This document shows positions 1-64,000 of a stretch of 64,000 nt of DNA, piece by piece. Below the pieces are notes generated by a model. The model ran no database searches. It was not told the DNA's origin and worked only from the letters and a program-made list of their open reading frames with translations. Both the position numbers and the translations under genes were made by a program. How positions within the stretch are numbered: the first letter of the stretch is position 1; each line of letters begins with the position of its first letter. This DNA comes from a virus. Lineage: Duplodnaviria > Caudoviricetes. Where the stretch lies: the IMG/VR virus record IMGVR_UViG_3300021255_000040, positions 32,001-96,000 of that record, one strand, 5' to 3'.

Positions 1-41
1 TTGGAGCAAAGCATCTAAGGATTCTACTAAGACAAAAAGAA

Positions 42-65
42 AGAGAGGACTGTAGAATCCTCTCT
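42..65 (-). terminator. intrinsic terminator after tRNA-Met
   Basis: AGAGAGGA...TCCTCTCT hairpin followed by a T-rich tract on the minus strand. Confidence 0.55.
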
Positions 66-71
66 ATCTAG

Positions 72-142
72 TTGCGGATGTAGGATTTGAACCTCACCTC
101 TTGGTTATGAGCCAAACATGCGACCATCACACTGCATCCACG
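72..142 (-). tRNA. tRNA-Met (CAU), initiator-like, somewhat atypical
   Basis: Reverse complement CGTGGAT...TTTGG-CTCATAA-CCAAG...AGG-TTCAAAT-CCT...ATCCGCA-A; C1xA72 mismatch; no encoded CCA. Confidence 0.8.
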
Positions 143-239
143 ATGTAATTTCAGGTGTTTCACAACAGCTTACTCTTTATATTGTTCTTGCTATAAAATT
201 GTCTTATCTAAAAAGAAGAAAAGCCATAATAATTCCCTA

Positions 240-529
240 ACGGACTTTTCTAGACTCATCATTCTTGCATTTCCACTGGGCGGTCAGTATTCACTTAACT
301 CGTAAGCTTTTTAACTCCCAAAAGTCCTTTTACCCTCAGCCTTTTTTCCATTGTAGTTTGGCAGGACACCAATATTATAACAAGAACTTTTTTGACCTAT
401 CGGGGTTTGAGTAATCCTTTATCTCAGAGCTATGTGATATTTCTATCTGCTCTTACAACCCGACTTCTAATCCATATATACCTTCTGGCCTTTTGGATGA
501 GCATGAGACTACAACTCTCAAGGGTCGGT
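240..529 (-). ncRNA. candidate structured non-coding RNA
   Basis: Starts right after a TACCTTTG promoter; no credible ORF; several long-range complementary segments. Confidence 0.4.
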
Positions 530-530
530 G

Positions 531-538
531 CAAAGGTA
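531..538 (-). promoter_or_regulatory. Bacteroidota sigma-A -7 element
   Basis: TACCTTTG(CA) on the minus strand. Confidence 0.7.
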
Positions 539-651
539 AGTATTAATCCTGAAATAACCAAATTTTACTTGAACAATTTTCTATATTTAATTAAAAAACA
601 GCTTATTATTGCTCAAGTTAACTTAAACATTCATTCAAGTTTCCCCTATTA

Positions 652-981
652 TTATATATAAGGTGTAAAGTCAAAGTCTTCTGTAATCTCTAACCAGTCC
701 TCAAAGGTAACTCCTCCATATAGCTCAAAGTTAGCTACACACATCAACATGTAGTCTATACATTTATTGAAATTATCAAGGGGCTTGACATTCTTGAAGT
801 ATACCATATTAGTCAAGAAGACCATATCTCCCAGAGTGGAACCAGTAACATTATAGTACACTTTCCTCTGGGCAGCTTTCTTGACCTTGTTGCCATTCCA
901 TCTGCCTTCAGTAATACTCATAGCCAACTTCTCAGTGAAGTGTTTGCCATGTTTCTCCAAGTATGCTTCTAGTCCTTTCAT
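652..981 (-). CDS. hypothetical protein, paralogue of 2324..2740
   Basis: YLEKHGKHFTEKLA vs YINNYGCHFNKKLC; own promoter at 1019-1026. Confidence 0.75.
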   Translation of the reverse strand: MKGLEAYLEKHGKHFTEKLAMSITEGRWNGNKVKKAAQRKVYYNVTGSTLGDMVFLTNMVYFKNVKPLDNFNKCIDYMLMCVANFELYGGVTFEDWLEITEDFDFTPYI

Positions 982-1018
982 TACTTATGACTACTAGTTA
1001 TACATAACTTTGACGCTG

Positions 1019-1026
1019 CAAAGGTA
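1019..1026 (-). promoter_or_regulatory. Bacteroidota -7 element
   Basis: TACCTTTG(CA). Confidence 0.7.
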
Positions 1027-1173
1027 CGAAGATTTAATCAAATTACAAAGAAAGATGCCTAGTTCTTGCTAGACATCCTCCTTATTTCCTTTTGAACATC
1101 AGGCATTTGACTCATTTTCTTAAGAGTCTCTATCACCTGTTTTCTGCTTCCACCGGAAATCTTGGCTAACTGG

Positions 1174-1605
1174 TTAATTAATTTGTCCTGATTCATGATC
1201 CTCATAAATATCATTAACAGCTTCCACTATCTCTTTGGCTTTAGCTACAGCTTTTTCTACAGAAAACTTCCTTTCAACAACAAGCTGTTTAACAGTGTCA
1301 AATAACCTTGTGTTCTTGGTTGATGGAAACTTGGGAAACTCAGTCTTGACAGGTTCAAATATCTTCTTGAACACATCAGGCAACTCAGGACTAACCTTAA
1401 AGTCAAGTTGAATGCTCAAATGTTCCTTAATGTGTTCTTTACCTGTTGAGTCAATGTAAGTAACCCAGTCATCATCACTTCTAGCACCATTCTCTACTAA
1501 GTTAGATGCAATAACCTCAACCTCTTCACCAGTACTGCGAAGTGTGTACTTACCAACTAATCCTAATGGATTCTGAATATTGGTTTCTTCTTTCTTTTTA
1601 GCCAT
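1174..1605 (-). CDS. hypothetical protein
   Basis: 143-aa ORF with its own TACCTTTG promoter at 1632-1639. Confidence 0.75.
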   Translation of the reverse strand: MAKKKEETNIQNPLGLVGKYTLRSTGEEVEVIASNLVENGARSDDDWVTYIDSTGKEHIKEHLSIQLDFKVSPELPDVFKKIFEPVKTEFPKFPSTKNTRLFDTVKQLVVERKFSVEKAVAKAKEIVEAVNDIYEDHESGQIN

Positions 1606-1720
1606 AATCTTGTTATTTAATTAATACACTGCAAAGGTACAGCAAAATCAGGATGAAACAAAACAATGCCTATCTAGAACAGAAAGGCACTGAAAATGAA
1701 GAAGTTATAGTGTGAAAATA

Positions 1721-1930
1721 TTACTTATTAAGTGTTCTAAGCTCCACCATATTACTCAAGAGATTAGCTAGAACATTCCTGCCAAAGTCATTTTCATTCT
1801 CCTGATGGTGGTTAGCCAAGTACCTGTTGATAACATTGCATATCTGATGGAGCATGATGTTATTCTCATGTACCTCCTCTTGGATAGAGTCTAGAGTATC
1901 AAACAGGTAATCTTCGTCTTTTCTAGTCAT
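1721..1930 (-). CDS. small hypothetical protein (probable start MTRKDED)
   Basis: Overlaps the end of the upstream gene; last gene of the operon, followed by a hairpin near 1668-1690. Confidence 0.65.
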   Translation of the reverse strand: MTRKDEDYLFDTLDSIQEEVHENNIMLHQICNVINRYLANHHQENENDFGRNVLANLLSNMVELRTLNK

Positions 1931-2327
1931 AGGCTTTACAATTACAAACCATTTCACCAAATACATGGTACATCCTCTCTACCAGATGACCTATGGTGTA
2001 TGCAGGTGGTTCTCCTTCATCTTCTACATCATAAGCTGCTAGCATAGCTTGCTTAACATGCTCTGCCTCATGGACTATAGAGTTGATGTAATCTCTCTTT
2101 GACTCATGGGGATTAAACATTACTACACTGATATGCCAGTCTATATTATTATAGGTAGCAGCTTTTGCCTGACCTGATTTCAACATATCATAGGCTTCCT
2201 TGATAATTTCAGTAGAGGCTCCTGCATATATCAGCTCCTTGACTATACGGGCAAAAAGGTTAAAGTCCACATCATAGTAGACAATAACCTTCCAGTAACT
2301 TTCTATGTCAAACACCTGCTTAATCAT
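1923..2327 (-). CDS. HEXXH zincin-like putative metallopeptidase
   Basis: IVHEAEH plus EPPAY; same motif set as 51042..51473. Confidence 0.65.
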   Translation of the reverse strand: MIKQVFDIESYWKVIVYYDVDFNLFARIVKELIYAGASTEIIKEAYDMLKSGQAKAATYNNIDWHISVVMFNPHESKRDYINSIVHEAEHVKQAMLAAYDVEDEGEPPAYTIGHLVERMYHVFGEMVCNCKAYD

Positions 2328-2740
2328 AGCATCTCATCCCAGTCTACAGGATTGTTCATAAACATAGTGTCTGCATAGAATCGGTTAAACACAAAACCTT
2401 CCTCTGCATCAGCATCATCAAGCAAATCCTGAACATACATCACCAGATGCTTCTCATCAGGGACTGACTTACCAAGGAAATCAGCTTGGCACATGTTTGC
2501 CACATAAGTAGCATCATACAGCTTATTTCTCTCAATCTTGATGTTATAGTTGGCAATCATAGCATCTACCTGTTCCTTGGTATAAGGCTTAATGTGCTCC
2601 TTTTTGCCACCATTATCCTTGTACATCTGGCTGACTGCCCAGTCACAAAGCTTCTTGTTGAAATGACAGCCATAGTTATTGATGTACTGCTTCATTCCCT
2701 CAGGTATCTCATCATAACTGCCTGTTCTTCTTTGATACAT
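2324..2740 (-). CDS. conserved phage hypothetical protein
   Basis: 138-aa ORF; YGCHFNKKLC and YVANMCQADF motifs. Confidence 0.75.
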   Translation of the reverse strand: MYQRRTGSYDEIPEGMKQYINNYGCHFNKKLCDWAVSQMYKDNGGKKEHIKPYTKEQVDAMIANYNIKIERNKLYDATYVANMCQADFLGKSVPDEKHLVMYVQDLLDDADAEEGFVFNRFYADTMFMNNPVDWDEML

Positions 2741-2805
2741 AGTCTTATCTCCTATAATTTAAAAGGGAGCATGGAGACTTCTCCACACTCCCTTCTTCTG
2801 ATTAA

Positions 2806-3021
2806 TTACATTCTGCCTCTACGATAGCCATATCTGCCAGGAATCATTTCATCCTCGTGATACTCATGACGATACATTCTACCACCACGATACTCTGCTT
2901 CATCAGCATAGTCACTATCTTCAAGACAATCACGGAACTCCTCAAGGAAGTCAATCATCTTTTCAATCTTGTGTGTAAACTTCTCCTTCTTTTCAGGAGT
3001 CATCTTATACATTATTACCAT
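2806..3021 (-). CDS. small protein with Gly/Arg/Tyr-rich tail
   Basis: Helical N-terminus, C-terminus GRYGYRRGRM; followed by a hairpin at 2765-2792. Confidence 0.7.
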   Translation of the reverse strand: MVIMYKMTPEKKEKFTHKIEKMIDFLEEFRDCLEDSDYADEAEYRGGRMYRHEYHEDEMIPGRYGYRRGRM

Positions 3022-3024
3022 AAC

Positions 3025-3516
3025 TTAAACTGCATTAGGTGTTTTCTGTTTAAGCAAAGACAGTATCTCTGCCATTTGACTCTGCATACCTTCTACCTGC
3101 CCCCTTAACTCTTTGACAACATTGTCATTGGCTGTGGCAGGATCAAGTTCATTGAGGGCTGCATCATACTGAGGAATCCTCTCTTGATGCATGGGAGCAC
3201 TGTCAATCACATTCTTACTCTCCTGGCGAAGAGACTTAATGTGGTTAGCCAGTGAATCCTTGCTATCAGATATTACCAGTGAGTCTGCTCCAAAGTCTGC
3301 CACAACATTGCTGTTAGGTACTTGCTGGAATTCTCTGCGCTCACCATTAATATTGGCTACTATATCAACAATATACTCAGGAATCTGACCAAAGGTATTC
3401 TGGTTAAACCTAGGTCTTGGCAATGATACACTCTCTACAGTAGCAGTGAAGAGCTTATTACCATTTTTCCTGTCAAGTCCATACAGGACACTGCCTTTAC
3501 TTAAATTTGAAAACAT
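3025..3516 (-). CDS. hypothetical protein with C-terminal coiled coil
   Basis: 163-aa ORF tightly packed in the operon. Confidence 0.75.
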   Translation of the reverse strand: MFSNLSKGSVLYGLDRKNGNKLFTATVESVSLPRPRFNQNTFGQIPEYIVDIVANINGERREFQQVPNSNVVADFGADSLVISDSKDSLANHIKSLRQESKNVIDSAPMHQERIPQYDAALNELDPATANDNVVKELRGQVEGMQSQMAEILSLLKQKTPNAV

Positions 3517-3518
3517 AA

Positions 3519-3950
3519 TTAATTACTCTTTTTTACGGTTCTCATTGAATTGTTAGTCTCTTCAGTACTAGAAGTATTCTGAGTTGTAGCAGCAGCTGGA
3601 CCAGTGGTCATCAACTGAAGTAGGTTACAGCTCTTATCATAATAGATAAAGTAGATGCCTGCACCAGTCAGCTGTTCTGCTGTAGCTGCTGTACCTCCAA
3701 CCAAAGTCAGAGGCTGGGTAAACTCATTGGATGCAAATAGAATGGGAAGAGTGCCTGCACTCTCAGGGAGAGCAGTATTAAGTCTGAATAATATAACTCC
3801 ATTATTGTTCAACATCCTGAATGCCCTGCGAGGGATACCAATCACCACATCATTTGTATTGACTGTGACATTGGCACTCTCAATCATAGGAAATCCAAAC
3901 CTGTTGGCAAAGTTGAAGGGATAATTAGTTGTTGCTCCAAACATATTCAT
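3519..3950 (-). CDS. beta-rich hypothetical protein
   Basis: 143-aa ORF, alternating hydrophobic pattern, Thr/Ser-rich tail. Confidence 0.75.
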   Translation of the reverse strand: MNMFGATTNYPFNFANRFGFPMIESANVTVNTNDVVIGIPRRAFRMLNNNGVILFRLNTALPESAGTLPILFASNEFTQPLTLVGGTAATAEQLTGAGIYFIYYDKSCNLLQLMTTGPAAATTQNTSSTEETNNSMRTVKKSN

Positions 3951-3963
3951 ATCCTCCTATATT

Positions 3964-4911
3964 TTAGTTAAAGAAACCTGTCTGCTGACCCATACCATAG
4001 CCATAGTAACCTCCTACATAAGGAGTAGCATTGGCTGCGATTATGTTAGGCCACTGTACTGGAACTGTGTTAGGCTGCTTAGCAGCAATAGCATCAATCT
4101 TGTCATCAAGAGCATGGAAAGCTGCATTGAACTGGAGAGTCTGCTTGTCATTACTAATCTGATTCCTCAACTGAGTGATAATATCACCCTGAGTATCAAT
4201 CTTAGACTGCAACTCACGCTCCTTCAAAGCACAGAACTCTGATACAATCATAGCATTCTGGTCAGCAATAGCCTTTACAATAGTATTGGTATTACCATCA
4301 GCCTGACGTGTCAGAGTATTAGTCTGCTGACATACTAAAAGCTGGTCAGCTGCTTCATTCTGGGCAAGCTGCAACCTTACAGATGCATCATGAGCAGCCA
4401 GTGAAGTCTGAAGAGCATTGGTCTGGTTAGCAATAGCCAGTCTGTTCTCACAGCAGCACTCACAGATTTGTCTGCTCAGATTAGCATTACCCAACTGAAG
4501 AGCATTGATAGTCTCAAGACCACTCATACCTACCTGAGCACCTACATTCTGAATAGCAGATTGGAGAGTGAACAGATTAGTCTTTACAGTCTCAATACTA
4601 GAATGAGTCAGATTAGCAAGCTGTCCCAGTGCATCTGCACGACCATTAATAGCCTGGAGCAGCAAATCCCTACCAGCATCATTGTTCAGCTGATTAGCAA
4701 GGAAGCCTGTGCCATTATTACCACCAAAGCCATTGCCCCAGCCATTACCACCATATCCCCACATCATCCAGAGGAATAAAATCCAAATCCAGTTACCATT
4801 GCCTCCAAAGCCACCATTCTGGTTAAGCAGGGCCAACAGTCCAGGATCAATACCATTTACTGCACTCTTAGTAGCAGCATCTGGAAAAACATAAACACCT
4901 TCTTGTGCCAT
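3964..4911 (-). CDS. Gly-rich membrane-anchored coiled-coil protein with CECCC motif
   Basis: GGFGGNGN-WIWILFLWMMW-GYGGNGWGNGFGG, then Q/N/A-rich heptads and QICECCCENR. Confidence 0.8.
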   Translation of the reverse strand: MAQEGVYVFPDAATKSAVNGIDPGLLALLNQNGGFGGNGNWIWILFLWMMWGYGGNGWGNGFGGNNGTGFLANQLNNDAGRDLLLQAINGRADALGQLANLTHSSIETVKTNLFTLQSAIQNVGAQVGMSGLETINALQLGNANLSRQICECCCENRLAIANQTNALQTSLAAHDASVRLQLAQNEAADQLLVCQQTNTLTRQADGNTNTIVKAIADQNAMIVSEFCALKERELQSKIDTQGDIITQLRNQISNDKQTLQFNAAFHALDDKIDAIAAKQPNTVPVQWPNIIAANATPYVGGYYGYGMGQQTGFFN

Positions 4912-4975
4912 AGTTTAAAACCTTTCTTTTTTAATTAATTAAACATTAACTTTACTTTTATCACTAGTGATGGTG

Positions 4976-4983
4976 CAAAGTTA
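4976..4983 (-). promoter_or_regulatory. Bacteroidota -7 element of the CCC-protein operon
   Basis: TAACTTTG(CA). Confidence 0.65.
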
Positions 4984-5076
4984 CGAGGTATCCTATGACT
5001 TTTCAAACGATGCTTGTAGACAACAAAAAACCACTAACCCTCAATGAGTTAGTGGCTGAAAACATTACCTACTTTG

Positions 5077-5469
5077 TTATTCCTTCAGTCTAATCAACAA
5101 TACTTTCATTATACCCTCATCAGATAAGTCCTTCCAAGTGTACCTTAGAACAGTAACATCAGGGTAATGGTCTTGGATATTCCTAGTTCTCTGCTTATCA
5201 TGTTGACTATGGTGATCATGATACCTCTTACCATCTACCTCTATAATAATTCTCCTGTCTGGAATATAAAAGTCGGCTATATAATACCTTGTTATCCAAC
5301 CATCATCAGCAGTGATGTAAAATATCTTCTGGAACTCATATTGGATATAGTGCCTATCTAGAAAAGCTATCATCCTTTCCTCTAGAGGAGAAGGCCAAGT
5401 TTTCATTTCATTAGCCCTAGATTCAGCCTTGCTTCTTACCTCCTTATTATGTGCCTGTTTGTTACTCAT
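5077..5469 (-). CDS. DUF559/Vsr-like PD-(D/E)XK endonuclease
   Basis: YIADFY...IIIEVDG..YH....HD..R; promoter TACCTTTG at 5489-5496; hairpin near 5031-5055. Confidence 0.8.
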   Translation of the reverse strand: MSNKQAHNKEVRSKAESRANEMKTWPSPLEERMIAFLDRHYIQYEFQKIFYITADDGWITRYYIADFYIPDRRIIIEVDGKRYHDHHSQHDKQRTRNIQDHYPDVTVLRYTWKDLSDEGIMKVLLIRLKE

Positions 5470-5823
5470 CTTATCTTTATTTTTTAGGCAAAGGTAACAA
5501 AGAGTCTCTAAGACATACTACATATAATAAAAGGTATAAGATGGGATTAGGGACAAGTGATATTTTTTAAAATCAATTGTATGTGTAAAAGGGAGATATT
5601 ATGGCAAAATGTTGGGTATGTGTCAAAGAGTGATATTTAAAATTGAAAGTATGTGTATAAACGGGATATAATACCACACACCACCCCCACCTGATTTTGG
5701 ATTGGGGATATACCCCCGCCCTAACTGAGGAGATTCCACCGTCTCCAATGTTAGCAGTATTAACCAGGTGGGAGCTAAGCCTCTGCTCTGATAGGCTCAC
5801 AGTCCTGAGAGGGATTTACCACT

Positions 5824-6141
5824 ATGACACAGAACAACAGTAACAACAACCAGGGAATCATCAACAGCTGGTCACTCATTGCCTTCGCAAGAAGTCATGG
5901 GAAGATGCAAGTCGGTGAGTTTGCAAACAAGGAGACTGGAGAGGTCTTCAAGAGTTGCATCTTCACTGACCCAGCTGGTGACAGATGCTTCGTGGCATTC
6001 AGCTCCAAGATGGGTGAACTGACCCCAAGAGAGATTGCTGCCATGAAGGATGAACTTCAGGTGGTTCAGCTGGAGTCAGGCAACTTCAGCCTGTGCAAGC
6101 AGGGTCAGAATGCCTGGGAGGATGTTGACCTTGGCCTGTAA
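5824..6141 (+). CDS. early hypothetical protein, copy 1
   Basis: 105 aa, highly similar to 7606..7920; terminator at about 6143-6193. Confidence 0.85.
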   Translation: MTQNNSNNNQGIINSWSLIAFARSHGKMQVGEFANKETGEVFKSCIFTDPAGDRCFVAFSSKMGELTPREIAAMKDELQVVQLESGNFSLCKQGQNAWEDVDLGL

Positions 6142-6381
6142 GAGGGAGAAATGGGGAGAGTGTGACAGGCTCTCCCCTTCCTTTCTTTTCTTTTCAAGAG
6201 AAACACCGCAGAACCTGCAAGCACAATAAAAAGAAAATTTTATAAGGTCAACATTGGAATTAGCTTTTTCAGTATTCAAGGGAGACAGCACCATTCCTAT
6301 ATCTTGGCAGGAAAGTCCTTGCTGTTGGGAGTCAAACCAGTGACACTAATCCCCCAACATTACTAATCCAATGTCACTGGG

Positions 6382-6413
6382 GAGCAGATTGGCCATCTGC
6401 TCTACTTTTTTTT
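6382..6413 (+). terminator. intrinsic terminator
   Basis: GAGCAGAT-TGGCC-ATCTGCTC then a T run. Confidence 0.75.
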
Positions 6414-6439
6414 GAAATATTAACTAAAACCCAGATAAT

Positions 6440-6697
6440 ATGAAGAAGATTTATAAAGGTGAATGGTGCTATAGTTCATCCACACCTAATAGGACTGAGA
6501 GAATCAAGTCTCATAAGGAATTTGAGGCAAGTGACTTAAAGAAGATGCTTGATGAAGGTTGGCAGGTTAAGGTAACTAAACCTAAGAGACCTAGAATCAA
6601 GAGAGAATCTTTTAAGGTTATCATCACTTGTTTTGGGCCTATGAAGATTACTATTGAAGAGTATAATCAGCATTGTAAGGACTTTAAAACTCTATGA
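6440..6697 (+). CDS. basic hypothetical protein
   Basis: 85-aa ORF with A-rich leader. Confidence 0.65.
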   Translation: MKKIYKGEWCYSSSTPNRTERIKSHKEFEASDLKKMLDEGWQVKVTKPKRPRIKRESFKVIITCFGPMKITIEEYNQHCKDFKTL

Positions 6698-7107
6698 TAT
6701 GTATAAGGTATTTGATTCTCTAGGGAAGCTGGTTAGAGCTGGCTTCTCTACTTACCTTGATGCATTTAATTATAAGTGTGCATTTGGTAATTCAGGTTGG
6801 TATATTTCTCATTAAATATAATAAGGTATGGGATACATGAGTAAAAAAGATATGGTTGCCTTACTTTTACAGGCAAGAAATATTCTCCACAAGCAGGAAA
6901 ATGGCGAAGAGGTTCTCCCTCAAGACATAACTCTGGCACATGACTATGTTGATATGGTCATTGATGATTTGATAAAATAGGAGTTGGGCTTCACTTGTAG
7001 AAGCTCTTCTTCTTTATTATATTGCTATTAGGCAGATACTTCTTCTTCTCTTTCTATCTTTTTTTATTATATTTTTATTATCTTTGCAGCATTAAAACAA
7101 TATAACT

Positions 7108-7287
7108 ATGGTAATACTTGGAATTCTCATTGCTTGTTGTGTTTGTTGGGTTACTGTATTTATAGCCCTCAACTTCTATTATGATACTATAAGCAAGAAT
7201 AAACCTAAAAGCATAACCTTGAGGGTAACTCTCATTAGCTTTTTCATCATGATCAGCTTGTTGTCTTTAGGTTATTGCTCTCACTAA
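7108..7287 (+). CDS. 59-aa two-TM membrane protein
   Basis: MVILGILIACCVCWVTVFIALNF...VTLISFFIMISLLSLG; TATCTTTG at 7079-7086. Confidence 0.6.
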   Translation: MVILGILIACCVCWVTVFIALNFYYDTISKNKPKSITLRVTLISFFIMISLLSLGYCSH

Positions 7288-7605
7288 TATATAATAGTAC
7301 ACGTACATTATATTATATTAGGTAGGTCAAAGGCCACACACCACATTAGCTTTTGGCTTACCTTTTTCTTTCTTTTATATTTCTTTCTTTTTGTAAGTAA
7401 AGCAAGATGAAGAAGCTTTAGAGCTTTATAAATAGTCAAGCGACACATCACCACTCCTATATTTTGGAGAGATAGAGAGAAGTTGGGTAAATCTAGCTAA
7501 TCTTATATTTCTACCAAGTTTTAGGGTCTGAGAGGGTTTGCTGTCCTTGATGATTTATGTTAGTATTGCAGCACATACAGGACAATTAGGGGCCTGAATT
7601 ACACT

Positions 7606-7920
7606 ATGGCTAATACAGCTCAGAACGTAGGTATTAAGAACAGTTGGTCACTTCTGGCATTTGCTAAGTCTCATGGCAAGATGCAGGTGGGAGATTTTGT
7701 CAACAAGGAAACTGGTGAGGCTTTTAAGTCTTGTATTTTCACCAATCCTGAGGATAACAGCCGCTGCTTTGTTGCTTTCTCCAGCAAAATGGGAGAACTG
7801 TCTCCCCGTGAGATTATGGAGCAGAAGGATAACCTCCAGGTTGTAGAACTGGAGAGTGGTAACTTCTCACTCTGTAAGCAGGGTGCAAATGCTTGGGAAG
7901 ATGTGGAGTTGGGTCTTTAA
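7606..7920 (+). CDS. early hypothetical protein, copy 2
   Basis: 104-aa paralogue of 5824..6141. Confidence 0.85.
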   Translation: MANTAQNVGIKNSWSLLAFAKSHGKMQVGDFVNKETGEAFKSCIFTNPEDNSRCFVAFSSKMGELSPREIMEQKDNLQVVELESGNFSLCKQGANAWEDVELGL

Positions 7921-8191
7921 TAGACTCAGCTTTCCCTCTTAACAGGACAAGCTAATTAACTGTGTTATAAGTGGTATGTGTGTAGAGATTGCAGGTTATT
8001 CCCCCTCCTAGAGCTGATAAGACTTCCAACTCTACACACTTTTTCAATTATCCATTTTAACATTGCATTCTTTACTCTCCAAGATAGTTGCACATACTCA
8101 ACTATGTGCCTCTTGCTATCTATCTTTTTTATTTAGCTTTAGGCACTTAGATTACATTTTACTTCTTTAAAACCTTAAAACATTACAAATT

Positions 8192-8473
8192 ATGAAACGT
8201 ATATTAGTTAGATATTACTCTCCAGAAGAAATTGGTGCAGAAAATGAACATTTCACTAAAGAAGAACTTATAGAGAATTGCTTTAGAGTAAGTGAATGTA
8301 CTGATGAATCCTCTGCATTAGATGCTTATGCTAATACTCCTGCTACTTGGTCTACTCTATTAGATGATGCAGTATTACTCTTTGATGCTAAAGAACTTCA
8401 TGAATTTCTTGATAATGCTGTTAAGGCTATTGAGGAAGATGATGTAGATTGGTTGGAACAACATTTTATTTAA
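8192..8473 (+). CDS. acidic hypothetical protein
   Basis: 93-aa ORF with A-rich leader. Confidence 0.7.
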   Translation: MKRILVRYYSPEEIGAENEHFTKEELIENCFRVSECTDESSALDAYANTPATWSTLLDDAVLLFDAKELHEFLDNAVKAIEEDDVDWLEQHFI

Positions 8474-8478
8474 TTATT

Positions 8479-8646
8479 ATGAGTTACTTATCTCACTACC
8501 CAAATTGTATAGGTTGTCCAGTTACTAAATATTGTGGAACTATGGTTAGTTCTATAAAATTATGTAATTCCTATGATGAACCCTCTATTGAAGAGGTAGA
8601 TGCTTATGCCGAAGAGCAAATAGCATTATCTCTTGAAATCATGTAG
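8479..8646 (+). CDS. small Cys-rich protein
   Basis: CIGCPVTKYC motif. Confidence 0.55.
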   Translation: MSYLSHYPNCIGCPVTKYCGTMVSSIKLCNSYDEPSIEEVDAYAEEQIALSLEIM

Positions 8647-8677
8647 ATAAAGCAAAACCCTTTAATCCTTTAATAAC

Positions 8678-9034
8678 ATGAGACCAACAGAAGCAACAAA
8701 GATACAATATAATGGTTTCAACTACCTTGTTCATAATGTAATTAATGAGAACCATTATGGTAGAAAAAGAATATATCATGTTCTAACTAACAATCAGAAG
8801 TGGTGTGGCTCTTTACTCCCTGAGATAGTTGGTTATTCCAATGTAGATTCTAAAGGAGAACATGATCTGAACTACAAAAGAAACCCTTCCATGCTCACAG
8901 CTCTTAAGCCTTACTATGAAGTAGATTTTGTAGAAGATAATACATATAAGAACTATGACTTTAAGGCTATGGGTTTTCCTGTAGACAATGACTCTTACTA
9001 TAGATTCATTTATGTAGAACCCTATGATGATTAA
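8678..9034 (+). CDS. hypothetical protein
   Basis: 118-aa ORF. Confidence 0.7.
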   Translation: MRPTEATKIQYNGFNYLVHNVINENHYGRKRIYHVLTNNQKWCGSLLPEIVGYSNVDSKGEHDLNYKRNPSMLTALKPYYEVDFVEDNTYKNYDFKAMGFPVDNDSYYRFIYVEPYDD

Positions 9035-9046
9035 AACAATATAACT

Positions 9047-9532
9047 ATGAAACAAATTACAGATTTCATATATAATGATGTTGTCCTTTACGCAAAGGGA
9101 TGGTATGAACGTTCTAATAATATATGTGAAGACTTAGATTACATCTTCTCCAAGATTTACGGATGGACACAGCCAACAGAACAAGAAGTATCTCATAGAA
9201 TGATGATTGTTCTAGATAGACTCTATGAAGCAGCTGATGTAACAAAGAAAGACTGCCCTTATTGTTGGTATATGTCACATGCTTTATTTGAGGAAGAAGT
9301 AAGAAAAAGAATAAGTCTTTATAAGAATTGTTCAAGAGATATGGCTATTATTCTTACTGTTCTGTCTATTCTTCAAGGACTATCAAAAGATGATATTAAA
9401 CTCAACGCCCCTCATTACGGTAAGAAAGAACACTTTAGAATGGGTTCATTATGCGGTAAAAATCCAATATCTATGACATATACTGAAATGAACAAATTAG
9501 CACAACGGATGTTTGGAACTAATAAATCATAG
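9047..9532 (+). CDS. hypothetical protein
   Basis: 161-aa ORF, AACTATG start context. Confidence 0.7.
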   Translation: MKQITDFIYNDVVLYAKGWYERSNNICEDLDYIFSKIYGWTQPTEQEVSHRMMIVLDRLYEAADVTKKDCPYCWYMSHALFEEEVRKRISLYKNCSRDMAIILTVLSILQGLSKDDIKLNAPHYGKKEHFRMGSLCGKNPISMTYTEMNKLAQRMFGTNKS

Positions 9533-9764
9533 ACTATGACACTATCCCAAGGCTACAGGATGGCACAGGCTGCACACCATAAGCAGCCTTGCCTTGATTA
9601 TCCTTATCTAGGTATTCCTGATGAGGATGATGAAGACATTTTAAACGAAACCCAACATTAAAGATTATGATTATACTATTATTAGCATTAGTAACAACAC
9701 TGGCTATCTTCCTCATTGGAGGTATTATAGGTAATTTTATAGTCAACAAATCCAAAGAAGTATT

Positions 9765-10061
9765 ATGAATAAGACGCTATTTGATATATACAACTCCCTT
9801 AAGGCTTCTTTCGTTGAGGCTATGGAGCCTTATCTTGTGAAGCAACATGTAGTGACTTTCTCTCCTACCCTTCTTATAAATCTTCCTAATGATAACGATG
9901 AGTCATTTGAAGAGATTACAAGTATAGAGTATGATGAGAAAGAACAGACATGATATGTCCATAACTACATTACAAGCGTAGACTTGATGACCAATGAATA
10001 TTGGACACCATTAAGGGATATGTCATTTGACGAACTATTTAAAATATCAGAAAGGCTATGA
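9765..10061 (+). pseudogene. hypothetical gene with in-frame TGA at 9951-9953
   Basis: Frame stays open for 35 codons after the stop and ends in an ATGA overlap with the next gene. Confidence 0.55.
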
Positions 10062-10213
10062 TACAAAAAAGATACCAATTCCAAGGAAAATCAGGCATTG
10101 AGTGGTCTGACTGGTATGACTATGAAGATGATGATACTCAACTAGAAGGACTGCAAGACCAAAAGTGGCAACTTAAGAACAAGTATAGACAAGAATTTAG
10201 AATAAAACAATAA
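10058..10213 (+). CDS. 51-aa hypothetical protein
   Basis: MIQKRYQFQGKSGIEWSDWYDY...; ATGA-coupled start. Confidence 0.6.
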   Translation: MIQKRYQFQGKSGIEWSDWYDYEDDDTQLEGLQDQKWQLKNKYRQEFRIKQ

Positions 10214-10388
10214 AACTACAGCTATATAGAGGCTAGCATCTGTGTAGATCGAAGCAGCCTATAGTCTCTGTCACATAGGATAAATCGTAGGTTATGTACT
10301 CTAAGAGGCAGTCAGGAGTATCTGTAAAGGTTTGAAGTATTCCTAAAAGAGAATGAGATGTCTCAATAAAACTTTATGACTGTCATTT

Positions 10389-10415
10389 GGTTCCTTAGCT
10401 CAGTTGGATAGAGCA
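10389..10415 (+). pseudogene. tRNA 5' half (acceptor strand and D arm only)
   Basis: GGTTCCT-TA-GCTC-AGTTGGATA-GAGC-A with no T arm following. Confidence 0.65.
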
Positions 10416-10514
10416 TTTTCTTATGTCCTTTCTAAGAGAGGCTTAGAGGATGTTTTACCAACGAGCTATTGGAACCTTCTTTTATTACTTTTGTGCAATA
10501 AAATAGGATAACGT

Positions 10515-10985
10515 ATGTGGAATATTAGAAAAGAAGTAAGTAAAGGGGATTACATATATGCAGTAGTACCAGAGCATCCCAAAGCAACAAAGAACCACTA
10601 TGTTCTTATGCATAGAGTAGTGATGGAAAACTTCCTTGGTAGAATGCTTAAAGATAATGAAGTTGTACACCATATAGACCACAATAAAAAGAACAACGAC
10701 ATAAGTAATCTTGAATTGATGGATAAAGCCCTTCATGTAGAAATGCATAGCAAAGAGCAAGGAAGACAAATGGTAAAGCTGATATGTCCTTGGTGCAAAA
10801 AAGAATTTATTGCGGAAAAAAGATGCACACATCTACAAAAGCCCTCAAAGTATCATTGTACATGTTGCTGTAGAAGCTGTAGAGGCAAATTATATAGATA
10901 TATACAGATGAATAGAGTTACTTCAGCTATTCGAGATGCTATAAATAATAATGTAGTTGCTTCATATAAAAGATACTTAAGCTAG
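10515..10985 (+). CDS. HNH homing endonuclease with C-terminal Zn ribbon
   Basis: HRVVME...VVHHIDHNKKNNDISNLE; CPWC...CCCRSC; TACTTTTG at 10486-10493. Confidence 0.9.
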   Translation: MWNIRKEVSKGDYIYAVVPEHPKATKNHYVLMHRVVMENFLGRMLKDNEVVHHIDHNKKNNDISNLELMDKALHVEMHSKEQGRQMVKLICPWCKKEFIAEKRCTHLQKPSKYHCTCCCRSCRGKLYRYIQMNRVTSAIRDAINNNVVASYKRYLS

Positions 10986-10991
10986 AAGCAA

Positions 10992-11063
10992 GCCCCCATA
11001 GTTTAATGGAGAAAACAAGATCCTTCTAAGATTTAGTTGGTGGTTCGATTCCACCTGGGGGTA
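10992..11063 (+). tRNA. tRNA-Arg (UCU)
   Basis: GCCCCCA/TGGGGGT acceptor; AGATC-CTTCTAA-GATTT anticodon arm; GGTGG-TTCGATT-CCACC T arm. Confidence 0.9.
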
Positions 11064-11235
11064 CAGACATATTCATGTTATTTAAAGGGTTTTAGAAAGT
11101 AGAGGAGAAATAAGGAGACTGATACTAGCAAATAGCACAATCCTGTCTCCTCTATCTTTCTTTTTTGCAACCTTTAAATACACTCACAACAAATACAATT
11201 CACTTAAATATTTAACCCTTTAAACAATTAGCATT

Positions 11236-11820
11236 ATGAGTGCAAAAGAAAATAAAAGGTATTCACCAAATGAAATTACTCTTATTAATGGGCACAATGC
11301 AATTTTTGATGAACCATTGTTAAGAGAATCTATGAATTATTTAAATATGGATTTTCCACAAAAACGTGTTTTTATTGCTATTTCCTCTACAGGATACCCT
11401 GAAATTCGTTTTGCAAATAGTTATATCAAGTTACATAGAATTATAGGACAATATGTATTTAAAGATAAAGAAGGTGTATATCAATATCATCATATAGATG
11501 GAAATAAATTAAATTCTTCAGCAAAAAACCTACAACAAATGACATTATCAGAGCATCAAAAGCTGCATGGAACAGGTAGAATAATATCAGAAAAACATAG
11601 ATTAGCTATTTCAAGAGCTAGAAAAGGAAAAATTCCTTGGAATGTCAGAGCAATATTAATGCTAGACAAAAATAATAATATCATTTCTGAATTTGCTTCT
11701 ACTAAAGTAGCTGCTGAAACAATAGGTGTGTGTAAAACTGCAATTACAAACAACTTAAATAATCGAAGTAAATATTGTAATAATTATAAATTTGTGTATA
11801 AAGATGAATATATCAGCTAA
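11236..11820 (+). CDS. HNH homing endonuclease with NUMOD3/NUMOD1 domains
   Basis: LHRII...HHIDGNKLNSSAKNL; GKIPWN; FASTKVAAETIGV. Confidence 0.85.
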   Translation: MSAKENKRYSPNEITLINGHNAIFDEPLLRESMNYLNMDFPQKRVFIAISSTGYPEIRFANSYIKLHRIIGQYVFKDKEGVYQYHHIDGNKLNSSAKNLQQMTLSEHQKLHGTGRIISEKHRLAISRARKGKIPWNVRAILMLDKNNNIISEFASTKVAAETIGVCKTAITNNLNNRSKYCNNYKFVYKDEYIS

Positions 11821-12055
11821 ACAACAAGCCATTCAGGACATGATGCTTGAACTTAAAAAGCGTAACAAAAGTTTTATAGCTTTCCGTAGAGAACTTAACC
11901 CTGTAATGAGAAAGCTGGTATCCCAACAAATTAAAGAGCAGCAGAGTATTACTCCTTTCTCTACTCCTACTCCCTCAACCTCTCAACTAATAGCCCGTTG
12001 CTTCTTCTGCAAAGGCGAGATTAAATACAGTAACTATAGTAAATATTATAAATAA
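11804..12055 (+). CDS. hypothetical protein
   Basis: MNISAKQQ start overlapping the HNH end; CFFC near the C-terminus. Confidence 0.6.
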   Translation: MNISAKQQAIQDMMLELKKRNKSFIAFRRELNPVMRKLVSQQIKEQQSITPFSTPTPSTSQLIARCFFCKGEIKYSNYSKYYK

Positions 12056-12068
12056 AGGAGAAATAACT

Positions 12069-12320
12069 ATGGCAACAATTAAATCATATACAGACTTGCG
12101 TTATCAAGTATATTCCTTAAAAAGAAATGGTGATTTGGATAAACCTATTACAATACCAATATTGACAAGGGAAAGGGCTAATAAGTATTTCAGTGATTGT
12201 GTCCAATGTGCCATTGTTTCTATTGACGAACATGGTTCTATCGTTGAAATTATTGAAAAAAATACAGAACCGATAAAAACTAATAATAATAAACCCAAAA
12301 CCATAAAACGAAAAATATGA
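12069..12320 (+). CDS. hypothetical protein
   Basis: 83-aa ORF, ATGA-coupled to the next gene. Confidence 0.6.
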   Translation: MATIKSYTDLRYQVYSLKRNGDLDKPITIPILTRERANKYFSDCVQCAIVSIDEHGSIVEIIEKNTEPIKTNNNKPKTIKRKI

Positions 12321-12646
12321 AAAACTATACAGATTTAGAACAATCAAAGAAGTTAGCGGAGATACTGCCACTTGATAGTGCTGATATGTACTATGACAAG
12401 GTAACCAAAATTCCTTATTATTCATTAAGTGGAAGTGTTCCTAAAGATTGGTTTATTCCAGCATGGAGTCTTTCAAGTTTGCTTAATGTTTTGCAAAATC
12501 CTTCATTACATAAAACTTATACAGGTTGGCGATGCGATACTTATAATGAGAATTGTACTGAGTGTAAATTAGGAGACACAGCAGATAATCCTATTGATGC
12601 TTGCTACAATATGATTATAGATTTACATGAACAAAATTTGTTGTGA
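12317..12646 (+). CDS. conserved phage hypothetical protein
   Basis: YTDLEQSKKL...ADMYY...IPAWSLSSLL; resembles 56617..57114. Confidence 0.7.
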   Translation: MKNYTDLEQSKKLAEILPLDSADMYYDKVTKIPYYSLSGSVPKDWFIPAWSLSSLLNVLQNPSLHKTYTGWRCDTYNENCTECKLGDTADNPIDACYNMIIDLHEQNLL

Positions 12647-13051
12647 ATGACACAAGAAGATAAAAAACTATTGTTGAAAGACCTTTGTGCAAGGTTACCA
12701 TATGGGGTTAAAGGAATCAGGACATATAAACCCGAAGAAACAATTACACTTACCGAGATTATACCAAGATGTAAAATGAATCCCAATATTGGAAATGGCT
12801 CATTTTGTGAACTTGGATTCGATGAAACACTCGACTGCTGTGTTATTACAGAATTTAAGCCCTATCTCCGTCCAATGTCAAGTATGACTGAGGAAGAGAA
12901 GAATATCTACGAATACAATAGAAACAGCAATGTTGAAGTTGTGAGAACAGCATTATTTGATTGGCTCAATAAGAATCATTTTGACTATCGTGGTTTAATA
13001 CCAATTGGTCTTGCATTAGAGGCTCCAGAAGGAATGTATAATGTAAAATAG
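12647..13051 (+). CDS. conserved Bacteroidota phage protein
   Basis: LLKDLCARLPYGVK...KPYLRPMSSMTEEE...HFDYRGLI. Confidence 0.75.
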   Translation: MTQEDKKLLLKDLCARLPYGVKGIRTYKPEETITLTEIIPRCKMNPNIGNGSFCELGFDETLDCCVITEFKPYLRPMSSMTEEEKNIYEYNRNSNVEVVRTALFDWLNKNHFDYRGLIPIGLALEAPEGMYNVK

Positions 13052-13060
13052 AAATTAATT

Positions 13061-14566
13061 ATGGATTACAAGAAATTACATAAAGATACTATAACCAAAC
13101 TACAAGAGATGGTTAATAGTGGAAAAATTACAGTCGAAACTGCGTGCAGTATATGTGCAGATTTTGTTCCAGAGTCAGAGGATGAGAGTATAAGAAATGG
13201 GCTTATTGAATATATAAAAGACCAGCAATCTTCTTTTATCTCTGCACCAGATTGTAGAGATAAGTATGAAGAAGAGGAGAATAATAAGTATAACTCTTGG
13301 ATTGCTTGGCTTGAAAAGCAAGGTGAACAAAAGTCTATATGGCATAATGAAGATGAAGAACCCCAAAGAGGTAGTCTTATCCTTCTCATTATGCAAAGTA
13401 GAACTCCCATTGTCGCTAAAATAATAGAACCTAATCACACTTTCAATCATGGAGAAAGATGGGCTTATATTGATGATTTGCTTGAAAAGGAAGGTGAGAA
13501 ACCTGCTGATAAAGTTAAGCCAAAGTTTAAGGTTGGCGACTGGTGCATAGATAATGAAGATGGCACTATATTTCAAATAGTGAAAGTATTAGATAATACT
13601 TATACCTATAAGGCAAATGAAGGTAAAGAGTATTCTTGTACGCATTATTCTTTGGAAAATGATGCAAGAATTTGGACTATTCAAGATGCAAAGGAGGGTG
13701 ATGTGCTTTTTCAAGATTTAATGGGTGGTAAAACATTTATTTATAATGGCATTAACCCTAGCATGGCAATACTTTATTCTTTTATTATAAGTAATGATGG
13801 TGAAGATGTTTTGCCATATCATATAGGTAAACCAAACACAGGTATAGGAAATATTGAAGAAAACAAAAATATCATTCATCCTGCAACCAAAGAACAGCGT
13901 GACCTATTATTCCAAAAGATGAAAGAAGCTGGGTATGAATGGGATGCTGAGAAGAAAGAGTTGAAGAAAATCCACAATGCATTAGAAGAATGTGAAATAA
14001 AAAATATAGAACATGGCAAATACTATTATTGTATTAAAGATTACTTCTGTGGTGGCAGAAAACAAGCATCTAAAGGTGATGTTGTTCAGGCATTAAGAGG
14101 TATGAGTATGATGGCTCTTGGTGTAAAAGCCAATGAATATTTTATTCCTGTTAATACAATTAAACAAATGTCTACTTGGAGTGAAGATGATGAAAGAATA
14201 TATAGAGGACTACATAATTTAATCTATTCTACTCCATATTGCGATTCAAGAAAAGAATTGTCTGACTGGTTCAAATCCCTTAAAGAACGTGTTCAGCTAC
14301 AACCAAAGCAAGAGTGGAGTGAAGAGGATGAAAAGATGCTAAATCATGTTATTATTGATATAGAATCTCTAAAAGAGTATGTTTATTGTAAACATTTGTG
14401 CGATGAAGAAATTACTTGGCTCAAATCTCTCAAAGACAGATACACTTGGAAGCCGAGTATAGCACAATTAAATGCTCTTAGTATTGTGTCAAAAGGAAAT
14501 GCTCCTGATGATATAGAAGCTATTGTGTCACTCTATCAAGATTTATTGAAACTAAGGGAGGAATAG
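13061..14566 (+). CDS. mosaic repeat-containing protein
   Basis: 501 aa; repeated (W)SEEDE...W(L/F)KSLK units; KPKFKVGDW SH3-like module. Confidence 0.8.
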   Translation: MDYKKLHKDTITKLQEMVNSGKITVETACSICADFVPESEDESIRNGLIEYIKDQQSSFISAPDCRDKYEEEENNKYNSWIAWLEKQGEQKSIWHNEDEEPQRGSLILLIMQSRTPIVAKIIEPNHTFNHGERWAYIDDLLEKEGEKPADKVKPKFKVGDWCIDNEDGTIFQIVKVLDNTYTYKANEGKEYSCTHYSLENDARIWTIQDAKEGDVLFQDLMGGKTFIYNGINPSMAILYSFIISNDGEDVLPYHIGKPNTGIGNIEENKNIIHPATKEQRDLLFQKMKEAGYEWDAEKKELKKIHNALEECEIKNIEHGKYYYCIKDYFCGGRKQASKGDVVQALRGMSMMALGVKANEYFIPVNTIKQMSTWSEDDERIYRGLHNLIYSTPYCDSRKELSDWFKSLKERVQLQPKQEWSEEDEKMLNHVIIDIESLKEYVYCKHLCDEEITWLKSLKDRYTWKPSIAQLNALSIVSKGNAPDDIEAIVSLYQDLLKLREE

Positions 14567-14568
14567 TT

Positions 14569-14751
14569 ATGAAAGCAAACGAATTATTAGACAAGGCTCT
14601 TGATTTTATCGTAGAGACGCAAGAACAGGATGATTATATCTGTGAGCAGATGTGTGAAGAATATGTTGGCGACTACTGTGAGAAAAATTGTCAGAATCTC
14701 AACAAAGAATGCGTTAAGTTATTTTTGCAAAAAGTATATAATAAAGGATAA
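14569..14751 (+). CDS. small Cys-rich protein
   Basis: MKANEL start, five Cys. Confidence 0.6.
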   Translation: MKANELLDKALDFIVETQEQDDYICEQMCEEYVGDYCEKNCQNLNKECVKLFLQKVYNKG

Positions 14752-14755
14752 AGTT

Positions 14756-15172
14756 ATGAAAGAAAACGAATTAAGTTGCAAAGACCTTATGATTGGGGAT
14801 TATTTTCGTACAAAATTTGCCCAAAAGGTAGTAAAGGTTAAGGAAATAAAGCAAAGTTGTGTTTATACTGAAAATAATGGATATGAGTACAATGAAATAG
14901 AGCCAATACTACTCACCCCAGAGATTCTTGAAAAGAATGGGTTTAAAAGAGACCCACTTTGGCATCATTGTGATAAAGATTTAGATAATTACTCTATATC
15001 AGTGCAATTAGGCTATGCAAACAGAATAGAGTACATCAAAATTGCCGAGAAAGGTAAAGACAATGTTATACCAAGTGAAAGGACAAAGATGTATCTTACT
15101 CATATTAAATATTTGCATCAACTACAGCACGCTTTAAGGCTTTGTGGAATTGAAAAAACTATTGAATTATGA
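14756..15172 (+). CDS. hypothetical protein, paralogue of 54939..55310
   Basis: LMIGD...PILLTPEILEKNGF...YLHQLQHALRLCGI. Confidence 0.75.
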   Translation: MKENELSCKDLMIGDYFRTKFAQKVVKVKEIKQSCVYTENNGYEYNEIEPILLTPEILEKNGFKRDPLWHHCDKDLDNYSISVQLGYANRIEYIKIAEKGKDNVIPSERTKMYLTHIKYLHQLQHALRLCGIEKTIEL

Positions 15173-15417
15173 AAGCAAACGAAGCACCAGAGAAATTATA
15201 TTTTGGAGTAGCTGATAAAAGTGTATTAGACATTTTTTCAACCAAAGAGCGTGATGATGAGATTGAATACACCCGCACTGATGCCTTTATTGAGAAGGCA
15301 GAAAATTTCTTGGAAATGTTAGGCTATGGGTTTACTATTACAGATAATATAACTCATACAAATTATGATAAAGAACAGTTGATTGATGACTTTAGAAAAT
15401 ATATGGAAGGAGAGTAA
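15169..15417 (+). CDS. hypothetical protein
   Basis: MKANEAPEKLY; ATGA overlap. Confidence 0.7.
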   Translation: MKANEAPEKLYFGVADKSVLDIFSTKERDDEIEYTRTDAFIEKAENFLEMLGYGFTITDNITHTNYDKEQLIDDFRKYMEGE

Positions 15418-15420
15418 GTT

Positions 15421-15720
15421 ATGGCAAAGACGATTAAGATAACATTCTATAATCCAAAAGAACTTTGGCGCATGTTTTGGAATTGGGTTTATTGGCCGCG
15501 TCGCAAGCAATGCGCAGAATGGATTTCTTTTCTACAAGGTCAACTTGAGTATAAGATAGTCAATGACGTGTTGATTGGTAAATACTATAACGAAGGGTTG
15601 ATTGATGGCGACTTGTGCGATAAACTTGAATTAGACATAAAGCAAGCCATTGAGGAAATCTTGGATAAGTTTGTAGATGTTTTGAAAACGCCTATACCTT
15701 TAGACGATGAAAAAGATTAA
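15421..15720 (+). CDS. hypothetical protein
   Basis: 99-aa ORF in a packed array. Confidence 0.65.
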   Translation: MAKTIKITFYNPKELWRMFWNWVYWPRRKQCAEWISFLQGQLEYKIVNDVLIGKYYNEGLIDGDLCDKLELDIKQAIEEILDKFVDVLKTPIPLDDEKD

Positions 15721-15940
15721 GACTATGAACGTAGAATTAACGAAAAAAGACATCATACACCTACTTAGGGGTGTTGAACCAAGTTATGACAAGATGGGAA
15801 TAGTGGAGGATATGGGGTTAGGGTTCTACACTGGAGGATTTGAAGATAGATTTGAGTGGCAATATCCTAACTATCATCTTTGGGAAAAGTATTCCGAGGA
15901 AGAATTGTACGGATTATATATAAAACTCACAAAAGAGTAA
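15707..15940 (+). CDS. hypothetical protein
   Basis: 77-aa ORF in a packed array. Confidence 0.65.
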   Translation: MKKIKTMNVELTKKDIIHLLRGVEPSYDKMGIVEDMGLGFYTGGFEDRFEWQYPNYHLWEKYSEEELYGLYIKLTKE

Positions 15941-16123
15941 GATTATGAAGAAGTTTCTGATAACCATATCCCCTCTTTGTGCGATATTGTTCGTTCTTAT
16001 GTGGATTTCATGTGGATTGAAATGTGTGTTGGCATTCTTTGGCGCAATGCTGTTTATTGTTGCTTTGGCATTTGGGTTTGCGAAGTGGATTGAGTTCGTT
16101 GATAAACATATAAAAGATTGATT

Positions 16124-16627
16124 ATGAAACTGATAGACAAAGACGCTTTAATAGCGGAGATACAGAGAAGGGCGATAAAGGCTGGCTTGCATGATGGCGT
16201 AATTGCTGAAACAAGGGAAGATGAATGTTATTCTATTCTTTCTCTTATCGACACCCTTGAAGTGGTAAACCCTTATGAACAGTGTATTCAATATTCAAGC
16301 ATAGAACAAGGTATAAAAGCTCATGCTGAAGAATATTCTTTCAACATAGAAAGTGAGTTGTTTAATCAACTTACGAAAGAACAACAAGCCTTATGGAGAA
16401 ATGAAATTGAACAAACTTATATTAGCGGTGGCGAAATGGGTGTTGAACTTGCAAAAGATGCACGTTATAAGGAAAACCTTAAAGTGAAAGAGGCAGACTT
16501 GGAAAAAGAATACGAAGAGTTTGTTATGAATGACCCCGTATATAATAAGTTGGTGAATGGTATTGTTGGTAAGGCTATTGCCAAACATTTCTTTGAACTT
16601 GGACTTAAAGTACAGAAAGTAGAATAG
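16124..16627 (+). CDS. hypothetical protein
   Basis: MKLIDKDALIAEI...IAKHFFELGLK. Confidence 0.7.
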   Translation: MKLIDKDALIAEIQRRAIKAGLHDGVIAETREDECYSILSLIDTLEVVNPYEQCIQYSSIEQGIKAHAEEYSFNIESELFNQLTKEQQALWRNEIEQTYISGGEMGVELAKDARYKENLKVKEADLEKEYEEFVMNDPVYNKLVNGIVGKAIAKHFFELGLKVQKVE

Positions 16628-17065
16628 TATGGAAAAAGAATATAAAATACCTTTATATAATAATAATAAAAGTTATGTTATAATGAAAGGAGAATGTTCT
16701 CATATAGCACTAATTAGAGCAAGGAGAGCGTTTCCAAATACTTCGTTTAATAATCATAGAATTAAGACGCTAAAAACAAAATAATTATGAAAGAGCTAAG
16801 GATGATTACGACAATGTTGATAATATTGTAAAATGGATAGAAATTACTTAAAGCACAGAAAGGAGAAGTATGAAGGTTAATGCAAAACAGTTAGCGCAAT
16901 ATTTACTTAGACACCCAGATTATGAGGTGCTTATACCTACAAAAAGCGGTGTTTATTATCCAGTTGTTGATGCACAAGTTGGCAAAAATGTATTCTATTT
17001 AATTGGATATACTGGAAAATAAAAATGCGACGAATAATGGAATAAAATACAGAAAGGAGAAGAGT

Positions 17066-17707
17066 ATGATAGACAACAGAATTGAGAAAATCAGAGCTGA
17101 GATTGAAAGGCGTTTAGAAGATGCTAAAGCAGGTGTTAGACAAAATCAAAACGGAGTAAAATTTGAAATTGATAACAAGCAAGACCTTGTGATTTGGCAA
17201 CACCTTGAAAGTATGGCAGTACAGCTTCTTTCCTTCATAGACTCCTTGCAAGAAGAGCCTGTAAGCATTTGGCATGATGCAAGTAAGAAATCAGATAATC
17301 CAGAAGATGTTGTAATAATAAACCCTTCCGATAATACAGGTGAAGTACTTACAAAATGTACAGGTGTTAATCAAGGTCATATTTGGGCATATATATCTGA
17401 ACTGCTAAAACTTGATAATCTTTGCAACATTGGAAAGAATTTGCAAGAATCACAAGTTAAAGAATCAGCAGAAATTCAACACGTCAATGAAACGTGTAAA
17501 GAAAATGGCGATTCCTTAACACAAGAGTCTGTAATCAATGTATGGCATGATATGTCAGAGGAGGCAGAAAATGGTAGAAACATCATTATCATTGACCCAA
17601 AAGACTTCTATGGTGCTGTATTAAGGAGAGGTGGCTCGCAATTAAAAAATCACAATAAAGAAAGGTATGTGAAATGGGCGTATGTTGACGAATTGATAGA
17701 ACTATGA
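17066..17707 (+). CDS. hypothetical protein with duplicated WHD..WAY module
   Basis: SIWHDAS...WAYISELL and NVWHDMS...WAYVDELI. Confidence 0.7.
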   Translation: MIDNRIEKIRAEIERRLEDAKAGVRQNQNGVKFEIDNKQDLVIWQHLESMAVQLLSFIDSLQEEPVSIWHDASKKSDNPEDVVIINPSDNTGEVLTKCTGVNQGHIWAYISELLKLDNLCNIGKNLQESQVKESAEIQHVNETCKENGDSLTQESVINVWHDMSEEAENGRNIIIIDPKDFYGAVLRRGGSQLKNHNKERYVKWAYVDELIEL

Positions 17708-17982
17708 AAGCAAATGAACTGACTGGCAAGATTCTGTTGTCTAACGGCTTTAAGGAGACTGAGAATGATGTATATGAATGCTTCTTACAAGTGTCAGAGC
17801 CTCTTGATACTGGCGACACAGATGTCTATTACAGACGGCTATACATGTATTACAACTATTTGGAGTGGCGGTGGTCTGTGTGGTATCTTGGTGGAGAAGG
17901 TAAGCGGCATTTAGGCTATTGCAAGACTGTTAAACAACTGAATAAACTATTGCAAAAGAATAAAATTGAAAAAGAAATATAA
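17704..17982 (+). CDS. hypothetical protein
   Basis: MKANEL start, ATGA overlap. Confidence 0.65.
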   Translation: MKANELTGKILLSNGFKETENDVYECFLQVSEPLDTGDTDVYYRRLYMYYNYLEWRWSVWYLGGEGKRHLGYCKTVKQLNKLLQKNKIEKEI

Positions 17983-17984
17983 CT

Positions 17985-18326
17985 ATGAGTATTGATAGTA
18001 AGATTACATGGGCTATATTGGAGAAATATGGCTATCATGCTCCTTATACTGGTGATATTAACAACTATAACACTTACCTCCATGAGTTATTACATCATAT
18101 TGGTGAAGATTTCTTAGAAAAGATTCATATTGACAACAAGATTAATGGTGTTATTACAAGAGAAACAAAACAAAGATACCAACTTATATCATCTCATAGT
18201 GCAAGAAGATCATTTGCTACTATTAATACTCTTAGAAATATTCCAAGAAATAAGATTCTTAGAGCTACAGGGCATTCAAGCGAAAAAGCATTTGTACGAT
18301 ATATCTGCTATGATGAAGATAGCTAA
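17985..18326 (+). CDS. C-terminal fragment of a tyrosine recombinase/integrase
   Basis: ISSHSARRSFAT...TGHSSEKAFVRYI (HxxR, H, Y present); N-terminal domains and first catalytic Arg absent. Confidence 0.8.
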   Translation: MSIDSKITWAILEKYGYHAPYTGDINNYNTYLHELLHHIGEDFLEKIHIDNKINGVITRETKQRYQLISSHSARRSFATINTLRNIPRNKILRATGHSSEKAFVRYICYDEDS

Positions 18327-18331
18327 AAACA

Positions 18332-18361
18332 AAGAGAGATGGGTTTAATGCCCACCTCTCT
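18332..18361. terminator. hairpin between convergent genes
   Basis: AGAGAGATGGG-TTTAATG-CCCACCTCTCT. Confidence 0.6.
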
Positions 18362-18389
18362 TATGTATTGAGTTATTACAAAAACTATG

Positions 18390-18722
18390 TTAGTTTTCTT
18401 TATTCATCCATTCCTCTGCCTGCTTACACCAATCATCACAAGCAGCAGACTTATGATACTCAGGCGTCGCTTTTGGAAAGCAATCTGGGCAATAGAACTC
18501 ATGCGGAGGCTTGGCTTCAATAGATGAAACGTGCCAGTCATGATGTATAAGCCATTGCGTTAACAGAATGGTTGCCGTAGCGCAGAATGGATGTAGTACC
18601 TCATTACGTGTCTTCTCAGAATACATCGTAGGAACTCTTATCTTCTTGCCGCAGACAGAACAATACACTTCCTTGCTCCGCTGGTCAAGACCATACTTTT
18701 TTCTTAATTCTTCTATTGTCAT
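18390..18722 (-). CDS. Zn-finger hypothetical protein
   Basis: CSVC...CPDC. Confidence 0.65.
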   Translation of the reverse strand: MTIEELRKKYGLDQRSKEVYCSVCGKKIRVPTMYSEKTRNEVLHPFCATATILLTQWLIHHDWHVSSIEAKPPHEFYCPDCFPKATPEYHKSAACDDWCKQAEEWMNKEN

Positions 18723-18866
18723 TTGTATTTAAATGTTACAATAAGTATGTTACTATCAAAAAACAAAGAAGAAAATAACTGCCAATACAGTCAGTACACC
18801 TAATAAGTAGTACCCCAATAACTTGAAACTCTTCTTCATAATCTTACAACTGCTATGTTACACACT

Positions 18867-19862
18867 CTATTCTAGTATCAACATCTTCTTTCCTGTACCT
18901 CCTTGTTTCTTATATACTCTTAGTGTAATAGCATTACTCCAAATAGAATCATTCTCATTATGTGCTTCGACTCTAAAATAAACAGCATCAGAAGGAATAG
19001 TCGTAGTAACAAGATTACTTTCAAATCTTGTGCTGTTATTATCTACTATAACATTGATGTGGTCTGCATTGGATGTCTCAACACTTAGAGTGTTTGTACT
19101 TTCATCAAAAGCAATGGATTTGAACACTAAGTTGGTATTATACAACTTTGAGTAGAATCTGCCTTCACGATATGCTTTAAGACACTCATGCTCTGTAAAC
19201 TCAGGAACAAGAAGAATAGTTCTTCCACCAAAATCAGGAGTACGTTGAGCATAATGGTCAGGAACACAAAAGCCCCAACATCTTCTGCCAGTACTTAGAA
19301 CTCTGTTCCATATCGCCATCTCTTCTTCCTTACCACCTACCCCTATATCAGCATCAACATTATAGAATTCGACACCTATAACTCTGTCATCAAAGTCAAG
19401 CATCTCAATAATATCCTCATAAGTTAATTGGCCTTCATCTATACTACTCCAATAAGGGTGGTTTATAGTTATACCACCACCGTCTTTATATTGAAGGGTT
19501 TCCAATACCTTCTTATAAGCATATTTCCAATCTGCTCTGCCAAATCCTCTTGGAGTAGAGCCAGCAGGTGAACCAGAAGTATGAAAACAGCCTATTCCAT
19601 TAAAATGGTGTCTATCAATATTGGTCTCATGGTGTTCTGCGTTAGGCCCACCAAGGACATCATTTGGAACATTACTGAATTTACTGTTCAATGGATAAAC
19701 GGGTGCAGATGGGTAATAATTGGAAACAACGACATATTTTATGCCTCCAGCAATAAGATTTGCAAACTCTTCATTGTTATTACAATGGTCATGTGAGCAG
19801 GAAGGCACACTTATAGCAGTATTCCAATTTACATCTTTATATGGATTTATTATATTTCCCAT
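18867..19862 (-). CDS. PHP-fold metallohydrolase
   Basis: SHDH, EHH, HFN, INHP, EFYN, PDH metal-ligand motifs. Confidence 0.75.
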   Translation of the reverse strand: MGNIINPYKDVNWNTAISVPSCSHDHCNNNEEFANLIAGGIKYVVVSNYYPSAPVYPLNSKFSNVPNDVLGGPNAEHHETNIDRHHFNGIGCFHTSGSPAGSTPRGFGRADWKYAYKKVLETLQYKDGGGITINHPYWSSIDEGQLTYEDIIEMLDFDDRVIGVEFYNVDADIGVGGKEEEMAIWNRVLSTGRRCWGFCVPDHYAQRTPDFGGRTILLVPEFTEHECLKAYREGRFYSKLYNTNLVFKSIAFDESTNTLSVETSNADHINVIVDNNSTRFESNLVTTTIPSDAVYFRVEAHNENDSIWSNAITLRVYKKQGGTGKKMLILE

Positions 19863-19863
19863 A

Positions 19864-20619
19864 TTATCTTACTCCATAAATACTTACAAGAATCTTATCA
19901 CCAGACTCAAAATCAGAAACTTGAACATTCAAACCACAATAAAGTCCATTAACTTCCTGCCAATCAGTTGAGTAACAATAACCATCATTTTCAGAAAGTG
20001 TAGCTACCAACGCATTGTATGACTGATTAGGATGCAGATGCTTAACCATTAAATATTTTGTTAATTTAACGTGTCTTGAAGCACCGTGATTTTCAGAGTC
20101 ATAAACTATATAGGAAACAAAAAAGTATTTATAATTACTAATGTCAACATCTTCATTATGCCATACGTTTATATTACTAGCAGATGTAATAGATACCTCC
20201 TTACTTGCAAGTTTCTGTACAGGTTTAATATCCTTAACATACGAAGGAATCTCGTCAACAAAATTAGTTGTCAGCGTAACATTAGTGCTATTTTCATTTG
20301 CTATATTGTTATATATGGCAATTTTTCTGATACAACTAATATCTGCAAAATACAAGCCATTAGCCGTAATTGTATCGTATATATTTCCATTTACATCAAA
20401 TACTCTCAAATTATTGTTTCCACCATACGACAATTTTCCTAAAATGGAAATACTTGCATCGCCTGTAATGTTAGAAACCTCGATAGCCAACACTTTATAC
20501 ACTGTGTTTATTGGAAAATCATCAAACAACGTTCCTCTATTAGCTAAACTTACATTATAATTGTTGGCAAAACTAATATTACTCTTTCTCTTAAAAAAAT
20601 TTGAATCAAAAAGTCCCAT
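19864..20619 (-). CDS. beta-rich hypothetical protein
   Basis: 251-aa ORF in the antisense cassette. Confidence 0.7.
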   Translation of the reverse strand: MGLFDSNFFKRKSNISFANNYNVSLANRGTLFDDFPINTVYKVLAIEVSNITGDASISILGKLSYGGNNNLRVFDVNGNIYDTITANGLYFADISCIRKIAIYNNIANENSTNVTLTTNFVDEIPSYVKDIKPVQKLASKEVSITSASNINVWHNEDVDISNYKYFFVSYIVYDSENHGASRHVKLTKYLMVKHLHPNQSYNALVATLSENDGYCYSTDWQEVNGLYCGLNVQVSDFESGDKILVSIYGVR

Positions 20620-20651
20620 AGCTATTTATTTTTTTTATTGTTAAAATTCAA

Positions 20652-21770
20652 TTATGAAAATGAGCATGCTGTCACATTACCGTCAGCATCTCTGGTTATA
20701 ATAAGAATGTGCCTCTTGCCTTGATAGGAGGCACTGACAGAAGTTGCAAATCCTTCGCTATCTCTTGTAATATCTACAATACACTGAGAACCATCTGGCC
20801 AGTATCCAGTAATTCTTGTGACCAATCCATCATCATTTCTTGTAATATTGGTTGCAGTAAATGCTTCAGTAAGTATCCATGACTTCAAATTCGACAAAGC
20901 ATTACCTTCATCGGAATCAATTGAAATATCCATAGCACTTATATCAACACCACAAGTAACCTGTATATAACAATTAACTAACTCCGTATCACTTGTCTTT
21001 TCAATAGTACAAGACGTTCCTCCAGCTTCAATAGAAGAATTATCAAGAGATGTACCATCAGATTTGTATAATCTACAGTAAACTTTAGAAGAAACAGCAG
21101 CAGACAATGTAAAGACAATAATATACTTTACATCAGCCTTCATCGTAAAGTAGTGTTTATAGGTACTACCGCCAACAAAACCTCTTAATGGAATAGAAAT
21201 ACTACCAGCATATTTTCTAACTTCCTCATAGATAGTTTCTGCTACTCCTCCACTCTTAACCAAATTCTCGCTATTAGCAGCAGGTTCATCATCCACCCCT
21301 TGCCAATCAGCAACAGTAGTACTCCATTCATCAGAAGTAAGTCTATACTGAACATACTTATTGTCAGAACTCTGTGCAGTTCCTTGAACAAACTTTATAC
21401 TCATGCCACCTTTTTGCTTTGCCTGAGGCACATCATCAAGAGCTTGCGATAAGGTTTCATATACCTTTAGTTTACTATCTGTAATATGGTCTTCAGATAC
21501 ATCATATACTCCCTCTCCTACACCACTGGAGTCATTACAGAATACTGCCCATCCTGTATTGGGTACAGCAGGGTCACTGGCATAGGGTGCTACACCTGTG
21601 ATTGATGCTGTAGGGGCAGTATCAGGGTCATAGTTAGGAGGATTACAGATGTATGAGGAACCATTGTATTGCACAATGTTGTCTTTGTAGTAAGAGGCAG
21701 TAGAGCTGTACTCTCCTCTGTTCTTAGGCACATAACCTAGATTAACTGTTGTTTGGCTCATATCATTCAT
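20652..21770 (-). CDS. tail-fibre/adhesin-like protein
   Basis: RGEYSSTASYYKDNIVQYNGSSYI and YDVS...KGGMSIKF...WQGVDDEP...NLVKSGGV motifs typical of Bacteroidota phage fibres; promoter TAATTTTG at 21806-21813. Confidence 0.65.
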   Translation of the reverse strand: MNDMSQTTVNLGYVPKNRGEYSSTASYYKDNIVQYNGSSYICNPPNYDPDTAPTASITGVAPYASDPAVPNTGWAVFCNDSSGVGEGVYDVSEDHITDSKLKVYETLSQALDDVPQAKQKGGMSIKFVQGTAQSSDNKYVQYRLTSDEWSTTVADWQGVDDEPAANSENLVKSGGVAETIYEEVRKYAGSISIPLRGFVGGSTYKHYFTMKADVKYIIVFTLSAAVSSKVYCRLYKSDGTSLDNSSIEAGGTSCTIEKTSDTELVNCYIQVTCGVDISAMDISIDSDEGNALSNLKSWILTEAFTATNITRNDDGLVTRITGYWPDGSQCIVDITRDSEGFATSVSASYQGKRHILIITRDADGNVTACSFS

Positions 21771-21999
21771 TTTTAAATTTTATAACATATTTTAATTAAC
21801 TAGTGCAAAATTAGTTAATCATCGGCATGTTGATAGCTTACTTAAAATAAGCATAAGTTCTATTTAAAGATTTCCTTAATTTAACAAGTGAAATAATGCC
21901 CTGCGTAAGTAGTCAAGAGACACAGCACCACCTCTATACCATGAGGGAGTAGTTACTAAGTATGTTTCTTAGATATAATATAATATAAGGTATAGTGAT

Positions 22000-22007
22000 T
22001 ACCTTTG
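22000..22007 (+). promoter_or_regulatory. Bacteroidota -7 element upstream of tRNA-Arg
   Basis: TACCTTTG(CA). Confidence 0.7.
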
Positions 22008-22020
22008 CAACATGAAATAA

Positions 22021-22092
22021 GCTCCCATAGTCGAGTGGATAAGACGTAGACCTCCTAAGTCTAAAGCACTGGTTCAATTCCAGTTGGGAGTA
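22021..22092 (+). tRNA. tRNA-Arg (CCU)
   Basis: GCTCCCA/TGGGAGT acceptor; TAGAC-CTCCTAA-GTCTA; ACTGG-TTCAATT-CCAGT. Confidence 0.9.
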
Positions 22093-22267
22093 CTATCAGA
22101 ACAAAGCGTTGTTTTGTATTTTGATTTGTTTTAGTAGTAATATTGTTTTAGGTTAATAGAAAAGTTTTGGTTGCTTCCTATTGTCTGAGAAGATAGTAGG
22201 AAGCTTTTTCATGTGATAATTCTCCCAGTGCAAACTGGTAATAATAATCTTTTAAATAATAAGTAAA

Positions 22268-22570
22268 ATGAAACAAAATCACAACAAACGATGGACATTG
22301 GAAGAAGATGCAACTTTACTTCGTTATGTAAGGGCAAGGCCCCAAAATCTTCACAAGTGTTTTCTTGCAGTAGCAGAACAAACTGGTCGTACTGAAAGTG
22401 CTGTTCAAGGCAGATGGTATGGCAAAGTCTCTAAGGATCCAAAGAACATTTGCTTCTTCACTGCATCTCCCAAACATGTTTCAAGGAACAGAAAGAATGG
22501 TATGGGTGAAGAGAGTACTCCAAGTATCTGGAGAAGACTCATGACAGTTCTTCGTAGTATTGGAAAATAA
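22268..22570 (+). CDS. Myb/SANT-like HTH DNA-binding protein
   Basis: RWTLEEDATLL...VAEQTGRTESAVQGRWY. Confidence 0.65.
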   Translation: MKQNHNKRWTLEEDATLLRYVRARPQNLHKCFLAVAEQTGRTESAVQGRWYGKVSKDPKNICFFTASPKHVSRNRKNGMGEESTPSIWRRLMTVLRSIGK

Positions 22571-22599
22571 GCAGTTTTAAAACTTCTTAATCTATAATT

Positions 22600-22827
22600 A
22601 TGATTTATGTATCTGACTTACAGCAACTTATCAGTAGCTGGCAAGAGAGGATGGGTAAGCAGGCTCATCCTTTTGAATATAAGAATGCTCTCTCAGAGTG
22701 CATTTATGACTTGAACCAACTTATCAACCACTCCATTAAGGAAGAGCTTGACTATAAGGAGATGCTTGACTCATGGGAGGCTGATAATTATCTCTCTAGC
22801 ATAGAAGCTCATGAAGCAATCGCATGA
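22600..22827 (+). CDS. hypothetical protein
   Basis: 75-aa ORF. Confidence 0.6.
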   Translation: MIYVSDLQQLISSWQERMGKQAHPFEYKNALSECIYDLNQLINHSIKEELDYKEMLDSWEADNYLSSIEAHEAIA

Positions 22828-22897
22828 TGAAGAAGTAACAGTAGAGCAGGAAGACATGACTCCTGTTAATATGTATAATGAAATATGGTATAGTTAA

Positions 22898-24109
22898 ATG
22901 ACACGAGAAGAAATATATTCAAAATGTGTAGAAGAGATAGCCAAGACCAATTGCTTATTAATGGAACTGGCTACTGGCACTGGAAAGACCCGACTCTCTC
23001 TAATGCTATCTAATCATCTGTTAGAAAGCCAGTGGTATCAGCAGGCTAAGACCATTAATATCCTAATCATGGTAGCCAAGAGGGTACACAAACAGACTTG
23101 GGCAGATGAGATAGAGAAGTGGGGAGGTATTAAGCATCCTACAGCCTCTATCAATATCTGCAAGGAGTGCTATGAATCTCTGCACAAGCATTGTGATGAG
23201 CATTGGGACATCATTATCCTTGATGAATGTCACCACATAGGCTCTCAGGCTAGAATGGATGCCCTGAAGACTATTAAATATGGTTATATCATTGGTCTTA
23301 GTGCTACTATTCCCCGTAACATCAAGGCATTCTTCAGGTTCAACTATCACTCTCAGGTGGTTAGTTGTGACATCATTGAGGCTATTGACTCAGAGGTGTT
23401 GCCAGAACCTACCATTCTGTTGTTTCCTCTTCAGGTAGAGTCTTCCAGAGTCTCTGAGGTGCTTGAACTGCATCCCAAGGCTCCAGGGCCTGTAGTGCAT
23501 TGTGACTATAAGGACTTGAAGAAGTATAAATTCAAGAATGTCCATGTCTTGTGCAACTGCACTCAGGAACAGAAGCTTAGGGAGATTGATAGTCTTATCT
23601 CATGGTTCAAGAGCAAAGCTATGACTGGTAATCAGGCTATGAAGCAGACTTGGCTGTATTTCTGTGGTAAGAGGCTTGAGTTCCTTGCTGACTGTAAGTT
23701 GCAATGGGTAAAGCTTATCCTGCATCATTTAAATAAGGAGCGTACCATTACTTTCTGCAAGACTATCTCTCAGACTGAACAGCTTGGTAAGAACTGCATT
23801 CACTCTCAGAACAAGGATGCTACTAAGGTCTATGATGACTTCAACAACAAGAAGATTCATCATATTACAGCAGTCAATATCCTTAATGAGAATGCAAATC
23901 TTGTAGACTGTAAGTATGCTATCTTTGCTAATCTCTCATCTTCAGAGGTGGTTATTCCTCAGAGGATAGGTAGGTCTATGCGTCACAAGCAACCCGTAAT
24001 CATCTTCCCTTATTATAAAGGTACTAGGGAAGAAGAGATACTCCAGAAAATGCTTGAGGGATTCAACAAGGATTTTATAAAGGTAATACATTCAATTAAG
24101 GAAATATGA
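22898..24109 (+). CDS. superfamily 2 DExH helicase
   Basis: ATGTGKT, DECHH, SAT, QRIGR. Confidence 0.9.
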   Translation: MTREEIYSKCVEEIAKTNCLLMELATGTGKTRLSLMLSNHLLESQWYQQAKTINILIMVAKRVHKQTWADEIEKWGGIKHPTASINICKECYESLHKHCDEHWDIIILDECHHIGSQARMDALKTIKYGYIIGLSATIPRNIKAFFRFNYHSQVVSCDIIEAIDSEVLPEPTILLFPLQVESSRVSEVLELHPKAPGPVVHCDYKDLKKYKFKNVHVLCNCTQEQKLREIDSLISWFKSKAMTGNQAMKQTWLYFCGKRLEFLADCKLQWVKLILHHLNKERTITFCKTISQTEQLGKNCIHSQNKDATKVYDDFNNKKIHHITAVNILNENANLVDCKYAIFANLSSSEVVIPQRIGRSMRHKQPVIIFPYYKGTREEEILQKMLEGFNKDFIKVIHSIKEI

Positions 24110-24444
24110 GATGGAAGAAGTATAAACCAGGGGACAGAATTTTCTACGAGTGCTATGACAAAAGCATTGGAACTGACATTGTGCTCAGTGTAGAAGAAAA
24201 AGAATACCAATCAGAGCAAGGCTACCCTGTCAAGTACCAATGGCTCAATATTGATAAGTACTCAGGCATTGAGAATTACAGTTGTCTACCTCAGAATGAC
24301 CCAAGAGTTAAGGAACTGGTTAAGCAGTATGCTGCATTTGATAAGGCTAAATCTTCCATCATTCAGACCATCTCAGACCTCCTTGCTCCTTACAGCATTG
24401 AGTTAAAGAAACAACATTTAAAAGAAATTGAAGCAAAGTTATGA
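24106..24444 (+). CDS. hypothetical protein
   Basis: ATGA-coupled 112-aa ORF. Confidence 0.65.
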   Translation: MRWKKYKPGDRIFYECYDKSIGTDIVLSVEEKEYQSEQGYPVKYQWLNIDKYSGIENYSCLPQNDPRVKELVKQYAAFDKAKSSIIQTISDLLAPYSIELKKQHLKEIEAKL

Positions 24445-24644
24445 TAGAATTCAAGAAAGATAGAATCATTGACCCACTACCCCATAGAGAGCCAGTCAAA
24501 AGCAATTATGTGCTGAAAGACTTGGCTCTCAAGTACTATGACCAACTTGAAGCAATAATCAATGACCTTGCTGAAAAGTCTACTGGTGGTGAAGAGGCTT
24601 CTCTTGTGTTTGGTAATGGTAAGGTAACTATTAAACTGAAGTAG
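24441..24644 (+). CDS. hypothetical protein
   Basis: ATGA-coupled 67-aa ORF. Confidence 0.6.
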   Translation: MIEFKKDRIIDPLPHREPVKSNYVLKDLALKYYDQLEAIINDLAEKSTGGEEASLVFGNGKVTIKLK

Positions 24645-24799
24645 TATGAGCAAAGAATTTGAAGCACATATTCAACCAGGGGATGAAATCATCTGGAGTG
24701 ATAGCTTACAGTGCAGAGTTAATAAATCTCAGTTGAGAAGACTTGCTTAACCTGCTAAGATTTCTGGAAAGTTGAAAGAACTTATAGAGAAAAGAAAAC

Positions 24800-25309
24800 A
24801 TGAGCAAGAAAAATCAAAAACACAAAGTGAAACCTGACAATGGTTATCCCTTACCTCAGAGGACTGTGCTGTATAGTCATAAGAAGCACATGCAGCCAGT
24901 CCCTGAGGTTGGCAAGAGGTATCATTGCTTTGATGATGGGAAAATTACATTCTCCCGTCATTATATTATTGAGGTTACTGAGGTCTTAGGTTACAATGCC
25001 TTTAAGAAGAAGTATCCTGAAATGTTCCAGACTTACCTTGATGAGTCCAAACAATGTTATTGGCTCTATTCTAGAAGTTCTGATAAGTTCATCATCTGTC
25101 ATGCTGAGGAAGATAGGAAGGAAGGCTTTGACCTTGAAGTAGCTGTCAGAACTAAACAAGGTGGCTGGTTTACTATTAGTAAAAGTTCCTTTTATTGCGG
25201 TACATTTGATGTCACAGGAAAGCTTTGGGATGAACTCATCTCAGACATAGACCAATGGAACTATACTGAAGAAGAAAAGAAAAGGATTTTAGAAGAAAAT
25301 ACAATATGA
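24800..25309 (+). CDS. hypothetical protein
   Basis: 169 aa; YHCFDDGKI..SRHY. Confidence 0.7.
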   Translation: MSKKNQKHKVKPDNGYPLPQRTVLYSHKKHMQPVPEVGKRYHCFDDGKITFSRHYIIEVTEVLGYNAFKKKYPEMFQTYLDESKQCYWLYSRSSDKFIICHAEEDRKEGFDLEVAVRTKQGGWFTISKSSFYCGTFDVTGKLWDELISDIDQWNYTEEEKKRILEENTI

Positions 25310-25731
25310 CTCAAGAACAGATTGAACAGCTTGCTTTACATCATTTCCCTGTAAGACATAAGCATAATAAGAAAGGTACTGGAGAATATGACCCTAACTA
25401 CCCTCGCAGAAAGGCTTATGTATTAGGTGCATCAGAAACTCTTCAAGGACTCTGGAAGGATGCTCAAGGTGATGACTTGCCTGAGATTGACAGGGAGGTG
25501 ATAGTCCTAATTAACTATGATACTCCATCCAATGTACCACATGGAGAAGGGTATTCTACTTACAGAGTTGGTTTTGGACACAGGCCTAATCCTGATGGAT
25601 GGGATGGCAAGAACCTTGATACTGGAGAAATTACTCACTATACTCCTAAACTCTATGACAAGGGAGGCTGGAATGGGCCTGATATAGCTTATTGGCTTGA
25701 CTTAGAGTTGCCTATAGAAGAGCCAAAATGA
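25306..25731 (+). CDS. hypothetical protein
   Basis: 141 aa; LPEIDREVIVL...WLDLELP. Confidence 0.7.
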   Translation: MTQEQIEQLALHHFPVRHKHNKKGTGEYDPNYPRRKAYVLGASETLQGLWKDAQGDDLPEIDREVIVLINYDTPSNVPHGEGYSTYRVGFGHRPNPDGWDGKNLDTGEITHYTPKLYDKGGWNGPDIAYWLDLELPIEEPK

Positions 25732-25815
25732 ACACTATACTTTAGTGTTGCGGTTTAGTATAGTAAACCCTTGCGGTAAAGTACACTAAACCACAGTGAT
25801 TTAGTATATTAAATC
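25729..25815. repeat. array of 18-bp quasi-palindromes at 23-bp period
   Basis: GGTTTAGTATAGTAAACC (25752), GGTAAAGTACACTAAACC (25775), GATTTAGTATATTAAATC (25798), degenerate copy at 25729. Confidence 0.7.
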
Positions 25816-25872
25816 AAAACGGCTTATAATAATAAAGCAAAAGACTACATTATACAAATAACAAATGAAAAC

Positions 25873-26442
25873 ATGAAAATAACAATTAACACAGATGTCT
25901 TGAGGAAATACAATCTTTCTTTAGGGCAGTATTTGGTGTTGTTGTCCTCCTATTATAATATAGACTGTCAGGGGATTCAGAATGAACTGGTGAATCAGGG
26001 ACTGGCAGAGAGGGACTTGTTCAAGGAGTTTCCTCCTGTTATTTCTGACAACACCAAGAACCTGATAGCTAAGATTATGGTAGAGAGTGATGACAGGGCT
26101 GTGCAGAGTGGTATTGACTTTGACAAGTTGACTCTGCATCTTCAGGCATTCTATCCTGAGGGCATCAAGCCTGGGAAAACCTATCCTTGGAGAGGTAATG
26201 CAGATGAGATCGCTCAGAAACTTCGCACACTGGTGGTTAAGTATAACTTCACTTTCACCATTGAGGAAGCCAGCCAAGCTGTTGAGGAGTATGTAGCCAG
26301 TTTCAAGGCTCCTTATACCTACATGCATACTCTCAAGAACTTCATTCTCTACACCAAGAAGGAGAATGGTAAGTATGAAATGGAAAGTCTGTTTATGACA
26401 ATTATTGAAAACAACAGAGAGCAAAATGAAAATAACAATTGA
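25873..26442 (+). CDS. putative replication initiator/helicase loader-like protein A
   Basis: Paralogue of the next gene (MKITI..., YV.SF..., FI.K); just upstream of the helicase. Confidence 0.55.
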   Translation: MKITINTDVLRKYNLSLGQYLVLLSSYYNIDCQGIQNELVNQGLAERDLFKEFPPVISDNTKNLIAKIMVESDDRAVQSGIDFDKLTLHLQAFYPEGIKPGKTYPWRGNADEIAQKLRTLVVKYNFTFTIEEASQAVEEYVASFKAPYTYMHTLKNFILYTKKENGKYEMESLFMTIIENNREQNENNN

Positions 26443-27016
26443 TGAAAAGGTCTGTCTGAAGCAAGGACTAACCTTAAATGAGGCTATGATTGCCCAGACT
26501 ATCAGGTACGGTGATTTTGAGGAAGACCTAGACAATCTGATAGCAAGGGGGATTATAGTTGAGAAGAATGGGCAACATTTTATTGACAGTAAATGGGAGA
26601 CTAAACTTGAGAAAATATTTAAGGTCAGGGATAAGGATGAACTGGAGGCTCTGGCTACAAAAATTCAAGGGTGCTTCCCTGCTGGAAAGATGCGTGATAA
26701 ATTTGGTAGGGAGACTACCTATTATTATCGCTGCAACAAAGCTGTCATCAAGGATCATTTGAGAATGTTCTTTGAGAACTATGGTGATGTTCCTGATGAA
26801 GAGATTATAGATGCTACTCGCAGATATGTTGCTTCATTTAAGGGCAATTATAACGGCAGAATGCGTCTGGCTAAGTATTTCATTTGGAAGAATGATAAGC
26901 AGCCTACCTCTGATGATACCATCCAGATTAATCAGATTTCTGACCTTGCAGACTTCTTAGAAAATAAAGAAGAGACTGTAGCAGATACAAGTGATTGGAA
27001 CACTCAAACACTATGA
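26426..27016 (+). CDS. putative replication initiator/helicase loader-like protein B
   Basis: Paralogue of the previous gene; ATGA-coupled to the helicase. Confidence 0.55.
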   Translation: MKITIDEKVCLKQGLTLNEAMIAQTIRYGDFEEDLDNLIARGIIVEKNGQHFIDSKWETKLEKIFKVRDKDELEALATKIQGCFPAGKMRDKFGRETTYYYRCNKAVIKDHLRMFFENYGDVPDEEIIDATRRYVASFKGNYNGRMRLAKYFIWKNDKQPTSDDTIQINQISDLADFLENKEETVADTSDWNTQTL

Positions 27017-28176
27017 GCAAATTCTCTGAGATACAGGAGGAGAATAAACTTAGGAGAGAAAGAATTGTAGAGGGCAAGTATAATTGTCTGCCATTTCCAT
27101 TTAAGAGATTCAGCAAAGTTTATCCTGGCATTGAGCAAGGAAAATTTCTCATACTTACCGCAAATCAAAAAGTGGGAAAGAGTAAACTGGCTGATTACCT
27201 TTTTATATATGAGCCTCTGTTCAATATGTTGGACAAGGATGGGCCAAAGGTTAAAGTCATCTATTTCTCACTGGAGATGTCAGCTAAGGAGAAGTACAAT
27301 GAGTTTCTGTGTCACCTTCTATATAGGTTAGACAAGATTCACATTGATACAAGAAGGCTAAGAAGTGTGGATAAACCTTGTGACCCTCATGTCTTTGAGC
27401 TACTGGAGTCTGACAGGTATCAGCGTTATATTAGGGCTTATGAGGAAATGGTTATCTTTAATGATACTGACAAAAATCCTACTGGCATCAGGAAGTTCTA
27501 CCGTGATTATGCATTGGCTCATGGGCATTATAACTATGTAGTGGTTCAAGAGACTAATGAGATTACTGGAGAACTGGAAGACAAGAAGATTATTGACCCT
27601 ATTAAGCCCTACACTCAGGATGATGAAGATGAATACAGGATTATCATTCTTGACAATGCAGCTAATATCTCAACAGAAAAGAACTATGAGACACTGAAAA
27701 AAGCCATTGAGAAAGTCTCTAAGGATGGTATTGTTGCTAAGAAACAACTGAATTATATATTTGTATTGATTCAGCATCAGGCTCAGGCTCAGGAAGGTAT
27801 TGAGAATATTAAACTGGGCAGAATGCGACCAACCTCAGATGGTTTGGGTGATGCCAAAACTACCTCAAGAGACTTGAACTGCTTAATTGGCCTGTATAAC
27901 CCTATTAAGTTTCTTGCAGAGACACAACAGGAAATTTATGAAGGTTACAACATCAAGAAGCTCTCAAAGCATTGTAGATTCCTTGAAGTCATTGAGGACA
28001 GAGACTATGGTGCAGGTGGTTATCAGTGTGGTTTGTTCTTTGATGGTGCTACCAGTACCTTTAAGGAATTGCCTAAAACTAATGACATAGAAGGACTGGA
28101 AAGATATTACAGTTACATTAAGTCTCTGGAGTCTCTTGAGGACAATAATACCCTTCAATTAACTCATCCTAAGTAA
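27013..28176 (+). CDS. dnaB: DnaB-like (SF4) replicative helicase
   Basis: ANQKVGKS, YFSLEM, IILDN, IQHQ. Confidence 0.8.
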   Translation: MSKFSEIQEENKLRRERIVEGKYNCLPFPFKRFSKVYPGIEQGKFLILTANQKVGKSKLADYLFIYEPLFNMLDKDGPKVKVIYFSLEMSAKEKYNEFLCHLLYRLDKIHIDTRRLRSVDKPCDPHVFELLESDRYQRYIRAYEEMVIFNDTDKNPTGIRKFYRDYALAHGHYNYVVVQETNEITGELEDKKIIDPIKPYTQDDEDEYRIIILDNAANISTEKNYETLKKAIEKVSKDGIVAKKQLNYIFVLIQHQAQAQEGIENIKLGRMRPTSDGLGDAKTTSRDLNCLIGLYNPIKFLAETQQEIYEGYNIKKLSKHCRFLEVIEDRDYGAGGYQCGLFFDGATSTFKELPKTNDIEGLERYYSYIKSLESLEDNNTLQLTHPK

Positions 28177-28281
28177 CTCCCTTCAATTTTTATATCAACA
28201 ATTTAAGCAGGATAATCTTCTCATTTTGGGAGGTTATCTTTGCAGTCACTAACATTTTAAAAGAGTAGAAGAAATAAAAGT

Positions 28282-29004
28282 ATGGCAACAATTATTGCAA
28301 TTCTAGGTGCTTCTGGTGACGGTAAGACCACTAGCACAATCATTAATCCAGATGGAAAGTTTGACCTTGAGAACTATCAGGGCATGGATCCAAAGTCTCA
28401 TTTCATTATTAACTTGGACAGAAAGACTCTGCCTTTCCCTGGAGGAATGTGGGACACAGCTCACAAGAACTATATGGAACCTAAGACATTTGATGAAATC
28501 AGGAAGGGCTTGGAATACTGTGCCAAGAATCCTGAGATTAAGTCTGTGGCCATTGATACCATTAATATATGGCTCTCCATGAAAGAGTTTAATGACCGTA
28601 AGAAGATGTCCTTTGACCAGTGGAGAGATATTGCCAATGATGTCATTGAGCTGAATATTCTCTGTAATACCACTCTGCGTAAAGACCAGACTGTCTATAT
28701 CTTTGGGCATACCATGCTTCAGACACAGCAGGATGGTACAGAGAAGATGGTATTCTCTGTGATTGGTAAAAAGCTCACTAAGACCCAGCCTGAGGGATTT
28801 TATCCTATTGTTCTGATGACCCGTGTAGACTATGGTGATGATGGTCAGAATAAGTATTTCTTCCAGACTAAGGCTAATCACAGTAGTGCTAAGTCACCAC
28901 TTGGACTATTCTCAGACTTTGAGATTCCCAATAGCCTGAAGCTGGTTGATAATGCTATTCGCAAGTATTACAAGATGGATGAACAAGCTACAGGTGTAGC
29001 ATAA
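28282..29004 (+). CDS. AAA_24/Sak4-like ATPase
   Basis: GASGDGKTT, VAIDT, IFGH; promoter TATCTTTG at 28235-28242. Confidence 0.8.
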   Translation: MATIIAILGASGDGKTTSTIINPDGKFDLENYQGMDPKSHFIINLDRKTLPFPGGMWDTAHKNYMEPKTFDEIRKGLEYCAKNPEIKSVAIDTINIWLSMKEFNDRKKMSFDQWRDIANDVIELNILCNTTLRKDQTVYIFGHTMLQTQQDGTEKMVFSVIGKKLTKTQPEGFYPIVLMTRVDYGDDGQNKYFFQTKANHSSAKSPLGLFSDFEIPNSLKLVDNAIRKYYKMDEQATGVA

Positions 29005-29039
29005 GGAAATAAATCATTTAATTAATTCAAACAAATCGT

Positions 29040-29558
29040 ATGGAAAAAAGAATTTCATGTTCTCAGTTCATGATTGTGAAGAATGTAGCCAAGGCTATTG
29101 ACCCTGTTGTGCGTCAGAAGGCTACCATTCAGGCTAAGATTAACAACATTGAAGAGGACTACAAGAAGAAGGAAGAGGAAGAGATGGCCAAACTGAAGCA
29201 GCGTCTGGAAAAAGGCAAGGCTAAGAAGCTGGAGGCTCTGAATGCTGAGTTACAGGCTAAGGATGGTCAGATTGAGGCTCTTGAGTCTGGTGTGGTTAAG
29301 ATTGTAGGATTCCATGTTACTGACCTTGTGAAGAAGGTTATGGAACCTAATGGTAAAGTGGATGATAAGGGTAATCCTATTAAGGTTACTAAGTTCCTGC
29401 CCACCGATATGATTTCTTATGATGAGCAGAAAAAGGAGTATGTCATCACTACTGCTGATGATGCAGAGCAGCCCATTGTTCCCCCTACTACAGAAGATGG
29501 CCCTGGTTCTGACTTTGATAAGGATGCAGAGCACAACAATCTCCCTTGGGAAAACTAA
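29040..29558 (+). CDS. coiled-coil protein with acidic LPWE tail
   Basis: Long K/E heptads; resembles 32511..32846. Confidence 0.75.
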   Translation: MEKRISCSQFMIVKNVAKAIDPVVRQKATIQAKINNIEEDYKKKEEEEMAKLKQRLEKGKAKKLEALNAELQAKDGQIEALESGVVKIVGFHVTDLVKKVMEPNGKVDDKGNPIKVTKFLPTDMISYDEQKKEYVITTADDAEQPIVPPTTEDGPGSDFDKDAEHNNLPWEN

Positions 29559-29595
29559 ACAACAAGTATAACATTTAATTTATTGATAAACAATT

Positions 29596-30516
29596 ATGAA
29601 GAATTTTAATCGTTCATTCAGCCTTTTGGCTATTGGTAAGACAGCAGAGTCAACTGAGACTCAGGAGTTTAAGCGTTACATTGGATTGGCTAGCACCTTT
29701 GTGAAGGGTGTCAATCCCTCAAAGAAGGAACTTGATGAGTTCTTTGGTTATGAGTCTCAGGCAGAACCAGAGTATGTAGTAGATACTGATAATGGTAAGG
29801 AAGCAAGGATTACATTCCTCCTTGAGGTTGATCCTGCACAGACCAATGGTATTGAGCTGAAGACCAGAGCTATGTTTACCCTGCGTGCTACTCCTGCTTA
29901 TAACCGTGACCAGACTAAGGTTCAGGTTATTGATAACTATGGTAACTATACTTGGGCCAATGTTGATGATGCAAAAGCTGGCAATAAGCTGCTCTCTGCT
30001 GATGGCAAGGAGCTGAAGATTGACTCTAAGTATCGCATGGCTTGTGTTGGTGAGTGTGACTTGGTAGCTTTCCTTAAAGCTTATCTTTGTGCAGAGGATG
30101 TCATGAAGTATGTTAATGGCTCTTGGATCAAGAAGGACAATCCTGATGAGTATAAGTTTGCTCTGGAGCACATCAAGGATTACTTCACTGGTAACTTCTC
30201 TGAGATTAAGGAAGCACTTGCTTTGCGTCCTAACAATAAGGTGAAGCTACTCTATGGTGTTCGCACTACTGATGAGGGCAAGCAGTATCAGGCTGTATGT
30301 ACTCGTGGTGAACTGATTCTGCGTAACTCTGCTGGTGTGAATGCACTGACAAAGCTGGAGAGGGATTTGGCTAATGCTAAGAACAATGGTGCTTACCAGA
30401 ATACAGATTATAAGGTTCAGGAGCTTCAGGAGTGGACTGTAGAGCCTACCAATTTGGAGCAGGCTCCTGCATCAGCAGACTCAGGCAGTTCAAGTGAGCT
30501 TCCTTGGGAGGCATAA
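29596..30516 (+). CDS. putative single-stranded DNA-binding protein
   Basis: Lies between the ATPase and primase; flexible acidic tail ending ELPWEA. Confidence 0.55.
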   Translation: MKNFNRSFSLLAIGKTAESTETQEFKRYIGLASTFVKGVNPSKKELDEFFGYESQAEPEYVVDTDNGKEARITFLLEVDPAQTNGIELKTRAMFTLRATPAYNRDQTKVQVIDNYGNYTWANVDDAKAGNKLLSADGKELKIDSKYRMACVGECDLVAFLKAYLCAEDVMKYVNGSWIKKDNPDEYKFALEHIKDYFTGNFSEIKEALALRPNNKVKLLYGVRTTDEGKQYQAVCTRGELILRNSAGVNALTKLERDLANAKNNGAYQNTDYKVQELQEWTVEPTNLEQAPASADSGSSSELPWEA

Positions 30517-30608
30517 TAATATGAAAGGTCAGGAATAAGGGCTAAGTCGCCAAGCGTCTAATACTTATTTCTGAACCTTTCTTTTTAACCCTTTAAAGTG
30601 ATAATCTT

Positions 30609-31691
30609 ATGATAGTAGGCAAAACAACATCCAGTATCTCTATTCCAGAGTTATTTGAAAAGTATTCAGAGATTAAGATACTCACAGCAGTATTCCCAGA
30701 GATAACCAGTATTCCTTGTAGAATCCAGTCTCCATTCAGAGTTGACAACAATCCATCATTCAGCATCTATCTTGACAATGACAATCACATCAAGTTCAAG
30801 GACTTTGGAGACAGTGATTGCAGAGGCAGTCTCTTGGATTTGCTTTGTAAGAAATGGAACTGTACTTTCAACCAAGTCTTTGATAAAATACTGGAACTGA
30901 TGTCTAAACAGGAAGGTTCAGAGGTCAATCTTAGAATGAAACAGATTAAGACTCTCACTAGAAAAGAAGCTTCTGAGCTTACTAAGATTCAAGTTAAAGT
31001 CAGACCTTGGCAGAAGTATGATGAAGAATATTGGAAGAGCTATGGGGTGGAGAAACAATGGTTAAAACACTCAGAAATTTATCCTATTAGTCATAAAATT
31101 ATCACTAAAAAGAATTCCCAAACAGGTAAAACTACTAAATACACATTCCCTGTTCCTAAATACTGTTATTGCTATGTTGAAAGAAAAGAGGGTAAATTGT
31201 CTTTAAAGCTATATTCTCCGTTCAGTAAAGATTATAAATGGTGTTCTAAAATGGATGCCAGTGTCATTTCTCTATGGACTAAAGTTCCTGAATATGGAGA
31301 TAAAATTATCATTGCTTCCTCTACTAAAGACGCATTATGCATTTCCTGTAACCTTCACATACCTGCTGTTGCCCCACAAGGTGAAGCCTACAACCTTTCT
31401 GATACAGCAGTTTCAGAATTAAAAAGAAGATACAAGAATGTGTACATTGCTTTTGATGGGGATAAAGCAGGATTAGCCGATGCTAAAAAATTAGCCAATT
31501 CTACAGGTTTTAAAACTCTCAGTTGCCCCATTCTCAAGACTCCTTCTGAGGATAGAAAGGAAGTAGTTGCTCTTATATCAGAGGGATTAGAGAAAAAAGA
31601 TATGGCAAAAGATTGGTCTGATATATTCCTATATTTTGGCAATGATAGGTTTACAGAAGAATTTAATAAAGCCTTAGACTATGCAAACTGA
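30609..31691 (+). CDS. dnaG: DNA primase (Toprim)
   Basis: SPFRVDNNPSF...FKDFG N-domain; SSTKDAL, FDGDKAG, KDWSD. Confidence 0.85.
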   Translation: MIVGKTTSSISIPELFEKYSEIKILTAVFPEITSIPCRIQSPFRVDNNPSFSIYLDNDNHIKFKDFGDSDCRGSLLDLLCKKWNCTFNQVFDKILELMSKQEGSEVNLRMKQIKTLTRKEASELTKIQVKVRPWQKYDEEYWKSYGVEKQWLKHSEIYPISHKIITKKNSQTGKTTKYTFPVPKYCYCYVERKEGKLSLKLYSPFSKDYKWCSKMDASVISLWTKVPEYGDKIIIASSTKDALCISCNLHIPAVAPQGEAYNLSDTAVSELKRRYKNVYIAFDGDKAGLADAKKLANSTGFKTLSCPILKTPSEDRKEVVALISEGLEKKDMAKDWSDIFLYFGNDRFTEEFNKALDYAN

Positions 31692-32481
31692 AGAAATTTG
31701 GAAAGATATTCCAGGATATAACGGAAGATACCAAGCAAGTAATCTAGGAAGAATTAGAAGTACAGATAAAACGGTGCTTAAGAATAATGGTGTTTTAGGG
31801 CCTTATAAAGGCAAAATCCTTAGATTATTTGAAGGAACAGGTGGTTATATGTATGTAGCTATAGCTAAAGAACAAAATAAGTTTCAAGCGAAAAGATTAC
31901 ATAGAGTAATTGCAGAAACATTTATTCCTAATCCTTTAAATCTACCACAAGTAAATCATATTAATGAGGATAAGAAAGACAATAGAGCAGAAAACTTAGA
32001 GTGGTGTACTGGAAAGTATAACACTAACTATGGTCACAGAGCAGAAAAATTTGCTATTTCTATGCGTAACAACACCTCCCTTAGTAAGGAGGTTAATCAG
32101 TATGATTTAGAAGGAAACTACATAAGAAGTTTTCCTTCTGCTGCTGAGGCTGCGAGATTCCTTGATTTAAATGATGTAGCTGCTGGAAGAATTGGACAAT
32201 GTTGCAGACACTTATTCAAAAAAGGTAACTCTGCTTATGGCTATTTGTGGGAATTTGCAACAACTGAAAACAAAGGAATACCTATAGAAAAACTCCAAAT
32301 AGGCATTCCTATATATCAGTACTCTCTCGATAATTGTTTCATTAAAAAGTGGGACAATATAAGAACTGCTGCTCGAACTTTAAATTTAAGTGAGAGTAAT
32401 ATTAATAGAGCTTATAAATATCAAAAAACCTGTGGAGGTTTCAAATGGAGCAAAACTCTATTGCAGTCAAATCACAATTAA
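31681..32481 (+). CDS. NUMOD4-HNH-NUMOD1 homing endonuclease
   Basis: EIWKDIPGY..YQASNLGRIRS; HRVIAETF; VNHINEDKKDNRAENLEWCT. Confidence 0.92.
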   Translation: MQTEEIWKDIPGYNGRYQASNLGRIRSTDKTVLKNNGVLGPYKGKILRLFEGTGGYMYVAIAKEQNKFQAKRLHRVIAETFIPNPLNLPQVNHINEDKKDNRAENLEWCTGKYNTNYGHRAEKFAISMRNNTSLSKEVNQYDLEGNYIRSFPSAAEAARFLDLNDVAAGRIGQCCRHLFKKGNSAYGYLWEFATTENKGIPIEKLQIGIPIYQYSLDNCFIKKWDNIRTAARTLNLSESNINRAYKYQKTCGGFKWSKTLLQSNHN

Positions 32482-32510
32482 AAAATTAAAATCATTATTT
32501 TATTAAATTT

Positions 32511-32846
32511 ATGGCAGAAAACAATGTGCTTGGTCTGGATAAGTTTCAAACTACCATGATTAAGCGTAACTATGGTATTATCAAACCCATTATTGCAAAG
32601 CGTGAGAAGGATCAGAAGAAGATTGATGATAAGCAGAAGGAACTGGATGCTCTGAAGCTGTCTCTTGAAGCTGAGATTAACACCTATAATGAGCAGATTT
32701 CTGCTCTTGACAAATTCACTCTTGACACTACTGAGCGTTTCTGTGGCATTAGTCTTACTTCAGAACAGGTAATTGACTTCATGGAGAATCCTGAGAAGTT
32801 TGCAGCCTATAAGCATGAGATGGGATTGGATGAGAATCAAGATTAA
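32511..32846 (+). CDS. coiled-coil hypothetical protein
   Basis: 111 aa, resembles 29040..29558. Confidence 0.7.
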   Translation: MAENNVLGLDKFQTTMIKRNYGIIKPIIAKREKDQKKIDDKQKELDALKLSLEAEINTYNEQISALDKFTLDTTERFCGISLTSEQVIDFMENPEKFAAYKHEMGLDENQD

Positions 32847-32872
32847 TAACAACTAAAAAACAACTGAGAATT

Positions 32873-33166
32873 ATGGAAAGAAAAGAACTTTATGCAAAGA
32901 TTCAGCAGCTGGGTCTTCAAGAAGAGGTGAAGAACACCTATGGTAAGAACTACACAATGGTAAGTAATGACAATCTGGAGCGCATCATCTGGAAGTATGA
33001 TGCTACTCTGGCTAGTAAAGACCCTGATGCTCCTGTAACAGAGGAAACCACTAAGCCCCAGACTGAAACCACTCAGACAGAGAATGCTTATGAGGCAGCT
33101 TGCTTGGTATTCCTTGGAATCTTGAAGGATTCAGGAAAGCTGAATGACCTGTTAGCCAAGCTCTAA
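32873..33166 (+). CDS. hypothetical protein
   Basis: 97 aa; terminator hairpin near 33192-33225. Confidence 0.7.
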   Translation: MERKELYAKIQQLGLQEEVKNTYGKNYTMVSNDNLERIIWKYDATLASKDPDAPVTEETTKPQTETTQTENAYEAACLVFLGILKDSGKLNDLLAKL

Positions 33167-33245
33167 GTGATAGGGCTATTTTGTTTAGTATGGGGAGGAG
33201 AAAATAGTAACCCCTCCCCTTTTTAACTTTTAACTCACGTTAGAA

Positions 33246-35483
33246 ATGATAATTAACAGAAATGAAAGTGAAGTTACCGTCTTAGGTGAAGTACAAAAGC
33301 ATAAGGTAGGCATTGACGAAAGAAACATTAATCATATTGTAACCATTCTGTCCTCTAATCTCTACTCTCATCCAATGCAGTCTTTTCTGCGTGAGATTGT
33401 CAGTAATGCTATAGACTCTCATATTGAGGCTGGAGTCAATGAGCCTGTCATCATTACTATTACTGACAATGATTTGTCCATTAGGGATTTTGGTACTGGC
33501 ATTTCTCCAGAAAGATTTGAAGAGATATTCTTAAACATAGGTAGTAGTACTAAAAGAGACAGTAATGATTATATAGGAACCTTCGGTATCGGCAGGTTTG
33601 CTTCACTTGCAGTAGCAGATATAGTTAACATTACCTCATTTTATGATGGTAAGGCCTACTACTATGTGATGAACAAAGACATAGACCAGCTGCATATTGA
33701 CCTGATACTGGAGAAAGATACTGATGAGCACAATGGTGTAGAAGTGAAGATTCCATTCAAAGCTTCTTTGCAGGATGAAGACTGGAAAGCTCTTGCCTTT
33801 ATCAAGAACCTCTATATTGAGGATAAGAGGAAGTATCCTAATACAGACCAAGGCAGCATCATCTTCTCATTCAATAAGAGGAAAGTCTATACCTACAAGA
33901 CCTTCAAAGTACTGGAGATTGGTTATCCTTATAGCACTAAAGACAGATATACTGAAGTGTTGGTAGGCAATATCCCTTATAGAGTGGACTATAGTTCCCT
34001 GTGGGAGGAAGATAGATATGACAACTGGGAAGATGCATTCAAGAAAGTATGCCCTTGTCTGAATATTGGTGAAGTGGATATTACTCCCAACAGAGAGGGA
34101 TTGCTCTATTCTGAACGTACCAAGAAGGCTTTGTGTAATGCTTATAATGAAGCTATTGATGAACTAACTACACTCTGGGAAGTATCATGCAATGAAGAAT
34201 GCACTGACTTTAGGCAGTTTGCCCATGCCATTAAGAACCACTATGACAATGAACTGAAACTGGAAGGTGGTATCAGGGTTGATGTAGATAATGACCTGTC
34301 CTATATAGTCAAGATGAAGGATTTTCCTAAGTATAACTTCAAGGAACTGAAAGATATTATCCGCACTCTGCTTTATTCCAGCACAGATTATGTTATAACT
34401 TGCTTGGATCATAATGAAATGCAGAAAGGCAGAAGACTACTTGAGCAAAGTATTGAAAGAATAATGGACAAGTGTGATGATGCTTATACTGCCATGATTG
34501 CTATGCCTGCATCTTATGGTATCAGCAGCAAGTATCTCAAGGGTTTCCTCAGTGAGCAGTTTCCTAATCAAAGGGTAATGCTACTCCGAGAGCCTCATAT
34601 CTCTTTAGGCAGAGTCAGAAGTTTTATCCGTCAGAAATATGGTATTACCACTCTGACTGATTCCAAGAAGATGCATCTCATCATAGCTTGTCTGAAGCAC
34701 CTGATGAAGTATTTCAGTCAGCACATTCGCAGATGGGATATTATTAACTCTCCAGAGTATCTTCAGTATAAGGAGGACAATAAGGAAGAGAAGGTGTATG
34801 TTCGTAACAACACTAAAGTGCCTTGTCACATCTGGTATCCTTCTGATACTTCCCCTGAGACTGAGACTGATACACCTAATAACCTGATAAGAAGTCTTCA
34901 CAACAGATACAAAAAGGCAAGAATAGTCTATGCACAGCTTGATAGTCCTTTTATTTATGGCTTCAAGGGTATTAACTACCCTAACCTTATTATTATAGGT
35001 CTGGCTCAGAACAACTATCAGTTGGCTGAAAAGGGAATGTTTCCTGACTATGTAAGACCTATTGAGGAGCTGTATTCTCCTGACAACAGGACTCTTCAGA
35101 GAATAGCTGCTATGGAGTATGTTCGTAATAAGGTACTTGTTACTAGTTTGAGCATGGCTTTCCCTAAACCGTTAAGAGAAATAGCTGATAAGCTCAGTAA
35201 GTATCAAGACAAGTATCCCCATATTGGTCGCCATGATTATAGATATGATGGAGCCTACAATATTCTGAGAGTAGTTCCTGAGGAGAAATATGACAAAGAG
35301 ATTATAGCCCTCTATCATCAGTTGGAAAAACCTTATGAGGTACAGCGTAAGATAAGTAACCACTATGGCAGTAAAAGTGATTTCTTCTGGTATTTTCTGA
35401 TGAAGGCTAAGAAGTTCAGACTGGACTATGACTATTATAAATGTATTAGAGACGACATTGACAAAATAACAAATCTATTATGA
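33246..35483 (+). CDS. rIIA: rIIA-like protein (GHKL ATPase N-terminus)
   Basis: LYSHP...REIVSNAIDSH, DFGTGI, STKR, GTFGIG; coupled to the rIIB-like gene. Confidence 0.85.
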   Translation: MIINRNESEVTVLGEVQKHKVGIDERNINHIVTILSSNLYSHPMQSFLREIVSNAIDSHIEAGVNEPVIITITDNDLSIRDFGTGISPERFEEIFLNIGSSTKRDSNDYIGTFGIGRFASLAVADIVNITSFYDGKAYYYVMNKDIDQLHIDLILEKDTDEHNGVEVKIPFKASLQDEDWKALAFIKNLYIEDKRKYPNTDQGSIIFSFNKRKVYTYKTFKVLEIGYPYSTKDRYTEVLVGNIPYRVDYSSLWEEDRYDNWEDAFKKVCPCLNIGEVDITPNREGLLYSERTKKALCNAYNEAIDELTTLWEVSCNEECTDFRQFAHAIKNHYDNELKLEGGIRVDVDNDLSYIVKMKDFPKYNFKELKDIIRTLLYSSTDYVITCLDHNEMQKGRRLLEQSIERIMDKCDDAYTAMIAMPASYGISSKYLKGFLSEQFPNQRVMLLREPHISLGRVRSFIRQKYGITTLTDSKKMHLIIACLKHLMKYFSQHIRRWDIINSPEYLQYKEDNKEEKVYVRNNTKVPCHIWYPSDTSPETETDTPNNLIRSLHNRYKKARIVYAQLDSPFIYGFKGINYPNLIIIGLAQNNYQLAEKGMFPDYVRPIEELYSPDNRTLQRIAAMEYVRNKVLVTSLSMAFPKPLREIADKLSKYQDKYPHIGRHDYRYDGAYNILRVVPEEKYDKEIIALYHQLEKPYEVQRKISNHYGSKSDFFWYFLMKAKKFRLDYDYYKCIRDDIDKITNLL

Positions 35484-38400
35484 GAATTGTAAGAGTAAAC
35501 AATAGCTTAACGGCTATATTGTCTGATGGCAGAATCATTCAGACAAACAATTGCACTGATGAAATCTTTGAGCAGGTGAAGAAGTTCAAGGAAGATAATA
35601 ATGAATTTGAACTGATTAACCTGCTGATTCCTGAGATTGATGAGGATGATGCAGAGGAGAATGAGCAGAAGAAGTTCCGTACATTCTTTATTCAGACCGC
35701 TAAGAAAGCTGAAACCTCTGCTATCCTTGAGGTAAAGACTGATGACAATGGTGTTCAGGCTATGTACTGGAACTCAGTATCTCCATTATCCTTGCCTCCT
35801 GAACTGGCAGAGAGAATCCTTAAGGCTGAGAAGGATGGTGATGAGAACCTGCTGGATACCTATAAGAATTTCTGGACTCTCACTTCACTAAATCCTCGTC
35901 CAGAGGTCAGGAGAAATCTGTTCAGGTTCCTGTCTAAGTGGGGCATGGTTATCTCCAAGTCTGGCTTGTTTGTAGGTTATAGAAATGTAGAGGTGAAGGA
36001 AGAGGGTAAAACCCCAGAGACCACTATCTTTACTGATTCTCACAGTCACTCCACAACTATCCGTATTGGTCATGTAACCTCATTACCCATTGAAGAGTGC
36101 GACCTTGATAATGACAGAGAATGTAGTAGAGGGTTAACATGTAGCCCACTTAGGAAGTAATTCCTTTGGAAAATAACGGGTAAAATCGGTGAAGCTATTT
36201 AACATTTACTTTAGAAATATTTAGGACATTAATTAGGTGGTTGCTCTATTGGAGCAATTTCTGTACCTTTACAACAACAAAAGATTGTAAAGGATGAAAT
36301 TCACAAAAGAGCAATTAGAAAAGATTTATTTAGAAGAGTGCGTAAACAACAAAATGCGCTACTCTGAAGTTAAAAAGAAGTATGATATTCCAAGAGGTAC
36401 TTGGGACTATTGGATCAGGAAAAGAGGAGGCAAAAAGGCAGACCTTAGAAGGCACAGGCCAAATGATGACTTCTTTAATTCCATTGATTCAGAAGTAAAG
36501 GCTTACCTACTTGGATATTTGTATGCTGATGGGTATTTAGCATCTGATGGTAGAATTGGGATTAGATTGCAGGAAGATGATGTAGAAATAATAGAAATGA
36601 TACAGAAATATATCTGTCCTAATAGTCCTGTTGAATCTTCAAATAATCAAAATTTCAAAAGAAAACCACAGCATTCTATTAGATGGAAATCTCCAATAAT
36701 GTATAAAAGACTGCAAGAATTAGGGTTTTGCATAGATAAAACTCATACAGATTCTAATATTTTTCAGCTAATCCCTGAAGAATTGAAAAGGCATTTTCTT
36801 AGAGGATATACTGATGGAGATGGTCATATACAATCCTATAGACTAGATAATAGCACTTATAGAAAGATTAGTATAGTTTGGGCTAATGGAAGTTCTCAGA
36901 TACTGACAGATATTCAAAATTGGCTACCTCAATACCATTGGCATCTATATAACAATGAAACTTTTTATGTTTTAGGATGCTATACACAGCATGATGTATA
37001 CAGAGTAATAGAACTGCTTTACAAAGATGCAAACTTCTTTTTAACTAGAAAAATGAATCAAGCTAATAAAATATTTGATTTCTTTAGTAATAGTAATACC
37101 GAGCTAACTCAACAGATTGCGTAAGGCTGTTGGGTAGTGTAACGCATAGGTGGTGAATAAATATAATCCACCCACGAGTATCCGTCTCCTTATGGGAGCA
37201 AAATATATGCTGAACTGCAAGAAGAGTTAAAGTACTTGCAGAACTACAGGATAAAAAGCCTGTAGGATAACAAAATTGTACACATCGGAGGTACTTCATG
37301 GCTCCGCTATAACTATTTTGGTGATACAGGTCTTGTATGTCTGGTCAATCCAATGGATGTAGTTGCTGTGCCTTAATATACCAGGGCCACATAGTAGAAA
37401 TATTATGTGATAACGGGCAAAAACGGTGAAAGTTAAACTTTACAAAATACTTGTCTATTTCATTGAAAATTACTATCTTTGTAATTGAAATGAAGATAGA
37501 GAAATATACAAATGAAATAAATCTTGCAGATATTGGAGTATACATTATTACTCATAACAACACTCCAACTGTCTATGTAGGCTCTACCTGCTGTAAAGGT
37601 GGTTTTGCTGAAAGATGGAGACACCATATTTTGTATTTAGAAAGAGGGAAAAATAATCCTGTACTAACAAATATATGCAAGAAATATGGAATTGAAGGTT
37701 TTAGATTCTCCATTTTAGAGAGAATGAATGGTTGTACACAAGAAGAAATAAGAAAAAGAGAAAGGTATTATATTGAGAAATATGATAGTTATACTCATGG
37801 AGCAAATTGTAGTTTAAGCACAGATTGTTCCTTTAGAGTGCAGAAACATTTTCCTAATACTCCTGAAAAGTGTCAAAAATATAAAGATACTTGTACAACC
37901 AAGAAACCAATGTATGTTTATAATGGAAAAGGCGAGTTAATATATACTTTTGAATCAAGTGTTGAAGCTGATAGATTCTTCGGACTCAAAAAAGGTTCTT
38001 GTGGAGATAAAGCCAGAGAGGGATGGTCTCTTAATGGCAAGTACTGGTTTAGTCGTACTAAGAAAGACTGGATACCAGAACAATTGAGACAAGAACGTAT
38101 AAAACAAGGTCAAGAAAGAGCAGCTAAAACTCGTAGAGAGAATGGCAGCTATGATAATAGGCCTATTAGAAGCGGTTTTCATGTATCTGAAAAAGCTAAG
38201 ATTAAAGCAAGAGTATCTAATAAAATAAGTATGAAAGTTGACTTATATAACTTAGATGGATCTTTCTATAAATCCTTTGAATCCCTTAATGAGTGTGATG
38301 ATTTTCTTGGTTTAACGAGAGGAGCTACATCTAAAGTACTCAAAAATAAAGCAAAAACACTAAAAAGAAAGTATATACCAGTAAAGCATACTAATACCGT

Positions 38401-38858
38401 GCTAACTGATTAGATTGCGTAAGGCTAATCAGTAGTGTAGAGCGTAGGTGGTGAATAAATATAATCCACCCAAGAGTGTCCGCTTCTGACTGCTACAATT
38501 GTAGTAAAAGAAGAAAATGTACGCCGAACTACAGGGAAACTTGTAGAACATAGGGATAAAAAGCCCTATGGATAACAATTTGTGGCATAATGCAGAGTAT
38601 GGTAAGATTCGCACTTGTGCCTATCTTCCTATTGGTACTGCCCAGTATAATGACAATGGCTACATTATTCCATATACAGACCAAGATGGCTTTGACTCCA
38701 AGTATGTCAAGCAGATTCTCTATGATGGAGTGATGAATCCTGAGGATAATCCTGAGTACAGTGTGCAGATTGATGTTAGAACTACTGGCCAGACCTACAA
38801 GTCAGTTTCTGATAAGCTCCTTGAAGTGGCAAGGAAGTTTATCAAGGAACAAAGATGA
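35480..38858 (+). CDS. rIIB: rIIB-like protein, spliced (exons 35480-36134, 37279-37373, 38583-38858; 341 aa)
   Basis: Joining the exons restores CSRGLHIGGTSW...LVNPMDVVAVPWHNAEYGKIRTCAY in frame. Confidence 0.88.
36135..37278 (+). mobile_element. group I intron 1 in rIIB
   Basis: P1 GGGU/GCCC with U.G splice site; P3 ACGGGTA/TATCCGT; P4 CGGT/ACCG; P7 GCATA/TATGC; terminal G. Confidence 0.9.
36294..37124 (+). CDS. intron-encoded double-motif LAGLIDADG homing endonuclease
   Basis: AYLLGYLYADG and HFLRGYTDGDG. Confidence 0.9.
   Translation: MKFTKEQLEKIYLEECVNNKMRYSEVKKKYDIPRGTWDYWIRKRGGKKADLRRHRPNDDFFNSIDSEVKAYLLGYLYADGYLASDGRIGIRLQEDDVEIIEMIQKYICPNSPVESSNNQNFKRKPQHSIRWKSPIMYKRLQELGFCIDKTHTDSNIFQLIPEELKRHFLRGYTDGDGHIQSYRLDNSTYRKISIVWANGSSQILTDIQNWLPQYHWHLYNNETFYVLGCYTQHDVYRVIELLYKDANFFLTRKMNQANKIFDFFSNSNTELTQQIA
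37374..38582 (+). mobile_element. group I intron 2 in rIIB
   Basis: P1 GCCU/GGGC; P3 CGGGCA/TGTCCG; P7 GCGTA/TACGC; terminal G; core nearly identical to intron 1. Confidence 0.9.
37490..38413 (+). CDS. intron-encoded GIY-YIG homing endonuclease with NUMOD1 repeats
   Basis: GVYII...VYVGS...RW..H...E..YI..Y; TATCTTTG at 37474-37481. Confidence 0.88.
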   Translation: MKIEKYTNEINLADIGVYIITHNNTPTVYVGSTCCKGGFAERWRHHILYLERGKNNPVLTNICKKYGIEGFRFSILERMNGCTQEEIRKRERYYIEKYDSYTHGANCSLSTDCSFRVQKHFPNTPEKCQKYKDTCTTKKPMYVYNGKGELIYTFESSVEADRFFGLKKGSCGDKAREGWSLNGKYWFSRTKKDWIPEQLRQERIKQGQERAAKTRRENGSYDNRPIRSGFHVSEKAKIKARVSNKISMKVDLYNLDGSFYKSFESLNECDDFLGLTRGATSKVLKNKAKTLKRKYIPVKHTNTVLTD

Positions 38859-39526
38859 CCATACAAGAGTATTTTGGTGACTGGTCTAAAGTGGTAGACC
38901 TACAGGAGGCTGATAGGATTATTAAGAAACTGTCAGCCTCTAATCATATCATCTGCCCTCAACTCAAAGACATCTTCAAATGTTTCAGGCTCTGCTCTCT
39001 CAGTAATCTAAGAGTGGTACTAATCGGACAGGATCCTTATCCTCAGAAAGGAGTGGCTACAGGTCTTGCCTTTGCCAATAGCCCAGACACTCCAGAAAAT
39101 TCATATTCTCCTTCCTTGGAAATCCTTAGGGAATCTGTAATCAACTACACTATCCCACATAGAAGAGTTACTTTTGCTCCAGATTTGGAGAAGTGGGAAG
39201 CACAGGGGGTGCTGCTGTTAAACTCAGCACTTTCCTGTGAAGTAGGAAGAGTAGGAAGCCATACATTACTGTGGAGACCTTTCATCAAGTCCTTACTCAC
39301 TAATCTCTCAAAGTACCATACAGGGCTGGTTTATCTGCTCATGGGAACTCAGGCTCAAAGTCTGGAACCCTATATCAACAAGCAGTTCAATCATGTGATT
39401 CATATCAGACATCCCTCATGGTATGCACGTCAGAGGCAGAGAATGCCTTCTGACATCTGGCAAGAGATTAACACCATTCTCATAGGTCAAAATGGCTATG
39501 GTATAGAATGGTTCACAGAGTATTAA
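38855..39526 (+). CDS. ung: uracil-DNA glycosylase family 1
   Basis: GQDPY, GLAF, SPSL, VLLLN, HPS. Confidence 0.93.
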   Translation: MTIQEYFGDWSKVVDLQEADRIIKKLSASNHIICPQLKDIFKCFRLCSLSNLRVVLIGQDPYPQKGVATGLAFANSPDTPENSYSPSLEILRESVINYTIPHRRVTFAPDLEKWEAQGVLLLNSALSCEVGRVGSHTLLWRPFIKSLLTNLSKYHTGLVYLLMGTQAQSLEPYINKQFNHVIHIRHPSWYARQRQRMPSDIWQEINTILIGQNGYGIEWFTEY

Positions 39527-39545
39527 CAAATAAAACAAGAACAAG

Positions 39546-39908
39546 ATGAAAAAGTATTTTGTAGTTGAAACTGATGAAATTTGTGAGTTTGGTGATGCAT
39601 TACACCTTACTATGTTCAAAGAACTTGAGGATGGAAAGGTCACTGTAGAGAAGGATGTAGAGTTCTCTGAGGACACTATGGACTGGATGATTGAGATGGG
39701 CTTTGTAGAAGAGCGTGAAGTTGAGGAAAATGACCTGATTGACTTTGGCAATGAGGAACCTTGTGAGGCATTAGCTGCTCTGGAAGAAGATTTTGAGGCT
39801 CTTGAACAGAGAATTGATGCTATGGAAGTCATGATTAAAGAAATCTATGACCTCATCAAGCCATCTGTTAAGGAAGAGAAGAAGAATGCTCAACCAAAGA
39901 AGAAATGA
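39546..39908 (+). CDS. acidic hypothetical protein
   Basis: 120-aa E/D-rich ORF. Confidence 0.7.
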   Translation: MKKYFVVETDEICEFGDALHLTMFKELEDGKVTVEKDVEFSEDTMDWMIEMGFVEEREVEENDLIDFGNEEPCEALAALEEDFEALEQRIDAMEVMIKEIYDLIKPSVKEEKKNAQPKKK

Positions 39909-40474
39909 GTGAACATATTGCTGGAGTAAATCCTAAGATATATAATGGTAAAGAGTATAGAAGTACCCTTGAAGCCGAAACAGCTGAAACATTGGATAAA
40001 ATGGGGATTCCTTGGGAGTATGAGACTAAAACTTATACTCTCCAGGAAAGCTTCTATTGTCAATGGCAGAAAAGAATAGTTATGCCTATTCAGTATATTC
40101 CAGACTTTATTATAGGGCCAATTCAAATTGAAATGAAAGGGTATGAAACTCCTGATTGGAAAATAAAAAAGAAGCTTTTCTTTAAGTACCTTAAGGAGAA
40201 TGAGCCTGATACTATCTGGTATATGTGTAAGAACAACAAGCAGCTTCTTGAGGCTCTGGATAATCATTGGGCTTGTCTTGGTTTCTGTGTAGAGGCAACT
40301 TCAAAGCCTGACAAAAAGCATAACTCAGAAACTCATAAGTTTGATTCTATAAAGCAGGCTATGCTTGACCTTGGTCTTAAAGGTAAATCTATGACTTCCG
40401 TTCTTAGGTCTCTCACAGGTAAAACAGAATATGTTTATGGTTACAAGTGGAATTTAAAAAAGATAATATTGTAA
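39905..40474 (+). CDS. T7 endonuclease I-like PD-(D/E)XK nuclease with NUMOD1-like tail
   Basis: YRSTLE...WEYE...YIPDF...IEMKG. Confidence 0.75.
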   Translation: MSEHIAGVNPKIYNGKEYRSTLEAETAETLDKMGIPWEYETKTYTLQESFYCQWQKRIVMPIQYIPDFIIGPIQIEMKGYETPDWKIKKKLFFKYLKENEPDTIWYMCKNNKQLLEALDNHWACLGFCVEATSKPDKKHNSETHKFDSIKQAMLDLGLKGKSMTSVLRSLTGKTEYVYGYKWNLKKIIL

Positions 40475-40478
40475 AAAC

Positions 40479-40733
40479 ATGAAAAGTCGTTTTAATAAAT
40501 ATAAGAGTGAAGGCAAGGCTGCATCAAGCCAGATTGCCAATATCAATAACTTCATTGACTGGAACTTTGACAAGGGTCTTGACCTTATTGAAAAGGAAAT
40601 CAACTCTCTTCAGAACCAGATTAATGGTGGAGCTGATAACAAGATGTTCCCTAAGAAGATTAATCTGCTCATCAGTTTAGGTGAGTTGATTGAGAAGACT
40701 CACGAAGCATATCACTTCAATAAGAACAACTGA
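40479..40733 (+). CDS. hypothetical protein
   Basis: 84-aa ORF. Confidence 0.65.
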   Translation: MKSRFNKYKSEGKAASSQIANINNFIDWNFDKGLDLIEKEINSLQNQINGGADNKMFPKKINLLISLGELIEKTHEAYHFNKNN

Positions 40734-40735
40734 TT

Positions 40736-41779
40736 ATGGAAATAGTAAAGGAATTAAGTAGCATTTCCTTGGCTATCACAGAACCTGAGTACAGACAGAG
40801 GCCAGAGTTGAGTTATAGCACTTTAAGCACCTACGAAACTCTTGGCTTCACTGGCTTAGACCATCTGTTTGATAAGAAGGAAAGCTCTTCACTGACCTTA
40901 GGCAGTGTTGTAGATACAATACTTACAGGAGGAGAAGATGAGTTTAAAAGCCTTTATACAGTTCTGGATATTAATGTCACAGATAGTGGCATTGACATTT
41001 GCAAAAGCTTGGTTAATCTGTGTCTACCGTTTGAAACTTTTGAGGAAATCCCTGAGAGCATAGTCTCTGATACTGCTAAGTCTGTTGGGTTCTGGCAAAA
41101 TGACAAGTGGGACAAGAAGAGATATTCTGAGGTCTTGAAAACTGGCAATGTCGCAGAGTATTATAATGCTCTACGCAGCTCTGATAAGACTATCATCAGT
41201 TGTGACACTTACCAGACAGCTCTTGCTATGGTTAGAGCACTGAGGGAAAGTCCTGCTACTGCTGGATACTTTGCAGACAATGATGAACTGTCCCCCATCA
41301 GAAGATATTACCAGCTTAAGTTTGCTGCTAATTTTGAAGGTGTGGGCTACAGGAACATGGCAGACCTCTTAGTGGTTGATTATGAAAAAAAGGTAATATG
41401 GCCTATTGATCTGAAGACCTCGATGTCTACAGCAGAATGGGACTTTGAGCAAAACTTCAAGAAGTGGCACTATTACATCCAGGCAAGACTCTATTGGAGA
41501 ATCATCCGTGCTAACATGGATAATGACCCATACTTCAAGGACTTTACTCTGGAGGATTATCGTTTCATCATCTGCAATCCTAAGACCCTGACTCCATTGG
41601 TATGGGAATTCCCATTGACTAAATCAGTAGGAACTCTTATAGATGATGACGGTAAGGAAATCAGAGATCCCTTTGAGATTGGTAAGGAATTGCAAGGTTA
41701 TCTCAACCTCAGACCCCCAGTGCCTAATGGTATCAACAAGGATGGAATTAATATGATTAGATGTATTCAAAAGAAGTAA
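40736..41779 (+). CDS. PD-(D/E)XK exonuclease (RecE/exo VIII-like)
   Basis: LSYSTL, GSVVD, ADLL...IDLKT, YYIQARLY. Confidence 0.8.
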   Translation: MEIVKELSSISLAITEPEYRQRPELSYSTLSTYETLGFTGLDHLFDKKESSSLTLGSVVDTILTGGEDEFKSLYTVLDINVTDSGIDICKSLVNLCLPFETFEEIPESIVSDTAKSVGFWQNDKWDKKRYSEVLKTGNVAEYYNALRSSDKTIISCDTYQTALAMVRALRESPATAGYFADNDELSPIRRYYQLKFAANFEGVGYRNMADLLVVDYEKKVIWPIDLKTSMSTAEWDFEQNFKKWHYYIQARLYWRIIRANMDNDPYFKDFTLEDYRFIICNPKTLTPLVWEFPLTKSVGTLIDDDGKEIRDPFEIGKELQGYLNLRPPVPNGINKDGINMIRCIQKK

Positions 41780-41806
41780 CTTAATGCTTAAAGATATGAG
41801 AAAATT

Positions 41807-43978
41807 ATGGTAGTAATAAAGCGTGATGGCTCCAAAGAGGAGTTTAATCCAAAGAAGATTGAGAATGCTATTCTGAAGGCTTTTAAGGCTTGTAAGGAAC
41901 CTTTGAGTGATAGAGACAGAATGACTATTAGCACTTTCTGTGTAGACTTGGAAGTAGCAGAACTGGAGATGACTGTAGAGAATATTCAGGATTCTGTCGA
42001 GAAATTCTTATTACAGAAGGACAAATGGTTTGAGGTAGGTAAAGCTTATATGTTGTATAGAGAACAGCATAAGCAGGCAAGAGTTATTTCTGAGAAACTG
42101 AAGTATATTCATAAGTATGTAGATTCCAATGAGTCTGCTACCAATCTCTCTAACACAGATGACAATGCCAACAGTAACAAGAAGAACTCTGCTACTCTGG
42201 AAGGTGAACTCCATAAGGATACCAACCGTATTGTTCAGAGAAGCCAGATGAAGGAGTTGCTGGCAGAGATTAGTTCTCCATACAGAAACCAGTATGTCAA
42301 AGACTTAGAGCATCATATTATCTATCAGCATGATGAGACTGGTGCTATCATTAAGCCTTACTGCTCTGCCTATACCTTATATCCATTGCTGGTTGATGGT
42401 ACTAGCAGTGTGGATGGTACAAAGAATCATGCTCCTCATCATCTTAGCAGCTTCTGTGGACAGTTCCAGAATCTTGTGTTCTTACTGTCAGCTCAGAAGA
42501 AAGGTGCTGGTGCTTATGGTGAGTTCTTTAACTTCTTCTCTTATTTCTGTGAGAAGGAATGGGGCTTGGAGTATTATAAGAAGGAAGATGTGGTGATTAC
42601 TAATGAACACTGTTTAGAACAGAGGACTATTGGTCAGACTATTGACCAGTACTTCCAGTCAGTAACTCATTACATCAATCAGCCAGCTGGTAATCGTGGC
42701 TATCAAAGCCCCTTTACCAATTTCAATGTCTTTGACTCCTATTACTGGCACACCATGTTTGATGACTTTACATTTCCTGATGGCACTCAACCTCATTGGG
42801 ATGCAGTCAATTGGCTCCAGAAAAGATATATGAAGTGGCTGAATCAGGAAAGAACTAAGACTCTCTTGACCTTCCCTGTAATGACTGTGTGCCTTCTGAC
42901 AGATGGTAAGGATGTTCTAGACAAAGAATATAAGGATTTCATTACTACTCAGTGGGCTGAAGGTGATAGTTTCTTTGTCTATCTCTCAGAGAATGCTGAT
43001 AGTATCTCAAGCTGTTGCAGACTTAGAAATGAAATTACAGAGAATTCTTTCTCATCTACCACAGGACTTACAGGTGTTCAGACAGGCTCTTGTAATGTGA
43101 TGACTCTTAATCTCAATAGAATTGTTCAGGATTTCTGTAAAGAAAAGGACTATACTCAGGCTAGAATTTTGAACGGAGATGTGGATATGGAAGAATTTGA
43201 GGAGCATTTTAAGAGCTATCTTGAATCTATCCTTGACAGAGTCTATGACTATCAGAAAGCATATAAGACAGGTCTCTATAAACTGGATAAGCAAGGCATG
43301 TATCCTCAGACAAAAGCAGGTTACATTCACTTTGACAAGCTTTATTGCACTATTGGTGTTAATGGTTTGAATGAAGCTGCAAGGTTCTTAGGTCTGACTA
43401 TTAGTAATAACAAGGACTATATGGACTTTGCTTCTTGGATTCTTGGTGTCATCAAGGACTACAACAAACAGCACTCTGAAAAGAAGTTCAAGTTCAACCT
43501 TGAGTTGGTTCCTGCTGAAAGCCTTGGTGTGAAGAACTATAATTGGGACAAGCAAGATGGATATTACGTGCCAGATGATGAGAATCTCTATAACAGCTAT
43601 ATCTATGATGCCCATGATGATACTTCTATCCTTAACAAGATAGCTATGCAGGGTGGTCAGATTGCTAAGTCTATTGATGGTGGACAGGCCAGCCATCTTA
43701 ATTTACAGGACAACTTGGATAAGGAGCAGTACACTAAGCTTCTTGAGTATGCAGTACAGGTAGGTAACAGTTACATTACCTTCAATGTTCCTCAGACTCA
43801 GTGTGATGATTGTGGTTTCATTGCCAAGCATCCATTTACTGAGTGTCCTAAGTGCAGAAGCCATAAGGTTACTCAATGGACTCGCATCATAGGCTACTTA
43901 AGACCTATCAAAGCTTGGAGTGAAGCTCGTCAGAAGGAAGGCTTAAATAGAATGTTTGCTAAAAAGGATAGTATCTAA
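41807..43978 (+). CDS. nrdD: anaerobic ribonucleoside-triphosphate reductase
   Basis: ATP cone VIKRDG; SSCCRL; CDDC/CPKC; TRIIGYL glycyl-radical motif. Confidence 0.95.
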   Translation: MVVIKRDGSKEEFNPKKIENAILKAFKACKEPLSDRDRMTISTFCVDLEVAELEMTVENIQDSVEKFLLQKDKWFEVGKAYMLYREQHKQARVISEKLKYIHKYVDSNESATNLSNTDDNANSNKKNSATLEGELHKDTNRIVQRSQMKELLAEISSPYRNQYVKDLEHHIIYQHDETGAIIKPYCSAYTLYPLLVDGTSSVDGTKNHAPHHLSSFCGQFQNLVFLLSAQKKGAGAYGEFFNFFSYFCEKEWGLEYYKKEDVVITNEHCLEQRTIGQTIDQYFQSVTHYINQPAGNRGYQSPFTNFNVFDSYYWHTMFDDFTFPDGTQPHWDAVNWLQKRYMKWLNQERTKTLLTFPVMTVCLLTDGKDVLDKEYKDFITTQWAEGDSFFVYLSENADSISSCCRLRNEITENSFSSTTGLTGVQTGSCNVMTLNLNRIVQDFCKEKDYTQARILNGDVDMEEFEEHFKSYLESILDRVYDYQKAYKTGLYKLDKQGMYPQTKAGYIHFDKLYCTIGVNGLNEAARFLGLTISNNKDYMDFASWILGVIKDYNKQHSEKKFKFNLELVPAESLGVKNYNWDKQDGYYVPDDENLYNSYIYDAHDDTSILNKIAMQGGQIAKSIDGGQASHLNLQDNLDKEQYTKLLEYAVQVGNSYITFNVPQTQCDDCGFIAKHPFTECPKCRSHKVTQWTRIIGYLRPIKAWSEARQKEGLNRMFAKKDSI

Positions 43979-44425
43979 ATGGAAATGCAAGAAGAAGTAA
44001 AAGAGTGTATTAAATGTCATAGAATACTGCCACTTTCAGAATTTCAGAAGAGCACTAAGACAAATAATACTTGTAAGAAGTGTAAAGCTGAATATAAAAG
44101 GCAATATATGAGTATAAAAGAAAATCGAGAAAAGGCAAATAGAACAGAAAGTAGAAGACAGCTAAATTTCATTCGTTCTTTAAAAACTCCATGTATCGTA
44201 TGTGGAGAATCTGAACCTGTATGTATTGATTTTCATCACTTAGATCCTACAACAAAGGAATTTGATGTAACTCTAAAAAGAACAAAAGCTAAAGCTAAAA
44301 TAATTGCAGAGGCGGCAAAATGTGTTTGTCTTTGTTCTAATTGTCACAGAAAATTCCATGCGGGACTTCTTGACATTTCTGAGTATGTGAATAATCCAAT
44401 TTATAAAAGAGATTTAAATGCTTAG
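43979..44425 (+). CDS. HNH endonuclease
   Basis: CIVCGE...DFHHLDP...LCSNCHRKFH; N-terminal CxxC pairs. Confidence 0.85.
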   Translation: MEMQEEVKECIKCHRILPLSEFQKSTKTNNTCKKCKAEYKRQYMSIKENREKANRTESRRQLNFIRSLKTPCIVCGESEPVCIDFHHLDPTTKEFDVTLKRTKAKAKIIAEAAKCVCLCSNCHRKFHAGLLDISEYVNNPIYKRDLNA

Positions 44426-44885
44426 GTATTTATATACAAAGGAATTATTTAGCGAGATCCCAGGCGAAATCAGCCTGGGCATCTCTATTACAGGTTGTAG
44501 ATTGAAGTGTGTTGGATGTCATAGCAGAGAACTTTGGGAAGATAAAGGTGAACCCCTTGATGTAGAAACTCTATGTGGGTTGCTCAATCAGCACGAAGGA
44601 ATTACTTGTGTCTGCCTATTTGGTGGGGAACATGATATAGATACCCTAACAGAGCTATTCATGTATGCTCATAAGAGAGTCAAGACTGCATGGTATTCAG
44701 GACTTGACAGACTACCTAAAGACAAACATGGTATCCTTCAGTTTCTTGATTTTTATAAGGAAGGTCATTTTGACTATGAACTGGGAGGACTTGATTCTCC
44801 TACTACTAATCAGAAGCTTTACCATATTACTCATCCTGGAGAAAAGCTGTGGGATATTACCAAATTATTACAAAAGAAAATTTAA
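44418..44885 (+). CDS. nrdG: NrdD activating radical SAM protein
   Basis: GCRLKCVGCH, GGE, TNQ; near nrdD. Confidence 0.93.
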   Translation: MLRYLYTKELFSEIPGEISLGISITGCRLKCVGCHSRELWEDKGEPLDVETLCGLLNQHEGITCVCLFGGEHDIDTLTELFMYAHKRVKTAWYSGLDRLPKDKHGILQFLDFYKEGHFDYELGGLDSPTTNQKLYHITHPGEKLWDITKLLQKKI

Positions 44886-44890
44886 ACAAA

Positions 44891-45430
44891 ATGACAATTA
44901 AAGTTTTAGAGAAGACAGAAGGCTGCTTTCCTGTAACCTTTGAGATAGGTGATTGGTATGATCTCTGTACAGCAGAAGACATCACACTTAAAGCACCACA
45001 GGCAAATAAACTACATAAGAGAAACCAGCATAAGAATGACTCTCCTGAGATAAGAACGAGAGATGTTGATTTTGACTTTAAGCTAATTCCCCTTGGTGTA
45101 GCAATGGAGATGCCTAAAGGTACTGAGTGCCACCTTCTACCTAGAAGTTCTACTTTCAGTAAATATGGATTAATACAAGCTAATTCCCAAGGTGTTATAG
45201 ATAGAAGCTATGCATCTGATAAAGATGAATGGAAATTGCCTGTAGTAGCCACAAGAAAAGTCACTATTCCCAAAGGTACAAGAATAGCACAATTTAGACT
45301 GATTCCCTCTCAGAAGGCTACAGTTTGGCAGAAGCTCCATTGGCTTTTCTCCAATGGTACAAAACTCAAGAAAGTATCTTATCTCAACAACCCAGAGCGT
45401 AAGGGTATTGGAGAAGGTACTGGTAACTAA
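44891..45430 (+). CDS. dut: trimeric dUTPase
   Basis: YDL, LLPRSS, GVIDRSY, RIAQF, RKGIGEGTG. Confidence 0.9.
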   Translation: MTIKVLEKTEGCFPVTFEIGDWYDLCTAEDITLKAPQANKLHKRNQHKNDSPEIRTRDVDFDFKLIPLGVAMEMPKGTECHLLPRSSTFSKYGLIQANSQGVIDRSYASDKDEWKLPVVATRKVTIPKGTRIAQFRLIPSQKATVWQKLHWLFSNGTKLKKVSYLNNPERKGIGEGTGN

Positions 45431-45447
45431 TTTAAACAAGTAATCGT

Positions 45448-45879
45448 ATGAATAATAATCATAACAAATCACTCCTCTCATTCTCCTTTGCAAAAGGATT
45501 CACTAGCCCCAACTTTCCCATTGCCACTTTCTATCAAGGTAACAAGGAGCTTAACTTCATCATAGATACTGGCTCAGATGATAATGTCATCAATAGTTCA
45601 GCACTGAAAGACATTAAGTATGAAGAAGTAAAGCACAATGGTACATTAGCAGGTGTTGGAGGTGTCTTCCAAGTAAAAGCTTGTAACATAGAGTTTCAGT
45701 ATGATGGAGAGAATTTCAAAGAGAAGTTCATCATCTCTGAGCATCTTCAGCAAGCATTTGATGACATTCGCAATGCCCATGCTATTCCTTTGCATGGAAT
45801 GTTAGGCTCTAAGTTCCTCAGAGAAAACAACATTGTACTGGACTTCAACAATATGACAGCTTATAATAAAAAGGTATGA
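45448..45879 (+). CDS. retropepsin-like aspartic protease
   Basis: FIIDTGS, GVGG flap, GMLGSKFL. Confidence 0.85.
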   Translation: MNNNHNKSLLSFSFAKGFTSPNFPIATFYQGNKELNFIIDTGSDDNVINSSALKDIKYEEVKHNGTLAGVGGVFQVKACNIEFQYDGENFKEKFIISEHLQQAFDDIRNAHAIPLHGMLGSKFLRENNIVLDFNNMTAYNKKV

Positions 45880-47963
45880 TATATCTAGTGACCAATCAGA
45901 CTGCTTTGTTTGAGTCTGAACACTATACTACAATGTCAGTAGATGACTCCATCAAGTTGATTGAGAGTTGGAAAGCTATTCAGTTTGATACTGAGGCAGA
46001 TGCTCTTGACCAGCATGTTGGACATCTATTGACTATGCAGTTTGGTTCTCCTGATGGCAAAGACCAAGTAGTTGTTGACTGTACTACTGTGAATCCTGTA
46101 TTATATAAAGGTGTACTAGAAGCAAAACTCTTGATTGGTCATAATCTGAAGTATGACCTCCAGTGGCTTTATAATTATGGCATTCATCCTCTGAATGTCT
46201 ATTGTACCATGATTGCAGAGCAGTTTATCTATCTTGGGTTTCCTAGTGGGGCTGTAAAGTTCAGTCTTCAGGAAGTAGCTCAGAGGTATCTAGGCATCTA
46301 TATTGATAAGGAAGTCAGAGGAGAGATAAGATACAAAGGCCTGTGTGATGAGGTAATAGTCTATGCTGCTAATGATGTAGTTCATTTGTGGCCTATCATG
46401 CAAAAGCAAATAGCTATCTGTAAGGAAAGAAATGCTGTTGAAGGCTGCAAGATTGAATGCCTCTTTACTCCTGTAGTAGCTTATCTGGAATGGTGTGGTA
46501 TCAAGATGGATGTAGCTAAGTGGCAAGCTAAGATGAAACAAGACCAGCTGGACTTGGAGAATTGTATCAAGGCTCTGAATGACTACTGCATCAAGAAACC
46601 TCAACTCCAAAAATGGGTATATGTTAATACACAAGGAGATTTATTTGAGGGTTATGACCTTACACCTAAATTTGCTATTGACTGGCAGAAGAAAGAAGCC
46701 ATTCAGGTATTCAAGGCTCTTGGATTCAATGTTAGTGCAGTCAGCAAGTCTACTGGAAAAGATTCAGAATCAAAGACAGAGAAGCTGATTACCTCCCAGA
46801 AAGGTATAGATGATGAATTCCTAAGGCTCTATTATGGTAAAGGAGAACCAGAAGATGATGATTATTATCCAGGTTATAATGGAAGTTATAAGGTTGTTAC
46901 TTCATTTGGTCAAGGACATATCAATGCTATTAATCCTATCACTGGCAGAATCCATACTAACTACAAGGCTATTGGTACTATCTCAGGCAGAATGTCTTCA
47001 GGTTCAGACCAGCCTAATGCTGATTTGGCAAAGCTCAAGAAAATTCCTGCCGAGGAGTGTAAGTATCCTAACATGCAGCAGCTACCCAAGAATGCTATGA
47101 CCAGAAGCTGCTTTATTGCAGAGAAAGGTAATTTGTTCTGTTCTTGTGACTATAGTGCTATGGAGGCTCGCATTGGTGCAGATGTTTACAATGAACATAA
47201 GCTACTGGATGAATTCCTTTATGGTTCAGGTGATACTCATGCTGCTTATGCTAAGGCTGTATTTGCTAAGGAACTGGAGGGTATTGATACCAAAGACATC
47301 AAGAAGAAGCGTCCTGACCTCAGAAGTAAAGTAAAGTCTGTAGAATTTGCTGTGCAGTTTGGTAGTGATGGTACTGCTGTTGCTCCTCAATTAAAAATTT
47401 CAGTAGAGGAAGCTAGACAGTTGGTAGTAAACCTGATGAATGGTATGACAGGACTGAAGTCCTTCAAGGAGAAATGGTCTAAATTTGTACTGGATCATGG
47501 CTATATGATTATCATGCCTCAGACTGGACACAAGAGCTATTGGCATGATTGGGAACATTGGAAGGAAGTACAGACATCTTATACCAGAGAGTTTTGGGAT
47601 AACTATAAGCAGCATCACAAAGGAACTGGTGATGATGTATGTAAACAAGTGAAGGAACACTTTCAAGCTAAATCCAAATGGTGTGACCGTATGAGCTTGA
47701 ACCTGCCAACTCAAGGTGGAGGAGCCATTGTTCTAAAAGAAGCTGCTACTGCCTTGTATCATTGGGTTATTGATAATGGTTACTGGGGAAAGATTCTCTT
47801 TGTGAACTTTACTCATGATGAGATTAACTCTGAATTCCCTGAAGAACTGAAGGACATCTATCCTAATGTGGTAGCCCAAATTATGCAGGATGCAGCAGCT
47901 AAGTATTATCATAAGCTCCCAATTCCAGCAGTTCCTGAAGTTGGTTCGCACTGGATCCACTAA
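45876..47963 (+). CDS. polA: family A DNA polymerase with 3'-5' exonuclease
   Basis: FDTE, GHNLKYD, YAANDV; SGRMSS, DYSAMEAR, RSKVKSVEFAVQFG, THDE. Confidence 0.95.
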   Translation: MIYLVTNQTALFESEHYTTMSVDDSIKLIESWKAIQFDTEADALDQHVGHLLTMQFGSPDGKDQVVVDCTTVNPVLYKGVLEAKLLIGHNLKYDLQWLYNYGIHPLNVYCTMIAEQFIYLGFPSGAVKFSLQEVAQRYLGIYIDKEVRGEIRYKGLCDEVIVYAANDVVHLWPIMQKQIAICKERNAVEGCKIECLFTPVVAYLEWCGIKMDVAKWQAKMKQDQLDLENCIKALNDYCIKKPQLQKWVYVNTQGDLFEGYDLTPKFAIDWQKKEAIQVFKALGFNVSAVSKSTGKDSESKTEKLITSQKGIDDEFLRLYYGKGEPEDDDYYPGYNGSYKVVTSFGQGHINAINPITGRIHTNYKAIGTISGRMSSGSDQPNADLAKLKKIPAEECKYPNMQQLPKNAMTRSCFIAEKGNLFCSCDYSAMEARIGADVYNEHKLLDEFLYGSGDTHAAYAKAVFAKELEGIDTKDIKKKRPDLRSKVKSVEFAVQFGSDGTAVAPQLKISVEEARQLVVNLMNGMTGLKSFKEKWSKFVLDHGYMIIMPQTGHKSYWHDWEHWKEVQTSYTREFWDNYKQHHKGTGDDVCKQVKEHFQAKSKWCDRMSLNLPTQGGGAIVLKEAATALYHWVIDNGYWGKILFVNFTHDEINSEFPEELKDIYPNVVAQIMQDAAAKYYHKLPIPAVPEVGSHWIH

Positions 47964-47975
47964 ACTATTAACACT

Positions 47976-48164
47976 ATGCCAAAGATTATGTTTATGACAA
48001 AAGCAGAGGTTGACTCACTGAAGGAATTCTGTGATGAGAACCTTGCTGTAGGACAAGTAGAAATCACTCAGTCACACAGCTCTGGTATTGGTATTATCAC
48101 CAAAGTACAGGTGAAAGACCTACCAGAGACTCTGACTGATATAACAGACATTGATTCGTGGTAA
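47976..48164 (+). CDS. small hypothetical protein
   Basis: SSGIG...DITDIDSW. Confidence 0.65.
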   Translation: MPKIMFMTKAEVDSLKEFCDENLAVGQVEITQSHSSGIGIITKVQVKDLPETLTDITDIDSW

Positions 48165-48165
48165 T

Positions 48166-48405
48166 ATGGAATTTATAAGAAGCATTAGAGAAAAATCCCA
48201 AACCAAGGCTATAGAGAATCTTGAGAAGATGGCTGAAGAGATAATTACTGTCAGGGACTTTGACAGCAGTCTCTTCATTGCCTATAATGGTACTCCCTTA
48301 GCCCCTATTGATGAATCATGGACTACTAAGGAGATAGTCCAGCAGCTCTCTATCTTCAGGCACAACTACATCAACTCCAAGAAGAAGGAGCAGGGTTTAG
48401 CCTAA
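48166..48405 (+). CDS. hypothetical protein
   Basis: 79-aa ORF. Confidence 0.65.
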   Translation: MEFIRSIREKSQTKAIENLEKMAEEIITVRDFDSSLFIAYNGTPLAPIDESWTTKEIVQQLSIFRHNYINSKKKEQGLA

Positions 48406-48441
48406 GATTATAAATGTACAATATAATAATGTAGAAATATT

Positions 48442-48909
48442 ATGCTGATAGAAGTAAAAGTTAAGGTCACTAGAGTCATTGACAATAAGACCAGAAAGAG
48501 AACAGAGACTTGTGTTTTAGATAAAGAGCTGTTCTCAGAGGCTGAGTATGCAGTAATGAATAGTTACACTACTGAACAAGAAGAAGGTTTAATTGATAAC
48601 TTTGAGATTCAGTCTTTAAAGATTTCACCTATCAAGGAGATTTGCACCCAGTGGCTTCAGGATTATACCCTTAGTGGTTATCCTGCCTTCCTTGCCACTT
48701 TGAAGGACATTTGGCTGGATGATGATGGTACAGAGAAGGCTCTAAAATACAAAGTCCTGCTCTGGGCAGAAAACCTTACTCAGGCTAATCAGAGAGTTCA
48801 GCAGTTAGCCCGTGAAGGTTATGACATGCAGATTGAAGGCATCAAACAGGTGGACTATGAGTACTTGGTTGAACAACTTAATCATATAGAGGAGACAGAG
48901 AATGACTAA
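48442..48909 (+). CDS. DUF4494-like protein
   Basis: EVKVK...FSEAE...IKEI...DDDG.EK...L.WAENL..A. Confidence 0.65.
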   Translation: MLIEVKVKVTRVIDNKTRKRTETCVLDKELFSEAEYAVMNSYTTEQEEGLIDNFEIQSLKISPIKEICTQWLQDYTLSGYPAFLATLKDIWLDDDGTEKALKYKVLLWAENLTQANQRVQQLAREGYDMQIEGIKQVDYEYLVEQLNHIEETEND

Positions 48910-49318
48910 ACAAGAAGTTCTTAATAAGACATGGTATAAACTTAGAGATGCCATTGGCAATTCTAAACAATTAAATCAGTTAAGCCCTCTTCTGATGGAA
49001 ATGAAAGCTGCAATAGATTTAGAAGAAGCACCAAAGGATGAGAAGGCTTCTGATACCCATAAGAGACTTTTTAATCCCGAAGGAAATGATGATATGGTAA
49101 ATAACCCTGGTCACTATCAGTCTATGGTTGCAGACTTAAACATTGATTGTATCACAGCAATGAGAGCAGCTTTTGGAAACTATGAGACTGCTGTATTCTG
49201 CAAGCTCAATGCCTTCAAATATGTATGGAGAGCATCTTCTAAGAATGGTAATGAAGACATTGATAAAGCTTCATGGTATTTGAATAAATACAGGGAACTT
49301 GGTGGTGAAGATCAATAG
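48902..49318 (+). CDS. DUF3310 (T7 gp1.7-like nucleotide kinase) domain protein
   Basis: VNNPGHY, IDCI, NAFKYVWR...KNG.EDIDKASWYL. Confidence 0.8.
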   Translation: MTKQEVLNKTWYKLRDAIGNSKQLNQLSPLLMEMKAAIDLEEAPKDEKASDTHKRLFNPEGNDDMVNNPGHYQSMVADLNIDCITAMRAAFGNYETAVFCKLNAFKYVWRASSKNGNEDIDKASWYLNKYRELGGEDQ

Positions 49319-49321
49319 CCT

Positions 49322-49882
49322 ATGAAACAGGAAGAAACCATAGAATTAACTATCTCTGATTTCCCTCAAGACGTTACACCTCAACAAGACAAGAAAAACT
49401 ATTATAATCCTGTCAATGAATACACTATGGAGGGTGTATATGTCAAGACTTACAAGAGTCCTACAGCTGCTGCTAGAGCATTAGGTATAAGTTCAGCTAC
49501 AGTCAAAAGCTGTTGTAGAGGCAGTGTTCTCTATACCGTCAAGTATGACAGGATATTCCTTTATAAAGGTGCTAGCATTAAGCAGAGACTAAAGGCTATC
49601 ATGGAAGCTGAAAACAACAGAATAAGACCTATTGCCTTTACTATTGATGTCTATACCAAGAAGGGAAAGCTCATCACTACCTGCCCAAGTATTGTTAAAG
49701 CTCATGACAAATACGGTATAGCTATAGCAAACATCAGGAAGTGTTGTACAGGAGAAAGATTGTTCATCAAGGATAAAATCTTCCTGTTCATGGGTAGTGA
49801 CATCAAAGAGAGACTAAAGCTTATCAAGCAGAAAGAAGAGCTTGATGCTGCAATTGAAAAAGAAATTTTAAAACAAGGTTAA
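49322..49882 (+). CDS. tandem NUMOD1 HTH protein without nuclease domain
   Basis: YKSPTAAARALGI...CCRG and PSIVKAHDKYGI...CCTG. Confidence 0.7.
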   Translation: MKQEETIELTISDFPQDVTPQQDKKNYYNPVNEYTMEGVYVKTYKSPTAAARALGISSATVKSCCRGSVLYTVKYDRIFLYKGASIKQRLKAIMEAENNRIRPIAFTIDVYTKKGKLITTCPSIVKAHDKYGIAIANIRKCCTGERLFIKDKIFLFMGSDIKERLKLIKQKEELDAAIEKEILKQG

Positions 49883-49884
49883 CT

Positions 49885-50358
49885 ATGACAGAAAAACGAG
49901 TTGAACATAAGACTTATGAAACTTTCTATGTAGCAATAGATGGTACAGAGTTTAGAGATAAAGCAGAGTGTGAGAAATATGAGCAGACAGCTCATGCAGT
50001 AGTAAGACAGAAGTTCCTGAAGTTGGTAATTGCTGATAAGACAGAGTATGACTTTTTCCATGTAGGTAGTGATGACACTACAGTCTATGCTGTGAAAATG
50101 GACTCTCAGGAAGAGGCAGACACAGTGCTTCAGCTTTATTTCTTGGATAATCCCTATGCCCTGCGTGATGAAGAAAATCCTAAAAAGTATAAGGAGGAAG
50201 CACTTAATATGGTGAACACTGCTTATCAGGAGCAGGATATTCTTTTCGTTGGTGAGAACTATGAGGGAGAAATCTTCCTGATTAACACTCGTGCTAATAT
50301 CATTGAGGATTTGCAGATGATTGACCAACCCAAACAAGAGGAGAAAAAAGATGCATGA
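49885..50358 (+). CDS. hypothetical protein
   Basis: YVAIDGTEF...ECEKYE. Confidence 0.7.
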   Translation: MTEKRVEHKTYETFYVAIDGTEFRDKAECEKYEQTAHAVVRQKFLKLVIADKTEYDFFHVGSDDTTVYAVKMDSQEEADTVLQLYFLDNPYALRDEENPKKYKEEALNMVNTAYQEQDILFVGENYEGEIFLINTRANIIEDLQMIDQPKQEEKKDA

Positions 50359-50794
50359 AAGTGGATATTACCCTCCAGGTGCAGAGTTTGATCCAAACGC
50401 ACCTTATAACCAATCAGATATACCAGAAGAAGAGTTTGAAGTAACCTGTTCTCAGAGTCTTAGCAGGACTGCCTCAGTATGGACTAATAACTATATTCCA
50501 GGAGCTTCTGGTGTAGATTATGAGCCTGACGATGAAGGAGGATGCTATGCTGTAGGCTGGCATGATGATCCTGATACCTCTGATACTAATTGGGCAGAAG
50601 AGTACCATGATAATGACCACTATACTCCTATTCAACTAATTGGACTGTATAAAGAAACTCTTAAAGAGCAACTTAAAAGTTGGGAAGGTATGGATGAAAT
50701 TCCTAGTGCTAAAGCTCAAATTAGAAGAATAGAGCATCTAATCGAGGAGTGTGAAGGCTGGACAGAAGACGAAACTGAATATGTGGAGAATTAA
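50351..50794 (+). CDS. acidic hypothetical protein
   Basis: YYPPGAEFDPNAPYNQ. Confidence 0.7.
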   Translation: MHESGYYPPGAEFDPNAPYNQSDIPEEEFEVTCSQSLSRTASVWTNNYIPGASGVDYEPDDEGGCYAVGWHDDPDTSDTNWAEEYHDNDHYTPIQLIGLYKETLKEQLKSWEGMDEIPSAKAQIRRIEHLIEECEGWTEDETEYVEN

Positions 50795-50797
50795 GCT

Positions 50798-51055
50798 ATG
50801 ATGACTGTAATTATGTGTATAATGGCTATCTTAGCTGTCTTTGTTGTTTTTCTGTTTGTTAATATATTGATAGGATGGGTGCATTTCAAATACTTTAGAA
50901 AATGCCCCTACTGCCATAAGAGGATGCACTATCAGTACAAAAGATTAGATAGGGACGGTGACACTGAATGTTATGTCTTTCATTGTCCTCATTGTGGGGC
51001 TTTTGAAAATGTCACACCAATAGAAATGTTAAGAGAAGAGTATGATACTAAATGA
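50798..51055 (+). CDS. membrane-anchored Zn-ribbon protein
   Basis: N-terminal TM helix; CPYC...CPHC. Confidence 0.65.
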   Translation: MMTVIMCIMAILAVFVVFLFVNILIGWVHFKYFRKCPYCHKRMHYQYKRLDRDGDTECYVFHCPHCGAFENVTPIEMLREEYDTK

Positions 51056-51473
51056 GAGAGGAATTCTCAAGGAGTTTGATCTGGTCATCTATCCTGTGCA
51101 GCTTGTGTTTGCTTTGGGGGACTTTGAGAAGGAGATTAATCAGAGGTATAAACCCTATGATGAACACTTTAACTACATTGGCTTTCCTAAGAACAATCCT
51201 GCTGCTACATTTAATATAAAGGTAAAGAAGACTGGTGATGTGGCCTGTATGATATGGATTCCTAATACTAATGAGGTGAAAGGTTCCTACATCTCTCATG
51301 AAGCAGACCATGTAGCCTTGGAGATATTCAAGTACATTGGTGCTCATATAGACTATGATGACCAAGAGCCTTTCTGCTATCTGCAAGGAGCCATCTTCAG
51401 ACTCTGTAACAATGCCTTCTATCACTGGAAGGACTTCTGTGACAAGAAAAGTAAAACAACTAAAAAGAAATAG
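51042..51473 (+). CDS. HEXXH putative metallopeptidase
   Basis: ISHEADH...EPFCYL. Confidence 0.65.
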   Translation: MILNERGILKEFDLVIYPVQLVFALGDFEKEINQRYKPYDEHFNYIGFPKNNPAATFNIKVKKTGDVACMIWIPNTNEVKGSYISHEADHVALEIFKYIGAHIDYDDQEPFCYLQGAIFRLCNNAFYHWKDFCDKKSKTTKKK

Positions 51474-51475
51474 CT

Positions 51476-51823
51476 ATGTATTTAAAAGACGGACGTGAGA
51501 TTATTGAGAGTGACAAGTATCCTGGTTACTTCATTGACCAGTCAAATGGTGCTTGGTGTGATGAAGAAGGTAACTATGTAGGAGGCATTGCTGATGATGG
51601 TGATGCCCCAGGCAAGGGACACAGCATGATACTGGATGTCCCTGACATTGTGTTTATCAGCAAGACTGGCAAGCAGTATTATCCCAAACCCAACAAGACT
51701 GCCACTACTCCCATTGACAAGGACAAGGCAGACCAGAAGGGCTACAAGCCATCAGCAGGCTACTGCAAGTTTGTGGAGAAACTCTACAAGAAACACATGA
51801 AGGCTATGAACAAAAAGAAGTGA
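51476..51823 (+). CDS. hypothetical protein (Ada metal-binding-like tail lacking the Cys ligands)
   Basis: VFISKTGKQYY...A..KGYKP. Confidence 0.6.
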   Translation: MYLKDGREIIESDKYPGYFIDQSNGAWCDEEGNYVGGIADDGDAPGKGHSMILDVPDIVFISKTGKQYYPKPNKTATTPIDKDKADQKGYKPSAGYCKFVEKLYKKHMKAMNKKK

Positions 51824-52170
51824 ATCCTATGAGTGACATCCTAGAAGACCAAAAGATACACTACATAGTTAAGGACTATCGTAGGATGTACAATCAGCAT
51901 GGAGAACTTGTCAAGGAGCTGAAGAGGCTACAGGATGAAGCACTCCATAAGGACAATAGGATTAGAGACTTGGAGCGTCAGGTGGAGAATTTGAAGAATC
52001 AAACTCCTCCTGAGCCTCCAGCTCCAAAGATTCCTAAGGATGTTAAGAGGCTGCTCAGTGAGACACAAGTCACCATTGATGCTTCTATGCATAAACTTGA
52101 GAAAAGAATTGCTGCTTTGACCACAGCCAGTGAAAACATAGCAACAGTCAAAGAACTACTAAATCAATAA
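51820..52170 (+). CDS. coiled-coil hypothetical protein
   Basis: 116-aa ORF. Confidence 0.65.
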   Translation: MNPMSDILEDQKIHYIVKDYRRMYNQHGELVKELKRLQDEALHKDNRIRDLERQVENLKNQTPPEPPAPKIPKDVKRLLSETQVTIDASMHKLEKRIAALTTASENIATVKELLNQ

Positions 52171-52186
52171 CATTTTAATTCATAAC

Positions 52187-53254
52187 ATGACACCAGTACA
52201 AATAGCTTACTTTAAGCATTTCCTGTATGATGCAGGACTGAATAAGATGTATGTCTATAGGTATAGGCATTACCGTCTTAAAGATGAAGGAGATATGCCT
52301 GGCAATCCTGAGAGCCTAGAGAAATTCTTCCTTGATATTCCTTACCATAAGGCATTAACGAAAGCTTTTTATATGCAGCCAGGTTCTATGTATGGTATTG
52401 ACTTCTGGAAAGAACAGGAGAAAAAATGGAAGAAATACTGGGAAATACATGAGGATAATATTAACAACTCTAACTACATCAATCTCAAACAATCTTTTTC
52501 TATCCTCCGTCAGAATTGGGATAAGCCTCAGTTCTGGAAGTCAGAGAACCTTGACTCTCCTGAAGAGACTTATAAGCGTATGGGCATTGAGCCTCCTATT
52601 CCTCTTGACTCTGCTTCCACTTTATGTAAGTTCAAGGTAGGTGACATTATCCAGAGTCATATTTCTGATGAGGTACAGACTATCACTGCCATTATTGCTG
52701 AAGGCTATGAGCTGGAAGATGGTGGCATTGTAGAGTTTGACAAGGAGAAATACTGGATGAAGATTGGTGAGAAGCCTGATGCCATAGATGAAGAGAAGGA
52801 GACTCTGCCAAATGCTGATGATTTCTCAGGAGTACCAGAGTATGATGATGACTTGGAGTTCTTTGAGGTCAGCTCTGGTAGCAGAAGCAAGAGCACTCGC
52901 TTGAAGGCTAACCAAGCCAGTCTTAACTTCCGTAGCAACAGTAACAAGCTTTCCTTCAATCAGGAGGCTACCAAGAAGATTAAGAAGAATGGCTATAAAT
53001 ATGTCCGCTTGGCTAAGAACAAGCAGGGAGATATTGTAGTTCAGCTTCATAAGCAAGAACTGCCAATACCTAATCCTGTTAATATATGTTTCAGCACCAA
53101 CAGTGATGGCAGGACAGTCAATGCCTGCATCAACAGTAAAGACCTATGTGGTAAACTGAAGACTCTGCTTAATCTCTCAGGTGACTACTTTGTCCTGAAG
53201 ATAGAAGAACTCTATATGGATTATGAAAAGGCAAACTATAAAATCAGCAAGTAA
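52187..53254 (+). CDS. multidomain hypothetical protein
   Basis: 355-aa ORF with KFKVGD module and acidic linker. Confidence 0.75.
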   Translation: MTPVQIAYFKHFLYDAGLNKMYVYRYRHYRLKDEGDMPGNPESLEKFFLDIPYHKALTKAFYMQPGSMYGIDFWKEQEKKWKKYWEIHEDNINNSNYINLKQSFSILRQNWDKPQFWKSENLDSPEETYKRMGIEPPIPLDSASTLCKFKVGDIIQSHISDEVQTITAIIAEGYELEDGGIVEFDKEKYWMKIGEKPDAIDEEKETLPNADDFSGVPEYDDDLEFFEVSSGSRSKSTRLKANQASLNFRSNSNKLSFNQEATKKIKKNGYKYVRLAKNKQGDIVVQLHKQELPIPNPVNICFSTNSDGRTVNACINSKDLCGKLKTLLNLSGDYFVLKIEELYMDYEKANYKISK

Positions 53255-53417
53255 TGGAGAAATTAGCTATTATGGACTACATCAACCATGAGGTTCACTT
53301 GTTTGATGTAGATACTGACCGCAGAATAGAGCTTAGTGAACTTGGCTTCAGAGACTCTGACTGCCATTATATGTTTGGAGAGGATATTAAAGTTGTTGAA
53401 CATAAAGAAGTGATAAA

Positions 53418-54323
53418 ATGAAACTGATACAACCAAAAGCAGAACTGCTTCCTTGGACTCCTGGAGTTGAAGGAGTATATAAAATGATAGAGTTAGCAGG
53501 CAGAACTTGCTACAAGTCCACAGATAAGATTACTGAGGATAGTGCTAAACCTTTTGTAGATAGGATGATTGCAAGTCATCATACTGCAATGCTGGAGCAT
53601 GGGACAGTGTATCTCTATGACAAAGATTGGAATGGCAGTCCTCTTGAGAAATATAAGAGAAACAAGTATTCTAAATATAGTGACAATTATCTTGAGAAGG
53701 AGGTTTGTCAAGGTGATACAGATTACCTGTATGAGTACTTTGTTACTACTAATCTAAGAGTTCTTGTTGAGAACAATTGGTTGGATGACCTTAAGTATGT
53801 ATGTGACCCGACAGAATTTCACGAAATGAGATATTCCTTCAAACTGACAACATCTATTGGAGTAACTAGAGAGCTTAATAGACATAGAGTAAATTCAATT
53901 GCAGAGCAGAGCACAAGATACTGCAATTACTCAAAGGATAAGTTTGGTAATGAGGTTAAATTTTGTATTCCTGAGTGGTGCCACTCTCTACAAGAGGATG
54001 TATTGAGCTATTCTCCTTTTGAAATTACATCTGAAGAAGCCATGTTTATGGATTCTATCTTTAGAGCAGAAAAGGGTTATATGTCTTTGCTTGATAAGGG
54101 TTGGTCTCCACAGCAAGCAAGAGAAACCTTACCTCTCTGTACAGCAACCGAGATAGTTCATACTGCATTTGCCTCTAACTGGAGACACTTCTTTGACCTT
54201 AGACTCTTTGGTAAAACAGGTGCTCCCCATCCTAACATGTTGCAGCTTGCCACTCTCATGAAGGAGGAAGCAGAGAAGCAAGGCATCTGGAATGACATTA
54301 TGAGTAAACCCTCAAAGTTTTAG
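53418..54323 (+). CDS. thyX: FAD-dependent thymidylate synthase
   Basis: AGRTCY, H.AMLEH, RELNRHR..S..EQSTRY, ARETLP, AHP-like PHP. Confidence 0.93.
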   Translation: MKLIQPKAELLPWTPGVEGVYKMIELAGRTCYKSTDKITEDSAKPFVDRMIASHHTAMLEHGTVYLYDKDWNGSPLEKYKRNKYSKYSDNYLEKEVCQGDTDYLYEYFVTTNLRVLVENNWLDDLKYVCDPTEFHEMRYSFKLTTSIGVTRELNRHRVNSIAEQSTRYCNYSKDKFGNEVKFCIPEWCHSLQEDVLSYSPFEITSEEAMFMDSIFRAEKGYMSLLDKGWSPQQARETLPLCTATEIVHTAFASNWRHFFDLRLFGKTGAPHPNMLQLATLMKEEAEKQGIWNDIMSKPSKF

Positions 54324-54327
54324 TAAT

Positions 54328-54936
54328 ATGGGAACTAATTATTATGCACGTATTCTTCCTACAAAGGAAAGAAAGAAGGAGCTTCATGATGCCATTGAAA
54401 CCAATGACTTTCCTTTGGTTAAGAAACTATCTGATGAACTATATGGCAGAATAGAACTTGACTATGACACTCATGAGATTGTGGGAGGAGAAGTTCATTT
54501 AGGTAAACTCTCTCACGGCTGGAAGTTCTTGTGGAATCCTAATGTCTTTGTAATAAGGCAAGGACACTTAGAGGATGGGCCTACAGGTAGAAGATATGTA
54601 TTAGACCCAAGTATCCCAAAGTATCTCTATCCTCTCACTAAAGAAGGTATCAGGAAGTTCATTGACAGAGAAGATGTGATGGTTATTGATGAATATGGTG
54701 AGGAACAGGATAAGGAAGAGTTCTGGAAAGATGCTCTTGAATGGGGACAGTCTGATGGATGGGATGCTGCTAGTTATGAAGAATATGAAAGAAAACACAG
54801 TAACTATACCCAGTATCCTGTCACAGGAGAACTTACAGACCTACTCAAGCAGGAAGGCTACAAGTTCACTTCTCGCAGTAACTCAGACTTCTATTCAGAT
54901 GGTTTAAGATTCGCAGGATTTACAGATTTTAGTTAA
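54328..54936 (+). CDS. conserved phage hypothetical protein
   Basis: MGTNYY...HLGK.S.GWKF...IDEYGE. Confidence 0.75.
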   Translation: MGTNYYARILPTKERKKELHDAIETNDFPLVKKLSDELYGRIELDYDTHEIVGGEVHLGKLSHGWKFLWNPNVFVIRQGHLEDGPTGRRYVLDPSIPKYLYPLTKEGIRKFIDREDVMVIDEYGEEQDKEEFWKDALEWGQSDGWDAASYEEYERKHSNYTQYPVTGELTDLLKQEGYKFTSRSNSDFYSDGLRFAGFTDFS

Positions 54937-54938
54937 AT

Positions 54939-55310
54939 ATGAATACCAGTAGCATTATGCGTGGAGACTGGCTCTTCTACAAGGGAAGGTTCAATGCCTT
55001 CCCTTTCAAAGTAGAGCAAATCACTAAGAAAAAGATAGGCTATCATGTATTGCCTAATGAAAACAGAATGTACTATCTCAGACCTAATGAGGTGTTTCCT
55101 ATCCCTTTGACTGAAGAGATTCTAACTAGAAATTTCCCAAATCATAAGGAGATTGTTTGGTTCCCTCTTGATACAAAACCTGGGTATTTCAACATTTATT
55201 GGGAGCATCCTTCCTTTGGCGATGGAGAACTCAGACTGAACATCCAATATGTGCATGAGTTGCAGCATATCCTCAAGCTATGTAATATTAATAAGGAGAT
55301 TGAACTGTGA
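54939..55310 (+). CDS. hypothetical protein, paralogue of 14756..15172
   Basis: GDW...PIPLTEEIL...YVHELQH. Confidence 0.7.
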   Translation: MNTSSIMRGDWLFYKGRFNAFPFKVEQITKKKIGYHVLPNENRMYYLRPNEVFPIPLTEEILTRNFPNHKEIVWFPLDTKPGYFNIYWEHPSFGDGELRLNIQYVHELQHILKLCNINKEIEL

Positions 55311-55390
55311 CTTATGGGATTAGCATTTGCAAGGAAATTAAAGCAACATTGGACTAGTAAGCATGGTATAATGGTTAAATAATAAATTAT

Positions 55391-55978
55391 ATGGAGCAAC
55401 AAGAAATATGGAAAGATATTGAAGGCTATGAAGGTTTGTATCAAGTAAGTAATCTTGGTAGACTAAGAGGCTTAGACCGATTAGATAGTAGAGGACATAA
55501 GGTAACTGGTACTATTTTAAAGTTACATTACAACAAGGATGGTTACTATATAATAACTTTGGGTAAAGACACTATCCAAAAGGCATATCAGGTACATCGC
55601 ATTGTTGCAAAAACATTTATTCCCAATCCTGATAACCTGCATACTGTTGATCATATCAACGGTGTTAGGGATGATAACAGGATTGAGAATCTTCGATGGT
55701 GTACAATACAGCAGAACAATTCATTCCTACAAGCTAGAACTAATGTTTCTAATGCACAGAAGAGAAGATTCATGGATCCTGTTGCAAGGCAAAAAGTAGG
55801 TAATCGTACTAAAGCCATAGACCAAATTTCTGAAAATGGCACTATACTTAAACATTACAATAGTATCAAAGAGGCTGTGCAGGAACTTCATATAACCTCT
55901 TCTAACATCTCTGCTTGTTGTAAAGGTAGATATAAGCAAATCAGAGGCTACAGATTTAAGTATGCCAATGGCATATAG
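55391..55978 (+). CDS. NUMOD4-HNH-NUMOD1 homing endonuclease
   Basis: EIWKDIEGYEGLYQVSNLGR; HRIVAKTF; VDHINGVRDDNRIENLRW. Confidence 0.92.
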   Translation: MEQQEIWKDIEGYEGLYQVSNLGRLRGLDRLDSRGHKVTGTILKLHYNKDGYYIITLGKDTIQKAYQVHRIVAKTFIPNPDNLHTVDHINGVRDDNRIENLRWCTIQQNNSFLQARTNVSNAQKRRFMDPVARQKVGNRTKAIDQISENGTILKHYNSIKEAVQELHITSSNISACCKGRYKQIRGYRFKYANGI

Positions 55979-56006
55979 GACATAGTAAACCTAAAAAGAA
56001 GAAGAA

Positions 56007-56261
56007 ATGAAAGTAAAAGTAGAAACATACAAACTAGTCTGTGACAGCTGTGGTGAGACCTTTGAGAATGGTAACGGCTTTACTTGCTATACAGATGATC
56101 CTGATGGCTCTCTGATATGGGGAGATGCCAGTGCCTCTAATTGGCTTAAGGTAGGAGACAAGCACTATTGCTCTGACTGTTGGAACTGGGATGATGATGA
56201 CAACATCATAACTAAGGATGGAAAAAAGTTTAATGGTGAAACTTATGAAGAAATAGTATGA
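56007..56261 (+). CDS. Zn-finger protein
   Basis: CDSC...W...HYCSDC. Confidence 0.7.
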   Translation: MKVKVETYKLVCDSCGETFENGNGFTCYTDDPDGSLIWGDASASNWLKVGDKHYCSDCWNWDDDDNIITKDGKKFNGETYEEIV

Positions 56262-56614
56262 GTAAAAATATAACCCTATCCCCTAAACATGGGGTAAATC
56301 CCTCAGTAACTCACTGCGAGTGCTGTGGAAAAGAGATTGGTCTGGCCTTATTTGGCAGACTCAAAGGAGATGTAGAAGCTCCTAGAGATGTAGCAATGGG
56401 ACTCTGTGATGACTGCAAGAAGGTCATTGATGCCCAAGGCTTAATGATTATTGAAGTCAGAGATGGAGAGTCTGGAAAGAATCCCTATCGCACTGGCAGA
56501 CTTGTAGGTATCACCAAAGATGCCAAGGAGAGAATGTTCAAGGACATTGACTCTCCTATTTGCTATATGGAACAATCTATGTTTAGTCCTATGTTTGGAG
56601 ACTATTGTAAGTAG
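56258..56614 (+). CDS. Zn-finger protein
   Basis: KHGVNP...CECCG...CDDC. Confidence 0.7.
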   Translation: MSKNITLSPKHGVNPSVTHCECCGKEIGLALFGRLKGDVEAPRDVAMGLCDDCKKVIDAQGLMIIEVRDGESGKNPYRTGRLVGITKDAKERMFKDIDSPICYMEQSMFSPMFGDYCK

Positions 56615-56616
56615 CA

Positions 56617-57114
56617 ATGATAGAACTAAATTCTAAAATTCAACAGGACTTCCTTAATAGGGAGTGGGTTCAGAAACTCTTAGATGCTGAAGTGGATATG
56701 TCTGATGCTAAGTACTGTATTGCTAAATATCATAATTATGATGTAGTATTTTACAAAAATAGTATATTTACTACCAGTGAAACAGTTACTAACATTATTC
56801 CAACCTACACAGTCTCAGAACTGTTGTATAAGCTGCATGAATGGAGATATCCTACCATTGATGGCAAAGAGTACTCTGGTGGTCTTAAAATGATAAAAGA
56901 TGCTCCCTTTTATATCTGCTGGTATGACTTAGGCAGAAATGAGAAAAGGCAGACAGTAGATGGAGAAGAGACTGTAAGAGTTAAAGGCCCAGAGAATTAC
57001 ATCTATGCAGAATTTGAGTATCCTATTGAATCTTTTGCTTCTCTCTTGATCCAATGTCATAAGAAAGACATTGGCATTAAAACAAAAGATACAGGAAACA
57101 TAAGTGATAAGTAA
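56617..57114 (+). CDS. hypothetical protein
   Basis: 165 aa; IPTYTVSELL. Confidence 0.7.
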   Translation: MIELNSKIQQDFLNREWVQKLLDAEVDMSDAKYCIAKYHNYDVVFYKNSIFTTSETVTNIIPTYTVSELLYKLHEWRYPTIDGKEYSGGLKMIKDAPFYICWYDLGRNEKRQTVDGEETVRVKGPENYIYAEFEYPIESFASLLIQCHKKDIGIKTKDTGNISDK

Positions 57115-57115
57115 T

Positions 57116-57319
57116 ATGAAATACAAGTTTAAAGCGAAAGACCTGAAGACTGGAGAGCTGGTTGAAGGTGATTTAGTTTATGCAAAACAGGTCTATTATG
57201 GTAAACCTGTGGTTGTTAAGCCTATGATTGTTGAGTTTAATATTCATGGAGGTATTATGTGGACTAGACAAAGACATTTCATTGATGAAAGTACAATTGA
57301 ACTAATAAAAGAAGAATAA
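57116..57319 (+). CDS. YopX-like N-terminal domain protein
   Basis: KFKAK...GE.VEGDL...IDESTI. Confidence 0.55.
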   Translation: MKYKFKAKDLKTGELVEGDLVYAKQVYYGKPVVVKPMIVEFNIHGGIMWTRQRHFIDESTIELIKEE

Positions 57320-57466
57320 TATGACAGAACAAGATGTAAGAAAACAAATGGAAGAAGGTTTTGCTAAAGTTCAGCCTAAAGTTGCTGAAATGACAAATAC
57401 CCTTATGGACTGTTATCAATTAGGATTTAAGACGTGCTGGAAACTACTAACAGGACAAGATTGGGT

Positions 57467-57721
57467 ATGACAGCTAAAGATTATATTGATAATAAATCTA
57501 TTCATGTAGATAGAAGTTCTATCTTTGAGCTAAAATTTGGAGAATATATTCCAAGTGATAAGGCCTATAAAGCTGTAGATATAGCAAAGAATGAGTTTGC
57601 TGAAAGTATTATTAGAATGATTAATAACTATCAAGAGCAAAATACCAAAGGAAATATAACAGAGTATGTGAAATCCTATTGTGAAGGATATTGTGAAGGT
57701 ATAATTAATTTTATTCAATAA
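57467..57721 (+). CDS. hypothetical protein
   Basis: 84-aa ORF. Confidence 0.55.
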   Translation: MTAKDYIDNKSIHVDRSSIFELKFGEYIPSDKAYKAVDIAKNEFAESIIRMINNYQEQNTKGNITEYVKSYCEGYCEGIINFIQ

Positions 57722-57733
57722 AACATTAACATT

Positions 57734-58021
57734 ATGTATACAGTAACAGTACATCACCATGATAAAGATTGGAGAAATGGTGATTTAGAAGATAAGTTTG
57801 AGTTAATTGACAGCAGGAACTTCAAGACCATGAAGGATGCTAAGATATGGATAGTCAAGGAGCTTTCAAGAAGGTCTGGTACTACCCGTACTGAATGGCA
57901 CAAAGGCGACAGACCCTCTTATGGCTTCTGCTTCACAGGAGTAACATGGCAACATGAGAACTCTGGTGAGCAGATGGAAGAATATTATCAGTACACATTA
58001 AGGAAAGGTAAACTGAATTGA
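57734..58021 (+). CDS. hypothetical protein
   Basis: 95-aa ORF. Confidence 0.65.
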   Translation: MYTVTVHHHDKDWRNGDLEDKFELIDSRNFKTMKDAKIWIVKELSRRSGTTRTEWHKGDRPSYGFCFTGVTWQHENSGEQMEEYYQYTLRKGKLN

Positions 58022-58022
58022 T

Positions 58023-58211
58023 ATGCCACAATATTGTCATGATTATCTTCATTGCAGTCAAAAAGATTGTAAGAAAAAGGATGCTTGTTGGAGATACTGG
58101 TTAGGTCAGGAGATTAAAAATACTGAGTACCAGTATGCTTCTTTCTATATGCCTCAAAATAAAGAGGATATTGATAATTGCAGGTATTATGAACCATTAA
58201 ATGAACATTGA
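58023..58211 (+). CDS. small Cys-rich protein
   Basis: HC...C.KK..CWRY. Confidence 0.6.
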   Translation: MPQYCHDYLHCSQKDCKKKDACWRYWLGQEIKNTEYQYASFYMPQNKEDIDNCRYYEPLNEH

Positions 58212-58213
58212 CT

Positions 58214-58780
58214 ATGGCAAATATGGCAAGTGTGGCTTATGCCATTGAAGGGCCACAAAAGAACTTAGAAGAAATCCTTAGAGCTATTTGTCTGGCAATG
58301 ACAGATAAAGAGCACTGGACTGAGTATAAAGCTTGTGAACATCTTGGATTCACTGAGCAGGAACTTGATGGTAAGAGACTTGGAGGTGAGATAGAGGATG
58401 AACCTACTTTTGATAATGGAGTCTTGAGATTCTATGCTGAAGAAAAATGGGGTTTACAGGACTTTGAAGAGCTGCTGAGACAGAAGTTCCCTGACATCAA
58501 GGTCTATTGGACTGTTGAGGAGTGTGGCTGTGAGGTCTATTGCACCAATGATAAGGAAGGTAAGTACTTTCGTGAAAGATACTGGGTAGATACTGCACAG
58601 GATGATATTTATCAGTCAGAGTACTTCATCACAGAGGAAGCTATGTGGAAGTGGCTCAGTGAAAAGTATGGAGTCAAGTCAAAGGAAGAAGTAGAAGCTT
58701 GGAACCAAGACTATGAAGCTACAGGTGATGAGTGTGAGAACTTCATCTATATTCATGAGTTTGATGTAGTGGAGGACTAG
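58214..58780 (+). CDS. acidic conserved phage protein
   Basis: MAN...EKW...VYW..EE.GC.VY.TND.EG.YF. Confidence 0.7.
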   Translation: MANMASVAYAIEGPQKNLEEILRAICLAMTDKEHWTEYKACEHLGFTEQELDGKRLGGEIEDEPTFDNGVLRFYAEEKWGLQDFEELLRQKFPDIKVYWTVEECGCEVYCTNDKEGKYFRERYWVDTAQDDIYQSEYFITEEAMWKWLSEKYGVKSKEEVEAWNQDYEATGDECENFIYIHEFDVVED

Positions 58781-58786
58781 ATAATA

Positions 58787-58821
58787 GGAAGGGAATAGTA
58801 ATAGCTATTCCCTTTCTTTTT
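58787..58821 (+). terminator. intrinsic terminator ending the replication block
   Basis: GGAAGGGAATAG-TAATAG-CTATTCCCTTTC then a T run. Confidence 0.8.
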
Positions 58822-58892
58822 GAATACTTACAAAAATTATAAGTCATATAAAGACTTTAATTAAACAAACCCTTTAGATAATAAGAATAGAT

Positions 58893-58900
58893 TACCTTTG
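58893..58900 (+). promoter_or_regulatory. Bacteroidota -7 element of the giant gene
   Basis: TACCTTTG(C). Confidence 0.7.
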
Positions 58901-58928
58901 CCACAAAATCAAATTAAACGTTTAATTT

Positions 58929-61900
58929 ATGGTATGTGTAGATAAAAAAAGCCCTGAGTTCCTGAGGTTAGCCAGACGCATGAATCTGGATGCTAACATA
59001 CTGGAGCAAATCATACATAAATACTACAGAGAGTCTGGTCAGGAGGAGCTTTTCCCCACTGATGTGTATGTCAATGCTCAGTTAGGGAGAACTCAGTACG
59101 AGGAGGCTATGCCCACTGTCAGACAGTTTTGGGAAAATGCTTACAGTCAGCCTAAGACTTTCAGTTCTGAAGGTGAATACAAACGAGCTTGGGTTCAGGC
59201 TATCAATTATTTTCCTAAGGAAGCTATTGTCAATTACAAAGATACTAATGGCAACTTTATTCTGGCAGTAAGGAGACCTGTGGAAAAGCTTGAGAAAAAC
59301 TCCAAGGGAATGATGATTGTGACTGATGCAGAAGGTAACAGACTGCCTATGCTGTCACATCAAGAAGCCAGGGATTATGCATTAATTACCAGTCAATTGT
59401 TGCCTGATTCAGAAAAAAGTAGTACTTTTGCAGCTGATATGCGAAGTGTAACTGAAAACCAGGACTACATCTCAGATTCTCTGGATGCAGCAATGAAGAC
59501 TGGTAGGTGGAATGACCAAGCTATAAAGGATTTAGAGAAACTAATTAAAAAGATACAAGATGGAGAAGTTGATTTTAAGCGAACAGTGGGAGAAAGATTC
59601 TCCTTCACGAAAGGCATCTCTGAAGCACATGCAGCAGCATCCCTTATCACAAGAGGATCTTATGGAGCAAGTCAAGCAAAATCAGGAGCTGCGAAAGAAA
59701 TATATGACAGAGATGCAGCCCAAGGCAGGCAGCAAGAAAGGCTGATAGAAGCATGGGCAAAGGCAGCTGACCTTTGGGTTAATGACTATACAGATGCACA
59801 AGGCCATAAAGCTAATAGTCTTGAGGGCTTAATGCACAGTCAATGGCAGTATATGGATCAGGCATCTGAAGCTGAAGTATTCAGATATGATGATACTCAA
59901 GTCATTAAGTCAATTAGTCTGTCACACTCCAATGACAATGTGGCTAAGCTACTTGACAGAATAGCTCTTTTCAATCAACTATTCCCTGAGACAGCTCTTA
60001 CCATTCAAGGATTTGGCAGAGACAAGCTGGGACACTTCAGGGTTATTGCCACTCAGAATCTTATTAATGGTAAGGAGCTGACTGATGAACAGCTCAAGAA
60101 GTTCCATGATAAGTATAAGCTTAAGGAGCAGGGTGCTTGGTTTGTCACTCCTGATGGTACAGCTCTTATCAATGACTTGACCAATGCCAATGTCATGATT
60201 GATGAGCAGGGTAACTATTATGTCATTGATGCTGATGTAGTCTTCAACACTCCTGAAATGGGTGGTAAGGTTCTTTTTGATAATTCCTTTGAGTTTCATC
60301 AGAAAGAAAGACCTGCCAGAAAGGAACGTCAGGTGATTGGCCCACAGCCATTTACATTTAATGATGGTACTGTAGTTACTGTTCCCTTCAAGCCCAATGA
60401 GCAACAGGCAGAGGCTCTAAATGCCATGAATGACTTCCTCAACTCTGATGAGACTACCATGACTCTATCAGGTTATGCTGGTACTGGTAAGACCTCGCTC
60501 ATGGAGATTATTGCTCAGAAGGCAAAGAGACAGCATAAACCCATCATGTTCAGTGCTACCACCAACAAGGCTGCTGCTGTCTTGAAAGCAAGAGTCTCTA
60601 AGGCAGGTTTTGATGCTCAGACACTGAACAAGGTATTTGGTATTAATGTAGAAGTTGATTCTTCCAAGGCTTATAATGCAAGGAACCTGGTTACTGCTTT
60701 GAGAGATGCTGACATCATGCCTGGCACTACAGTAGTCATTGATGAAGCCTCTATGATTAATGAGGAGAACTATAGAATCCTCAACAGAATAGCCCGTGAG
60801 AATGGTCTGAAGATTATCTATGTTGGTGATAAGGCACAGCTTGCTCCAGTCAATGAGACTCAGGTCTCTAAGGTATTTAGAAACTCTGAAGGCAGGGTTG
60901 TAGAGCTTACTCAGGTAGAGCGTACTGATGACAATGCTATCCTTAAGGAAGCTACTAACATCCGCAATGGCCTGCCTCTGTCTGGTGAATCTAGTTTCAA
61001 TGAAAGAGGTGAAGGTGTAGGGTATCTTACTCCTAAAAGCCGTGATGAGATTGGTAAAGTTATCAGGCACTACATCCAAGGACTCAAGGATAATCCTAAC
61101 TTCTTCAGGATTCTGGCTTATACTAATAAAAAGGTAACAGAGTACAATGACTTTGTGAGAACTCTCCTTGGTTACACAGACCCTATTCCTCATGTTGGTG
61201 AACCTCTGACAGGTTACAATAACTGGGGTTATGACTGGAGAACTAAGAGTTATAGATTCATTAACTCTGAGAGCTATAAAGTTACAAGAGTTGGCAAACC
61301 TGCACAGTCTAAAATTTCTGTGAATGGTCAGGAGTTTACTATGACCTATGTTCCTGTTACTATGGAGAACTCTCTTGGTGAGAGTGACACCTTTAATTAT
61401 ATGGATATTAAGGGTAATCAGGAGAATAGACAAGCAGCTCTTCAACTGGCTACTCAGAAGAAAACTCTGTGGGAGCAATATAGACGTGCTGTTGGTAGAG
61501 AGGCTAAAAGTAACATCTTATCCCAGATTAACTCTATTGACCAGTTCCTCTTTGTCAATGACAATATTGAAGACCCAACTACTCATAATCTGCTCCAGCC
61601 TAAGACTGTAGATTTTGGTTATGCCCTAACTATCCATAAGTCCCAGGGGTCTACTTTCACTCATGTTCTCATGGATGATATTGATGTGGCAAAAGCAGGC
61701 AACACATTAAACAATGCTGCCAATGCTATGTCTGTAGTTGACTTGGGTGATGCAGGAATGGTTGCTGATGCTTCTATGGAAATGAGGGGCTCTGAGGATG
61801 TTGACTTAGGTGATTTGTCCTCAGTTCCTGCTGAAGAGCCATCTAGTAGTAATCCTAATATTGCTAATGTTCGTCAGCAGTTGGAATATGTAGGTGTATC

Positions 61901-64000
61901 AAGGGCTACCAATACTGTCACTATTATATCTAATAATGTAAAGACAGAAGGCAGTCCTTTGACTCCTCAGAACTTGATTAGTAAAGAGGACAGTAATCCT
62001 TCTAACAATGAGGTTCAAGGAGAGAATATTGCCTCCAATGGCTCAGAGTTTGCCAAGAAACTTACCAATCCAGGCAATAACTTGCAGGTAGAGTACAAAG
62101 GCAAGACCTTTAGGAATGCAGAACATGCCTATCAGACATGGAAGTCTGGAGAATTTGATGAAGTAGCTTATAATAGTACAGCTTTCAAGTCTAAAGGTAG
62201 TAAACCTGCCAACAAACAGACTAACTATCAGACTATGGTAGATATACTCAAGGCTAAACTCCAGCAACATCCAGAACTGGTTGAAGGAATTACACAGAGA
62301 GGCGGAGAGGAATACCTTAAAGCCTCTACCCATAAGGTTACTGGTGACAAGTATTGGGAATCTACAGGCCAAAATAAGTTCATCGAGGCTCTTACTGAAG
62401 CTTACAATGCAATAAACCAAGGAGATAACCGTTCTAATGAAAAGACCAATCTGATTGCAGCAACTATTGGTCCATATTTCAATACTTCCTATGAGGATTA
62501 TATGGCTATGGTTCCTGAGAAACAAAAGGAGATGAGAGAAGCCTTTGCTAAAGCTGCTCATGAAGTAGCAAAAGCATTGGGCATTCCTCTTGATATGAAG
62601 CAGGCTTCTTTCAATATTGGAGGCTATGAGTTTGAAGATGGAAGTTCTGTTATAGAACCGAGTTTTACTTTTAGATTTGGAAAAGATGCTACTCCCGAAC
62701 AGGTAAGAATGTTTGCAGCTCTCATGGGAGATTTAGGATATGAACAACAAGAAGCTGTAGTTACTAGTTGGGATGTAGCAAATGAAGAAGAAAGGGATGG
62801 TGATAGACACTTTATTGAATTCAAAGAAGAGGAACTGCCACTACTTAAGCAGTTTGGAATTAAAAATTTTACCTTTGATAAAACAAGAGGTGTTTTGTCT
62901 GTCCTAAGTTTTGATACCAAAGATGTAGAGAATTTTTATAAATTAGTAGAAACTATAAAACAAAAAGAGAATGGACTTGAAGAAACTCAAAGAAGAAACC
63001 CCAGAAGAGCGTCGTTTAAGACTTTCTATGATGAGAAAGAAGGAAGAAGAGCTTTGTACGAAGCTTGGAGTGTCAATGCCAAAGACAGAAGTGCCGAAGA
63101 AGGAAGACCCTCTGGAAGTGACAATCTCGTTCAAGAAGCACTAGAAAAGCTTCAAAATAGAGAGTTACCCATTGATAGAGAAACTCCTACTGAACAACCA
63201 CAGAAAGTGTCTCTACCCAGCTATGAATATTTCATGGACAGGTATGAAGATACTACTGTGGATGCTGTTTGGAAGATTCCATTGCTTCAGCAGTTAGATT
63301 CACAACTGACTACTGAACTGACTCCTGAAGAGAATAATGAGATTCTTGACAGAATGACAAGGATTCTTGAGGCAAAGTCTCAGGAGGATTTGTTGGACTT
63401 GCAAACTGAAGAACCTAAAGAAAAGAAAACAGTGGAACAAAACCTCACTGAGTTTGAGAAGATGACCCAACAGATTAATAACCTGTTGGACAGTAACATC
63501 ATCTCTGCTTCTGAGATTAGACATGTGGCTGAACTGGTGGTTAACTCCATCAGTGACACCATTACTATTCTACAGAAGGAAGATGGTGCTGCTGAGAAGT
63601 TCTTCCCTAACATTGAGACCAAGATTGACTTTAAGACAGCTTCTCGTAAGGATATAGTTGAAGCCATTGGTATTAATAACCTCATTCACAGAGCCAAGCA
63701 GCAGTTTGACCCTGAACAGAATGACTATGAGGACTTTGATACCATTGACCAGGCTGACCTTATTATAGACAACTGGGATGCCATTATGACTCTTGCTGCT
63801 GATACCTTTGCTATGACTGAGGGATTTGGTATCATGAGAAATTATGACAATGGTGGCTTCAACACTACTCAGGCTTCTACCATTGACTATGATAACTTCA
63901 ATGATTATAGCAACGACTCAGATGCTATGGCTGAATCAGAGAAGGATGAACAGGAGCATTGGCAGGTAGAGCAGAGAACTATTGATGTGCTGAACTCTAT
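58929..64000 (+). CDS. giant polyvalent protein (partial, about 1690 codons in window): kinase, Dda/RecD-like SF1B helicase, NADAR, possible SAM-lyase-like domain
   Basis: Open frame from MVCVDKKSPEF to the window end. Kinase: EAEV..VIK..LFPET..NDL..ANV..IDAD. Helicase: GYAGTGKT, DEASM, VGD.AQL, TIHKSQGSTF, YVGVSRA. NADAR: FRNAEHAYQ..K, AKLQQHPEL, DKYW. Confidence 0.9.
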   Translation, partial: MVCVDKKSPEFLRLARRMNLDANILEQIIHKYYRESGQEELFPTDVYVNAQLGRTQYEEAMPTVRQFWENAYSQPKTFSSEGEYKRAWVQAINYFPKEAIVNYKDTNGNFILAVRRPVEKLEKNSKGMMIVTDAEGNRLPMLSHQEARDYALITSQLLPDSEKSSTFAADMRSVTENQDYISDSLDAAMKTGRWNDQAIKDLEKLIKKIQDGEVDFKRTVGERFSFTKGISEAHAAASLITRGSYGASQAKSGAAKEIYDRDAAQGRQQERLIEAWAKAADLWVNDYTDAQGHKANSLEGLMHSQWQYMDQASEAEVFRYDDTQVIKSISLSHSNDNVAKLLDRIALFNQLFPETALTIQGFGRDKLGHFRVIATQNLINGKELTDEQLKKFHDKYKLKEQGAWFVTPDGTALINDLTNANVMIDEQGNYYVIDADVVFNTPEMGGKVLFDNSFEFHQKERPARKERQVIGPQPFTFNDGTVVTVPFKPNEQQAEALNAMNDFLNSDETTMTLSGYAGTGKTSLMEIIAQKAKRQHKPIMFSATTNKAAAVLKARVSKAGFDAQTLNKVFGINVEVDSSKAYNARNLVTALRDADIMPGTTVVIDEASMINEENYRILNRIARENGLKIIYVGDKAQLAPVNETQVSKVFRNSEGRVVELTQVERTDDNAILKEATNIRNGLPLSGESSFNERGEGVGYLTPKSRDEIGKVIRHYIQGLKDNPNFFRILAYTNKKVTEYNDFVRTLLGYTDPIPHVGEPLTGYNNWGYDWRTKSYRFINSESYKVTRVGKPAQSKISVNGQEFTMTYVPVTMENSLGESDTFNYMDIKGNQENRQAALQLATQKKTLWEQYRRAVGREAKSNILSQINSIDQFLFVNDNIEDPTTHNLLQPKTVDFGYALTIHKSQGSTFTHVLMDDIDVAKAGNTLNNAANAMSVVDLGDAGMVADASMEMRGSEDVDLGDLSSVPAEEPSSSNPNIANVRQQLEYVGVSRATNTVTIISNNVKTEGSPLTPQNLISKEDSNPSNNEVQGENIASNGSEFAKKLTNPGNNLQVEYKGKTFRNAEHAYQTWKSGEFDEVAYNSTAFKSKGSKPANKQTNYQTMVDILKAKLQQHPELVEGITQRGGEEYLKASTHKVTGDKYWESTGQNKFIEALTEAYNAINQGDNRSNEKTNLIAATIGPYFNTSYEDYMAMVPEKQKEMREAFAKAAHEVAKALGIPLDMKQASFNIGGYEFEDGSSVIEPSFTFRFGKDATPEQVRMFAALMGDLGYEQQEAVVTSWDVANEEERDGDRHFIEFKEEELPLLKQFGIKNFTFDKTRGVLSVLSFDTKDVENFYKLVETIKQKENGLEETQRRNPRRASFKTFYDEKEGRRALYEAWSVNAKDRSAEEGRPSGSDNLVQEALEKLQNRELPIDRETPTEQPQKVSLPSYEYFMDRYEDTTVDAVWKIPLLQQLDSQLTTELTPEENNEILDRMTRILEAKSQEDLLDLQTEEPKEKKTVEQNLTEFEKMTQQINNLLDSNIISASEIRHVAELVVNSISDTITILQKEDGAAEKFFPNIETKIDFKTASRKDIVEAIGINNLIHRAKQQFDPEQNDYEDFDTIDQADLIIDNWDAIMTLAADTFAMTEGFGIMRNYDNGGFNTTQASTIDYDNFNDYSNDSDAMAESEKDEQEHWQVEQRTIDVLNS
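59423..59430 (+). promoter_or_regulatory. internal Bacteroidota promoter inside the giant gene
   Basis: TTG at about 59400, 20-nt spacer, TACTTTTG(CA). Confidence 0.6.
59560..59745 (+). CDS. nested +1-frame 61-aa ORF overlapping the kinase N-terminus
   Basis: A-rich leader, upstream internal promoter, local codon and CG shift in the main frame. Confidence 0.55.
   Translation: MEKLILSEQWEKDSPSRKASLKHMQQHPLSQEDLMEQVKQNQELRKKYMTEMQPKAGSKKG
62971..63144 (+). CDS. nested +1-frame 57-aa ORF (MDLKKLKEETPEERRLRLSMMRKK...)
   Basis: Leader AACTATAAAACAAAAAGAGA-ATG; TACCTTTG at 62870-62877; CG-enriched overlap. Confidence 0.5.
   Translation: MDLKKLKEETPEERRLRLSMMRKKEEELCTKLGVSMPKTEVPKKEDPLEVTISFKKH

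Follow-up and report, generated by a model that had tools for sequence, protein, structure and literature searches.

The window analysed here, a 64,000-nt stretch of IMG/VR virus record IMGVR_UViG_3300021255_000040, contains an rIIA-like gene followed by three fragments of a rIIB gene, with an endonuclease open reading frame (ORF) between each fragment and the next. The locus raises the question of what interrupts rIIB and how the two interruptions are related. Our analysis indicates that rIIB of this 123-kb crAss-like gut phage is very probably cut by two mobile group I introns, both from a single intron family that is widespread in phages (Table 1).

The rIIB assignment is based on PF26926, precomputed on intronless homologues, on PHROG matches of exon 1 (609, 11221, and 2886, “RIIB”), and on the presence of rIIA directly upstream; the rIIA stop and the rIIB start overlap as ATGA. 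Exon 1 is 100% identical to P0001 and 99% identical to the intronless homologue P0002, which carries PF26926 (Phage_T4_rIIB), although a search of the local Pfam copy with P0002 found no family. The nearest named relatives of the protein come from two members of Crassvirales, IAS virus and cr116_1, and share about 39% identity with it; a megablast search of the region against GenBank phages gave no match. Joining the three exons listed in Table 1 yields 1026 nt that encode 341 aa plus a stop. The product aligns with P0002 over 340 aa with 0 gaps and 98.5% identity, and its alignment is also gap-free with more than 20 further homologues of 340-346 aa; at the nucleotide level, the joined exons are collinear with an intronless allele (L003:2223-3248), with 0 indels and 43 substitutions. 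The gap-free match to intronless proteins and DNA bears out the coordinates and junctions that an earlier sequence-only reading had proposed for both introns. The residues of exon 2, which comprises 31 codons and has no start codon of its own, are conserved across 46 homologues, and both insertion sites fall within invariant protein blocks of rIIB.

Table 1. Features of the rII region (window coordinates)
Feature	Position	Strand	Description
rIIA-like gene	33246..35483	+	745 aa; PHROG 612 “RIIA lysis inhibitor” (E 4.5e-62); HATPase_c_3
rIIB exon 1	35480..36134	+	218 codons + 1 nt; 3' end ...GGGU
Intron 1	36135..37278	+	1144 nt; assigned to group I; omega-G at 37278; exact excision restores frame
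Intron 1 ribozyme 5' half	36135..36193	+	Sequence, fold, P3 long-range covariation, alignment A4
Intron 1 P10 guide UGUA	36140-36143	+	
Intron 1 P1 guide UAGCCC	36142-36147	+	
Intron 1 P2	36152-36156 with 36161-36165	+	
Intron 1 P3 5' strand	36176-36181	+	Followed by J3/4 AAAA
Intron 1 P4 5' strand	36186-36190	+	
LAGLIDADG homing endonuclease gene	36294..37124	+	276 aa; two LAGLIDADG motifs; P5 loop of intron 1
Intron 1 ribozyme 3' half	37094..37278	+	Alignment A5, pair counts
Intron 1 P4'	37098-37102	+	
Intron 1 P6	37103-37105 with 37136-37138	+	
Intron 1 P6a	37108-37115 with 37127-37134	+	
Intron 1 P7	37142 + 37144-37148 with 37206-37211	+	C 37143 bulged
Intron 1 P7.1-like hairpin	37149-37153 with 37168-37172	+	
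Intron 1 P3'	37180-37185	+	
Intron 1 P8	37186-37189 with 37195-37198	+	
Intron 1 P9	37215-37221 with 37235-37241	+	
Intron 1 P9.1	37244-37250 with 37259-37265	+	
rIIB exon 2	37279..37373	+	95 nt; residues 219-250; 5' UACAC, 3' GCCU
Intron 2	37374..38582	+	1209 nt; assigned to group I; omega-G at 38582
Intron 2 P1 guide AGGGC	37383-37387	+	
Intron 2 P3 5' strand	37413-37418	+	
Intron 2 P4 5' strand	37423-37427	+	
GIY-YIG homing endonuclease gene	37490..38413	+	307 aa from ATG; P5 loop of intron 2
Intron 2 ribozyme 3' half	38392-38582	+	
rIIB exon 3	38583..38858	+	91 codons + stop; 5' UGGCAU

Both introns are preceded by an exon U and have G as their last base. In intron 1, GGGU pairs with GCCC in P1 and UACA pairs with UGUA in P10; the corresponding pairings of intron 2 are GCCU with GGGC and UGG with CCA. 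Minimum-energy folds recover the P1 helices of both introns, with the exon U opposite a guide G. Each guide fits its own site, in agreement with the proposal that the guides had been retuned site by site. Beyond the guides, covariation backs P3, P6/P6a, P7, a P7.1-like hairpin, P9, and P9.1. Over 52 sequences, 94.3% of cells are paired versus 72% in shuffles (0 of 500 shuffles as high), both-sided changes occur in 28 of 40 pairs, and slid controls are 30-51% paired. P3, whose strands pair across the ORF, forms completely in 28 of the 38 distinct combinations, and an extra closing pair of P7, a helix with a bulged nucleotide, covaries perfectly (A-U in 31 sequences and G-C in 21). The compensatory changes noticed between the two introns in P7 and P6a are real and recur as family-wide covariations. 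To call the two cores near-identical was an overstatement, as mean column identity is 82% in the 3' halves, and the cores are about 67% identical when the whole alignment with its variable stems is counted. The P8 columns aligned poorly (55% paired), and a local hairpin is present there in each sequence. The P4 pairing was left out of the evidence, since a search for sequence complementary to P4' had served to place its 5' strand.

Subgroup IA introns have an extra pairing between P7 and P3', with P7.1/P7.2-type hairpins after the 5' strand of P7. The P7-P3' interval here contains one 5-bp hairpin with a 14-nt loop and a covarying middle pair, and no second hairpin was seen in it. Rfam searches of the whole window at the gathering score, and of 35900-38800 at E values up to 10, gave no group I match; ORFs of 830-920 nt split the intron cores within the window. 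A relative at the rIIB site that has no ORF in P5 (L091) also gave no Rfam match, and three members with a short P4-P4' gap (L037, L025, and L031) scored below the gathering score. An ORF-less homologue (L056:3443-3675), which aligns with both window introns in alignment A5, matches RF00028 (Intron_gpI) end to end with 63.7 bits versus a gathering score of 50. Because the window and L091 have no Rfam match, the group I identity rests on homology, covariation, and junction rules.

Both ORFs sit between the two P4 strands, that is, in the P5 loop, with P4-P4' gaps of 916 and 977 nt. The ORF of intron 1 matches LAGLIDADG_3 (33.9 bits; cut-off, 22.5) and PHROG 4645 (E 2.3e-44); its motifs with the acidic residue read LLGYLYADG and FLRGYTDGDG, and its final codons pass through P5', P4', and P6 into the P6a loop. 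The ORF of intron 2 matches GIY-YIG (29.1 bits; cut-off, 22.6), NUMOD1 (27.1 bits; cut-off, 22.8), and PHROG 314, with an I-HmuI NUMOD-like match below the cut-off. Its stop falls in the 5' strand of P6a, and an alternative TTG start at 37451 would give 320 aa. These Pfam matches and the shared loop confirm that two different endonuclease families occupy the same position. Both endonuclease genes are intact and under purifying selection (dN/dS of 0.06-0.22 for the two together, 0.06-0.11 for the LAGLIDADG gene, and about 0.2 for the GIY-YIG gene).

Among related phages, rIIB is found with neither intron (L003-L005), with intron 1 only (L006, L007, L010, L011, and L089), with intron 2 only (L009), and with both (the window and L079, whose exon 1 protein is 61% identical); homologues of intron 2 occupy the same site in L009 and L079. 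The two introns thus have a patchy distribution and move independently. Intron 1 has undergone recent lateral transfer between phages: the copies in the window and L006 differ at 3 of 1144 nt, while the identity of exon 1 is 76% overall and reaches 93% over its last 30 nt. At site 1, intron-plus alleles have the codons GGG U/UA (the slash marks the insertion point) and intron-minus alleles GGU C/UG or C/UU, all differences being synonymous; the intron-plus junction reads AGAGGGU/UACACAUC. In L091, an intron that shares the rIIB site and the ribozyme clade carries a different LAGLIDADG, placed in the P1 loop.

A motif search found the intron family in 64 IMG/VR loci. Because members were sampled by exact matches to a single 24-nt hairpin motif, the sample may lack closer relatives of intron 1 or intron 2. 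The host genes are those for NrdD, RNR, PolA, helicase, and tail proteins, with many members in nrdD. LAGLIDADG cargo, which the sequence-only reading had considered uncommon in phage introns, is present in P5 of at least 12 sampled members, and GIY-YIG cargo in that of at least 7. Since both cargo types are common in P5 across the family, the “swap” of cargo is a family-wide pattern. Apart from rIIB, only one gene has a 21-nt P3-P4 signature (AUAAYGGGYAAAAWCGGUGAA) in an intron context; the pattern was found in metagenome contigs at 17 loci, with about 10 chance matches outside an intron context. In an unrooted maximum-likelihood tree of 55 family members, the rIIB introns are split from the 48 others with support of 99.9/95, introns 1 and 2 are each other's nearest sampled relatives, and intron 2 is placed between the intron 1 clade and the remaining members. 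Given this placement and the lack of a root, common descent within rIIB is no more than likely and could have run in either direction. A root on the intron 1 branch would make the two introns non-sisters. Gene conversion between such close neighbours, separated by 95 nt, could also make them look more alike.

The idea that one scaffold came to occupy two sites with swapped cargo is therefore plausible: the homology of two introns 95 nt apart, the unrelated endonucleases in the same loop, and the 99.9/95 split speak for it, whereas the family-wide nature of the swap and the unrooted tree weaken it. Most likely, one intron arose from the other or both arose from a recent common ancestor, and after their divergence the guide sequence would have been retuned and the P5 cassette exchanged. 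A more detailed scenario, which we regard as tentative, is that the rIIB ribozyme seeded a site 95 nt away by ectopic insertion (e.g., reverse splicing or illegitimate repair) and that recombination via the nearly invariant P4/P4' flanks then swapped the entire P5 cassette (LAGLIDADG for GIY-YIG). If this is true, the rIIB clade would represent a natural series of intron transposition and modular cargo exchange, with L091 as a third state.

Two independent colonisations, in which introns 1 and 2 entered rIIB separately from different family members with their own P5 cargo already aboard, are rather unlikely. Many family members already hold either cargo type in P5, so that no swap is needed; alleles with intron 1 alone and with intron 2 alone both occur; the tree has no root; and by crude core identity intron 2 scores 0.72 against several introns from outside rIIB and 0.67 against intron 1. 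However, the ML tree separates the rIIB introns from all others at 99.9/95, and the shared signature and the GUAA loop of P6a are rare elsewhere. With such colonisations, the extra similarity would reflect sampling bias or gene conversion between the neighbouring introns instead of a 95-nt move with a cargo swap; the intron-2-only allele L009 keeps the features of the rIIB clade, which argues against similarity from co-residence alone.

It is highly improbable that the inserts are endonuclease cassettes and not introns, with rIIB broken into a pseudogene or separately translated fragments. Phage genes split by free-standing endonucleases are known, and Rfam finds no intron in the window; however, (i) exon 2 is conserved despite having only 31 codons and no start codon, (ii) the exons stay in frame, with none but synonymous differences at site 1, (iii) helices in the RNA on either side of the ORF covary strongly and a P3 pseudoknot spans the ORF, and (iv) the same arrangement is kept even where rIIB identity between phages falls to 30-60%. 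An intein reading was rejected, as stops bound the ORFs and their frame is not that of the exons.

For the introns, the following mechanism is proposed. Each intron folds as a P1-P9.1 ribozyme and would excise itself from the rIIA-rIIB transcript by two guanosine-dependent transesterifications, so that GGGU would be joined to UACAC and GCCU to UGGCAU, giving the 341-aa rIIB; self-splicing of both introns is predicted from sequence. The two-motif LAGLIDADG enzyme of intron 1 and the I-TevI-like GIY-YIG enzyme of intron 2, encoded in the terminal loop of P5, would be site-specific, with predicted activity and targets. During a mixed infection, rIIB alleles that lack the intron would be cleaved by the endonuclease and would acquire the intron through repair. 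Indirect evidence for such cleavage comes from the lateral transfer of intron 1 and from the allele-specific synonymous codons at site 1. Because each intron has its own homing endonuclease, each could spread independently among related phages.

It is well established that introns home and that an intron and its endonuclease can have separate histories. The self-splicing T4 td, nrdB, and nrdD introns (I-TevI, I-TevII, and I-TevIII; IA2) resemble the rIIB introns in their patchy distribution, their spread by homing, and an ORF that is looped out of a peripheral helix with its 3' end overlapping the core; the GIY-YIG cargo of intron 2 has an I-TevI-like layout of catalytic domain, linker, and DNA-binding modules. 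The T4 ORFs, however, lie in P6a or P9.1, whereas those of the rIIB introns, which show only the single hairpin between P7 and P3', lie in P5. Several group I introns are likewise close together within one phage gene in Twort orf142, the SPO1/SP82/Bastille DNA polymerase gene, and Bastillevirinae (PMC11878797), and cargo can vary among related introns between HNH, GIY-YIG, and LAGLIDADG (PMC11878797). The Twort, SPO1, SP82, and Bastille introns differ in belonging to Bacillota phages and to genes other than rIIB. In the literature, we found no pair of nearest-relative ribozymes that share a gene and carry LAGLIDADG and GIY-YIG.

Many group I introns have been reported in crAss-like phages (Yutin et al. 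2021, PMC7886860). They share with the rIIB introns the phage order, the group I type, endonuclease ORFs including LAGLIDADG, and conserved host genes. Their hosts are MCP, PolB, primase, TerL, and RNAP genes, with rII unmentioned (PMC7886860), whereas here rIIB hosts two related introns 95 nt apart. In the uncultured Crassvirales phage cr116_1 (MT774389), a rII gene is also split, but it is rIIA, around an ORF annotated as “intron-encoded endonuclease”, and rIIB is intact. The suggestion that rIIB is an unusual intron host holds insofar as none of the papers that we found reports an intron within rIIB itself, but it is tempered by the many crAss-like introns (PMC7886860) and by the rIIA annotated as split. 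The rIIB case is a well-supported example of a kind of element already known in crAss-like phages.

The intron reading corrects the annotation from three ORF fragments and two “endonuclease genes” to one 341-aa rIIB with two mobile introns. It also provides a compact natural data set on the association of ribozymes and endonucleases, in which a single gene occurs in four states of intron occupancy, one lateral transfer is very recent, a homing site is recoded synonymously, one loop holds two cargo families, and a relative has its cargo in a different loop. Phage metagenomes from ruminants and the gut are rich in this intron family, most of which escapes the Rfam model, and this matters for gene calling in crAss-like phages.

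Four metatranscriptome contigs (X15, X16, X17, and X20, of which X15 and X16 look like one data set filed twice) were compared with 35300-39000, and none of them bridges site 1. In one contig, 37374 is connected to 38588 through GGGC; alleles without intron 2, such as L003, have this sequence (UGGGCU, not UGGCAU), so that the contig says nothing on splicing of the window allele. A high contig depth at 37160-37283 corresponds to the conserved P9.1 region of many members of the intron family.

The window covers bases 32001-96000 of a virus record that is 123,180 bp long and has direct terminal repeats; the closest named rIIB relatives, at about 39% protein identity, are those of IAS virus and uncultured phage cr116_1 (Crassvirales, Steigviridae). 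The stop codon of the upstream rIIA-like gene overlaps the rIIB ATG at 35480. A search with exon 1 returned 62 homologues, many of them exactly 341 aa long with a precomputed match to Pfam PF26926, Phage_T4_rIIB. Once joined, the three rIIB exons encode a protein that aligns with P0002, an intronless homologue, over 340 residues without a gap (98.5% identity), and with more than 40 other homologues with few gaps or none. Aligned as DNA, the exons run collinear with L003:2223-3248, an intronless allele, with 43 substitutions and no indels. Because the joined exons match both intronless proteins and the L003 DNA, the intron coordinates, junctions, and 341-aa product proposed by the sequence-only reading are correct. 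Both insertion sites fall in invariant residues (C-S-x-G-L-H and V-P).

Features of the rIIB region and intron occupancy of rIIB in related phages
Feature	Position (strand) or locus	Remarks
rIIA-like gene	33246-35483	745 aa; upstream of rIIB; PHROG 612, E 4.5e-62
rIIB exons	35480-36134, 37279-37373, 38583-38858	1026 nt in total; 341 aa + stop
LAGLIDADG ORF	36294-37124	in intron 1; LAGLIDADG_3, PHROG 4645
GIY-YIG ORF	37490-38413	in intron 2; GIY-YIG + NUMOD1
tRNA genes (3)	73-141 (-), 10992-11063 (+), 22021-22092 (+)	Rfam
rIIB without intron	L003-L005	
rIIB with intron 1 only	L006, L007/L008, L010, L011, L089	
rIIB with intron 2 only	L009	
rIIB with both introns	window; L079	L079 protein identity: exon 1, 61%; rIIA, 41%

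An Rfam search of the window gave no intron match, as is expected of a core interrupted by an 830-920-nt ORF; relatives of the inserts were therefore collected. A 24-nt hairpin common to both inserts is present in 64 IMG/VR loci, and its flanks share one conserved architecture. An ORF-less member of this family, L056:3443-3675, matches Rfam Intron_gpI across the full model (63.7 bits; gathering score, 50), and the helices assigned by Rfam are those assigned by hand: P3, P4, P5, P4', P6, the hairpin as an insertion before P3', P8, and P9. When 52 distinct 3' halves, those of both window introns among them, were aligned and scored against the proposed structure, 94.3% of cells were paired, versus 72% after shuffling and 30-51% with the partners slid; both sides had changed in 28 of the 40 pairs, and none of 500 shuffles reached the observed values. 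The sixth pair of P7, adjoining the bulged nucleotide, occurs as A-U in 31 sequences and as G-C in 21. The long-range P3 pairing, between RNA 5' and RNA 3' of the ORF, forms all its pairs in 28 of 38 distinct combinations and is one pair short in 9. Both window introns are preceded by an exon U paired with a guide G and end in G, and simple folding yields P1 and P2 for both. Helix covariation, the Rfam-matching homologue, the junction rules, and the exact restoration of the frame together make it very likely that both inserts are group I introns, for which self-splicing is predicted.

The compensatory differences that had been read between the two cores, in P7 (GCAUA/UAUGC in intron 1 versus GCGUA/UACGC in intron 2) and in P6a, are genuine, and both are polymorphic across the family; the guides also differ as described. 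The cores had further been called near-identical. Their homology holds, but not the degree, with 82% mean column identity in the 3' halves and about 67% over the whole core alignment. In an unrooted maximum likelihood tree of 55 core sequences (P3-P4 segment plus 3' half), sampled with one exact motif, the intron 1 clade has support of 100/98, and all rIIB introns are separated from the other 48 sequences with 99.9/95; the two intron 2 sequences are placed between the intron 1 clade and the remainder. With the root among the 48 others, the placement suggested by midpoint rooting, the rIIB introns would be a clade in which intron 1 arose from an intron-2-like ancestor. The introns share a 21-nt P3-P4 signature whose occurrences in intron context are confined to rIIB and one other gene. 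From an unrooted tree and a one-motif sample, we lean toward common descent of the two introns within rIIB; conversion between the neighboring introns is a possible alternative.

Both endonuclease genes are intact (dN/dS, 0.06-0.22), and the database matches bear out the cargo families named from sequence. The P4-P4' distance in the family is bimodal, with one mode at about 27-120 nt and the other at 720-1030 nt (23 copies, nearly all 900-1030 nt). In long members, the P5 loop holds an ORF, and the same is true of the window introns (gaps of 916 and 977 nt). Because P5 ORFs of the LAGLIDADG_3 type (at least 12 loci, mostly nrdD introns) and GIY-YIG ORFs with NUMOD1 (at least 7 loci) both recur across loci, two cargo families in one loop are a property of the whole family, beyond rIIB alone. 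The two ORFs do share a position, as had been claimed, but their mixture is not exceptional. Host genes of the family include nrdD, the class I/II RNR large subunit, family A DNA polymerase, and a helicase. Elsewhere in the family, a GIY-YIG gene lies in P8 (L014 and L061) or in the post-P7 hairpin (L012). In L012:1250-2460 (-), and in the same sequence in L090, another gene holds two tandem family introns about 130 nt apart, each with a GIY-YIG ORF in the post-P7 hairpin, not in P5.

A further cargo state is seen in L091, whose rIIB is only 30-42% identical to that of the window and has a member of the intron 1 clade inserted at the same site (L091:3790-5065, -). Its P5 is short and ORF-less, and a distant LAGLIDADG gene (30% identity) occupies the P1 loop, which separates the 5' splice site from the guide; the ORF extends through the guide sequence.

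A perfect 9-bp hairpin (CCUUUACAA/UUGUAAAGG; 36266-36293; z, -2.7) stands immediately 5' of the LAGLIDADG ATG, and a weaker fold (37454-37500; z, -1.9) covers the GIY-YIG start; these structures may control endonuclease translation.

For the rIIB introns, each of the four occupancy states exists among related phages. Intron 1 of L006 differs from that of the window at 3 of 1144 bases, whereas exon 1 is 76% identical overall and 93% identical in the 30 nt adjoining the intron, a sequence pattern that is the signature of a lateral transfer that was recent and left a short co-conversion tract. At the exon 1/exon 2 junction, every intron-plus allele reads GGG U/UA, while intron-minus alleles read GGU C/UG or C/UU with the protein unchanged. 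This difference fits a need for the exon GGGU to pair with the guide, co-conversion, or resistance of the intron-minus alleles. In L079, the LAGLIDADG ORF (L079:7811-8632, -) has an in-frame TAG at codon 18; either recoding of the stop codon in this phage or early decay could explain it.

Among metatranscriptome contigs from four runs that map to the region, only one spans a junction; its sequence is that of intron-2-less alleles, so it has no bearing on splicing in the window. A sheep-gut contig (run X20), compared with 36203-37084, holds an intron-1-like ribozyme in which 25 nt take the place of the 880-nt ORF region; this probably represents an ORF-less relative from elsewhere.

The paired rIIB inserts are real and precisely mapped, and they are mobile group I introns of an already known type. 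Group I introns with endonuclease ORFs, LAGLIDADG included, are reported to be frequent in some crAss-like groups (PMC7886860), but rII genes are unmentioned there, whereas the host here is rIIB; related cargo diversity has been described in Bastillevirinae (PMC11878797). A full-text literature search found no paper on an intron in rIIB. The pair has some value as a natural series on endonuclease cargo exchange among related ribozymes.

In cr116_1 (MT774389; L093:1-3007), the GenBank annotation places an "intron-encoded endonuclease" between two pieces of rIIA and leaves rIIB intact, whereas in the window it is rIIB that is interrupted. In L003:3245-4952 (compare window 38855-39526), the UDG gene downstream of rIIB is split into 60 aa and 172 aa around a LAGLIDADG_2 ORF, flanked by RNA whose P7 is a canonical GACUA/UAGUC and whose P9 region resembles that of intron 2. 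The L003 rIIB, 98.5% identical to that of the window, is intronless, and the window UDG gene is intact; thus, near-identical phages differ in which genes hold introns.

Follow-up and report, generated by a model that had tools for sequence, protein, structure and literature searches.

Inside the giant injected-protein gene of a crAss-like phage from the cattle gut lies at least one small gene that is real and deeply conserved. In the window, i.e. the whole stretch of 64,000 nucleotides that was analysed, the 5' part of this giant gene contains two ATG-started ORFs of 61 and 57 aa in the +1 frame (ORF1 and ORF2), and their predicted existence was reproduced at the positions given in Table 1. 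Taken as a whole, the explanation that we prefer, with a probability of about 0.8, is that an injected polyvalent protein is encoded together with at least one overlapping gene, ORF1, whose product would be a regulator of the neighboring kinase domain, and that ORF2 is a probable second gene of this kind.

Table 1. Modules of the giant gene, its two nested ORFs and the elements at their starts (window coordinates)
Feature	Position	Strand	Host residues	Basis or remark
Giant gene, 5' part	58929..64000	+		ORF and translation; Pfam and PHROG matches
Proposed ORF1 promoter element, TACTTTTG	59423..59430	+		137 nt upstream of ATG; not supported as functional
ORF1 start region, A-rich, unstructured	59530..59559	+		57% A, 20% G+C; MFE (-40..+23) -2.8 kcal/mol
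ORF1, nested +1-frame gene, 61 aa	59560..59745	+	211-272	ATG and frame retention, synonymous constraint, family homology
Kinase-PolyVal domain (PF18762)	59730..60242	+	268-438	Pfam E 1.1e-21
Dda/PIF1-like helicase module	60378..61697	+	484-923	Pfam, PHROG and PDB profile matches
Domain before ORF2, 168 aa, function-unnamed	62466..62969	+	1180-1347	No Pfam, PDB or Atlas match
Proposed ORF2 promoter element, TACCTTTG	62870..62877	+		101 nt upstream of ATG; not supported as functional
ORF2 start region, A-rich, unstructured	62941..62970	+		63% A, 20% G+C; MFE -2.6 kcal/mol, least structured of 205
ORF2, candidate nested +1-frame gene, 57 aa	62971..63144	+	1348-1405	Retention, frame-switch window

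The giant gene and the signatures of its nested ORFs

The giant gene encodes 3728 aa and ends at about 70115 in window numbering, past the window edge. Its modules are a Kinase-PolyVal domain, a Dda/PIF1-like helicase, a weak match to NADAR, an unknown domain and a crAss-type virion RNA polymerase, residues 2832-3544 matching chain residues 1324-2030 of PDB 6VR4 (phi14:2 gp66 RNA polymerase) with E 4.1e-13. From its sequence, the product appears to be a virion-delivered polyvalent protein in which effector modules are fused to the crAss-type RNA polymerase. The Kinase-PolyVal domain scores 77.9 bits against a Pfam gathering cut-off of 27, the AF2 model of its core has pLDDT values of 70-91, and Foldseek searches with the kinase model returned protein kinases, the minimal NleH2 kinase among them. 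The host gene corresponds to a textbook polyvalent protein with PF18762 as described by Iyer et al. 2017 (PMC5512222), and the stand-alone Bacteroidetes versions of the kinase reported there were recovered here; that paper describes no partner gene for the kinase and does not mention overlapping or frameshift. Kinase-PolyVal is also named in a Legionella kinome survey. Near and distant DNA searches of GenBank phages gave no match to the giant gene, and single-protein queries of IMG/VR for both regions (kinase and ORF2) gave none; alignment-based scans of IMG/VR recovered a single kinase locus and no copy of the ORF2 cassette. In four studies, metatranscriptome contigs match parts of 58931-60061 with 95-99% identity, which indicates presence only, DNA carry-over being possible.

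ORF1 had been predicted to lie inside or after the kinase domain, and this placement has to be corrected, as the Pfam core begins downstream of most of ORF1 and shares with it only its own first 5 residues. ORF1 thus lies immediately before the Kinase-PolyVal core, across a host-frame segment that is poorly ordered. The A-rich leaders ascribed to both ORFs are borne out: among the 205 ATGs in the +1 frame of the gene, only those of ORF1 and ORF2 are preceded by 30 nt with at least 57% A and at most 20% G+C, and the same two ATGs are the least structured ones (Table 1; mean of all 205, -11.2 kcal/mol, sd 3.3). The leader of ORF1 is A-rich, mostly with 47-63% A, in nearly all homologues. A-rich unstructured start regions are of the kind used by Bacteroidota ribosomes.

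The original prediction was also accurate about codon usage and CG content in the two overlaps. Counts of three CG dinucleotides in 186 nt (ORF1) and five in 174 nt (ORF2) were reproduced and exceed the gene mean of 0.86 per 180 nt; across the whole gene, 6% of windows contain at least three and 1% at least five. The main frame normally employs GCT (57%), GGT (57%) and ACT (62%), and departs from these codons in both overlaps, using GCA in 7 of 10, GGA in 5 of 7 and ACT in none of 3 cases in the ORF1 region and GGA in 4 of 4 cases in the ORF2 region. Four of the six NCG codons of the gene fall in the two overlaps (P 1.5e-5). ORF length alone is no more than chance, since four +1 ORFs of at least 57 aa were observed and 2.9 +/- 1.4 were obtained in synonymous-codon shuffles (P 0.31), and the local +1 open length gave P 0.20 for ORF1 and 0.50 for ORF2 in the same kind of comparison. 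No such arrangement had been noticed in the helicase or NADAR domains; the helicase module does harbor an 87-aa +1 shadow ORF (61348-61611), longer than ORF1 and ORF2, but this ORF is neither conserved nor provided with start-site features.

Selection on ORF1 and the family of its predicted product

By all comparative measures employed, ORF1 behaves as a genuine overlapping gene. Its ATG and open +1 frame are kept in 15 of 16 homologous loci with host-frame identities down to 36%; in 14 of the 16 an ATG at the aligned codon opens a +1 ORF of 57-73 codons, and one more locus has an ORF of 31 codons. When pairs with identical host residues are compared, codon identity amounts to 0.77-0.80 over aa 210-259 versus a background of 0.42-0.52, and the strongest synonymous constraint of the whole gene is found at aa 206-245 (top of 2920 windows, z 4.7), so that both the retention of the +1 ORF and the suppressed synonymous variation envisaged at the outset are seen for ORF1. 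The longest +1 stop-free run common to five collinear lineages covers aa 210-271 (62 codons; runner-up 38); module positions differ between giant proteins, and shared +1 runs, like the carriers of ORF2 discussed below, were scored on local alignments. Within ORF1, pN/pS is 0.92 (0.77-1.12) for the host frame and 0.50 (0.41-0.60) for the +1 frame, whereas in the kinase core it is 0.35 for the host frame and 1.06 for the +1 frame; purifying selection thus changes over to the +1 frame within ORF1. One arginine of the +1 frame is retained by means of CGA, CGG, CGT, CGC, and AGG against a background of varying host residues.

A profile built from the nested peptides detected 46 small proteins at E <= 1e-3 among 1.84 billion, and comparison of nested peptides and these 46 proteins by hhalign gave 98.5% probability and E 3e-15 over 51 columns; in turn, the family profile recognized the window's own ORF1 with E 1.7e-11. 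These matches identify the predicted ORF1 product as a member of an unnamed small helical family with the motif M..HPLS.EE (in its longer form M..HPLS.EE..Q..RN), for which Pfam, PHROG and NCBIfam contain no matching model. The small domain also occurs in frame with HAD_SAK_2 (E 2.8e-25), with a UPF0150/HicB-like domain and with an RHH-like tail. AF2 predicts three helices for the all-helical ORF1 peptide (pLDDT 76). Using this peptide, Foldseek found nothing, VIA-align returned generic helices only (Z 4.6 or lower), the ESM Atlas gave no usable match, and tblastn against GenBank phages gave none. IMG/VR scans with the fused family members P0063 and P0067 were empty, a cluster look-up yielded no names for the fused members, and a scan of the genome collection with a narrow family alignment found one locus.

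The small domain and the kinase are tightly linked, and their pairing is seen again in genomic contexts that are unrelated: of seven credible family matches in 301 Bacteroidales genomes, six adjoin a Kinase-PolyVal domain and, conversely, 11 of 17 kinase loci have the small domain. Among the arrangements at kinase loci, seven are nested in the +1 frame (six detected by HMM, plus the gene of G001, split into two halves at opposite ends of one contig), one is a C-terminal in-frame fusion (L028, with the fusion point exactly at the end of the kinase), one is adjacent, and one is a remnant. At 7 of the 17 kinase loci no HMM match for the small domain was obtained, and all seven have an ATG-started +1 ORF of 49-73 codons there. 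An intact orphan small gene lies beside a decayed kinase in L025 and another orphan stands alone in L023, so that the domain is +1-nested in Kinase-PolyVal genes, joined in frame to the kinase at its C-terminus, next to the kinase, or orphaned. The nested ORF accompanies the kinase module in giant proteins that have this module at aa 150-460 as well as in others that have it at about aa 1800-2560, and it is found in stand-alone bacterial kinase genes too. In the case of ORF1, this supports the structural half of the proposal that effector and nested gene form an inseparable cassette: a second-frame gene goes with the kinase module wherever the module sits. On this pattern of gene linkage, the small family is dedicated to this kinase family as its genetic partner.

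ORF2 and its cassette

The 168-aa domain before ORF2 had been labeled SAM-lyase-like, a label that is not supported, as no match to SAM lyase or any other family was found and neither Pfam (protein searches; four members, E <= 5) nor PDB profiles gave a SAM-lyase match. Together with ORF2, this domain forms a mobile cassette that is present in L002, L003, L006 and L007 and absent from L004, L005 and L008; a cassette profile found no match among the genomes searched in a set of 401 Bacteroidales genomes. In the few homologues available, i.e. the four other carriers, the +1 frame is not interrupted, and all four have the ORF2 ATG at the aligned codon followed by a +1 ORF of 51-64 codons. The start-region features also hold in L006 and L007. 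In part, the A-rich leader, the low structure and the open +1 frame of ORF2 go together because a Lys/Glu-rich linker gives rise to all of them.

ORF2 is probably a real second nested gene, unrelated to ORF1. Start and codon signatures and one frame-switch comparison stand beside few homologues and the lack of a family, and for this reason it is graded below ORF1. When the present gene (Q) and that of L006 were scanned over their whole length, aa 1348-1404 formed the second-best frame-switch window of 3030, coinciding exactly with ORF2, the third-best being far weaker; in this pair pN/pS is 0.49 for the +1 frame and 1.1 for the host frame, and in pairs with L002 both frames are close to neutral. 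All five carriers retain the ATG despite changes of the host residues (N/Y, then G/E), and two adjacent rare codons, GCG and TCG, which encode Arg-Arg in the +1 frame, are represented in L006 by other NCG codons, ACG and CCG, despite differing host residues. It is nevertheless quite conceivable that ORF1 is the sole gene and that ORF2 arises incidentally from a Lys/Glu/Arg-rich linker, which would bring an open +1 frame, A-richness and low RNA structure with it, in a segment that two lineages shared more recently through recombination. The open length of ORF2 is matched by half of the shuffles, the differences between Q and L006, counted from the alignment, are spread evenly over codon positions (18/16/14), the ORF2 peptide of L002 is just 25% identical, neither a protein family nor a free-standing homologue was found for ORF2, whose peptide is unrelated to the ORF1 family, and cassette exchange is evident in the region. 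The exact coincidence of ORF2 with the frame-switch window, the ATG retained under changing host residues, the Arg-Arg codons and the least structured ATG of 205 all speak against a by-product, and a second nested gene remains our preferred reading. Further hydrophilic nested candidates, unrelated to the ORF1 family and without a neighboring Pfam domain, were observed in L004 and L008.

Possible roles of ORF1 and comparison with known systems

Most likely, ORF1 is translated on its own from the mRNA of the giant gene. Initiation would occur at its exceptionally A-rich, unstructured start region, and an internal promoter would not be required. We infer that the ORF1 product binds the kinase domain and regulates it in trans. 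In the form towards which we tentatively lean, the product would be an antidote, as originally proposed: it would keep the kinase in check in the cell that makes the giant protein and would not accompany that protein through packaging and injection. Circumstantial evidence for such a separable inhibitor comes from the family fusions to antitoxin-type HicB-like and RHH-like domains, from intact orphans near decayed kinases, and from the lack of in-frame copies in giant proteins: among 1.84 billion representatives, no giant protein with the domain in frame was found and all matches are 243 aa or shorter. Because polyvalent proteins fuse almost anything, whereas a factor that has to stay behind could not be fused, this lack also counts against the idea that the ORF1 product is a positive subunit, i.e. 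a helical cofactor that completes or targets a kinase without a helical C-lobe and is made from the same mRNA for constant supply. Such a cofactor, the main alternative but one that we consider rather unlikely, is favored, again circumstantially, by the kinase's missing C-lobe, the family being without the whole C-terminal subdomain according to Iyer et al. 2017 (PMC5512222), by the all-helical nature of the small domain in the AF2 model, and by the natural in-frame fusion at the kinase C-terminus in L028, which is no less compatible with a cofactor than with an inhibitor; the antitoxin-type fusions and the orphans beside a decayed kinase (L025) or alone (L023) weigh against it.

If the antidote role of ORF1 were extended to other modules, a general principle might be that each dangerous polyvalent module carries an unpackaged, separately translated nested guardian at its domain boundary. 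Loss of the guardian by recombination would break the module, and the effector would be silenced in the producer cell and unleashed after injection; ORF1 and the kinase would be the founding example, to which ORF2 and the candidates of L004 and L008 would add further guardians unrelated to ORF1. As a rule of such generality it is distinctly unlikely.

Suppressed synonymous variation by itself is silent on the kind of overlapping feature, and the constraint on ORF1 might in principle come from RNA structure, from an internal promoter, or from a programmed frameshift yielding a truncated fusion. In L011 the upstream host frame continues straight into the peptide frame, and the kinase of stand-alone genes is read in the -1 frame with respect to the small ORF, as recoding would allow; however, L011 is a 2.3-kb contig in which an indel error is possible. 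A +1-frame stop is located 1-5 codons upstream of the conserved ATG in every intact homologue, leaving almost no room for a frameshift, and the ORF is in the +1, not the -1 frame, so programmed ribosomal frameshifting at ORF1 was rejected. The start region is unstructured, contrary to what a structural RNA element would suggest, and the TAnnTTTG elements that had been noted at both ORFs, although present there, do not support a promoter: the motif is found 65 times in the window with 66.7 expected, lies 137 and 101 nt from the ATGs, and is missing within 200 nt of the ORF1 ATG in 8 homologues (half). A Bacteroidota internal promoter with TAnnTTTG at -7 is therefore not supported. With the +1 frame under protein-type selection (high pS, low pN) and the peptide homologous to a domain that is in frame in ordinary proteins, any origin of the constraint in nucleic acid or recoding is very improbable. 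That both ORFs are chance shadow ORFs of a purine-rich gene is hardly credible at all, as the agreement of +1 ORF number and length with synonymous shuffles and the longer +1 ORFs elsewhere in the gene stand against the joint single-genome signatures of both ORFs and, for ORF1, against retention, frame-specific selection and family homology, which refute it.

Several known systems resemble the arrangement of ORF1. In Bacillus subtilis, comS encodes a regulatory peptide of about 46 aa out of frame within the giant multidomain gene srfAB; it has its own translation from the srfAB mRNA, acts by protein binding, has no functional tie to the overlapped domain and is known from one lineage. ORF1 likewise is a small out-of-frame ORF inside a giant multidomain gene, but it belongs to a widespread family that follows one enzyme domain. 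Phage genes fully nested in the +1 frame whose products cooperate are exemplified by Rz1 in Rz of phage lambda and by the overlaps of phiX174, the spanins being a lysis pair of similar-sized proteins; ORF1 shares the complete +1 nesting, but its host gene has 11 kb and it is nested at a domain boundary of a virion-delivered effector. Type II toxin-antitoxin systems include kinase toxins (HipA/HipB) and, in CapRel, a fused toxin-antitoxin. As in these systems, a small protein is genetically tied to an enzyme that modifies proteins and is potentially toxic, its relatives are fused to HicB-like and RHH-like antitoxin-type domains, and orphan small genes persist next to decayed kinases, a likeness at the level of the genes only; unlike in these systems, the overlap covers nearly the whole small gene and not just a few bases, and Kinase-PolyVal is not known to be related to HipA. 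In engineered gene entanglement, as outlined in PMC8528312 and PMC12455656, overlapping frames make it hard to lose one gene without harm to the other; the designs outlined there are synthetic, whereas the case of ORF1 would be natural and ancient.

ORF1 is unusual among overlapping genes in its ancient retention, in having a nested frame under stronger selection than the host frame, and in having ordinary domains as relatives. To our knowledge, gene finders never call nested same-strand ORFs, and because they skip them, a whole small-protein family, tied to a kinase of phages and conjugative elements, stayed invisible. The proposed regulation gives a concrete handle on how phages cope with self-harmful effectors that are made in one cell and act in the next, and it is directly testable because one substitution, synonymous for the host protein, removes the nested start. 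It also suggests that hidden partners should be sought in polyvalent proteins, and in giant phage genes at large, by searching for an unstructured A-rich start region combined with atypical codons and frame-specific selection.

The giant gene and its nested reading frames

The virus record is 123,180 bp long, carries direct terminal repeats and is rated complete (the window being its bases 32001-96000), and DNA near-identical to it is contained in bovine gut samples. By its domain matches, the N-terminal third of the giant protein is typical of polyvalent proteins. Residues 2832-3544 resemble in sequence the virion RNA polymerase solved for the crAss-like phage phi14:2 (PDB 6VR4, E 4e-13), and a crAss cargo domain is present in the gene adjoining one homologue; the giant gene therefore encodes an ejected polymerase carrying fused effector modules.

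Features of the giant gene in the window (residues are those of the giant protein)
Feature	Position	Strand	Basis or remark
TACCTTTG motif	58893-58900		29 nt before the giant gene's ATG
Giant gene	from 58929, 3728 codons, past the window end (window part 58929-64000; L001:929-12112)	+	ORF/translation
ORF1	59560-59745 (residues 211-272)	+	+1 frame, 61 aa
Kinase-PolyVal (PF18762)	residues 268-438	+	domain match, N-terminal third
Dda/PIF1-like helicase	residues 484-923	+	domain match, N-terminal third
Antisense ORF	60468-61478	-	336 aa, within helicase module
Helicase +1 ORF	61348-61611	+	87 aa, within helicase module
NADAR	residues 1041-1144	+	weak domain match, N-terminal third
ORF2	62971-63144 (residues 1348-1405)	+	+1 frame, 57 aa
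Second synonymous-constraint peak	about 63855-63974 (residues 1643-1682)	+	z 2.6; 27-codon +1 run, stop-free in homologues

The original prediction had placed two short antidote genes, ORF1 and ORF2, in the +1 frame of the giant gene, and both positions and frame are correct. ORF length by itself is unremarkable. The giant gene contains 13 ATG-started +1 ORFs of at least 40 codons, four of them of at least 57 codons and two of these four longer than the flagged pair, and synonymous-codon shuffling gives an expectation of 2.9 +/- 1.4 ORFs of at least 57 codons (P 0.31) and local open-length probabilities of 0.20 for ORF1 and 0.50 for ORF2. The CG enrichment and atypical codon use described for the overlaps were recovered, with 3 and 5 CG dinucleotides against a giant-gene mean of 0.86 per 180 nt. 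In a scan of synonymous codon choice over 3671 windows, residues 201-258 rank first (z -6.3) and the next two non-overlapping windows flank or overlap ORF2, and four of the only six NCG codons among the 3728 codons lie within the two overlaps (P 1.5e-5). The A-rich leaders are likewise distinctive: among 205 +1-frame ATGs, only those of ORF1 and ORF2 follow leaders in which A makes up 57% or more and G+C no more than 20% (mean A content of long-ORF leaders in this genome, 44%), and their start regions are the two least structured of the 205 (-2.8 and -2.6 kcal/mol, respectively; mean -11.2, sd 3.3).

Conservation of ORF1 and its linkage to Kinase-PolyVal

A protein search yielded homologues of 25-99% identity, and DNA was obtained for 16 kinase-module loci. 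As the original prediction had required, the +1 ORF is kept: the codon aligned with the ORF1 ATG is ATG in 15 of the 16 loci, the equivalent ORF is 57-73 codons long in 14 loci and shorter, at 31, in one, and a +1 stop lies 1-5 codons upstream of the ATG in all intact homologues. In the sixteenth locus, a 2.3-kb contig, a frame change (L011:1439-1700), which could be a sequencing indel or a genuine variant, makes the host frame upstream run straight into the peptide frame. ORF1 is also retained where the kinase module lies mid-protein (L009, L015, L016, L017).

Synonymous variation is suppressed at ORF1, which had been proposed as a check. Among identical residues in 13 lineages, codon identity is 0.77-0.80 at residues 210-259 and 0.42-0.52 elsewhere, and residues 206-245 form the top window of 2920 in the whole-gene constraint scan (z 4.7; runner-up 2.6). 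In five collinear lineages, the longest common stop-free +1 run spans residues 210-271, the second has 38 codons, and +2-frame runs reach 16 codons at most. Within ORF1, pN/pS (Nei-Gojobori) is 0.92 in the host frame (bootstrap 0.77-1.12) and 0.50 in the +1 frame (0.41-0.60), whereas the kinase core has 0.35 and 1.06, respectively; the selected frame switches to +1 inside ORF1, and in pairwise whole-gene scans against four lineages this region came first in each. In the codon alignment a +1 Arg is preserved via five different Arg codons despite varying host residues. As to the helicase module, its +1 ORF does not stay open across homologues (common run 22 codons), and antisense frame-0 ORFs of the size found there are common in the giant gene.

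Profile A2, built from 12 nested peptides and searched against 1.84 billion representatives, gave 46 protein matches with E <= 1e-3. Their length is 46-95 aa in nearly all cases, and they share the consensus M...YLNE.HRK.SEA.QKEV..M..HPLS.EE...Q..RN. Profile-profile comparison of the nested peptides with 21 matches gave a probability of 98.5% (E 3e-15), and on this sequence evidence the ORF1 product belongs to a real protein family, for which Pfam, PHROGs and NCBIfam hold no model. Some short matches may represent nested ORFs annotated on fragments; L019 is an example. The domain is also found in frame with genuine domains, following HAD_SAK_2 (E 2.8e-25) or preceding a UPF0150/HicB-like domain or an RHH-like tail, the tail being recognised by eye, and it forms tandem copies. 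All A2 matches carrying it in frame have at most 243 aa, and in giant proteins it is therefore always in a separate reading frame.

The family profile matched 7 of 301 Bacteroidales genomes. Three stand-alone kinase genes (L022, L026, L021) contain the small domain as a nested +1 ORF shortly before the kinase core, and another giant ORF (L024) also contains it nested. In L028 a stand-alone kinase of 239 aa carries the domain as an in-frame fusion at its C-terminus. L025 has a free small gene with a kinase remnant after it, and in L023 the small gene is free without a kinase nearby. The match at L027 is probably false. The converse search, with PF18762 as query, gave 17 loci in 16 of 401 genomes. 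At six of them the HMM placed a nested +1-frame copy of the small domain, at one a C-terminal fusion, at one an adjacent copy and at one a remnant. In bacterial genome G001 the kinase gene spans both ends of one contig, with the nested copy at the opposite end; this contig (C60, with L019, L021 and L039; 170 kb, uncultured Bacteroidales, 62% G+C at the kinase locus) is probably a circular element. At the other seven loci the family HMM had no match to the small domain, and an ATG-started +1 ORF of 49-73 codons lies in the same place, two of these with common conserved sequence. The bacterial kinase loci L038 and L044 share a conserved 73-74-codon +1 ORF upstream of the kinase core (MEVTIEEIL...ADYL.THSFKS.EEC...), which the family HMM does not pick up and which may be a divergent family member. 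These analyses show that ORF1 is a conserved, selected and family-affiliated second-frame gene with an unusually accessible start region, genetically tied to Kinase-PolyVal.

ORF2 and its cassette

ORF2 and an uncharacterised 168-aa domain form a cassette which, by local alignment, is present in L003, L002, L006 and, at 29% identity, L007, and absent from L004, L005 and L008. All carriers keep an ATG at that codon of the alignment, and the 51-64-codon +1 ORF behind it ends in ...SFKKH in four of five. When the window's gene was compared with L006, host-frame pS fell from 0.69 to 0.26 and pN rose from 0.17 to 0.29 at ORF2 (+1 frame: pS 0.49, pN 0.24), and ORF2, at exactly residues 1348-1404, was the second-best of 3030 windows in the whole-gene scan. 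Two neighbouring rare codons, GCG and TCG, which encode Arg-Arg in the +1 frame, are ACG and CCG in L006, so the host residues change and Arg-Arg is kept. Several points count against ORF2: the differences between the window's gene and L006 are even across codon positions, the L002 peptide has only 25% identity, searches for an ORF2 family or free-standing homologue found none, and a Lys/Glu-rich linker promotes several of the ORF2 signatures together. On balance, ORF2 is more likely than not a real nested gene. L005 is otherwise near-identical to L006 and lacks the cassette (residues 1180-1405), and L002, 99% identical to the window in the kinase region, carries a 63%-identical cassette allele, contrasts which point to exchange by recombination.

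Possible roles of the ORF1 product and possible generality of nested genes

Translation initiation in Bacteroidota largely proceeds without Shine-Dalgarno pairing and favours A-rich, unstructured start regions. Ribosomes would initiate internally on the giant mRNA, with no need of a promoter. The TAnnTTTG elements originally proposed as internal promoters did not hold up, being at chance level in the window (65 against 66.7 expected) and not conserved. The host stretch beneath ORF1 has a predicted pLDDT of 31-66, compared with 70-91 in the kinase core, which fits a poorly ordered linker tolerating dual coding. AlphaFold2 predicts three helices for the ORF1 product (pLDDT 76), and fold searches with this model returned nothing informative.

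The ORF1 product is a probable binding partner of the kinase. It may be a kinase inhibitor left behind at packaging (probability roughly 0.4), as suggested by family fusions to antitoxin-type domains, by orphan copies adjoining decayed kinases and by the consistent absence of in-frame fusions from giant proteins. A role as a kinase cofactor, somewhat less likely, is the main alternative, favoured by the naturally occurring C-terminal fusion of L028 and by the lack of a C-lobe in the Kinase-PolyVal family (PMC5512222).

When genes were scanned ab initio for unstructured starts combined with hydrophilic ORFs in an alternative frame, ORF1 came up in each of the ten homologous giant genes covered and ORF2 in the genes that carry it. 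The scan gave two further candidates in other polyvalent proteins, at residue 2185 of L004 (67 codons, MFE 0.0) and residue 1056 of L008 (60 codons, MFE -0.9), both hydrophilic +1 ORFs with A-rich starts, unrelated to the ORF1 family and with no adjoining Pfam domain; they hint at generality of nested genes. Like ORF1, Rz1 in Rz, comS in srfAB and the phiX174 overlaps are genes nested within another gene, and the kind is thus known. The paper defining polyvalent proteins and Kinase-PolyVal does not mention an overlapping gene (PMC5512222). What is new is a widespread small-protein family that both phages and bacteria retain in a second reading frame at the edge of one enzyme domain.

Follow-up and report, generated by a model that had tools for sequence, protein, structure and literature searches.

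The 61-codon open reading frame (ORF) that lies in the +1 frame inside the kinase-encoding part of a giant phage gene is very likely a real nested gene, and comparison with homologous loci indicates that the kinase and the small gene form one inseparable portable unit, either free or fused into larger proteins. As the nested gene was found in nearly all of the intact Bacteroidota relatives examined, we conclude that it is a real, apparently undescribed partner of the kinase. The window, a stretch of 64,000 nucleotides (positions 32,001 to 96,000 of IMGVR_UViG_3300021255_000040), ends within the giant gene, and the features discussed here are listed in Table 1.

Table 1. Location of the giant gene, its modules and the signals and nested ORF within it (window coordinates)
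Feature	Position	Strand	Basis or remark
Bacteroidota-type −7 box TACCTTTG	58893..58900	+	28 nt upstream of the giant ORF ATG
Giant polyvalent-protein gene	58929..63998	+	3728 aa in the full genome; continues 6117 nt beyond the window end
N-terminal domain, aa 1–125	58929..59303	+	Matches residues 1–125 of dozens of 2600–5600-aa proteins
Promoter-like site TTG-N20-TACTTTTG(CA), −7 box 59423–59430	59400..59432	+	May be an internal or relic promoter for the kinase cassette
In-frame ATG (M171)	59439..59441	+	8 nt past the −7 box; a kinase-only isoform might start here
Kinase module, aa 171–457	59439..60299	+	N-terminal extension and protein kinase core without C-lobe
A-rich leader of the nested gene, without Shine–Dalgarno	59535..59559	+	A fraction over 59 distinct leaders
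Probable nested +1-frame gene, 61 codons and stop	59560..59745	+	Conserved ATG column, open frame, synonymous-site trough, +1 periodicity, peptide family
PF18762 Kinase-PolyVal match, aa 268–438	59730–60242	+	77.9 bits against a cut-off of 27 (Pfam gathering score)
Helicase module (Dda/RecD-like), aa 484 to ~1010	60378..61958	+	AAA_30 1.9e-32; phrog_325 2e-75

The phage genome is 123 kb with terminal repeats, and the giant gene is located after the replication and nucleotide-metabolism genes. Its product includes an N-terminal domain, Kinase-PolyVal, a Dda/RecD-like helicase, which is the next module after the kinase, and a weak NADAR-like match below the Pfam cut-off. No family match was found for the final 2000 aa. 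The N-terminal domain matches begin within the first few residues of the matching proteins in every match listed. One relative, P0012, is 5772 aa. With several unrelated effector or enzymatic domains predicted in one phage polypeptide, the giant protein is a polyvalent protein in the sense of Iyer, Burroughs, Anand, de Souza and Aravind 2017 (PMC5512222), who described Kinase-PolyVal as one protein domain of such proteins and already noted stand-alone versions in Bacteroidetes. A close relative of the phage was not found when a phage collection was searched with megablast and tblastn, the sole weak N-terminal match being to the crAss-like phage cr116_1.

The Kinase-PolyVal match scored 81.8 bits in the genome search, and the catalytic Lys, Asp, Asn and Asp motifs are aligned in it. 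Among homologues, the invariant or near-invariant columns include the SEAEV loop, the Lys of VxK, the DLxxxN loop and the Asp of IDAD. The N-lobe and catalytic motifs are present and the module stops approximately 20 residues past IDAD, which fits the loss of the C-terminal subdomain described for this family (PMC5512222). The AlphaFold model of the module (pLDDT 84, pTM 0.84) has loops of low confidence in part of the region that overlaps the nested ORF. The best PDB structural matches were protein kinases, and the best target coverage was to the minimal kinase NleH2 (TM 0.45–0.50). The module was found at many positions within giant proteins and also as stand-alone proteins of 200–340 aa that begin at the equivalent of approximately aa 179–183.

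A preliminary description of this DNA had reported a nested ORF at 59560–59745, ahead of the kinase core, and a 61 aa ORF with an ATG start is indeed found there, spanning giant-ORF residues 211–273 directly ahead of the Kinase-PolyVal match. When synonymous codons of the kinase frame were reshuffled in the window sequence alone, 14.5% of the reshuffles left the +1 frame open. Alternative-frame ORFs of 40 aa or more number 13 in the giant ORF; every one starts with ATG and lies in the +1 frame, and two exceed the nested ORF in length. On single-genome statistics, the nested ORF and the promoter-like box upstream of it are at chance level, which neither supports nor refutes them, and the significance of the nested ORF comes only from the comparison of homologues. 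For the other +1 ORFs of the giant gene, the only relative compared was L002, in which the region of 61348–61611 is 90–100% identical and that of 62971–63144 approximately 20% identical. No further copy of the small gene was found in the rest of the phage genome.

We compared approximately 135 homologous loci in which the kinase is either fused or stand-alone. With one exception, all intact kinases have a +1 ORF of 50–80 codons with an ATG start in the same place. An ATG in the same alignment column followed by an open +1 frame was present in 40 of the 41 sequences of the first set, in all informative metagenome loci (79/79) and, in 301 Bacteroidota genomes sampled evenly across the phylum, in every intact kinase gene (16/16). 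Stand-alone kinases of approximately 29 Prevotellaceae genomes contain the same ORF. Thus, the check that had been set beforehand, a search for the same +1 ORF in stand-alone Bacteroidota Kinase-PolyVal genes, came out in favour of the preliminary description. The +1 ATG usually sits immediately 3′ of a +1 stop, and the chance of the +1 frame staying open under synonymous reshuffling was 0.00–0.11 per Prevotellaceae sequence. In approximately five examined loci, gene callers had called the small gene and shortened or dropped the kinase. The sole exception is P0006, an intact stand-alone kinase in L004 that has at least five stops in the +1 frame and has lost the nested ORF, so the kinase can exist without its own copy. 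L004 also includes an intact second copy approximately 5 kb upstream of P0006, in the adjacent polyvalent gene, and the second kinase module in L004 has the same-column ATG and the open +1 frame. As many loci within a clade are close relatives, these locus counts overstate the number of independent observations, and replication across three clades is the stronger argument.

Synonymous change in the kinase frame falls 3–5-fold exactly across the +1 ORF in three independent clades (pairwise counts, kinship ignored). At identical kinase-frame residues, synonymous differences in two of the clades were 0.10–0.14 in the overlap and 0.46–0.59 in both flanks, and in the third, more distant clade they were 0.20 in the overlap and 0.53–0.65 outside it. 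The trough, at aa 208–267, coincides with the ORF, and in the clade with a shorter ORF it stops sooner; synonymous change is already lower 6–9 codons ahead of the +1 ATG. A synonymous analysis of the third set, which consists mostly of near-identical human-gut sequences and is noisy in the upstream part, lends weak support. Differences at codon positions 1, 2 and 3 in the Prevotellaceae were 0.198, 0.094 and 0.098 in the overlap, compared with 0.125, 0.079 and 0.539 in the kinase core. The differences in the overlap are therefore highest at position 1 of the kinase frame, corresponding to the wobble position of the +1 frame. Identity of the +1 peptide equals or exceeds kinase-frame identity inside the overlap (0.54 and 0.32, respectively, for the window and L007), whereas in the core +1 identity is only half that of the kinase frame.

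We rejected the possibility that only the +1 frame is translated in the overlap, as the kinase frame is open in all intact loci, has normal coding periodicity upstream of the +1 ATG and must be read through in the fused genes. Judged from these substitution patterns, both the kinase frame and the +1 frame are under purifying selection in the overlap. With its own start in another frame, its conservation, the reduced synonymous variation and the second-frame periodicity, the ORF has the comparative signature of a nested (overprinted) gene.

Orphan copies of the small gene were found at five loci (L046–L050) that retain an intact ORF of 66–83 aa and in which the kinase frame has a stop, has no start or is cut off past the WAK motif. 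One orphan variant is present on 42 contigs. In most pairs of orphan copies, differences at the +1 wobble position are 1.5–2 times those at the other positions, though the orphans may have been left behind by recent deletions and not selected as immunity genes. As the small gene survives where the kinase core has been deleted or broken, the kinase and its nested gene appear to constitute a portable unit. A profile of the peptide recovered 736 called small proteins from the protein database, none with a Pfam domain. An AlphaFold prediction with 45 sequences gave three helices with a mean pLDDT of 77. Nucleotide sequences diverge widely across clades, yet the ORF, its ATG, the stop position and peptide motifs ([H/R]-P-x-S and a conserved Q) are kept. 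The small protein has no match in Pfam or PHROGs, the 18 members searched returned isolated weak DUF matches only, and there was neither a PDB fold match with Foldseek nor a usable ESM Atlas match. No similarity to known antitoxin or immunity families was found in Pfam, PHROGs, the PDB or the Atlas.

The unit is found free in Bacteroidota genomes behind a TAnnTTTG promoter, or, in phages and mobile elements, fused in frame into giant polyvalent proteins at various positions. Between the window and L002, the helicase is 90–100% identical and the N-terminal domain 57–83% identical, but the kinase module shares only 23–50% identity. From these identities, the kinase cassette has been swapped between otherwise near-identical giant genes. 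The preliminary description had proposed that a free kinase with an overlapping partner was captured by the giant gene. The pairing holds, in that the same pair occurs free and embedded in a mobile cassette; the step may have gone from free to fused or from fused to free.

The Bacteroidota primary-sigma promoter reportedly consists of a −33 TTTG and a −7 TAnnTTTG. TAnnTTTG occurs 61 and 71 times on the two strands of the phage genome, compared with approximately 60 expected, and 10 copies are inside the giant ORF. It is found 0–39 nt upstream of the ATG of approximately 19 phage genes, compared with approximately two per 20-nt bin farther out, and the box TACCTTTG is probably the main promoter of the giant gene. 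The preliminary description had also identified TTG-N20-TACTTTTGCA inside LLPDSEKSSTFAA, and we located the TTG at 59400–59402, followed by a 20-nt spacer and TACTTTTGCA at 59423–59432. The sequence TACTTTTG at 59423–59430 agrees with the −7 consensus. The −33 element is TTG only, where the consensus has TTTG at 19–21 nt, and has no counterpart in L002; as far as a crude check shows, TTTG is likewise missing from most box-bearing upstream regions of the phage itself. The internal box is 129 nt upstream of the +1 ATG, a geometry that matches the 100–126 nt of the real promoters of stand-alone genes. A box is present at the homologous position in related giant genes (L009, L010, L002, L157 and L011), where the preceding codon varies (S/A/V/I/R) but always ends in T. 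The SEKSxTFA stretch that holds the box is also conserved as protein. The in-frame ATG noted previously at 59439 is M171 of the giant ORF that starts at 58929. It is found at the identical 8-nt spacing in L002, L157, L009 and L010 and is absent in L011, and the box-to-ATG spacing in three other genes of the phage is 6–9 nt. We consider the internal box a plausible candidate for an active promoter.

We propose that ribosomes would initiate the small protein independently, at its own ATG, which follows an A-rich leader without a Shine–Dalgarno sequence, on either the long transcript or a short one that starts from the box at 59423–59430. In the 59 distinct leaders the A fraction is 0.48, compared with 0.31 upstream of other ATGs in the same genes, and A reaches at least 0.64 at −1, −2, −3, −5, −7, −9 and −12 to −14. 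The product, with three predicted helices and a conserved [H/R]-P-x-S turn, may bind the kinase, and our tentative reading is that it does so most likely as an inhibitor or antidote. Such an antidote would protect the producing cell from a kinase meant for delivery into another cell, and nesting would ensure that it travels with its kinase at every module shuffle. More speculatively, every Kinase-PolyVal module of Bacteroidota and their phages might hold its own +1-frame antidote, and the orphans in Bacteroidales mobile elements might be immunity genes against incoming kinases.

It is also possible that the nested gene is real and that its product is an activator, an assembly or packaging chaperone, a substrate adaptor or a protein with a function unrelated to the kinase. 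The evidence for the reality of the gene is silent on the role of the protein, and the orphans, where the protein has no kinase in cis, would also fit an unrelated function. However, an obligatory activator is not expected to be lost from an intact kinase, as in P0006, or to persist widely after loss of the kinase core, and the strict family-wide linkage favours a functional tie to the kinase, though these arguments are not decisive.

We consider it very unlikely that a nucleotide-level element at the 5′ end of the kinase, such as a recombination site, an RNA structure or a regulatory site, is what has been conserved, with the open frame as a by-product. In favour of this reading, related giant genes have traded kinase cassettes, recombination of cassettes is believed to occur at polyvalent and polymorphic-toxin loci (PMC5512222), and the stretch is near the 5′ end of the stand-alone genes. 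However, such an element should constrain the three codon positions equally, and the differences instead cluster at the +1 wobble position. In addition, the nucleotides diverge between clades while the ORF, ATG, stop and peptide motifs stay, and the trough and the ORF end together, sooner in the clade with the shorter ORF.

Even less probable is a dnaX-like frameshift, in which ribosomes slip from the kinase frame to the +1 frame and stop at 59745, giving a truncated product with a trans-frame tail. The +1 ORF is inside a translated frame on the same strand, and some coupling of the frames is conceivable, given that the kinase frames of L008 and L051 lack their own ATG ahead of the core. Nevertheless, the conserved feature is an ATG, in the same column in approximately 130 loci, rather than a slippery site, and the A-rich leader resembles an initiation site. 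The orphan copies use their own ATG with the kinase frame closed, and gene callers have predicted the small protein independently 736 times. That the ORF arose by chance in a hydrophilic kinase frame with few of the Leu, Ile, Val and Met codons that are the source of +1 stops, with no second protein made, is consistent with the +1 bias of ORFs in the giant gene, the reshuffling result for the window and the low-confidence loops in the kinase model, but is contradicted by the comparative data and extremely unlikely, as composition cannot explain why synonymous change should drop 3–5-fold across the ORF alone in three clades or why the wobble periodicity should move to the +1 frame. Nor does it account for an ATG that stays in the same column although only 40–70% of N/D/H/Y codons are T-ending, or for the persistence of the ORF where the kinase frame is broken.

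In phage lambda, the spanin gene Rz1 is contained entirely within Rz in the +1 frame, and the products of both genes are made and work together. The arrangement described here is similar in that a small +1 gene is fully within a larger gene on the same strand. However, the two spanin genes encode lysis proteins that are unrelated in sequence to the kinase and small-gene pair. In our case, a kinase effector module that is also shuffled into giant proteins acts as the host gene, and the nested gene covers its 5′ extension rather than its body. While both products are made in lambda, expression of the nested gene described here is predicted from sequence. HipBA is a kinase toxin with its antitoxin, and acquired interbacterial defence islands with orphan immunity genes have reportedly been found in Bacteroidales. 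Like toxin–antitoxin and effector–immunity systems, the pair tightly links a small protein to a potentially harmful enzyme and has orphan copies in mobile elements. It differs in that the small gene is nested inside the coding sequence of the enzyme rather than adjacent to it, the small protein matches no known antitoxin or immunity family in the databases searched, and the toxic and neutralising roles are proposed from linkage and orphan copies.

The module in the window is a clear member of Kinase-PolyVal within a multi-domain giant phage protein, and the nested gene and the orphan copies are what is added here. PMC5512222 mentions no second reading frame, and the word 'overlapping' is absent from it. 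In the literature searched, including PMC5512222, no description of the nested gene, its family-wide conservation or the orphan copies was found. Prokaryotes are considered to have few long nested genes on the same strand as their host gene, and co-directional overlaps of more than 60 bp are nearly non-existent according to a preprint (bioRxiv 724807). Here, a fully nested gene of 165–200 nt has been kept throughout a whole enzyme family of Bacteroidota from gut and rumen and of the phages that infect them, and gene callers usually miss it. Caution is also needed in annotation, as the small gene may be called at the expense of the kinase. At least 736 unnamed small proteins from gut metagenomes point to the same system, and the still uncharacterised Kinase-PolyVal enzymes gain a concrete candidate partner. 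The arrangement suggests how giant proteins with several toxins may be made safely, each toxic module bringing its own neutraliser. If the small protein is an antidote, toxin and antidote would be inseparable when modules are shuffled into giant injected proteins.

The virus record is 123,180 bp long with direct terminal repeats, and the window, its bases 32001-96000, includes genes for rIIA, NrdD, DNA polymerase, thymidylate synthase and an HNH endonuclease. The giant gene (see table) encodes a polyvalent protein as defined by Iyer et al. 2017 (PMC5512222), who described the Kinase-PolyVal family and noted stand-alone versions in Bacteroidetes; the kinase family and the polyvalent architecture are already known. 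That paper makes no mention of the nested gene, and no description of it was found in the literature searched, coverage of which is incomplete. A family match was looked for in the last ~2000 residues of the giant protein and none was found. The N-terminal domain has no Pfam match but is common to dozens of proteins in the size range listed, and it may serve such giant phage proteins as a signal for packaging or ejection.

Features of the giant polyvalent gene and the gene nested in its kinase module
Feature	Position (nt)	Residues of giant protein	Details
Giant ORF	starts 58929, extends past window end		3728 codons in full genome
N-terminal domain	58929-59303	1-125	In database relatives (proteins of 2600-5600 aa), begins within first few residues
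Promoter-like site	TTG 59400-59402; TACTTTTGCA 59423-59432		20-nt spacer
In-frame ATG	59439	M171	
+1-frame ATG ORF	59560-59745	overlies 211-273	61 codons
Kinase-PolyVal module		171-457	Pfam PF18762, 77.9 bits, aa 268-438
Dda/RecD-like helicase		484 to about 1010	Family match
NADAR-like match		1041-1144	Weak, below Pfam cut-off

All of the features listed in the preliminary description, including the promoter-like site, the in-frame ATG and the ORF one base out of step with the kinase frame (the +1 ORF), are present at their coordinates. On the window's genome alone, the box, the ATG and the +1 ORF show no excess over chance. The Bacteroidota-type -7 box, TAnnTTTG, has 61 occurrences on one strand and 71 on the other, where approximately 60 are expected, with 10 within the giant ORF. 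There, 13 ATG-started ORFs of at least 40 codons were found, every one in the +1 frame, which fits the need of +1 stops for Leu, Ile, Val or Met codons, and when the window's kinase frame is reshuffled synonymously, the +1 frame remains open in 14.5% of cases. The 12 further +1-frame ORFs span 41-87 codons (e.g. 61348-61611 and 62971-63144), and the related giant gene L002 is the sole relative with DNA covering them.

Homologue DNA came from four sources: protein hits (8 loci), viral and genome collections (33 loci, for the most part stand-alone open frames of 257-283 aa from rumen Prevotellaceae and other Bacteroidales), metagenomes (80 loci) and an evenly drawn sample of 301 Bacteroidota genomes (23 loci; 14 of the genomes contain the kinase). 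The same +1 ORF, proposed earlier as the partner of a once free kinase, was found in stand-alone Bacteroidota Kinase-PolyVal genes from the Prevotellaceae, the metagenomes and the phylum sample. In the first set, an ATG-started +1 ORF of 50-73 codons occupies the same place in 40 of 41 sequences, and in 38 the ATG falls in the same alignment column, built from an xAT codon and a codon starting with G. The ATG column is kept although no more than 40-70% of such codons end in T in these genes; in L014 and L015 the ATG used is six codons upstream. All 79 informative metagenome loci match the peptide profile in the +1 frame, and the ORF is found in 16/16 intact kinase genes of the phylum sample, ending just before the kinase core; these genes include short 210-237 aa forms only distantly related to the window's module. 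The sole exception, P0006 in L004, is a stand-alone kinase that retains a decayed ORF with at least five stops, and a polyvalent gene approximately 5 kb upstream of it has a kinase module with an intact 53-codon copy.

Some of these loci have further features. Of five Kinase-PolyVal matches in the Prevotellaceae genome containing L014 (G001; contigs C91, C75, C82 and C23), two share a contig and are separated by 3.7 kb, and at four of the five the small-protein profile matches in the +1 frame. At L007:5002-7017, flanked by housekeeping genes, an AAA_15/AAA_21 ATPase gene is immediately followed by a 338 aa stand-alone kinase that contains the nested ORF, and this pair may be a two-gene defence-type unit. 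At two unrelated loci, L008:6001-9898 and L051:966-3174, the kinase and small gene adjoin a gene for a large WG_beta_rep protein, and the open kinase frame begins precisely at the column of the +1 ATG and lacks an ATG of its own ahead of the core.

Purifying selection acts on both reading frames across approximately 180 nt. Pairwise synonymous codon differences, counted at residues identical in the kinase frame, fall from 0.59 upstream of the ORF to 0.136 in the overlap and return to 0.53 in the kinase core in the window's clade (6 sequences); the corresponding values are 0.46, 0.099 and 0.54 in the Prevotellaceae (27 sequences), and a distant clade (7 sequences) has 0.20 in the overlap and 0.53-0.65 in the core. 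With a 12-codon sliding window, the trough lies at aa 208-267 in the first two clades, and it stops earlier in the one of them with the ORF six codons shorter. A trough of this kind would not result from composition. Within the overlap, differences are commonest at the first codon position of the kinase frame, where the +1 frame has its wobble base: among the Prevotellaceae, positions 1/2/3 differ at 0.198/0.094/0.098 in the overlap versus 0.125/0.079/0.539 in the core, and the same switch was seen in two further comparisons, one of them the distant clade. No nucleotide-level element would produce this +1 periodicity. In the overlap, the +1 peptide is conserved as well as or better than the kinase frame (identities of 0.54 versus 0.32 for the window and L007, and 0.40 versus 0.28 in the distant clade), while in the kinase core out-of-frame identity is approximately half of in-frame identity. 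Pairwise counts ignore phylogeny and many loci in each clade are close relatives; replication in three clades with different nucleotide sequences is a stronger argument than the locus counts.

An AlphaFold model of aa 171-457 is confident (pLDDT 84, pTM 0.84), and the PDB structures closest to it are protein kinases, the minimal kinase NleH2 among them. In this model the overlapped part runs from a short strand through two low-confidence loops, which have a confident short helix (the ASLI motif) between them, to the beginning of a long helix entering the core, so that the nested gene is predicted to lie over a partly structured extension with loops tolerant of change. The small protein has an N-terminal hydrophobic stretch, an [H/R]-P-x-S turn in which the Ser is invariant, a Gln that is also conserved, and a tail of basic residues, and is predicted to form three helices (2-12, 14-26 and 31-52; mean pLDDT 77, AlphaFold, 45 sequences). 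It had no match in Pfam, PHROG, PDB folds or Atlas. Its profile detected 736 called proteins of 55-116 aa in a collection of 5.8 billion, none with a Pfam domain.

The small gene persists in the absence of the kinase: three of the four called proteins examined are orphans. Their loci (L046-L050) keep a complete small ORF of 66-83 codons, and the kinase core is missing from all: the kinase frame meets a stop after 45 codons in L046, ends right after the WAK motif in L047-L049 and has no start in L050. One variant, on 42 contigs, neighbours a mobile element's VapE-like primase gene. In most pairs of orphans and nested relatives, differences at the +1 wobble position are 1.5-2 times those at other positions. 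The phage genome has a single copy of the small gene. Automatic annotation called the small gene and shortened the kinase gene to a downstream ATG at L004:945-1106 and L051:2501-2668, and at the orphan loci called the small gene and no kinase gene, which may be a systematic artefact of the family.

The kinase and its nested gene form a portable unit. The module (about aa 170-455) occurs at many positions in giant proteins, e.g. residues 1600-2800, and as stand-alone proteins of 200-340 aa. Between the window (58929-62015) and L002 (3001-7584), identity is 57-83% over aa 1-120, 23-50% in the kinase module, 90-100% in the helicase and ~20% after aa 1029. As the kinase module is so much less similar than the helicase, the kinase cassette has been exchanged, and modules of the two giant genes seem to have been swapped as cassettes. 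In the same comparison, synonymous differences are 0.09-0.11 at 61761-61895 (aa 945-989), in an acidic insert of the helicase, versus 0.3-0.4 in the rest of that module, with 23-27 sites per sliding window; possible explanations are noise, a patch of recent recombination or a further overlapping feature.

The preliminary description read the module as a captured operon with its promoter intact. Portability, free and fused forms and cassette exchange would fit capture or the opposite event, release from a giant gene; the promoter is suggestive only. In stand-alone genes the +1 ATG is preceded at 100-126 nt by a TAnnTTTG box (60/79 metagenome loci and most Prevotellaceae loci) and at 79-97 or 154 nt by the kinase ATG; in the window these distances are 129 nt and 121 nt (M171). 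In the whole phage genome, a box lies 0-39 nt before the ATG of about 19 genes, including the giant gene (28 nt; e.g. 58893, 10486 and 28235 in the window), and in three genes the spacing is 6-9 nt, like the 8 nt between the 59423 box and M171. Part of the phage genome therefore seems to be driven by host-type Bacteroidota promoters, pointing to a host in the Bacteroidota. Related giant genes have the box at the homologous position: agT-ACT-TTT-G (window, L010), gcT-ACA-TTT-G (L009), gtT-ACC-TTT-G (L002), atT-ACC-TTT-G (L157) and cgT-AAC-TTT-G (L011). The codon before it varies in amino acid (S/A/V/I/R) but always ends in T, and an ATG follows after 8 nt in all except L011. This recurrence is suggestive of a promoter, though not decisive, given the small number of lineages, the conservation of SEKSxTFA at the protein level too and the weakness of the -33 element. 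We put activity of the internal box at slightly under an even chance.

The leader of the nested gene is A-rich (A fraction 0.48 versus 0.31, with enrichment at -1 to -3 and -12 to -14) and has no Shine-Dalgarno sequence, resembling the initiation context reported for Bacteroidota. The small protein would start at its own ATG behind this leader, from either a long mRNA or a short transcript from the internal box. In architecture, the closest analogue is Rz1, which is nested inside Rz of phage lambda. Toxin-antitoxin and effector-immunity pairs are closest in the proposed logic, and the kinase with its small protein is no more than a candidate for either class. Tentatively, the small protein may be a binding partner of the kinase, with inhibitor or antidote as the favoured role; the main alternative is that it is an activator, chaperone or adaptor. 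The orphan copies, and loss of the ORF in P0006 next to another copy, fit the antidote reading without proving it. As an antidote, the small protein would shield the producing cell from a kinase meant for action in the next host, and nesting would keep kinase and antidote together during module shuffling.
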